A stretch of 63,379 nt of DNA, filler included, from Octopus bimaculoides (Eukaryota): the NCBI RefSeq assembly GCF_001194135.2. It is 8 parts of 7 records of this genome, joined end to end, with 100 filler letters (N's around TTAATTAATTAA, not from the genome) between each part and the next. Parts side by side here need not be neighbours in the genome. Positions count along the whole stretch, not along the records: positions 1 to 14,633 come from NC_068986.1; 7 more parts are not named here. One strand, 5' to 3'. The notes under the pieces were generated by a model, which saw nothing but the letters and a program-made list of their open reading frames with translations, was not told the DNA's origin and ran no database searches. The position numbers and the translations under genes were made by a program. Shown piece by piece: positions 1-63,379 of the stretch. Positions within the stretch are counted from its first letter, which is position 1; the number at the start of each line of letters is the position of its first letter.

Positions 1-43
<43 letters not shown>

Positions 44-44
<1 letters not shown>

Positions 45-200
45 GAGTGGCTGTGTGGTAAGTAGCTTGCTTACCAACCAAATGGTTCTGGGTTCAGTCC
101 CACTGCGTGGCACCTTGGGCAAGTGTCTTCTGCTATAGCCTCGGGTCGACCAAAGCCTTGTGAGTGGATTTGGTAGACGGAAACTGGAAGAAGTCCGTCG
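44..200 (+). mobile_element. tRNA-derived SINE (octopus-type family A)
   Basis: ggagtggctgtgtggtaagtagc...ggttcagtcccactgcgtggcacc with A/B-box-like head. Further copies at about 11996-12150, 28606-28762 and 52689-52855. Confidence 0.85.
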
Positions 201-369
201 TATATATGTATATATATGTATGTGTTGGGCGAAAAGCTCAGTTCTTGTGAATTTTCCGAAGTCCTCTCCCATCGGAAAATATTTTACCCACAAATCTCAT
301 AACCGTAATGTATGCTGTTTGAAAGGTATTTATATAAAATTTTATTTTAAAAAAACATTTTCCTAAAAG

Positions 370-1790
370 TTGGGAAAAACTCGGATCTTGATAATTTTCC
401 AAAGTCCTAATGGGCTGGAGTCATCTTTCAAGGTATTGTCCATCATGCTAGTCCATCTGTTGGATCCACATTAGGCAGACTCTCCTTCTCCCAGGAGTTC
501 TCTACATTTAATAAGCCTTTCATAGTAGCACTTCTAAGTCTTTCTATGCAGAGTCACTAACTACAAATGAACTGTCATCCATGCAGACACACTTCTCTCC
601 CACATCCCTGGCACACTGTTTTGCAAGCCGAGACGCTTGAAGCTGCTAGTCCTCACGCTGCATAACATTGGCAAACTTCCTTTCTGCTTCACCCCTGGCT
701 GAATATACCTGCTTCTCTTCTAGCCACTTAATATAGACCCTTGCTAGGGTCAGGTTGGTACTTTGCAGCACCTACAAATTTTGTCTGTGGCTTTAAGTTG
801 TCTCATAGGAACTATATTGTCTTTTAAACTCCTTGTCATCAAATACTTCAGTTGGGAAGTCTCTAAATCTCTATTCAAAGGATCCTTCTTTTCCAAACTA
901 GCTTGCTTCTCGAAATCGTTTGTGCCTGCAGTTTCAAAGTAACTAATGAGTAACCTATGCTGAAGGGTACATTCTTCACCAGAGAAGGATTTTTCATTTA
1001 TGAGCAACCATGAATCCCACTTTCTGGTGAGCTAGCATGGTCACCGGATTTATAGGTTATCAAGTTAGTGGCTGGTTAACTGAAGTTGATGTATATCAGT
1101 AGGTCATTCACATCACAGAACTCCAGCAGCCTTGTTCCCTCCTCTTTTCGGGAACCAATTCCATGTAAACCCCCACTCCACCTTGGGAAGACACCTGGGT
1201 GCTGCCCAACATGCTCATTGAAATTACTAGCTACAAAGATATGGCCACTGTCACTTGTTTTTGATGTAGCCTGCAAGAGTGCCACAGAAAGTCTTTTAGT
1301 TCATTAGGCAGGCCCCAGTGGGGGAGGGGGAATAGGCAGAGATGATTGTTACTGTGCTATCCCACAAAATTAGCTTCATATACTGTGACTACCTCAACCA
1401 CCTGACTTCATTTTTCTACTAAGAGCACGCCAACACCTCCTAACCCATTGCAGTTACCCTCTCAGAAGAGTTTATACCTATGCCTTTTGCCAATGAGGAA
1501 CCTGGCTGAAGCTCCCCTCCACTGAGCTTCTTAGATGCAACACATATCAACACCTCCTTTCAAGCATCTCAATCTTACCAGACCTACCTTTCAATATGCC
1601 TACATTGACTGTACCAACTCCAAGGGAGCGTAAAGGGGGGGCAGGAGGTAAGACGGAGGGGGAACTGTGCTTTACGGCATCTAAAGGGGTTGTAATGAGC
1701 ATTGGCCAGCAGACATGTCATAACAATTGTCCTCGTATTCAAGCCACCATCATTAGTATAAGCAATGTTAGCACAGGTACAAGTCAATAC
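370..1790 (-). mobile_element. Degenerate RTE-clade LINE (endonuclease/linker region)
   Basis: Broken frames include DFNEHVG-like and GIGSRKEEGTRLLEFCDVNDLLI motifs; homologous to the 14300-14632 fragment (gagaagtgtgtctgcatggatga). Confidence 0.7.
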
Positions 1791-1863
1791 ATATATAGGC
1801 TAATTGGTTAATTATTCACCTACATTGGTTGTGGATGCCATATACTAATTTTAGTACAAATAC

Positions 1864-2010
1864 ATCATCATCGTTTAACATCCGTTTTCCATGCTGGTAT
1901 GGGTTGGACGATTTGACTGAGGACTGGTGAAACCAGATGGCTACACCAGGCTCCAACCTGATTTGGCAGAGTTTCTACAGCTGGATGCCCTTCCTAACGC
2001 CAACCACTCC
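1864..2010 (+). mobile_element. Interspersed repeat family D (catcatcgtttaac...gccaaccactcc)
   Basis: Related copies at about 5995-6200 (minus) and 34100-34400 (plus). Confidence 0.7.
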
Positions 2011-2295
2011 AAAATAAGTGCTGCATTGTCACGCTTAATTTGTTTGCTTTGGTGCAGAGTAACAGGCTAGTGTTAATATTTTCAACAATAAGGATGAAAC
2101 TAACAAGAGTTGGGTAAAGGAGTGTGCTTGTATTGCAGCAATATAAATGCAATGGAGGGGGGGGTTAGCTGTTAGAAGTTCATGTTAATGATACTGCAAT
2201 AAAAAAAAAAAACCATAATTCCCAAATGAAAGAACCAGTAAAGCTGAACAAAGCACCTTACTATAGCAGCATTAACTTTTAAAGCAATTCGACTA

Positions 2296-3929
2296 TCTAT
2301 ATATATATAAAAATGAGAATGTGCGTCTGTATCCCTAAAACTCGAGAACTACGCAACCAATTTCATTCAAATTTTACAAATGCCTTACTCAGGGTTCCAG
2401 TTGTTTTAGCCAAAAATTTTTTGAAAGAGAGAAAGAGAGAGAGAGAAAGAGAGAGAGAGAAAGAGAGAAAGAGAGAGAGAGAGAAATGTATATGTATATG
2501 TATACATATAGATGTATATGTACACGTCATTACTCTAATTGAAACAATCACATTTCGATACTGTAATGACAGATACTTTCAGAGAGAGAGAGATGTATAT
2601 GTATATAGATGTATATGTACACGTATATGTATAGATATATATGCATACATGTATATGTATACATATGTGTAGATGTATATATATATATAGATGTACATGT
2701 AATATGTACACATATATACATACATACAGATATCTATACATATATACAGCCATCACACACATGGACACAAACACACACACACATAAGTCATTTGTTTTCT
2801 TATCCAAAACTACGTCAAAAGTACAGAATGGATCTTTATGAAATTTGGAAATTACATTCTATGCATAACGGCCATAACTCCCATGGAAATTCNNNNNNNN
2901 NNNNNNNNNNNNNNNNNNNNNNNNNNNNNNNNNNNNNNNNNNNNNNNNNNNNNNNNNNNNNNNNNNNNNNNNNNNNNNNNNNNNNNNNNNNNNNNNNNNN
3001 NNNNNNNNNNNNNNNNNNNNNNNNNNNNNNNNNNNNNNNNNNNNNNNNNNNNNNNNNNNNNNNNNNNNNNNNNNNNNNNNNNNNNNNNNNNNNNNNNNNN
3101 NNNNNNNNNNNNNNNNNNNNNNNNNNNNNNNNNNNNNNNNNNNNNNNNNNNNNNNNNNNNNNNNNNNNNNNNNNNNNNNNNNNNNNNNNNNNNNNNNNNN
3201 NNNNNNNNNNNNNNNNNNNNNNNNNNNNNNNNNNNNNNNNNNNNNNNNNNNNNNNNNNNNNNNNNNNNNNNNNNNNNNNNNNNNNNNNNNNNNNNNNNNN
3301 NNNNNNNNNNNNNNNNNNNNNNNNNNNNNNNNNNNNNNNNNNNNNNNNNNNNNNNNNNNNNNNNNNNNNNNNNNNNNNNNNNNNNNNNNNNNNNNNNNNN
3401 NNNNNNNNNNNNNNNNNNNNNNNNNNNNNNNNNNNNNNNNNNNNNNNNNNNNNNNNNNNNNNNNNNNNNNNNNNNNNNNNNNNNNNNNNNNNNNNNNNNN
3501 NNNNNNNNNNNNNNNNNNNNNNNNNNNNNNNNNNNNNNNNNNNNNNNNNNNNNNNNNNNNNNNNNNNNNNNNNNNNNNNNNNNNNNNNNNNNNNNNNNNN
3601 NNNNNNNNNNNNNNNNNNNNNNNNNNNNAAATGAATCACCAAAATTGGCCTTTCATTATTTATAATCTGTACCTGTTTGTTTGGTTACGAAATAAAATAC
3701 ACAAAACGTGTTTCTGAATTACGTGTATTTACTTTATATACATATGAGTTGAAAACTTTCTTCTAGCATTCCACTTAATATCTATGTTCCATGCTGGCAT
3801 GGATTGGAGAGTTATTAATGTAGAAATATGGTATCGTAGCTACTAACAGTTGAGGGTTGCGTAGTCTAGACGGCGTTTTTAGATTTCATTATTCTCTTTA
3901 ACCCAGGCAACGCCGGGTGTTTCTGCTAG
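2296..3929 (+). mobile_element. Non-autonomous Helitron-like element (gap inside)
   Basis: 5' A|TCTATATATATATAAAA; 3' hairpin cccaggcaacgccggg followed by CTAG|T at 3926-3930. Joining the two ends across the gap is inferred. Confidence 0.6.
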
Positions 3930-4343
3930 TATTATATAAAAATCAGATCTTAAAATTCCAATACTAAAATACAATATAAAACTTGGAAATGCAGAAATCA
4001 TCTAGCTTGAATAAATTTACTACCAAGCCAGTGCTAACCATTCACACCTACCTTCCAATGTCATTTTAAAAATCACTCCAAAGTCATGGAGATAATGTAT
4101 GATTAATTCAAAACAATGCGAATAATAAGCATTACATTTGACAATGCTAAAGGGTTAGAAATATTCAGGGCATTCGTATAGTAAACAAATTTCATCCTGA
4201 ACTGCAATAAATTTGTGGACCTTAACAAGTCAAAAACTCTGATATTCTAATAAACCCAAACTTCAAAACCAATCTATCTCAACCAATTGACTAGTTGAAA
4301 GAATTAAAACCAACACAAGTTTAATCCAGGAGAATTGAATGTA

Positions 4344-4437
4344 TTAATAAAAATATCCTAAAATTTTGCCACCAAGATGTCTTCTCCTGGCCTCCTCATG
4401 ATCAAGGATCCCTCCCGAGGTGGTTAATACCAAACAT
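4344..4437 (-). CDS. RPS15A: RPS15A terminal coding exon
   Basis: ccttttcag|ATGTTTGGTA...TATTTTTATTAA, 94 nt, (G)[30 protein letters not shown]. The four exons total 393 nt = 130 aa + stop, the canonical uS8 length. ATTAAA poly(A) signal candidate at 4325-4320. Confidence 0.97.
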
Positions 4438-4515
4438 CTGAAAAGGAACAGATATTTTCATATAAAAACAAACTACCATGTAAATCAAAGACAAATTATT
4501 TTCTTTAAATTAGCT

Positions 4516-5154
4516 CAGTGGTTCTCAACCAGGGTCCATGTAAAGTTTCTGCTATTAAAATTCACGTGCAATAAATTGCTTATACTTCTACAAGGAAAAA
4601 AAGAAAGAAAATTTATACAGTTAATGTTTCAAGCAAAGTAGCTAAGTTAAGAAAATCTCTATAAGAGATGAAAGTAATAAGTATACTGATAAGAAATATT
4701 TATCAGCACTTGAATATGGCCGCTTCACAGAAACCAACATTACTATTGCTTTTTAACCCCCAAGGAGTCTGATTATTGATGCAATCTGAACCCACCATAC
4801 ATTGCAAGCAGGGGAGCAAGCCCCTACCATCCTCTAGCAGACAACAGGACCACCAGACCATACGGTTTCAAGCTATTTGTGTTCATCCTCAGTGGTAGAC
4901 ACCCATTCACTATAGATAGTAGTAATTCGATCCAGCTCACAATATACACAAAGTGACAATCAGTCACCAGTCTTGCAACAGATGAAAGTAGTAACTATAC
5001 TGAGAAGTAATGCTTTTCGCCACTTTTTATATTTCATCATAAAAATACAAGAAGATTTTTTTTTTAAACTTTTAATAGCTAAGGGAGTCTGCCAGAGTAA
5101 AATAGAGAAACCAAAGGGCTCCACAGACAAAAAAAGAATGGTTGAGAACCACTG
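4516..5154. mobile_element. hAT/Charlie-type MITE termini in RPS15A intron 4
   Basis: cagtggttctcaacc at 4516 and its reverse complement ggttgagaaccactg ending at 5154. The 8-bp flanks do not match, so these may be two elements. The same terminus occurs at about 62060-62074. Confidence 0.55.
4850..4898 (-). ncRNA. Type I hammerhead ribozyme motif in RPS15A intron 4 (sense), weak stem II
   Basis: Minus strand: CTACCA-CTGAGGA-TGAACACAAATAGCTT-GAAA-CC-GTAT-GG-TC-TGGTGG. Stem I CUACCA/UGGUGG, core CUGAGGA, GAAA, stem III ACC/GGU, GUC cleavage triplet. Confidence 0.7.
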
Positions 5155-5185
5155 ATCTGGCAGAATGTTGGAAATGTTTGCTTAC

Positions 5186-5271
5186 CCAAATTGTCGAGAT
5201 GGCAATAAGTTGTTGGTCCACCTCTCCAAATCTCGGAGGCATATGTCAAATCGGGGGCTAATGACACCACA
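5186..5271 (-). CDS. RPS15A: RPS15A coding exon 3
   Basis: tttgtag|TGTGGTGTC...CAATTTGG|gtaagc, 86 nt, CGVISPRFDICLRDLERWTNNLLPSRQFG. Confidence 0.97.
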
Positions 5272-5470
5272 CTACAAATGAGAAAATAAAATCCAATCAG
5301 AAAGAAAAAAATAATAAATAATCATCTGCAATCCATAAGATACTTGGCTATATTCAACAGGAAATGTTTAAATAACTGGGTGATTGATTTAGAAATACGA
5401 ATCAATCACATCAATTTCAGTATATTTAATTTATATAGCATCCGGCCCTTCCTGAATGACCCATTATTTA

Positions 5471-5671
<201 letters not shown>

Positions 5672-7322
5672 TTAATATATTTTAACTTAATAGACAACTA
5701 ATTGAATAGAATAAGAAATCCATACGCTGCTTATCATACAGTTTGTAACTTCATTTGTAGTTGTATTTAAGCTTTTAGCATTCAGCTTACTCTGACAAAT
5801 GTAATTCTCATTTTTTCAGTTTTGAATTAATCAAGAATTATCTTGTAGTTTCAAGATTTTGAGGACGTGAGTGCTTGATTTAAGAACATTATAAGGTAGT
5901 TGCGAGAGGCTGGATTTCACCAGTTTGAACATAAACATGTAGAATATTTAGGGCAAAGCAAAACCATTTTAACTGAAACCCAGCCATTACCACTGATGCC
6001 AGTGCCGCCTGACTGGTTCCCATGCCGGTAGCATGTATGTAAAAGCACCCACCACACTCTTGGAGTGGTTAGTGTTAGGAAGGGCATCCAGCTGTAGAAA
6101 CCTTGCCAGATCAGATGCAGCCTCCCAGCTTGCCAGTTCTCAGTTGAGCCATCCAACCCATGCCAGCATGGAAAGTGCACCTTAAACAACAATGATGATG
6201 TATATCAGCTTTTAGAACAAAACCAAGAAATACCAGCAGTGAACTGCCTTTCAAATTTTATGTTTATATTCATAAACATAACATTATGAATGTTATATAC
6301 AGAAGATTAAGGTGCCTAAACACTTGTTTTGAAGTGTTTTATTTATGATAAGAATACTCAATCAAGATGTTGTAGGACTTCCTTCTACTAAGTATCAATT
6401 CATCATTGAATGCACAACTTGCAGGTATGCCCTCCTTTCACTAACTCTTCCTATTTTAAACTAAGTTTGCTTTTGCATCTGGATCTAAAAATCCAATATT
6501 TCAAGCAAATTTAAATGATTATAATCATGTTCAAATATGAACTGCAAATGAAAAAAGGCATCTTAGCCCTCTCATGCAGATATAATCCAGTTTAGCATTC
6601 TGGAATAGTTCTCTATGAAGCAAGTGAATTACAGACCAATCTTTGGTCTTTAGACACAGGCAGTAGCTTTCATAAAGTTTATAAAGCAAGTCATTCACTA
6701 AGTTTGCTGCTAAGCCCAACAAATGTAAATATTTTAATCGGAAGAGAAGGTAGCACTCATGACTCTTCAGTCTTGGTGACAAGGGGAGGAAGATTATCCC
6801 TAAACTGGAAACCAGGCCCAAGTGCTTGCGACAGAGTGGACTTGGTTAAAAGGTACCCAAGATGCCAGATGATAGCACTAAACTGAAAGATGGATGAAGT
6901 CCATTACCCAAGGAAGCGATGGCTTAATTTAACTCTGTCAATGCATTTCTTTTTTACATCGATCTTGAAAGAATGAAACGTAAAGTTGTACTCAGCAGCA
7001 TCTGAACAAGTACCAGAAAGTGTAGTCAGTGCTCTAACAACACTGCCAACAGTACCAATTCTACTATGACCAATTTATAGGAAAATCTGGCTTCTAATTC
7101 AAGCAGGTGGCTTTATGATCAATTTGTAGAAACAAAAGCTTCCTGTAAAATATCAACATTCACATTATCTAAAACTAAAGATCTTAGATCAGATCCTGCC
7201 AAGTACTACATTGTACAACACCCAAGAATACAGAAAACACCTTGAGGCTATCAGAGGTGAATCAACTAAAATTGCAATGAAAGAGATTTACACCGGTTAT
7301 AAAAGATACGAAATGTACATAC

Positions 7323-7455
7323 CATGTTTCATCATGACAGACAGAAATCTGCATGTGACTTTAGAATTTGGTCTGATCATCACCTGTCTTTTACCACCTC
7401 TCTCGGCTGCTTGAATAGTATTCAAAGCATCGGCTAATACGTTCATACGCACCAT
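7323..7455 (-). CDS. RPS15A: 40S ribosomal protein S15a (uS8), coding exon 1 (gene CDS span 4344-7455)
   Basis: Translates to [44 protein letters not shown](G). Acceptor ttgcag at 7465-7464, 8 nt of UTR before the ATG at 7455, donor G|gtatgt at 7322. 133 nt. Confidence 0.97.
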
Positions 7456-9839
7456 TTTTAGAGCTGCAAAATATTGTAAACTTCATTTCAACATCTTATA
7501 AAGAAAAGTAAAGAAGCAACAACTTTTGGTATATTTTATGTTTCGGTCATTCGGCTGTGGCCATGCATCGTCCACTGCCTTGAACTTCTAGTTGAATGAA
7601 TTGACCCCAGTAGTTATATTTTTTTAAAGCCTTGTAGTTATTCTATCGGTCTCTTTTTGCCAAATCGCTAAGTTATGGGGATTGTCAAGTGATGCAGGTA
7701 TTTATATTTACCGATGACATCTACTTAACGTTTTTGTTAGGACATTTATGCATGGCCAACGTAAATCGAATTTGGTGGGAAAACGTTCTCATTTTGGAGT
7801 GGTAAGCCTAGTTTAATACCACCACCGGTTGCGAACACCCCGAGAAAATGATCATGGGCGCTGCCCTTCCTCCTCTGGCTTAGCAATTGAAAAGAAAGAA
7901 CTTTAAAGATGAGAATTCAAACTTTTAGGGCTAGATCAAATAATCAACGGTCATGAATCACCATGACTGCTCATACAAAATTCCCCTTCTGATCACAAGT
8001 CCGAGAAAAATCGTTTATGGAAGACCAGCAGTTGTCCAGGCATACCAGCCTCGCCTCTCCACGCCACCGATGGGAAGGCAAAGGCCGATACAGCTTGGCA
8101 CCAGTGACGTCGCAACTCTTTGTTGCAACTAGGAAAATAACCAACTAAATTCGTATAGAACGAGAAAAAAACTCATGCAAAAATGTTTATCTAATCAGTG
8201 TTGTTTAGCAACAAAGCAACTGACGAAACGAATATTCCAATGAAATTGGCAAGAAAATTAATTTAGAGAGAAAATGGAAGCGATATATTTCATATTCAGT
8301 ATGGTAGCAATGCCAAATGGGCACTACAGCGAGCATTAAAATTTTACTGAACTATAATTTAGCCCCCCCCCCCCCAATAGTTTAAATAGTCTCAAACAAT
8401 TGAATTACAAATAATACTCGAATAAAACAAATCATGTCTGGCAAATTGTGATCTAATTCCACAAACATCGGTGAATGTTCATTGCTAATTAAGTTACCTA
8501 TTTTCGAAATTAACCAGTTTCTTATTTACGAACGCACTAGTCTGGTTCTTTAACATACGAGATCTTTTGAAGGATTATCCATAACACGTGGATTTAGCAT
8601 TAAATTGTATAAATATTCCATGTACCCGTATTATGTTTGCACGTGTTTCATTTACTAGATTTAGAATTACAATTTTCAGTTGCATTGTGGAACCCCCCCC
8701 TCCTCCTCCCATGGTTGTGCAAAGTTTGGGTGGAATATCGCTGGATTAAGTCCAGTCCCTTTTTCCAATATATTTGAATACTGTATTAAGTATAGCCGGA
8801 GTTCGGATGGATCATCCCTGACGAAGAAGAGCACTTCATCTGTAAAATATCTGTGTCTATACCTAAATCTACATTAACAATATCTTTCCTTCAAGACTTT
8901 ATAGATGTAGTTTGATGGCAAATTGCCGCGATTTCTTAACGGGACGAGACACGACTTTGCATGTGTTGTCGGTCTTATAGCTGTTACGCTTCCACATTAG
9001 ATCTAATCGAACAGATTCTATAATCAAAGGCTTACATCCCATCTATTTGTCTATCATTTTACAGTGGATTGATTTGAGAATTTGGATGCTATTTCCAAGC
9101 CAACTGGCGGTTTGTAAAAGGCATACACAGACTTCTGCAAATAAATACAATACATAGAATTACAATTTTCTTTTCTGTAGACATCATAATATCCTGCTTT
9201 TGTTTAGTAGTAGACAACAAAGTGTAGATATGGATGCGATATATACAAAGGATAACGACTAACAATATTAAGAAATATGACGAAAGATAGACTGATGGAT
9301 AAACGGAGAGGCATAAAAATATTTTCAATTTCAACAGCCTTGTTTCTATTTCAAAACTGAAGAATTAATTAGAGAGCTACAAGCATTATCTCGAGCTTTC
9401 TAATTAAATTTTCACCTAAAACGAAGAGATTAATAGAATTTAGGCAACACATAATGATGTTAGTAGCAGAAACACATTAGCAAAAGAGCATTGGATCAAA
9501 GCAGAATTTCTATCATAGACCTTGCAAAATTTGCTAGACTTACAAAAATAGAACAATATTATATATAAATGATCGGTTAATTCCACATTAAAAATTTGTT
9601 GGAAAGAACTAAAGTATTTAAAGAAGGGAAATTAAGGAAAATTTTCGGAGGGTCATTTAGACATCACGTTGTCAATATAAAAATATATAAATCCGACAGC
9701 TACATGAATAAACAAACCAGCAGGTATTACTAACTACGGCCTTATCTTGCTGAAAAAACAACTTTTTATCAAAAGAGTTACGAATTAGGAATAAGATTAA
9801 GCATGATTTACCAGAAGACAAATTAATAACGAGACATAC

Positions 9840-9863
9840 CTTGTGCTGGCTACCGGAAGAAAG
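9840..9863 (-). promoter_or_regulatory. RPS15A: Probable non-coding first exon / 5'TOP (TCT-type) start of RPS15A
   Basis: Minus strand reads ...cgttCTTTCTTCCGGTAGCCAGCACAAG|gtatgt: a pyrimidine tract starting at C followed by a strong donor, typical of ribosomal protein gene first exons. The link to the 7463 acceptor is inferred. Confidence 0.65.
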
Positions 9864-10532
9864 AACGAAAACGAGGCTGAAATTTATGATGTGAAAAAAA
9901 ATCAGGGGAGACAACTCCGGACATTTGAAATTGATTTGAATTTAAAAGGAAGTTTTAACATTAAAATTATTATTATTGTTGTTGTTGTTTCGTATTGATA
10001 GTATAAATTTATACTGTATAAAAATTCGTGTTGTATATTACCATATAAGCGTTGCTCTTTCAGTTACTCGTATAAAAATATGCTGCTCAAACGAAGTGGA
10101 TGTCAACCTTCTGATTTTTGATTCTGTTATTTATTTATTCTAAGGTAAAGTTAACACTTTTCCAGTTTTATATTCCACCCAAACATCGTAAGACACGATT
10201 TCGATTACTAATTGCTTTTGAATGGACATAACTCACACTGGCAACAGCTGTTTATCGCTTCACTTAAATAATCATGAAATGGGCGGGGTTAAAGAATATT
10301 CAGCGTAACAAGACACCTGGTCCAAACCCTGACCACCTGGTGCACGTATTCTTTACTTTCACCGATAAAATGTGATATTATGATGTCCTGCCTCTTAAGA
10401 ATATCTGGCAAGACTTCCTTTTCTCCTGTCTTTCTCTATTCCGGAAATATTTATATGAATTGTGTTTAACGTGGACTGTTATTAATGGTTCAATTCTGGG
10501 TTAAAGTTCAGATTTTTTTATTTTATTTTATT

Positions 10533-10745
10533 ATTCAAATATCGGTTTCAAATTATGGTACAAGGCCAGCAATTTTGGGGGAGGGGATAAGTAGATTACA
10601 TTCCACTGGTACTTATTTTATCGACTACAAAAAGATAAAAGTTAAAGTTGACCTTGGCGGAATTTGAACTCAGAACATAAAGACAGACAAAGTGTCGCTT
10701 GGCATTTTTGCCCGGCGTGCTAAAGATTCTGCCAGATCACCGCCT
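10533..10745 (-). mobile_element. tRNA-derived SINE family C
   Basis: Reverse complement of ggcggcgagctggcagaa..ttagcacgccgggc..ttctgagttcaaattccgcc. Copies at 36112-36312 (+) and two adjacent copies at 46590-46968 (-). Confidence 0.85.
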
Positions 10746-10981
10746 CTTATTTTGTTATTTAAATATTAACACAATTGTCAGAGAGTGAGATAAAATACTG
10801 TCGAGGTTTTGGAATATTTGTGCCCTCCTAAGTCCCATATTTCATGAGGACAACAAAAAAAAGTTTTCGAGGGGTGTAAAATTTGAATTTGTGAGTGTGG
10901 AATCAGAATCGTAATTTCCGTGTTGTGAAATACAAGAGGGACTTCGATAAAATGAGGTCATTTTTTCACAGGAATTTTCAA

Positions 10982-11055
10982 TGGCCGGATAACTGAAGAG
11001 ATGCTGGCGTGGGCTCCCACCCCGGCATCCGAAACTCTGAGTTTTATCATGGCTA
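10982..11055 (+). ncRNA. Type I hammerhead ribozyme motif (near canonical)
   Basis: TGGCC-G-GATAA-CTGAAGA-GATGCTGG-C-GTGG-GCTC-CCAC-C-CCGGCATC-C-GAAA-CTC-T-GAG-TT-TTATC-AT-GGCTA. All three stems pair; core CUGAAGA/GAAA; GUU triplet at 11041-11043; one extra C before GAAA. Confidence 0.85.
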
Positions 11056-11123
11056 CCGAATAACTGTCACATATTTTTACAGATATATATATTTACTTTT
11101 TTTACCCCCCTAAACTTTAAGAT

Positions 11124-11162
<39 letters not shown>

Positions 11163-11995
11163 ATATAGGATAAAATCTTTATAAGAATTTATCAAGTAGT
11201 CAGCGTGAAAAAACCCCATAAGGAAAAAAACCCATCGNNNNNNNNNNNNNNNNNNNNNNNNNNNNNNNNNNNNNNNNNNNNNNNNNNNNNNNNNNNNNNN
11301 NNNNNNNNNNNNNNNNNNNNNNNNNNNNNNNNNNNNNNNNNNNNNNNNNNNNNNNNNNNNNNNNNNNNNNNNNNNNNNNNNNNNNNNNNNNNNNNNNNNN
11401 NNNNNNNNNNNNNNNNNNNNNNNNNNNNNNNNNNNNNNNNNNNNNNNNNNNNNNNNNNNNNNNNNNNNNNNNNNNNNNNNNNNNNNNNNNNNNNNNNNNN
11501 NNNNNNNNNNNNNNNNNNNNNNNNNNNNNNNNNNNNNNNNNNNNNNNNNNNNNNNNNNNNNNNNNNNNNNNNNNNNNNNNNNNNNNNNNNNNNNNNNNNN
11601 NNNNNNNNNNNNNNNNNNNNNNNNNNNNNNNNNNNNNNNNNNNNNNNNNNNNNNNNNNNNNNNNNNNNNNNNNNNNNNNNNNNNNNNNNNNNNNNNNNNN
11701 NNNNNNNNNNNNNNNNNNNNNNNNNNNNNNNNNNNNNNNNNNNNNNNNNNNNNNNNNNNNNNNNNNNNNNNNNNNNNNNNNNNNNNNNNNNNNNNNNNNN
11801 NNNNNNNNNNNNNNNNNNNNNNNNNNNNNNNNNNNNNNNNNNNNNNNNNNNNNNNNNNNNNNNNNNNNNNNNNNNNNNNNNNNNNNNNNNNNNNNNNNNN
11901 NNNNNNNNNNNNNNNNNNNNNNNNNNNNNNNNNNNNNNNNNNNNNNNNNNNNNNNNNNNNNNNNNNNNNNNNNNNATATATATATATATATATAT

Positions 11996-12370
11996 AGGCG
12001 TGGTTGTGTGGTAAGAAGCTTGCTTCCCAACCACATTGTTCTGAGTTCAGTCCCACTGCATGGCACCTTGAGCAAGTGTCTTCTATAGCCTCAGGCTGAC
12101 CAAAGCCTTGTGAGTGGATTTGGTAGGCGGAAACTGGAGGAAGCCCGTCGTATATGTCTATGTGTGTGTCTGTGTTTGTCCCCCACCACTGTTTGATAAC
12201 TGGTGTCAGTGTGTTTACGTCCCCATAACTTAACTGTTCTCGGCAAAAGAGACTGACAGAATAAGTACTAGGCTTAGAAAATAAGTCCTGGGATCAATTT
12301 ATTCGACTAAAAAAACACTTCAAGGTGGTGCTCCAGCATGGCACAGTCAAATGACTGAAACAAGTAAAAG
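11996..12370 (+). mobile_element. Composite SINE: family A head, microsatellite, family B body
   Basis: Family B (tgtttgtcccc...gatagaataagtactagg...aaatgactgaaacaagtaaaag) also occurs at 13945-14145, 18290-18492, 28805-29020, 52890-52995, 61805-61992 and inverted at about 7540-7680. Confidence 0.85.
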
Positions 12371-25038: not shown

Positions 25039-25247
25039 NNNNNNNNNNNNNNNNNNNNNNNNNNNNNNNNNNNNNNNNNNNNNNNNNNNNNNNNNNNNNN
25101 NNNNNNNNNNNNNNNNNNNNNNNNNNNNNNNNNNNNNNNNNNNNNNNNNNNNNNNNNNNNNNNNNNNNNNNNNNNNNNNNNNNNNNNNNNNNNNNNNNNN
25201 NNNNNNNNNNNNNNNNNNNNNNNNNNNNNNNNNNNNNNNNNNNNNNN

Positions 25248-25285
<38 letters not shown>

Positions 25286-25317
25286 ACACTCACACACACT
25301 AAAACACTCACACACAC

Positions 25318-25358
<41 letters not shown>

Positions 25359-26690
25359 CACACTAAAACACTCTTCCACACATACACTCACACCCACACA
25401 CACACACAGATATGTTGAAATGGCTTTGAATATTACTTGTTAGTACAACTACTGCGTTGATTTCTTAGAGAGATTTTAGAACTAGCATTTTTGCTTATAT
25501 ATGTATAGATATATGTGCTTCCATATTTATGTGTTAATGTGCATATACCTAAGTGCATATGTGTGCAGTTATCTATGCATGCATAAATTTCCGAAGAAGA
25601 TGAGAAGGATAAATATTACCTCTAGTAAGCTTAACTAGCTTTGAAAAAAAAATTTTAATCAAGGATTTGGTCAAAGTTAGGAACTTTACTATAGAAGTGT
25701 GCTGCTACAGTAGCATTTAAATTGGCCACATTCAACCCAAATAATTTGCCTGCTTTATGTTAAAAGTGGTCAGATCCAATGTCTCATATTTAGCCAACAC
25801 TATCACTCTGAACATAAAGTTTCATATCATTGAAATCCCACAGTTACGAGGTAATGCGTGATTAATTCCAAACAATGTGAATAAATAAGCATTGCATTTC
25901 ACAGAGTAATCTAATTCCTAAAGGGTTAACGATTCTATAGGGCCTATGCCGCAGAGGAAACTGTTCTTTAAGGGCCGATTGCATGGAAGCAAGTTGTATT
26001 GCAATGTAGACATGTACTGTAAATTGAATTTTCCTAGTAGGCAAATAGCACAGTATTCCAAATCTAAATGGCTTTTAAACTTGATATTAGCATCATTTAC
26101 ACAACGCTCATGATATATTTTCTTCTTTGGCGGAATTTGAACTGTAAAGAGCTGCAGAAAATGTCGCTAAGCATTTTGTCTGATGTGCTAACGATTTTTC
26201 CACCTTGTCGCCTAATAAAGTCAATTTTACATGAAACTGAAGGATTACTCAATAACCTTCGTGGAGTACATATCTATTATACATTTGTAAGAGTCGTGAC
26301 TGTGACTTCGAAGTTTCGGCCTGCTTGCCTCCATTGGATCGTGTACATACATACATACATACATACATACATACATACATACATACATACATACATACAC
26401 ACATGCACACAGACCCACACGCGCGCGCATGTAAATTGCATCTAGTTCTTCATGCTAAAGTTTACCGTGTTCTGAAAGGTATATAAAAAGAAGAAACCCA
26501 AGACAGCAAAATAACCGAAATAAACTGTTTTACAGCTACTAAATTGAATTCCGCCGAATGAGCGTTTATTTAAATACATTTATAAGGTATGGTTCGTTTT
26601 CCTGTTACAAACTATGTCATGCAGTGTATTGCATTCCAATTTCTGCTAAAAAAGAGAGAGAGAGGAAGAAGAAGAAGAAGAAGAAGAAGA

Positions 26691-26746
<56 letters not shown>

Positions 26747-27850
26747 AAGAAAGAAAGAGAAAGAGAGAAGGATAAAAGGATTGGGTGGTTATGTAAACGA
26801 TTGTTGTATTGACTGTACACAATTAATTATTTGGCAGCTTTCTTATTGTCATTTGTTCGTGGTGTATATATTTGTAATGTTCACTTATTCCTATCTCTAC
26901 TATTTTAGAAAGGCCGCTTTTATCATTCAATATTCAGAAGCTATCAGTCTGCTCTAATATTTAAGACGAGATATTAGTGAATTGATGCTTCTAACTCTTG
27001 AACGAGGCAATAACGTGACTAGTTACGTGCCGACGATATTTTTCCTTTAAGGTATTGTGATCTTCAAACCATAACATTTCCGTCATATTATGTGCGAGGC
27101 AATCTGTTAGTTGTTTGCAATCATGATTCATCACAACGATATTTGTCAATGTATTCATCCGCCGTCATAGTAAAACGTGTTTTGAATTTTTTTTGTTCGT
27201 TCTTATTTTCATCATTAGTTAGTTTCTATTGTCATTACACTTACTTTCGAATGAATCTAAATTAGCTGTTATAGACACTTTGTATAAATAATAATTTTTG
27301 GCAAGTGTTATTTATGAGTCAACCAACCTCTGTACAACTATATTATTGCTCTTATTTTATTACTAATGTAGTCACTTTAAAAAGATAACCTGATAAACAT
27401 GTTATTTTTATTTGTAAAAAAATTCTTGCGCTTTTATTTCTGTGATCATTCATAATATCTTCAATTCTCTGAAGGGTTTATAAAATATTTTATCTTTCTC
27501 ACCCTCATGTTAAAGGACTTTTGAACGATGCCCCTATTTAGTGATCAAACAAGCCTTTACAAGCAGGCGGTTTTGAGGCTATATTCAACGTCGTAGTCAA
27601 CCCATCGGTGGCTTTTGTGTGCATAGTAGAGATAAGGAAACCATAAGAAGTAAAGATTTATTCTTTTCTACTTTTATTAGCTTCAATCATTAAACGATGA
27701 TCAAGCTGGAACTCTTTGTCTTCAAGTGTTACAGTCGAGTTATTTTCACCCTAGTATTGTGACTGGAATATATATTTCGGATCTCGCAAAGTATTGTGAA
27801 ACAAATGTCTTATCCACATGACCATGCCTGCGCCTATGTATGTGTGTGCA

Positions 27851-27883
<33 letters not shown>

Positions 27884-27914
27884 ATGTATGAGTGTATACA
27901 TATAAGTATGTGTG

Positions 27915-27947
<33 letters not shown>

Positions 27948-28047
27948 NNNNNNNNNNNNNNNNNNNNNNNNNNNNNNNNNNNNNNNNNNNNTTAATTAAT
28001 TAANNNNNNNNNNNNNNNNNNNNNNNNNNNNNNNNNNNNNNNNNNNN

Positions 28048-28088
<41 letters not shown>

Positions 28089-30499
28089 CATATTGCTTTA
28101 ACATGTCTTTTTTATGCAGATATTTGTTGAACAGGACTATTTTTGCAGAAATCCTTTTACGACTTCAACAACTTCAGAAAAAACATCTCTATCTTGTGTC
28201 ATTTCATGTTAGACCCCAAATACGCAAACACTTGTTGCTAATCCACAAAATATTTCTTTGCAACCTGACCTGTAACAGAAAGATAAGAAAATTGTAACAG
28301 TAATCAACAAACAGTTAATACACACACAAATATAACCAACCATACACTACTTTTGTTGATGTCATAAGAATTTATAAACTTTGAGAGAATGTGAAATAAT
28401 TCTTTTAAAACATTGGATCATGAAGCAGATAGGCTACAAATTATTGTTTATAGCTTATATGTTTCATAATCCAACATTCCAAAATAGAATTGATACACTT
28501 CCTTATGTTGTATGGTACTACGGTCCATCTTTGAATGGTTCTGTTAGCATTTTAGTTTTTCTTTGAAAATAGCATATTTCCTTCTCAACTGTTCTACTTC
28601 CTGAAGGAGGCTGTGTGGTAAGAAAGCTTGCTTCCCAACCACATGGTTCAGGTTCTATCCTACTGTATGGCACCTTGAGCAAGTGTCTTCTAGTATAGCC
28701 TTGGGATGACCAAAGCCTTGTGAGTGGAACTAGTAGATGGAAACTGAAAGAAGCCTCTCGTATAAGTGTATATATATATATATATGTGTGTGTCTATCTT
28801 TGTGTCTGTGTTTGTCCCCTCACCATTATCACTGCTTGATAACCAGAGCTGGTGTGCTTTTAGTCCCTGTCACTTAGTGGTTCAGTAAAAGAGACAGATA
28901 GAATAAGTATCAGGCTTGAAACAAAAATAAATACTGGGATCACTACATTCAACTAAAATGTTTTCATAGTGGTGCCCCAGCATGGCCTTAGTCTAATGAC
29001 TAAAACAAGTAAAAGATACAAGTGATCCGCCTCATCTTTCTTACAGTAGAATGTAACTTACTCTGAGCGAGACAGACAGACAGGCAGACAGTACTTAACT
29101 TGTAATTTTATTTATTGATCCCTGGATGACAAAATATAAAGTTGGCTTTCATGGTATTTAAGTTCAGAATACAGAAAGCCAGAACAGATACAACAAAGCA
29201 CTCAATCCAATGCTCTACAGCCTTTGCCAATTCGCTACCTACATACTCAGTAGGGATAAAATCCAATTACTTATGTACAACTAAGGTGGTCTAACCACAT
29301 CATGTGGGGAAACAATTCTTCAATTAATTCTGACATATATTTGAATAACATAACAGTCATTTACACCAGTAAAAATATTTGGATTGAAGTAATTGATTAA
29401 ATGTCTTCTTTTCAAAGAAAGTAAATATTATGTATATACGTTATCGTATTTAAAGAAGAAGTCAATGTTTTTAATCTATATCATTGATAAAACTTTCTAG
29501 TCTTGATACATTTAGTGTTAAAATGAGAAGTAATGCTGATCGATCTATGGTTGTGTACTAGTATGACAGTTGAAAGTTATTAATATGGGCTAATTTTACG
29601 TTAAAAAGTGGAACATAAAATTTCATGCATTTTAGACCACCTTATGGTCCCAGTAGACAAAATGGAAAAGGTATTGCTCTGGAGGATAGTGAAAGACTTG
29701 CACTGGAACAGTCACTCCGACCTACAGGGCTAACACTTGCGGATGGCCTTCTCCATCCCGATAGTAGTGAGAAGGGATATGTTCGGGGTTGGGGGCTAAG
29801 AACGCTGGAGGTCTCCACTGTCAGAGAGTTTACTTGACAGTTTACTTCTCTCAGCCTGCCAAGCAGCAGAGACTGGGCTATTTTCAATGTTATATTTTGA
29901 GTACGTACAACTAGATGTTAATGTTGTCTTCTAGCTGTATTACAGATTTGCTTTCCTAAATCTTAATTCAGTATTGAGATTGGTTGTTATAAACCCATTA
30001 TCAATGAGTGTCATGAAGTAAACAGTGTGCTCCTAACAAGCCAATGATGCAAGTTTTACATCCTTATTGAAGCCCTTTTACTTTACTTACACTGTTGATT
30101 TATAGGGAACATCTTGAACATCTCACATTCAATGCTATAATTCTGCCACATTGTATTTATTAAAAAAAATTACAAATTTGATAAGAGTGATGTATGTCTT
30201 TTCATTTCTCACAATCTCAGTTTCAAATCTTGTCAGCAACACTTATATATCTCAGTCCTACTGGGATGAAAGGTAAACAGAACAAATAGGAATATACTTG
30301 ACTATACTTCCAGTAATTAAAGGCAAAAGAAAAATCTAAGAGAATTTCAATTCAGAAAAATGAGACACAAAAATAAATATGAATAGTACATTGACTAATT
30401 CTCTGTTGTCTGCTCCATCAAACTGTTAATACTAACTATTCTCTTTCAATTTCTCAAAACTGTTGACTAGTTTACATCTGTTGCATTTTAAAAAACAGC

Positions 30500-31690
30500 T
30501 TTCATAATATCTACTATATCGCTTGTCCCATAGCGTTTATGGTCCTTTACTGTACCATTCTACACCACATCATTTTCCATCAAGCTGGAACCTTGCACTA
30601 TCCACAATAAAAGTCTATATGGCTTACATTTTCATCTTATTGATAGCTGATCGAGTAGATGGCAGGTTTCATAAAGTTAGTGCAGCAAATAGTTATGTCA
30701 TCTACATGATACAACTCCAAGAGACTTGATCTATAGTCATTCTTTGTACCATATGCATGTACTTTGGATAACCATCATAGTGTTATCCAACATTTTAAAA
30801 GTCAGTAGCCATAATAACAACATTGCTGTGGTTCATTACTGAGATAGTCTACAAAACAATCAAATAGGCCCTTTTGTTAATCTCTTAACCGTTATTGTAG
30901 CGCATGTGCAGAGATCACTGTAGCTCTCATTGCTTATAACTAGTGTTACATACACTATCTCAGTTACTTTATCTCACCATTTCTCTGTACAATATGCTTA
31001 CACTACCCATTCCAACCCTGTTACCAATTCAGAAGAATCTGTATCTGTGAAGAATGTAAGACTCCATTCCATTTTCTTGTACACAGCACACATCTACTTC
31101 ACTCTGATTTAGCATCTCTACAATCTCTACTTTCATTATATCAACATTGATAATAACAGTTCCTTAGTGTTTAACCGGACAGAATAAGAACATTTTTTGG
31201 TGGTGGAGTTTTGGAGTTGTTTGATGCCCATCTCCTGCATCTTAAAGGAAGAAAAGGACTTAAATGCCCTTACTGTATTGTGTCACGTTTTATTCAGGTT
31301 ACTACTTTCTATGAGTTTATTTCATTGCAGTTTAAGGAGCCCAATCTCCAGCCAGCAAAATTTCATTTAAAGTTACTGCTCTCTAGTCAGATTGCCTTCA
31401 CTACAGCTGAAGAGCCATGTTTCTCCATTATGTTCCTAGAGGTACTCACAGTGTTCATAGAAGTGAGGAGAACTTTATAAGTCATAGGTGCTTAGTTCTA
31501 GGTCAACCACCATTGAGCTGGACAACAAAGGGCACAGTATTCAGGACTGTGGGGACTATCATATAGGAATCTCTTACTCTCATTGTCAGGATAACTGGAA
31601 TAATTACATTAATGGCAAGTAAGATATGGAGGGGACCCATCTTGTCACTGAGCAGACATATTTACTAGTTGGGACAGCATGTCTTCATAG
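30500..31690 (-). mobile_element. Highly decayed LINE RT remnant
   Basis: Minus frame ..SDKMGPLHILLAIN.. resembles the QGxxLGPLLFLIxIN motif; many stops. Confidence 0.3.
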
Positions 31691-33268
31691 CCTGAAATAT
31701 TAAGAGTGAGTGGGAAACAAAGAGAAGAAATATTTGTCAACGTAAAAAGTTAATTAACATTTTGATGAATAGTGATGAAGAAATAGATAATTATTCTCTT
31801 ATCTAAATTTTATGCCTCTGTTCTGCTATCCATAAACATCTTTGATGTCTCAAAATTTCACAGTTTGCTCCACAGATACACAAATAAAGAAATAATTGAC
31901 AAAAAACCCCAAAGAGTTGTCATAGCTTGAGGGTTTTGTGAATGAAGTATGTGCAGAAGAGAGAAAAAAAATTAACTAGAAAAGAAATATTCATCAATGA
32001 AAAAGTCAGTTGAGAGTTTGGTAAATTGTGATGGTATTAATAAACATTTCATGTTTGATATCCTATCTTCATTTCANNNNNNNNNNTATTGTAAAAACTA
32101 TATTTCTAGCAATGGATTCATAGAATTCAAATGAAGGTTTTGATATCTGTTCAGCAGGATGATAACTCTTGAAATCATCTCTCCATCTTGGTAATAGTTA
32201 TTGGAAACTTTCGTAAAAATGCTTGCTCACAAAGAGATATTAAGATTTTCTGTTAAACATATGAGAGTATAATTAGATATGTAAAAAAAAAAAAAAAAAC
32301 CAAAGGAAAGTTAAGAAAATGTTAAAAAAATTATTGTTATACACTTGTTACAATGATATAGAAGACTGCAGTTGAATATATATACATGTATATTAGTGGT
32401 GCTAATGTTGTAAACATTATCAACCACACATACTCAGTGTGTGCATTGCCTGTTCACCAGTAGGGATGACTCCCTCGAAGTGCCAGATGTTAAAACACCT
32501 GAAAGTCATAGACAGGCAAAATAACACACCCCAAATTCCATTCAGGAGCAATGGAAATTGAGATTTCACCGCTTTTGTGACTTATCAACATCACATACCT
32601 GAACCAAATCAGAGGGGAAAAGAATTGCTAATCTATGACAATATACAAATAGTATAAAAACCATTTGCTGGTATGCCACGATGATGTGTATGAAAGAATG
32701 AATTCAAATATGAATTAGAAGCAGCGCAAGTGTTGTAAATATTATTGACCGCACATACTAAATGCATGTGTCTTTCTTGTTTGATAGTAGGCTGCAGTTT
32801 AGCGTGGTGGGGATGACTCCATCTAAGTGTCAGGTGTTAACACACCTGAAAGTTATAGACAGGCGAGACAACTTGTTTCAAAGATATATATATATATATA
32901 TATATAAACACTCCCTTAAAAAATTATTTTTACTTTAACAAATAGAAACAGATAAACTCGATTAATTTTAAAAGTTTTAAAATAACGAGTAAAATGTTAT
33001 GAAATCCATGGCTGCATATGCTAATTATCAAAACTATTCTGTGAATACTAAGTAAAATAAGATTTTAAAGAAATTAAGAAGCAGCAGACAGAAAACACTG
33101 CAAGACTTTCTTCTGGTTTAAGTAACAAGCATTGTTGTATAAAGAGAGTTTACTTAGTACTATAAAAGATTAAAAAAGTAAAAGAAAATAGAAAAGAGGA
33201 ATGTCGNNNNNNNNNNNNNNNNNNNNNNNNNNNNNNNNNNNNNNNNNNNNNNNNNNNNNNNNNNNNNN

Positions 33269-33434
33269 TTGCAGAATTATGGGCCACATAGTCACTAACA
33301 CTGCCCAGTATAGTACGGCCTACAACTCCAAGCCCTCGGGTACCAGTTACAATTATGTTTGCTTTCTCTTCTTTTGAAGCAGCAATAATTGCTTCCTTGG
33401 GTTTGCCAGTGAGTCTTAGAACTTTGCCTTTAAT
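33269..33434 (-). CDS. Universal stress protein (USP/UspA domain), C-terminal exon (runs into gap)
   Basis: ttccag|IKGKVLRLTGKPKEAIIAASKEEKANIIVTGTRGLGVVGRTILGSVSDYVAHNSA: USP signature G-x2-G-x9-GS, followed by SDYVAH. Confidence 0.92.
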
Positions 33435-35038
33435 CTGGAACATAATGAGATAAAGAGAAATATAACTGAGATGTTAATGCTTAAAGAGAAATCTAGTTAT
33501 TCGAAAAGATGGAAGGGCATGAAAAAAAAGTTCACAAAATAGAGCAGAGCTTAAAAACTTTTCACGTTAGCGATATACTTTTTAAAAATAAAATATTTTG
33601 CAGTGCATTAATTAAATGTTGTTGGCATTATGAAACTAAGGAAATTAATAAATAAACAAATATCATTTCATGTGACATCAGTCACTTAATTCATAGTCAA
33701 AAACATTCATAAGAATTAACCAAATTTGACTTAATTTCAAAACACACTAGGATATTATCAGCGACATACCAAAGTGTGATGGCACACAATTTTGGAAATC
33801 TCTGAAATAGGGGAGAGACTTATAATTAATGCACTGATGCAAACATATGGCAAATTGAGGTAAACAACTATATTTTGCATTTATTTTGCATATCTGTCTA
33901 GGCCCAAGTCATTGGCCTGTGAGACTACAGGCCCAACACAAAACTTACTATTTCAACAGCCCCTCATGTTATGTTTGGCTTCTCCCATCTGTAGTCAAAG
34001 TTGAACAATACACAAGTGCATAGTCACTGAAATTTTTTTACTTACTGCATTCACTTTACAAGAAACTCCCTTGTTGCCTTGTGGTGTAGTTGAGAATCAT
34101 CATCATCAACCTTTAATGTCCATTTTCCATACTGGCATGGGTTGGATGACTTGACAGGAAGTGGCAAGGCCAGGGGCCACATCAGGTTTCATAGTCAGTT
34201 TTGGCTTGGTTTCTATGGCTGGATGCCTTTCCAAGTGCCAACCACTCCACAAAGTATACTGAGTGTTTTTTTATGTGGTACCATCACCAGTGCTTTCAAC
34301 ATGGCACCAGGACCAGTGCTTTTTATGTGGCACCAGTACCCACACCAAAGCTTTTTACATAGCACCTTGGTTTTAGGATCTCAATTCTGTTGTGGCAGAC
34401 AGGTGTTGATGTAATATGATTTATACAATGAATTGCCAGTCTATGACAATACAAATAGTGTAAAAACCATTTGCTGGTATGCCACAATGATGCATATGTA
34501 AGAATGAATTCAAATATGAATTAGAAGCAGTGCTAGTGTTGTAAACACTATTGATCACACATACTCAATCTGTGTGTTTTGCTTATTCACTGTGGATTAG
34601 TATATTATGTTATTTAGCCCCAGGCTGGTATTGATTGAGCAGACTTATTATCAAAGGTATTCCAGCCAGAACATCAGGTCTATTATTCAACTGGTACTAG
34701 ACTTTCCAATGTGTTCTACCTAGAAATAGCAGGCCAACTATGTAGATATCCCCTCATTGTTTTGTGTATGATAAACTATGGCGTATAATAGCATGGCATG
34801 TTAGGGTATCGTGATACAGTAGAATAAGGTGTAGTACAGTATGTAGTGTGAAATGAATCAGTGTAGTATGGTATAATATTGTATATAATAGTATCTCTGA
34901 AATACTTTGAGCAGTAACTAAAGAGAAGAAAGGTGAAGTTTGTCCTAACATGAACTGAACTCAAACATAGTACAGAACATGAACTAAGAGTCAATACTGT
35001 TTATATAAAAAATTATACTTTGGTATAGAGAGAGTGAA

Positions 35039-35368
35039 GGCGCATGGGTCAGTGGATAGGGTATCAGGCCCACAATCATGAGGTAGTGAGTTTGAATCCT
35101 GAACCAGGCTGTGTGTTGTGTTTTTGAGCATAACACTTTATTTCACATTACACCAGTTCACTCAGTTGTAGAAATGAGCTGCAACATCACTAGTGCCAAG
35201 CTTTATCAGTCTTTGCCATTCCCTTGGATAACATCAATGGCATGGAGAAGGGAGGCTGGTAAGCAAGGACAACTGCAGGTTTTCCATTAAGAACCTTGCC
35301 TGGACTTGTGCCTTGGAGGGTAACTTTCTAGGTGCAATCCCATGGTCATTCATGACTGAAGGGAGTCT
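35039..35368 (+). mobile_element. tRNA-derived SINE family E
   Basis: ggcgcatgggtcagtgg (A box)...gagtttgaatcctg (B box); partial inverted copy at about 7950-8125. Confidence 0.85.
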
Positions 35369-35545
35369 TTATACTTTGATAAGAATGTTGTTGAGTCTTC
35401 ATTTTTTAATGTAAAATGATCACAAGCAGTAAACAGCAGCAATCATGTAACCAGTTAAGTCTGACAATAGTAATTAATACTAGTTAACTATCCCTCTCGA
35501 TCAATATTATTTATTCTTCCTAAAAGTATTTAGTTGAGAACTTAC

Positions 35546-35640
35546 AGAGCTTTTCTTCAGAATTTCAGCAAATTTGGCAATGAGGTTTTGCACACCATCT
35601 TCAATTACTTTAAACTGTTTACTAATTGCAACAGAGTCAC
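35546..35640 (-). CDS. Universal stress protein (USP/UspA domain), internal exon
   Basis: tttttgaaatag|GTGACTCT...AAAAGCTCT|gtaagt, 95 nt, phase 1 to 0, (G)DSVAISKQFKVIEDGVQNLIAKFAEILKKSS; in frame with the 33434 exon. Confidence 0.8.
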
Positions 35641-36640
35641 CTATTTCAAAAAGAGAAAAAAATATATACATATATATTTTAGGAGAAGAAATTAGAGTTG
35701 GGTGGCAGATTTCACCTGATATCTAGTTTAGTACTACTTTGTATCTTGAGGGCTTTCAGCAGAATCCAATTTGTTGTATGCATTTAAACTAGGTCACCAG
35801 TTTGAGATTAACTTCCTTTGACCAGTGTCAAAGGCCCTGAAAAAAAAACTCCTTGACTATAATTGTTGACATATGAGAACAAGCAAGGATGTTAGTGTGT
35901 GTAAACTAAGATTTTTATAAATAAANNNNNNNNNNNNNNNNNNNNNNNNNNNNNNNNNNNNNNNNNNNNTTAATTAATTAANNNNNNNNNNNNNNNNNNN
36001 NNNNNNNNNNNNNNNNNNNNNNNNNATATATATACAGTATCTTACAGAAGAATGTACACCTCTAAAAATGTTCAGTACAATTGCTGCTGTTATAATATCG
36101 AAAGAAATGAAAGGCGGCGAACCGACAAATGTTAGCACGCCGGGCGAAATGCTTAGCGGTATTTCGTCTGTCTTCGACGTTCTGAGTTCAAATCGATTTT
36201 GCCTTTCATCCTTTCGGGGTCGATAAATTAAGTACCAGTTGCATACTGGGTCGATGTAATCGATTGGGCCCCTCGCCAACAATTCCGGGCCTAGTGCCTA
36301 GAGTAGAAAAGAGTATCGAAAGAAATGAAACGAAATTTATACTGAATAAAATGTATCATACATGCAAACATTATACTAATTTGGAACACATAACAATAAA
36401 CGTTTTCAAAGATATGAACGAAATATTAATTTTCAAACGTTACAAACATATGTACACCCTACAGGAAATTTGCTATAGTCAATATTTTATTCACTTTTTT
36501 TAAAATTAAATTCAGATATTGCTGATAATATCAATTCTAATAAATTATTTCTCCTACCACTTTGCACTATTCACTGTTATTGAATCTGCAGGAATTTTGA
36601 TTTGCGTACCATGGTGAAAATCTTCTTCATTGTGATTAAA

Positions 36641-37500
36641 ATGGCACCAAAAGGAAAAGAATTGTCTGAAGATCTGAAGAAATTATTTTCAATTTACACA
36701 AGGATGGTTTAGGATACAAGTTAATTAGTAAACAAATACATATTAGCGTAAACACAGTTGCCAAAGTAATTCAGAAGTATAAAACTACTGGACGGCTAAG
36801 CAATAAACATCGTCCAAGTTGTCCTTCTATTTTAACTGCGCGTTGCGTGATGGACGACAGGCGTCGTACCGCTTTATCTTTGGCCCAAGAAGTGACTTCT
36901 GTTAGTGGAAAGAGAGCATCTTCCCAAGCAGTTCGCCGAAGTTTGAATCAGTGTGGTCTTCATGGACGCTTTCCTCGTAAGAAGACTCTCCTCACTACCA
37001 GGCATAAATCAAGTTGTCTTTCTTTTGCCGAAACCTATGAGTGTAAGGGGAAGGAGTTTTGGAATAAAATTCTTTTTTCTGATGAGACTAAAATCAACAT
37101 GCTTGGGTCAGATGATATCAAACGAGTATGGCGACGACCAGGTGAAGATAAAAGCGACAAATGGACCGTGCCTGCTGTGAAACACGGCGGCGGAAGTGAT
37201 ATGCTTCGGGGATGCATGAGTGCAGCTGGTGTAAGAGGATTCACGTTTATTGAGAGAACAATGGATTCAAGGCTTTATTGTGACATATTGCAGTAAACAA
37301 TGTTGGAAAGCATCAAGGAACTAGGAAGACACATCATGTTCCAACATGATAATGACCCTAAACACACTTCAAAGACGACGACTAAGTTTTTATTAGATAA
37401 AAAGGTAAAGGTATTAACTTGGCCTACCATGTCACCTGATTTAAACCCAATAGAACATTGTGGGGTATCTTGAAAAGGAAGGTTGAGGAGAAAAATCCGC
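36641..37500 (+). mobile_element. Tc1 transposase pseudogene
   Basis: [53 protein letters not shown] (Tc1-type DDE triad) with frameshifts and stops. Confidence 0.92.
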
Positions 37501-38253
37501 AATGTAACACACTTCAAGTTCATCGGTTCTCATCGACATCATCGTCATTTAACGTTCACTTTTTCATACTTGCTTAGAATAGGCGGGATTTGTTGATGCA
37601 GACTTCCTATGACCAAACGCCCATCCTTACGCCACAGTTAGGTAATATTACCCCATGGCCAGATGCATTACATGGAAGACGGGAAACGAACAACGTAGTC
37701 TACATGATGACGTCAAAGGTACACACAAACATATACATGCATTTATATACACATACATGTATACATACACATATACATGTATACATACGCATACATGTAT
37801 AGATACACATACATGTATACATGCACATATATACATGCATGTATACATACAGAGAGAGAAGGCACTTCGTCGCTTACGACGTCGAGGGTTCCAGTTGATC
37901 CGATCAACGGAACAGCCCGCTCGTGAAATTAACGTGCAAGTGGCTGAGCACTCCACAGACACGTGTACCCTTAACGTAGTTCTCGGGGATATTCAGCGTG
38001 ACAGTGTGACAAGGTTGACCCTTTGAATTACAGGCACAACAGAAACAGGAAGATAGAGTGAGAAAAAGTTGTGGTGAAAGAGTACAGCAGGGTTCGCCAC
38101 CATCCCCTGCCATCCCCACCATCCCCTGCCATCCCCTGCCGGAGTTTTAGGTGTTTTCGCNNNNNNNNNNNNNNNNNNNNNNNNNNNNNNNNNNNNNNNN
38201 NNNNNNNNNNNNNNNNNNNNNNNNNNNNNNNNNNNNNNNNNNNNNNNNNNNNN

Positions 38254-38330
38254 NCTTACAGTTACGGTTTTAGGGTTAGGGTTAGGGTTTTAGAGTTACG
38301 GTTAGGGTTAGGGCTAGGGTTTTAGGGTTA
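38254..38330 (+). repeat. Interstitial telomere-like (TTAGGG)n variant array
   Basis: ttagggttagggttagggttttagagttacggttagggttagggctaggg, next to a gap. Confidence 0.7.
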
Positions 38331-52219: not shown

Positions 52220-53164
52220 GATTTGTTGTCTGTTTGTTTGCTTGTTTCTTTCTTTCTCCCTATTTGTCTCTCGACTCCTGAATGCCTTAGCCACAGGACC
52301 GTCTGTTATCTGACACATAACTGGGCCTACAACCATCCCGGGCTAGAGCGGACCTGTGAGTAGTGACAATTAAACTCCGTACACGCCAGAACTCTTGAAC
52401 TCCCAAGATGGAACCCCACTGCCTGATGCAGTTCTTCTGTTTCGCCCCCCGATATAGAGTGAGCTGTCCGGGTTCACTTTTATTCAATGTTCTTCTGGTA
52501 ATTGCCTTGTTCTATTCATTGTAGTTAGGATTCCACAGCATTGTGCGACGTTGTTAGATAACCATATTCGGAGCATTAACGTTTAGCATTGAATAAAAAA
52601 AATTAAAGCGAAACTTCTGTGGGTTCTAAAAAGCGATTAATAACTCGAAACATCGCATATGAAGTTATTTCATTTAATTTAGTTATCTAAGGCGCAGATG
52701 TGGCTGCGTGATAAGAAACTTGCTTCCTAACCACATAGTTCCGGGTTTCAGTCTCACTGCGTGGCACCTTAGGTATGTGTCTTCTACTATAGCCTCGGGC
52801 AGACCAAAACTTTGTGAGTGGATTTGGGAGACGGAAACTGAAAGAAGTCCATCGTACATGCATAGCTCCCTATGTATGTGTGTCTTTATGTCTGTGTTTG
52901 TTCCCCATCACCGCTTGACAACCGGTGCTGGTTTGCTTACATCCTCGCAACATAACGGTTTGTCAAAAGAGACCGATAGAATAAGTACAAGCTTTAAAGA
53001 AAACCATTAAAACATTAGATATTGTAGTCATGGACACCCGTAAAAAGACAGCAGAGTAGTTGATACCGGAATGGAGATTCACACGATTAGATTTGATTTA
53101 GGGCTAAACAGCAAGAACAACCCACAACAACAACAACAACTGTTAGGTTAATCACACACACGAA

Positions 53165-53720
53165 TACGAAGTAGTACCAAAAAGTTCCTGGACTAGTTAT
53201 GTTTAAAAACAAAACCACTTATTTACCTACGTTTTAACATCATTTTCTTCACTTTGCGCAGAAAAAACACCGGCTCTGGCGTTCCTGCCACTTTTGAAAT
53301 TCTGCCCGGAAGTCGTTTTCCGTAAGCGAATCAAAGACCTACTTCGATTCGCTCTTGGTCTCGACAACGGTATTAAAACGGTGACATTTGAGCTGCATTT
53401 TCATCTTGGAGAAGAGATGAAAGTCCGCAAGTTTAAATCTGGCAAATTACAAGTTTTCAAGACGAAGCCAATAAATTTCATCTTTATTTTGCTTAGGATG
53501 TTTTCACGAATTCTGAGTCTGTAAATGCAGTCTTCAAGCTTCAAATCTTAACGTTAACGAACTACTTGGAGATCTTGGCGAATCAAGAAACATTGTTTTA
53601 CAGAATATGTATATATGAATAAGACCATCAAAAGCTGCATCATGAAAAAAGTTCGAAAGAGTTCGAAAGAATAAGCGCATCGCATCGTCCGTCGCTCGGG
53701 TTAACAAGGGACGCACTCGG
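53165..53720. mobile_element. mariner-like remnant/MITE
   Basis: Terminus tacgaagtagtaccaaaaagttcctggactag resembles mariner TIRs; the other end was not located. Confidence 0.45.
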
Positions 53721-54199
53721 ACCTTAAGTAGTGAGAACCGTTTGAAAAATATATTTCAATCTCTACCCAATGCCGGTACAATCAGCAATAAGTCTGCGAC
53801 TTGTTCTGGGGTGCGTGGGTGGGAGCACAATGCATGTCTCGGGATCCTGAAGGAGGTCCACTTGGGAAGAACCGTTAGTGACTGTGAATTGGAATGTCAC
53901 AACCCTTAAGGGTAAAGAGCAGGAATTAGTGGAGAAGGCCAAACACTAGCGGCTCGATATGTCGGTGTCCCTGCTACAAAGATCCGTGGATTTGGTATCT
54001 TATGTTTGGATGGACGATATAACCGAGTGCATACCGGAAACCATAACATACTTAAAGCAGTTCAAATGATTTATGATGTGTTTTTTCTTCGTCTTCCTAC
54101 GGCCAGAACCGAGATGCTTTGCTGGGTCATCCATCAGATTCTCATGAGGGCCTAAAGCATTTCAAACATTAATTGCTTAGTTCTAGCCCTGAACGATAG

Positions 54200-55010
54200 G
54201 AATTACTTACGCATAAGTTGTTCTCAATAGGGCAGCTCAGAAACAAGGTGGTCAAACACTTGAAAATATAAAACCTTCAATATCTCACCTTACTGACATT
54301 CAGTTAGCATTGCCTGATCTTTTACAGCTTAAAAGCCAAGAAAATGAATGAAGTGAATCGAGCATTATCAAATCTAAAAAGTTTTGTTAATGTATTAATA
54401 TCAGCTGTTTGGTCTTAAGTGTTGGCTCTGATAGATATTCGCAACAATAACTCTAATAGTTATTCAACCCAAAGGTGCTAAATTGGATATTGAAAACATT
54501 GATACTTTTGAAGGTTTGATGAAATCACGAAACAACTGGAATAGAACCGAAAAGAGGTGGCGTCAGACGCTCAAATTGAAATCAAACTCTTGTGAGTGTG
54601 GAGGTGCGGGTCAAAAGCAAATAAGCAGACAGTGATACAAAACCTGGAAATTACTGACACACATGAATTACCGAAAGAAGCCTACTATAGAAAATCTGAG
54701 TTTTATGCATTGATTGATAGAAAATTACAGGATTAAATGATTTTAATTAATTGATTTTAATTCCTACAAAAGCTGAAAGTATGCAAGAGTGATAGTGAAA
54801 ATGTTAGCCCATCAATATCTCATAGGCCTTAACGATGAAGCATTTGCAACAGAAAGGCAACATTTGCTACCACTACACAAAGCAGGTTTAGAAAATGAAA
54901 AGAATTTTTTTTGCGAAATTTATTAACTAACAACAAACTTTGTCACATATGTCAAAATGTTTGCGCTTGTTTGAGAATATTGTTGACAATTTTAACTACA
55001 GTTCTAACTA
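54200..55010 (+). mobile_element. Decayed hAT transposase C-terminal remnant
   Basis: EAYYRKSEFYALID and NVCACLRILLTILTT resemble hAT C-terminal/dimerisation motifs. Confidence 0.45.
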
Positions 55011-55204
55011 CAGTTGCATGTGTGCTTGTATATGCACACATGTATGTATGTATGTATGTATGTATGTATGTATGTATGTATGTATGTATGTATGTCATTA
55101 TTCAGTTTGATTTCAAGATTTCTTGCCAATAGAGAAAGAGTCGGTTTCTAACCGAGATCCAAGGCTCCTTCATTGGAATTTCAACATCAACAACAGAGTA
55201 TTTT

Positions 55205-55235
<31 letters not shown>

Positions 55236-57442
55236 ATATGTGCAGATTTGTATGTTTTGTTTTATGTATGTATTCTCAAGCGTATAGTTGCTTATCAAGA
55301 CATGCTCATATGTGTCTTGCAAACAACTTGCACATGCAAGTGCTACCAGTCAATAACTCCGCATACCGGAAGCCAGCAAGTGTATGGGGTCATCAGGAGA
55401 GAATGCGCGCCGTTTCGGGGCCTACCTCTCGACGGCATCAATGCGCACCGGCCCCCCTCACTGATATGAGGCCCCGCTTGCTAGATCAACTGATTATTAA
55501 ACAAAGCTCAATATTTCTCTAGCCATCGCTCATCGTCTCTTTTTAACCACATCAGTGGCTAGCCTTCTCCACTGTTGTTTGGATATCGGTAATGGTGGTA
55601 TTTACCTTACGATGAGTTAGGCCTAACGATGACAGCAGTCGTTTCACACTGTTTCCTACAAATCCTCTACATCCGACTTCGATTGGAAAATGCTCCGCTT
55701 TTCAGCCTGCGTCTTCACATNNNNNNNNNNNNNNNNNNNNNNNNNNNNNNNNNNNNNNNNNNNNTTAATTAATTAANNNNNNNNNNNNNNNNNNNNNNNN
55801 NNNNNNNNNNNNNNNNNNNNTATATATATACATACATATATATGTGTGTATGTATGCATGCTGTTGTTGTTACATAGCTGCGCTTTAATTGAAATATAAC
55901 ACAGTATGCTGGATAACAAATATATGATATACAAATAAACAAGTAAATACATAAATAAATACATAACTGAATAAATAAATGAATATATATTAAATAAATC
56001 CTGCACATATTTGTCGTCTGAAATACTTCTTTCAAAATTATTTCATTTCTTAAACACTTCATCGATGCATAAACACATATACACACATACGCACGCGCAC
56101 ACACAGAGACTCACATTTGTTACGTACAAGAGTGTGCGGGTATGCGCGCGTGTCTGTGTATACTCGTGTGTGTGTGCTTGTACATGTGCATATATACATA
56201 TATACATGAATAAACAAAGTCGTCTGCAAATGCAAGATGTATATGTAAATACATACACATTCATAACTCTAAGCGTACTTGCATATATATACATATATAT
56301 ACATATATACATATGTGCATGCAAAGCAAACAAATACTAACACACACATTTACACACATGGAAACACACAGACGGACATGGTACGCATACAAACACAAAC
56401 ATAACAAATACACACTCATACGCGCTCATACGCTGTTTATTCCATCTGCTTAGTTTACTTCGTGCTATTTTGTCTCATCTGATAGAGAACATCTACAGAC
56501 AGTTTGTTATTGTGAAACAAAGAATGAAAAGGAAATAAAAAATGAACAAAGAAGAACAATAATAATCGTAATAATAAGAAGAAGAAGAAAATTAGTGAAA
56601 GAAATTCTGAAAAATACTAAATACAAGATTTGAAAAAGAAATCGTCTGCCAAATTACAAGATACAATGTAAAAACACTGAACGGGAAACAAAATGGCGCT
56701 AATGAAGTAAATCGCTGACAACGCCATCTTAGCTTTTCAAAAGAATGGTTGTTTAAACAAATACTATTTATTGTTTGTTGTCTGTTAAGTAGTAACCAGA
56801 TAACACTTAGGATCCAACATGAAAATTACTGAAATGATGAAATTATATCAACATAAGTCTCATTTATAGACATATTTACATATATACGTGGCTATATATG
56901 TATACATACAGACATACAAGCATACATACATACATGTGCACGGTCCACTGACTGAAACATGTTCGTATATATTAATATAGCTATATTGTCATGTGTATGT
57001 TTGTATGTATGNNNNNNNNNNNNNNNNNNNNNNNNNNNNNNNNNNNNNNNNNNNNNNNNNNNNNNNNNNNNNNNNNNNNNNNNNNNNNNNNNNNNNNNNN
57101 NNNNNNNNNNNNNNNNNNNNNNNNNNNNNNNNNNNNNNNNNNNNNNNNNNNNNNNNNNNNNNNNNNNNNNNNNNNNNNNNNNNNNNNNNNNNNNNNNNNN
57201 NNNNNNNNNNNNNNNNNNNNNNNNNNNNNNNNNNNNNNNNNNNNNNNNNNNNNNNNNNNNNNNNNNNNNNNNNNNNNNNNNNNNNNNNNNNNNNNNNNNN
57301 NNNNNNNNNNNNNNNNNNNNNNNNNNNNNNNNNNNNNNNNNNNNNNNNNNNNNNNNNNNNNNNNNNNNNNNNNNNNNNNNNNNNNNNNNNNNNNNNNNNN
57401 NNNNNNNNNNNNNNNNNNNNNNNNNNNNNNNNNNNNNNNNNN

Positions 57443-57491
<49 letters not shown>

Positions 57492-57950
57492 GGTGATGAG
57501 TGAGAGAGAGGAGAGTTTGCTTTGATAGATTGTTCTTATGATTGTTTTGTAACGCTTAATATTTGTCTTGATTTTGGGGGATATTGAAGACGATTTTTTT
57601 ACTTCTCTGATTCGAGATGTAATTTAATCACCGTCTCTCGTTTCTTTACTCGTACTGTCACATCTCTAAGAAGAGCAAAATCCTTTCACTTTCATGTCCA
57701 GATTTTTTACTTCTTTTAAATTTGATATTACATTGAATAATATTCAAATACACATAAGGAACACTAATGGAAAAATAAAGATTTCATAAAAGGATCGACT
57801 GTTGAATGAATTAAGAGAAACCATAGCATTCGGATATGTTACAGTGTTCAAAATCCTATTAACAATCATTATGATAAAAAAATTTCATGCTATATTATTT
57901 CGTTGCGATGTTGTCTTAATGTTAATGTTTGGTGACAACAAGTTTCCTCA

Positions 57951-57996
<46 letters not shown>

Positions 57997-58287
57997 NNNN
58001 NNNNNNNNNNNNNNNNNNNNNNNNNNNNNNNNNNNNNNNNTTAATTAATTAANNNNNNNNNNNNNNNNNNNNNNNNNNNNNNNNNNNNNNNNNNNNTTAT
58101 AGACTTATAGTAATTAAGGTTAAAACATTATGGAATAAGTAGATGATAGTAAAAAAATGTGTTAGTGTACAAAATTACTAAAAGATGGATGTCAATATTG
58201 TTTATAAAATTAAAATAAGAAAACATGACATAACTGCCAGCTGGTAGAATAAAACAAAATGGCTGTGCTATAGAATTTATACTAAAA

Positions 58288-60340
58288 GGTCATGTGATAA
58301 ATATGACGTCTATTACCCAGAAGTACATGCGCATTATAATTACTAAAATAATAACGAAAATATCGAAAAAGAAAATCTACCTAAAATAAAATGCTTCTTG
58401 AGGATTAAAAATACTAAAATACTTAAACTTGCAAATTAACGCAACGTAATAACAATACCCATACGAAAATTCTATATTACGTAAATAATGTTATGAAAAT
58501 TAATACTGAAAAGTCACGTGATAAACATGGCGTCCATTACCAGAGGTAATTACGTGTTATAATTACTAAAATAATAACGAAAATATCGAAAAAGAAAATC
58601 TACCTAAAATAAAAAGTTTAATGAAGATTAATATTACTAAAATACTTAAAACTCTCAAATTTCCGCAGAATAATAACTATACCAAATACGAAAGTTATAT
58701 ATTACTTAAATAATGTTATGAAACATTGTAAAAGACTGCTTATATTATCGGTGAATACTTAAAGTAAAGGTAGTTATATGTTCCAATTATGTATGATATT
58801 GTGATGATTAAAGTGTATTCTAAAGCTAATTTGATGTATTTTACGATACTAATCATAACTATAAGTTGGTACCTAATACTAGGTTTAAATAAATAAATTA
58901 GTTATCTAAACTTATTATATAAGTAATTTAATTTATGTCTGCATTTAATATTATGTTCATCGTGGGAGTTAATTTTTTATTAGTTAATAATATCTCTTTA
59001 AATTCGTTAGTACATAATAAGCAGAATTTATTCCCTATCCTATATGATTTAGCCTTGCAAACTATTTCCCATTTTAACTCGTATTCTATTCTTTTTGATT
59101 TAAGTTCCCAAATGTATTTACTAACGCCCATAGAGTTCATTAAATTTGTGTTCTTAAAAGAATTCATATGTTGGGCCACTCGGGATTTAATTTTATTGGA
59201 AGTCGATCCAATGTAAGTAGTATTTATGTTATCATTATTACTAGTCTTATCTCTACAATTACAATCAATTATATTTTGGACTTAGTTTATTATTGTAAAC
59301 TTATTTAATTTAAATTTATTAAAGGATGAAATGATATTGCCAAAATTATTAGTGGTAGAGTAACCAACTCCAAAATTATTGCTAGAAAATGTGTCCTTAT
59401 ATTTCATGTTGTCTTTAATAAATATCTTAATTATATTTAAAATCTCTTTAATAATGTTAGTTTTTACCTGTATCCCATAGGGAATTATTAGCCATATTTT
59501 CTTATTATTATTACTATTAGGTTTTTTGTTCATATTACTACCTATCTCTGGCTTTATGTGATTCTGAATACTGTGTTTATTATTATAATAGAAGGTGTAT
59601 TCATCATTTAAGTTATCTTTTAAATTATAATTATATTTAGAATTGTTGAAAAATTTAATATCATGATTATATCCGCCTTATGAAGCGCTTCATTATAATA
59701 TGGTGCATGTTTATTGAATATCTCATAGTTGGAAGAAAGTACTGAAATTCTTTTCCCTATATTATTTACTAATGCTTTCTTAATAGAAGGAGGATGGTTA
59801 CTCTTAGCGTTAATATATTTCAGGTTTTTCGTTAATTTTATGGTAAGGTTGCGTTATACCTGTTATTAAGTTGAAATTTACATCTAAATAGTTGAAATTG
59901 CTATATTCGTTATAAATTTTAATCCTAAGCCCATTTCTTTTAAAGAAACTGTTATTTTCTTCTTATATATTTCTAAAGTTCTATTCGTACTATTTTTCGT
60001 TATTAGCAGGAGGTCATCTTTGTATAATCTACCCTCCAATTTAAGATTTTCTAATTGGAGTTCTGCTAGTAAATAAATTCCTACTAGGTCTGTAACCTAG
60101 TCCGGTGCTCCCATAGGGATATCAAAAAAATCCCTGGTATCTTTTCTGGCCCACAATTTATTATTGTACCTAATAAACGATTTTCTCGCCATTTTTGCTA
60201 CCTTAACTTCCTCTTTAGTCATTCCCGCCTTATTCATAGCATATATTAAGGCCTTATTAAGCACTATTTCATTAATAGATGAATGATAATCCTCTATGTA
60301 TATTTACAGAAAATCTGTTTATATAGTTTGTAGTTTATTG
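58288..60340 (-). mobile_element. Penelope-like element (RT + GIY-YIG), decayed, with tandem terminal repeats
   Basis: DIPMGAP..DLVGIYLL..LYKDDLL (RT), IPYGIQVKTNII..GYSTTNN (linker), SKYIWELK..WEIVCKAKSY..FCLLC (GIY-YIG); direct duplication with a period of about 223 bp at 58288-58724. Confidence 0.85.
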
Positions 60341-60451
60341 TGAGTTGAGCAGAAAACATTCAAATGTTTGTCTATGAGACAGCATAAACTTGAAGCATTA
60401 CATCATCTCTCATTAAACAAAGGCTCAAATACAGGAACATTGGTCCAGATG

Positions 60452-60957
60452 GACTATATGTAATCTGAACCTTTCCCCCCTTATTTTTTTTTTTTTACGG
60501 AATCCCACGTTTTAAGCTATGGAGATTCCGATTCTGAAAATTTTTTTTTTAAATCTCAGTTTCAAAATGTTGATCCCCCCCCCCGGTTTTTATATAGATC
60601 CACAGGGTAAACCTAACCCTAACTCAAACCTTAACCCTGACCCTAACCCTAACCCCTAACCCTAACCCTAAACCTAACACTAGTTTTGTGAGATTTGGCT
60701 GTTATTTCTAGCATGTAAATAGCGTGCTTGGTGGGGGGGGGGATTGAAATTTTTTAAACAATTTTTTTTCAGAATCGGAATCTCCATAGCCTAAAACGTG
60801 GGATTCCGTAAAAAATTAATANNNNNNNNNNNNNNNNNNNNNNNNNNNNNNNNNNNNNNNNNNNNNNNNNNNNNNNNNNNNNNNNNNNNNNNNNNNNNNN
60901 NNNNNNNNNNNNNNNNNNNNNNNNNNNNNNNNNGGAAGGTTCAGATTACATATAGTC
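60452..60957. repeat. Foldback/MITE with long TIRs enclosing a (TAACCC)n-like core
   Basis: gactatatgtaatctgaacc..ttacggaatcccacgtttta.gctatggagattccgattctgaaaa is mirrored at 60764-60957; core of taaccc variants at 60609-60680. Confidence 0.8.
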
Positions 60958-61130
60958 TGTCTCCGCCGGAACATTTATTGGAAATCAGGTTAATTAAGTC
61001 ACAAAAGAGTAAATGCATTACCCAAATAGCTTTACTGCTAATCAGCTCAATTGAATAAATTAAGGAAATTGAATAATTAACGAAATTATTTTACCATAGC
61101 ATGGTGTTGTGGAGCAGTCTTGAGTCTCTT

Positions 61131-61253
61131 TTAGTGGTTTATCACAAAGTTCAGTGCCTTTTCCCACAGTCCTTTTCCTTCCTCGAGAACGGTAACCATT
61201 ATCACAGGTTTTGGAACAGTCTCCCCATGCACTCCACACACTGTATACACATC
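61131..61253 (-). CDS. Unidentified terminal coding exon
   Basis: Branch point/polypyrimidine tract taacctatattttcttcgaccag, then DVYTVCGVHGETVPKPVIMVTVLEEGKGLWEKALNFVINH* (123 nt) with coding-like composition in AT-rich flanks. Family not recognised. Confidence 0.6.
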   Translation of the reverse strand, partial: DVYTVCGVHGETVPKPVIMVTVLEEGKGLWEKALNFVINH

Positions 61254-61559
61254 CTGGTCGAAGAAAATATAGGTTACTAATATAAATAGAAGATTTAATG
61301 CAAAAATGATGTAGTTACTAGAAAGAGTAAAGAGAAAGCTAAAAGAGACGAATGTGTGCCAGAAGTAAGTGGGTAGAATAGAAGAATAAGAGGGGAAGAC
61401 AGCTGAACTGTACATAACAAATTGCTAGCTTGGATGAGATAACTACGATATATGATATCAACTTTACCTGATTAGTTGTGTGGTATGCAAAACGTACTGA
61501 GACAGGATATACTGAACAATATTATAATGTAAAATTTTCTAAGATAAATGTTTATGACA

Positions 61560-61755
61560 AACTGCCTAAATGGAATCAGCACCAATAAAAACATCAGTGG
61601 AGTTGAGGTAGAACAAGTTCAAAACTTCAAATATCTTGGGGGTTATAGTGAGTGACCAAGGTCCCAAGCCTGAAGTGATATCCCACATTGCCAAAACAAG
61701 AACAGCAATGACCAAATTCAGAACACTGTGGAAGGACAGAAATATCATACTGAGC
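61560..61755 (+). mobile_element. RTE-like LINE RT fragment
   Basis: GVEVEQVQNFKYLG motif, followed by frameshifts. Confidence 0.6.
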
Positions 61756-62271
61756 TAAAAGAAGCCTGTCGTATATATGTATATATATATATGAGTGTGT
61801 ATATTGTTTGTCCCCCCAACTTCGCTTGACAACCGATGCTGGTGTGTTTACGTCCCTGTAACTTAGCGGTTTGGCAAGAGACCGATAGAATAAGTACTAG
61901 GCGTCCAAAGAATAAGTCCTGGGGTCGATTTGCTCGACTAAAGGCGGTGCCCCAGCATGGCAACACTCAAATGACTGAAACAAGTAAAAGAGTAACTATT
62001 TATTAGGGGTCTTGTAAAGTAACATAGGAATCAAAGGGACCCATAGGCAAAAAAAAAATGGTTGAGAACCACTGGTGTAGCAGTAGTAGTGCTGTCTTAA
62101 AGTAGGAGCAGTACACCATTGTGGATTTCCCCTGAGCTTTGTAGTTATTGAGGGTTGAAGAATTTTTCAGCNNNNNNNNNNNNNNNNNNNNNNNNNNNNN
62201 NNNNNNNNNNNNNNNTTAATTAATTAANNNNNNNNNNNNNNNNNNNNNNNNNNNNNNNNNNNNNNNNNNNN

Positions 62272-62339
<68 letters not shown>

Positions 62340-63343
62340 ACAGTGGTGTTATTAGTTAATGAAACAACATGATGGAAACATGGTATTAAAAGAACATGTC
62401 TGAAAGAGGACACAGTTTAATATAAATTAAAATATATAGTATTGTAACATAAAATTGAAATAAAAATAAGGAAAAGGCGGGTTTCACGTTTGACTGACTA
62501 TGTGAAGAAGAACTTGTAATCAGTTCAGTCAGAGACTGCAAAAAAAAAATGTTGCAAGAAAATTGACTACAGTAATATAAATTTAATGAAGCTTAATAAA
62601 TTAATGGCTTCAGTAGGAATGTGTAGAATGTAAAAATCAATAAAATGAAAATAATAAATGAGGAAACAGTAATTAAGCCGAAGATGAAACAATTAAATAA
62701 ATGTATTAAAAGATAAAATTCTACTACAATCTTAGATCTTTGTTTATCAGTTTTTATTGTCTACATTTTCCGATTCATTATTACAAAGTGATAATATATC
62801 GGATATATAATTGTAAATTATATAATAATTATAGTAATAGTATATAATATAATAAAGTAATTATATATAATTATGGTAATAATATATCCGATGTATTATT
62901 ACAATTTCTACAATGATGAAGGAAGCAATCGCTCATTATGGAAATATTCTATGGTATTGGTGACACTGAACTTTCTGTTGAAATTTTATCCCATACAGAG
63001 TAATAATTAAAAAGAAAACAAATTAGAAAAAGGTTAGAAGAATTGTATTTATATACTAGGTAAGGTGGTGTATGTTCAATAAATTATTACATATTTGGAA
63101 ACATAGATTTGCAATCATTTCATATAGTAAAAATCCACACAGTATGACAGAACTAATTCGGAGAGTGAATTAAATAGTAAGAGGTTAAACAATATATTTC
63201 AAAGCATTCTGAAGTACAAGTCTTAGAATGCTTTTCTCTTATTAATGACGCTTTTGGAAATGAGAGAAATTTTCATTTTATATTAAACGACTTGTTGGTG
63301 AATGTCAGAAACCAAATATTGCATGATTTGAGATATGAGAGGG

Positions 63344-63379
<36 letters not shown>

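What the first reader, a model, noticed from the sequence alone, without database searches (positions are those of the whole stretch)
10982..11055. Near-canonical hammerhead ribozyme between RPS15A and GGCT, probably sense in the GGCT 5' intron
Seen: intact CUGAAGA and GAAA core, GUU triplet, stem I GATAA/TTATC extended by TGGCC/GGCTA across a small internal loop, and a long stem II. Stem III is the near-palindrome ACTC-T-GAGT, typical of hammerheads that cleave as dimers. The only defect is one extra C before GAAA. It lies about 1.1 kb from the RPS15A start and 2.1 kb upstream of the GGCT coding exon, on the GGCT strand. Inference: if GGCT starts at the shared promoter, the nascent transcript could self-cleave here.
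Basis: partly seen in the sequence, partly recalled or inferred. Interest (0 to 1): 0.75.

Follow-up and report, generated by a model that had tools for sequence, protein, structure and literature searches.

The report
Solitary transposon-derived hammerhead ribozyme relic
The octopus sequence really does contain a hammerhead self-cleaving RNA motif, but it looks like a lone leftover of a Penelope-like retrotransposon inserted next to a TA microsatellite, is missing from three related octopod genomes, and gives no sign of being a regulator of the neighbouring GGCT gene.

Summary
Window 10982-11055 (+), which is Octopus bimaculoides, carries a complete type I hammerhead layout. It has the CUGAAGA and GAAA core, A15.1-U16.1, a GUU cleavage triplet, and helix I of 5+5 bp. 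Helix II has 8+4 bp, and helix III is the near-palindrome ACUC-U-GAGU. One extra C sits at the 3' base of helix II.

Chance is very unlikely. A descriptor scan found no comparable site in 40 Mb of composition-matched random sequence. Rfam's Hammerhead_1 is the best family match but scores only 13.1 bits against a threshold of 34.

The motif, and the roughly 480-bp non-coding block that it ends, are absent from the fully covered RPS15A-GGCT intergenic regions of O. sinensis, O. vulgaris and Argonauta hians.

The motif lies about 70 nt upstream of a (TA)n microsatellite. Hammerheads of Penelope-like elements (PLEs) that I found in O. vulgaris and Argonauta sit 58-69 nt from theirs. Its long helix II, short helix I and palindromic helix III match published PLE hammerheads.

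The best reading is a solo relic of a 5'-truncated PLE or a retrozyme-like derivative, probably weak or inactive as a monomer. Whether GGCT transcripts cross it could not be tested. It is a new member of a known kind, of low interest.

The parts
10982..10986 (+). Outer closing stem of helix I, 5' strand (UGGCC). It pairs with 11051-11055 across a 1x2 internal loop (G10987 / A11049-U11050).
   Evidence: Sequence; pairing checked.
10988..10992 (+). Helix I, 5' strand (GAUAA). It gives 5 bp with 11044-11048.
   Evidence: Rfam alignment.
10993..10999 (+). Hammerhead core box C3-A9 (CUGAAGA).
11000..11030 (+). Helix II hairpin. G10.1...C11.1, 8 bp (one G-U), C-C mismatch, 4 bp, loop GCUC. One surplus C (11029 or 11030) is bulged or unpaired next to G12.
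11031..11034 (+). Core box G12 A13 A14 A15.1 (GAAA).
11034..11042 (+). Helix III, the near-palindrome ACUC-U-GAGU. As a monomer it gives 3 bp plus a CUG triloop. Between two copies it gives 8 bp with a central U-U.
11043..11043 (+). H17 (U of the GUU triplet). The predicted scissile bond is 11043/11044.
   Evidence: Position follows from the core alignment. Cleavage itself was not tested.
11044..11055 (+). Helix I 3' strand (UUAUC), the AU of the internal loop, and the outer stem 3' strand (GGCUA).
10420..11125 (+). O. bimaculoides-specific non-coding block that ends with the hammerhead. It is about 482 bp once the SINE and one TSD copy are removed. It has no open reading frame and no counterpart in O. 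sinensis, O. vulgaris or Argonauta. The left boundary is uncertain.
10543..10747 (-). Octopus SINE inserted into the block. It is flanked by 19-bp target-site duplications at 10524-10542 and 10748-10766 (17/19 identical). The block is therefore older than this SINE insertion.
   Evidence: (family D10); SINE copies matched.
11126..11157 (.). (TA)n microsatellite 71-78 nt downstream of the hammerhead, with a shorter TA run at 11083-11093. It is part of an ancestral (TA)n tract that is also present in O. vulgaris and O. sinensis. This is the proposed insertion target.
11238..11975 (.). Assembly gap (738 N), flanked on its right by (TA)n and a second SINE (about 11997-12375). Its content is unknown and it could hide further element copies.

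Best explanation
The motif is the 3'-terminal hammerhead of a retrotransposon insertion. Most likely this was a 5'-truncated Penelope-like element (PLE) or a non-autonomous, retrozyme-like derivative of one. It landed in a (TA)n microsatellite between RPS15A and GGCT in the O. bimaculoides lineage.

In the parent element such hammerheads sit in the terminal repeat. They are thought to process multimeric or tandem element transcripts, pairing two copies through the palindromic helix III.

Here only one copy is left in the assembled sequence. A SINE has since inserted into the block, and the motif carries a surplus C beside the core. If the region is transcribed on the + strand, the RNA could at best cleave slowly at 11043/11044. 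Most probably it is a weak or dead relic with no host function.

Shown: the motif, its non-chance nature, its absence in three related genomes, its position relative to (TA)n, the later SINE, and the presence of PLEs with hammerheads in octopod genomes.

Inferred: PLE parentage of this particular copy, direction and timing of the insertion, and low activity.
For: 1. Real hammerhead architecture. Null expectation.
2. Lineage-specific: the complete intergenic regions of O. sinensis (L002+L068), O. vulgaris (L004/L069) and Argonauta (L001) lack both the motif and the 482-bp block. This holds by BLAST at word size 7 and by descriptor scan. The flanks align: 9805-10419 at 76-77% and 12395-13500 at 84-85%.
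3. The block is non-coding and contains a SINE with 17/19 TSDs.
4. Geometry shared with octopod PLE loci. In Argonauta L075 (an ORF with a faint GIY-YIG hit), a minimal hammerhead at 7484-7522 lies 69 nt before (TA)n, with an inverted twin at about 1170-1205. In O. vulgaris L070, a U3-A8 variant hammerhead at 7723-7767 lies about 58 nt before (TA)n. In the window the distance is 71-78 nt.
5. Architecture matches the published PLE hammerhead description: helix II of 7-8 bp, helix I of 4-5 bp, conserved G10.1-C11.1, palindromic 15.2-16.2/loop 3, mostly solitary copies taken to be truncated PLEs, and little or no activity as single motifs (PMC4209133).
6. A (TA)n insertion preference is reported for PLEs, along with assembly problems around them (PMC8557442).
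7. Octopus genomes do hold canonical RT + GIY-YIG PLE ORFs.
8. Dispersed monomer copies of hammerhead retroelements are common in other animals (bioRxiv 10.64898/2026.07.22.740005).
Against: - No second copy of this particular hammerhead or its block was found, so family membership rests on architecture and geometry, not on sequence homology.
- There is no similarity to the three octopod hammerhead-bearing elements examined.
- No RT/GIY-YIG remnant adjoins it.
- The surplus nucleotide is on the 3' side of helix II, not between A9 and G10.1 as in published PLE hammerheads.
- Helix III (3-4 bp) and helix II (12 bp in all) are larger than in the minimal PLE motifs.
- All 25 helix pairs are intact despite the block pre-dating a SINE whose TSDs have diverged. 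This could hint at a young insertion or at constraint.
- With one outgroup comparison, insertion in O. bimaculoides cannot be formally separated from loss in the O. vulgaris/sinensis lineage.
- The whole O. bimaculoides genome and repeat libraries could not be searched with these tools.
Confidence: 0.7

Rival explanations
1. One reading: a working hammerhead embedded, in sense, in a long 5' intron of GGCT transcribed from a promoter shared with RPS15A. It would cut the nascent GGCT transcript and so affect GGCT expression.
For: The motif is on the GGCT strand, 1.1 kb from the RPS15A 5' exon and upstream of the GGCT ATG exon. Plausible 3' splice acceptors precede the ATG at about 13105 and 13171, so an upstream non-coding exon is possible. 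The head-to-head RPS15A/GGCT arrangement is conserved to Argonauta. The core is intact.
Against: The motif is absent from the orthologous intergenic region of three octopods. The intergenic span varies from about 3.3 to about 12 kb through transposon turnover. There is no evidence on the GGCT TSS. A single copy has a dimer-type helix III, an extra C, and a competing fold 3.4-4 kcal/mol more stable than the hammerhead fold. The context is that of a transposon end.
Confidence: 0.05
2. One visible unit of an active hammerhead retroelement array (a non-LTR retrozyme or tandem PLE) whose other copies lie in the 738-N assembly gap. Two adjacent copies would allow dimeric cleavage and circular RNA formation.
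For: The gap begins 183 nt downstream of the motif and is bordered by (TA)n. PLE and retrozyme tandems are a known cause of assembly breaks (PMC8557442). The helices are fully intact. Type I hammerheads of animals usually occur in tandem repeats (PMC7229834).
Against: No repeat of the unit is visible in the assembled 838 bp around it. There is no second core match with helices in the window. Unique sequence (11158-11237) and a (TA)n run separate the motif from the gap. A SINE has disrupted the block.
Confidence: 0.1
3. A chance constellation of short motifs and hairpins with no hammerhead ancestry.
For: Rfam scores it far below threshold (13.1 against 34 bits, E = 1.2 even in 88 nt), with no hit at gathering cut-offs. 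A second bare core-pattern match occurs at 4856-4892 (-), which shows that core strings alone occur by chance.
Against: The descriptor null gave 1 relaxed site and 0 at observed helix lengths in 40 Mb. Scaling that single count by about 0.37 per extra pair gives roughly one site per genome for the helix lengths scored. That figure comes before the extra 5-bp outer helix I and 4-bp distal helix II are counted, and those lower it further. The palindromic helix III and the PLE-like distance to (TA)n are independent of the descriptor.
Confidence: 0.03

Closest known systems
Minimal/variant type I hammerheads of Penelope-like elements (Cervera & de la Pena 2014, PMC4209133)
   Same: Type I topology. 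Long helix II (8 bp to the first mismatch) and short helix I (5 bp). G10.1-C11.1 pair. Palindromic helix III/loop 3, implying dimeric action. One unpaired nucleotide at the base of helix II. Solitary genomic copy. Position tens of nucleotides from the element's 3' end at a (TA)n target, as in the octopod PLE copies L070 and L075.
   Different: The unpaired nucleotide is on the 3' strand (before G12) rather than between A9 and G10.1. Helix III has 3-4 potential pairs instead of 1. Helix II carries an extra distal 4-bp segment. No RT/GIY-YIG ORF or second flanking repeat adjoins it. No sequence similarity to the octopod PLE hammerheads found here.
Non-LTR retrozymes / satellite-type type I hammerheads of animals (newt satellite 2, Schistosoma Sm-alpha, coral, mussel and axolotl retrozymes; PMC7229834)
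   Same: Type I hammerhead with weak palindromic helix III. AT-rich non-coding host element of a few hundred bp. Dispersed monomers are known.
   Different: No tandem repeat in the assembled sequence. Helix I/II lengths (5 and 8+4 bp) differ from the canonical 6 and 4 bp that support loop-loop contacts. Expression and circular RNA are unknown.
Rfam Hammerhead_1 (RF00163)
   Same: Best-scoring Rfam family for the 88-nt stretch. Full-length alignment of the model (positions 1-45), with all core positions matched and helix III aligned to the model's palindromic ACGcgCGU.
   Different: 13.1 bits against a gathering score of 34. The 29-nt helix II is treated as an insertion. A second octopod hammerhead-like motif, from an inverted-repeat element in a (TA)n tract (L069), also scores below threshold at 15.1 bits. 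The cut-off therefore also fails a second octopod motif of this kind.
Conserved intronic hammerheads of amniotes (HH9/HH10)
   Different: Those are conserved at orthologous positions across many species. This one is absent in all three related genomes examined.

Membership tests
Hammerhead ribozyme, type I | Conserved core: C3 U4 G5 A6 N7 G8 A9 ... G12 A13 A14, the A15.1-U16.1 pair, and H17 not G. | tested here: met
   CUGAAGA at 10993-10999, GAAA at 11031-11034, U16.1 at 11042, U17 at 11043.
Hammerhead ribozyme, type I | Three helices around the core, with helix I open and helices II and III capped. | tested here: met
   Helix I 5 (+5) bp, helix II 8 (+4) bp, helix III 3 bp + triloop or 4+4 palindrome.
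Hammerhead ribozyme, type I | G10.1-C11.1 stacked directly on the G12/A9 core, with no inserted nucleotide. | tested here: inconclusive
   A G-C pair is available, but one surplus C must either bulge after it (-22.5 kcal/mol) or sit between C11.1 and G12 (-25.9 kcal/mol). Some core insertions in natural variants lower activity strongly, while others that can point outward may be accommodated (PMC3088659).
Hammerhead ribozyme, type I | Score at or above Rfam's gathering threshold for RF00163 (34 bits). | tested here: not met
   No hit at gathering cut-offs. 13.1 bits, E = 1.2, when 88 nt are searched alone.
Hammerhead ribozyme, type I | Site-specific self-cleavage giving 2',3'-cyclic phosphate and 5'-OH ends. 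| not testable with these tools
   Needs an in vitro transcription/cleavage assay or end mapping. The secondary-structure model puts only 0.17% of the ensemble in a core-unpaired state, but it ignores tertiary structure.
PLE-associated hammerhead (Cervera & de la Pena 2014) | Long helix II (6-8 bp) with short helix I (4-5 bp). | tested here: met
   8 bp and 5 bp before the first interruption. Criteria from PMC4209133.
PLE-associated hammerhead (Cervera & de la Pena 2014) | Unpaired nucleotide between A9 and G10.1. | tested here: not met
   A9 is followed directly by G10.1. The surplus base is on the opposite strand, before G12.
PLE-associated hammerhead (Cervera & de la Pena 2014) | Palindromic 15.2-16.2 / loop 3, allowing an intermolecular helix III. 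| tested here: met
   ACUC-U-GAGU is self-complementary except for the central U.
PLE-associated hammerhead (Cervera & de la Pena 2014) | Located in the terminal repeat / 3' region of an element encoding RT and GIY-YIG endonuclease. | tested here: inconclusive
   No ORF in the block. The 71-78 nt distance to (TA)n matches the octopod PLE copies L075 (69 nt) and L070 (about 58 nt), whose 3' non-coding regions are 1.0-1.4 kb. This is consistent with 5' truncation but is not proof.
PLE-associated hammerhead (Cervera & de la Pena 2014) | Belongs to a multi-copy consensus family with covarying helices in the same genome. | not testable with these tools
   No eukaryotic genome-wide DNA search was available. 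About 195 kb of octopod loci (several overlapping) held no relative. Scans of metagenome, prokaryotic-genome and viral collections found none.
Non-LTR retrozyme (Cervera & de la Pena 2020) | Head-to-tail tandem repeats of about 170-400 bp, each with a hammerhead. | tested here: not met
   Single copy, with no direct repeat of the unit in 10400-11237 or elsewhere in the window. The adjacent 738-N gap leaves a loophole.
Non-LTR retrozyme (Cervera & de la Pena 2020) | Expressed as unit-length linear and circular RNA. | not testable with these tools
   No transcript data were accessible.
Conserved intronic hammerhead (HH9/HH10-like) | Orthologous conservation across related species. | tested here: not met
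   Absent from O. sinensis, O. vulgaris and Argonauta orthologous regions, all completely covered.

The most novel reading that the evidence does not exclude
A recently acquired, transposon-borne hammerhead has been co-opted in O. bimaculoides. It would cut + strand transcripts that start at the bidirectional RPS15A promoter, either a long GGCT 5' intron or promoter-upstream divergent RNA. That would make it a lineage-specific ribozyme switch or terminator for a housekeeping gene pair.
Probability: 0.04. Interest if true: 0.6.

Novelty: new member of a known kind. Interest (0 to 1): 0.2.

Why it matters
On the best reading this adds a cephalopod example to the well-documented link between type I hammerheads and Penelope-like or retrozyme retroelements. 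It also shows that such motifs fall well below Rfam's threshold, so they go unannotated.

It has modest practical value. It marks a retroelement end, and it flags an unusual surplus C on the 3' side of helix II that could be tested for its effect on catalysis.

It would matter more only if the motif proved to cleave GGCT or RPS15A-divergent transcripts in vivo. Nothing here supports that.

Tried and rejected
1. Rfam at gathering cut-offs over the whole piece gave nothing. At E<=10 over 539 nt there was still no hammerhead. Only the 88-nt search showed Hammerhead_1, below threshold.
2. A degenerate pattern (core plus base of helix II, optional extra base) scanned against metagenome contigs gave 63 hits. 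All were unrelated bacterial-type sequences or other hammerheads, and none had the extra C or a similar helix II.
3. A tighter pattern found nothing in prokaryotic genomes or viral contigs.
4. Exact look-ups of two short ORFs overlapping the motif found nothing.
5. An HMMER search of a 74-aa open frame across the motif against 1.84 billion representative proteins gave 0 hits.
6. The search for a transcript contig of O. bimaculoides GGCT, to place its TSS, found the protein on the genome record only.
7. I looked for tandem or inverted copies of the unit around the motif and found only TA repeats.
8. I tested whether the block is related to the palindromic hammerhead-bearing element that occupies the orthologous (TA)n in O. 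vulgaris. The alignment score was below the shuffled controls.
9. I tested for similarity to PLE loci L070-L076 and found only TA-rich matches.
10. A tRNA-like head in the block, as in an Sm-alpha-type SINE, was sought and none was found.
11. The second core-pattern match at 4856-4892 (-) has no helices and was dismissed as chance.
12. The dimer cofold merely gives an extended duplex and was not informative.

Full report
**Identity of the window.** The piece is Octopus bimaculoides. It is 100% identical, gaps included, to GCA_001194135.2 chromosome CM046606.1 (locus L003).

RPS15A lies on the minus strand. Its coding exons are at 7455-7322, 5650-5573, 5271-5185 and 4442-4347. A 5' non-coding exon with a pyrimidine-rich (TOP-like) start lies at about 9840-9870. 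That stretch (9813-9918) is the only upstream sequence still alignable to Argonauta.

The first coding exon of GGCT is on the plus strand, starting at 13179. The finding sits between the two genes.

**The observation.** The 74 nt at 10982-11055 read UGGCC-G-GAUAA-CUGAAGA-[helix II]-GAAA-CUC-U-GAG-U-U-UUAUC-AU-GGCUA. This maps onto hammerhead numbering without any substitution in the core.

- C3-A9 is CUGAAGA.
- G12-A14 plus A15.1 is GAAA.
- U16.1 and U17 give a GUU cleavage triplet.
- Helix I has 5 bp, then a 1x2 internal loop and 5 more bp.
- Helix II has 8 bp (one G-U), a C-C mismatch, 4 bp and a GCUC loop.
- Helix III is ACUC-U-GAGU.

The topology is type I, with helix I open. The single irregularity is a surplus C at the 3' base of helix II. 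Rfam's alignment pairs G10.1 with the C adjacent to GAAA. Nearest-neighbour energies prefer the register in which the extra C lies unpaired between C11.1 and G12 (-25.9 against -22.5 kcal/mol).

**Is it more than chance?** A descriptor written for this purpose requires the core boxes plus all three helices. It finds only this site on both strands of the window.

In 40 Mb of first-order Markov sequence with the window's composition it found one site at relaxed thresholds. It found none at the observed helix I and helix II lengths.

Scaling that one count by about 0.37 per extra base pair suggests roughly one such site per 2.7-Gb genome for the lengths scored. This is an inference from a single count and assumes that genome size, which I did not check with a tool here. 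It does not include the additional outer helix I and distal helix II pairs, which lower the figure further. A bare core-string match elsewhere in the window (4856-4892, minus strand) has no helices and is the kind of hit chance does produce.

**Rfam.** Nothing reaches a gathering threshold in the piece. No hammerhead family appears at E<=10 in a 539-nt search. When only 88 nt are searched, Hammerhead_1 (RF00163) is the top family. It aligns end to end but scores 13.1 bits against a threshold of 34, E = 1.2. Most of the loss comes from the long helix II being treated as an insertion.

For calibration, another octopod hammerhead-like motif from an inverted-repeat element in a (TA)n tract scores 15.1 bits. 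A U3-A8 core variant is not reported at all. Failing the Rfam cut-off therefore says little for this class.

**Comparative evidence.** Exact-protein look-ups of RPS15A and GGCT returned the orthologous loci of three species:

- O. sinensis (L002, L068);
- O. vulgaris (L004, L069);
- Argonauta hians (L001).

The head-to-head RPS15A/GGCT arrangement is conserved in all three. The intergenic regions are completely covered.

The flanks align to the two Octopus species. Window 9805-10419 aligns at 76-77% and 12395-13500 at 84-85%. Nothing between 10420 and 12394 aligns except dispersed SINE copies and TA repeats.

The motif and its surrounding block have no counterpart by sensitive BLAST or by descriptor scan. 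The spacing between the two genes' start codons ranges from about 5.7 kb here (with a gap) to about 12 kb in O. sinensis. The differences are transposon insertions.

**What surrounds the motif.** Removing a SINE (10543-10747, minus orientation) and one copy of its 19-bp target-site duplication (10524-10542 / 10748-10766, 17 of 19 identical) leaves a 482-bp block. This block has stops in all frames. It has no tRNA-like head and no internal repeat.

The hammerhead is the last structured feature of the block. A short TA run follows 28 nt after it, then 34 nt of unique sequence, then (TA)n at 11126-11157. Beyond that come 80 nt of unique sequence, the 738-N gap, (TA)n again, a second SINE, (TG)n(TA)n, and then sequence shared with O. 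vulgaris.

The ancestral feature is therefore a (TA)n tract that has been hit repeatedly. In O. vulgaris and O. sinensis the same tract carries a different, palindromic element.

**Link to Penelope-like elements.** Published work describes metazoan PLE hammerheads as follows (PMC4209133):

- type I motifs with a large helix II (7-8 bp) and a short helix I (4-5 bp);
- a conserved G10.1-C11.1 pair;
- one unpaired base at the foot of helix II;
- a palindromic 15.2-16.2/loop 3, implying dimeric action;
- mostly solitary copies attributed to truncated elements;
- little or no cleavage as single motifs.

PLEs are reported to prefer (TA)n targets, to form inverted or tandem structures, and to break short-read assemblies (PMC8557442).

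I found canonical RT + GIY-YIG PLE reading frames in the O. sinensis and O. vulgaris loci. Using one as a query, I fetched further PLE copies.

- In Argonauta L075, a minimal hammerhead (ucu-CUGAUGA-u-acaaa...uuugu-u-GAAA-CUAG-U-U-aga) lies 1.4 kb downstream of the ORF and 69 nt before (TA)n. An identical inverted twin lies upstream of the ORF next to another (TA)n.
- In O. vulgaris L070, a U3-A8 core variant with a CAUG loop lies 1.0 kb downstream of the ORF and about 58 nt before (TA)n.

The window's motif ends 71-78 nt before its (TA)n.

The helix proportions, the palindromic helix III, the distance to the target microsatellite and the long non-coding 3' region all fit the 3' end of a 5'-truncated PLE or a non-autonomous derivative. 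Non-LTR retrozymes have been argued to derive from PLE terminal repeats, and dispersed monomers are common (bioRxiv 10.64898/2026.07.22.740005).

**What does not fit.** No sequence homology links this copy to any PLE I could reach. The surplus base is on the opposite strand from the published position. Helix III is longer than the minimal 1 bp, and helix II has an extra distal segment.

I could not search the O. bimaculoides genome or a repeat library, so copy number and consensus are unknown. Every pair in all three helices is intact, although the block pre-dates a SINE whose duplications have diverged at 2 of 19 positions. That is compatible with a fairly young insertion but would also fit constraint.

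**Likely activity.** The hammerhead-compatible secondary structure is -25.9 to -26.7 kcal/mol, while a rod-like alternative that pairs core nucleotides is -30.1 kcal/mol. In the secondary-structure model only 0.17% of the ensemble keeps the core unpaired. This ignores tertiary stabilisation and is only indicative.

As a monomer helix III is 3 bp with a triloop. Two copies could form 8 bp with a central U-U, but only one copy is present. Helix lengths of 5 and 8+4 bp do not match the 6/4 arrangement that supports loop-loop contacts in fast natural type I ribozymes.

Natural core insertions range from tolerated to strongly impairing (PMC3088659). I estimate roughly a one-in-three chance of measurable monomer cleavage in vitro and a low chance of efficient cleavage in vivo. 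This is inference.

It needs + strand transcription across the site from a promoter shared with RPS15A. The gene ranges available begin at the ATG and end at the stop codon, so they carry no UTR information. No transcript contig for O. bimaculoides GGCT was on record.

Possible splice acceptors precede the GGCT ATG, so an upstream exon cannot be excluded. The lack of conservation and the transposon context make a host role unlikely, but this part remains untested.

**Verdict.** It is best classed as a new, solitary member of the known class of retroelement-borne type I hammerheads, with an unusual surplus C. It is of low general interest unless cleavage of host transcripts is demonstrated.

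Noticed in passing
L069 16340-16800 (O. vulgaris, about 3 kb downstream of GGCT); orthologous copy in O. sinensis at L068 about 16508-16634: A palindromic insertion flanked on both sides by (TA)n. It carries two identical hammerhead-like motifs head to head on opposite strands, 32 nt apart (CCAC-CUGAUGA-A-UGUC...GACA-A-GAAA-CGAUCG-U-A-GUGG). Helix III is a perfect palindrome, but position 10.1/11.1 is A-A. Rfam Hammerhead_1 scores 15.1 bits. It looks like two 5'-truncated PLE-type ends joined in inverted orientation.
   Followed up: partly
L004 8985-9560 (O. vulgaris, equivalent to window about 10750-12394): At the orthologous (TA)n tract, O. vulgaris carries a shorter copy of the same palindromic element family. 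It aligns to the L069 copy with score 179 against about 30-37 for shuffles. It lacks the central hammerhead part. The same microsatellite was therefore hit independently in the two lineages.
   Followed up: partly
L070 7723-7767 (O. vulgaris): A minimal hammerhead with the U3-A8 core covariation (UUGAUAA ... GAAA), a G10.1-C11.1 helix II of 5 bp and a palindromic CAUG loop. It lies 1 kb downstream of a PLE ORF and about 58 nt before (TA)n. Rfam does not report it even at E<=10.
   Followed up: partly
L075 7484-7522 (+) and about 1170-1205 (-) (Argonauta hians): Two identical minimal hammerheads in inverted orientation flank a PLE ORF (HTH_animal hit, faint GIY-YIG hit). Each lies about 70-105 nt from a (TA)n run. 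The 3' tail contains CCCCCTAA, as does the window's tail (11104-11113).
   Followed up: partly
L002 about 18408-19720 (-) and L004 about 28744-31104 (-): Canonical Penelope-like element reading frames (RT motifs plus a CCHH/GIY-YIG endonuclease) lie just beyond the 3' end of RPS15A in O. sinensis and O. vulgaris. An inverted-repeat structure follows the stop codon, and duplicated fragments of RPS15A-region sequence lie nearby. They are absent from the O. bimaculoides window.
   Followed up: partly
window 10543-10747 (-); also 23-226, 11997-12375, 13937-14147: Several copies of octopus SINE families. The one at 10543-10747 has clear 19-bp target-site duplications (17/19).
   Followed up: partly
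L004 10001-29442 (O. vulgaris): The O. vulgaris annotation includes a 166-aa RPS15A isoform. Its coding range starts about 5.5 kb upstream of the canonical promoter, inside the RPS15A-GGCT intergenic region. This implies an annotated transcript on the RPS15A strand through that region in that species.
   Followed up: no
window 4856-4892 (-): A second match to the bare hammerhead core pattern (CUGAGGA...GAAAC...GUC) inside an RPS15A intron. It has no helices I-III and is judged to be chance.
   Followed up: yes
window 14216-14633 (+) and 750-1307: Fragments of non-LTR (LINE-type) retrotransposon reading frames. The one at 14216 runs off the edge of the piece.
   Followed up: no
window 2893-3628 and 11238-11975: Two assembly gaps of nearly equal size (736 and 738 N), both bordered by microsatellite sequence. 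They persist in the chromosome-level assembly.
   Followed up: no
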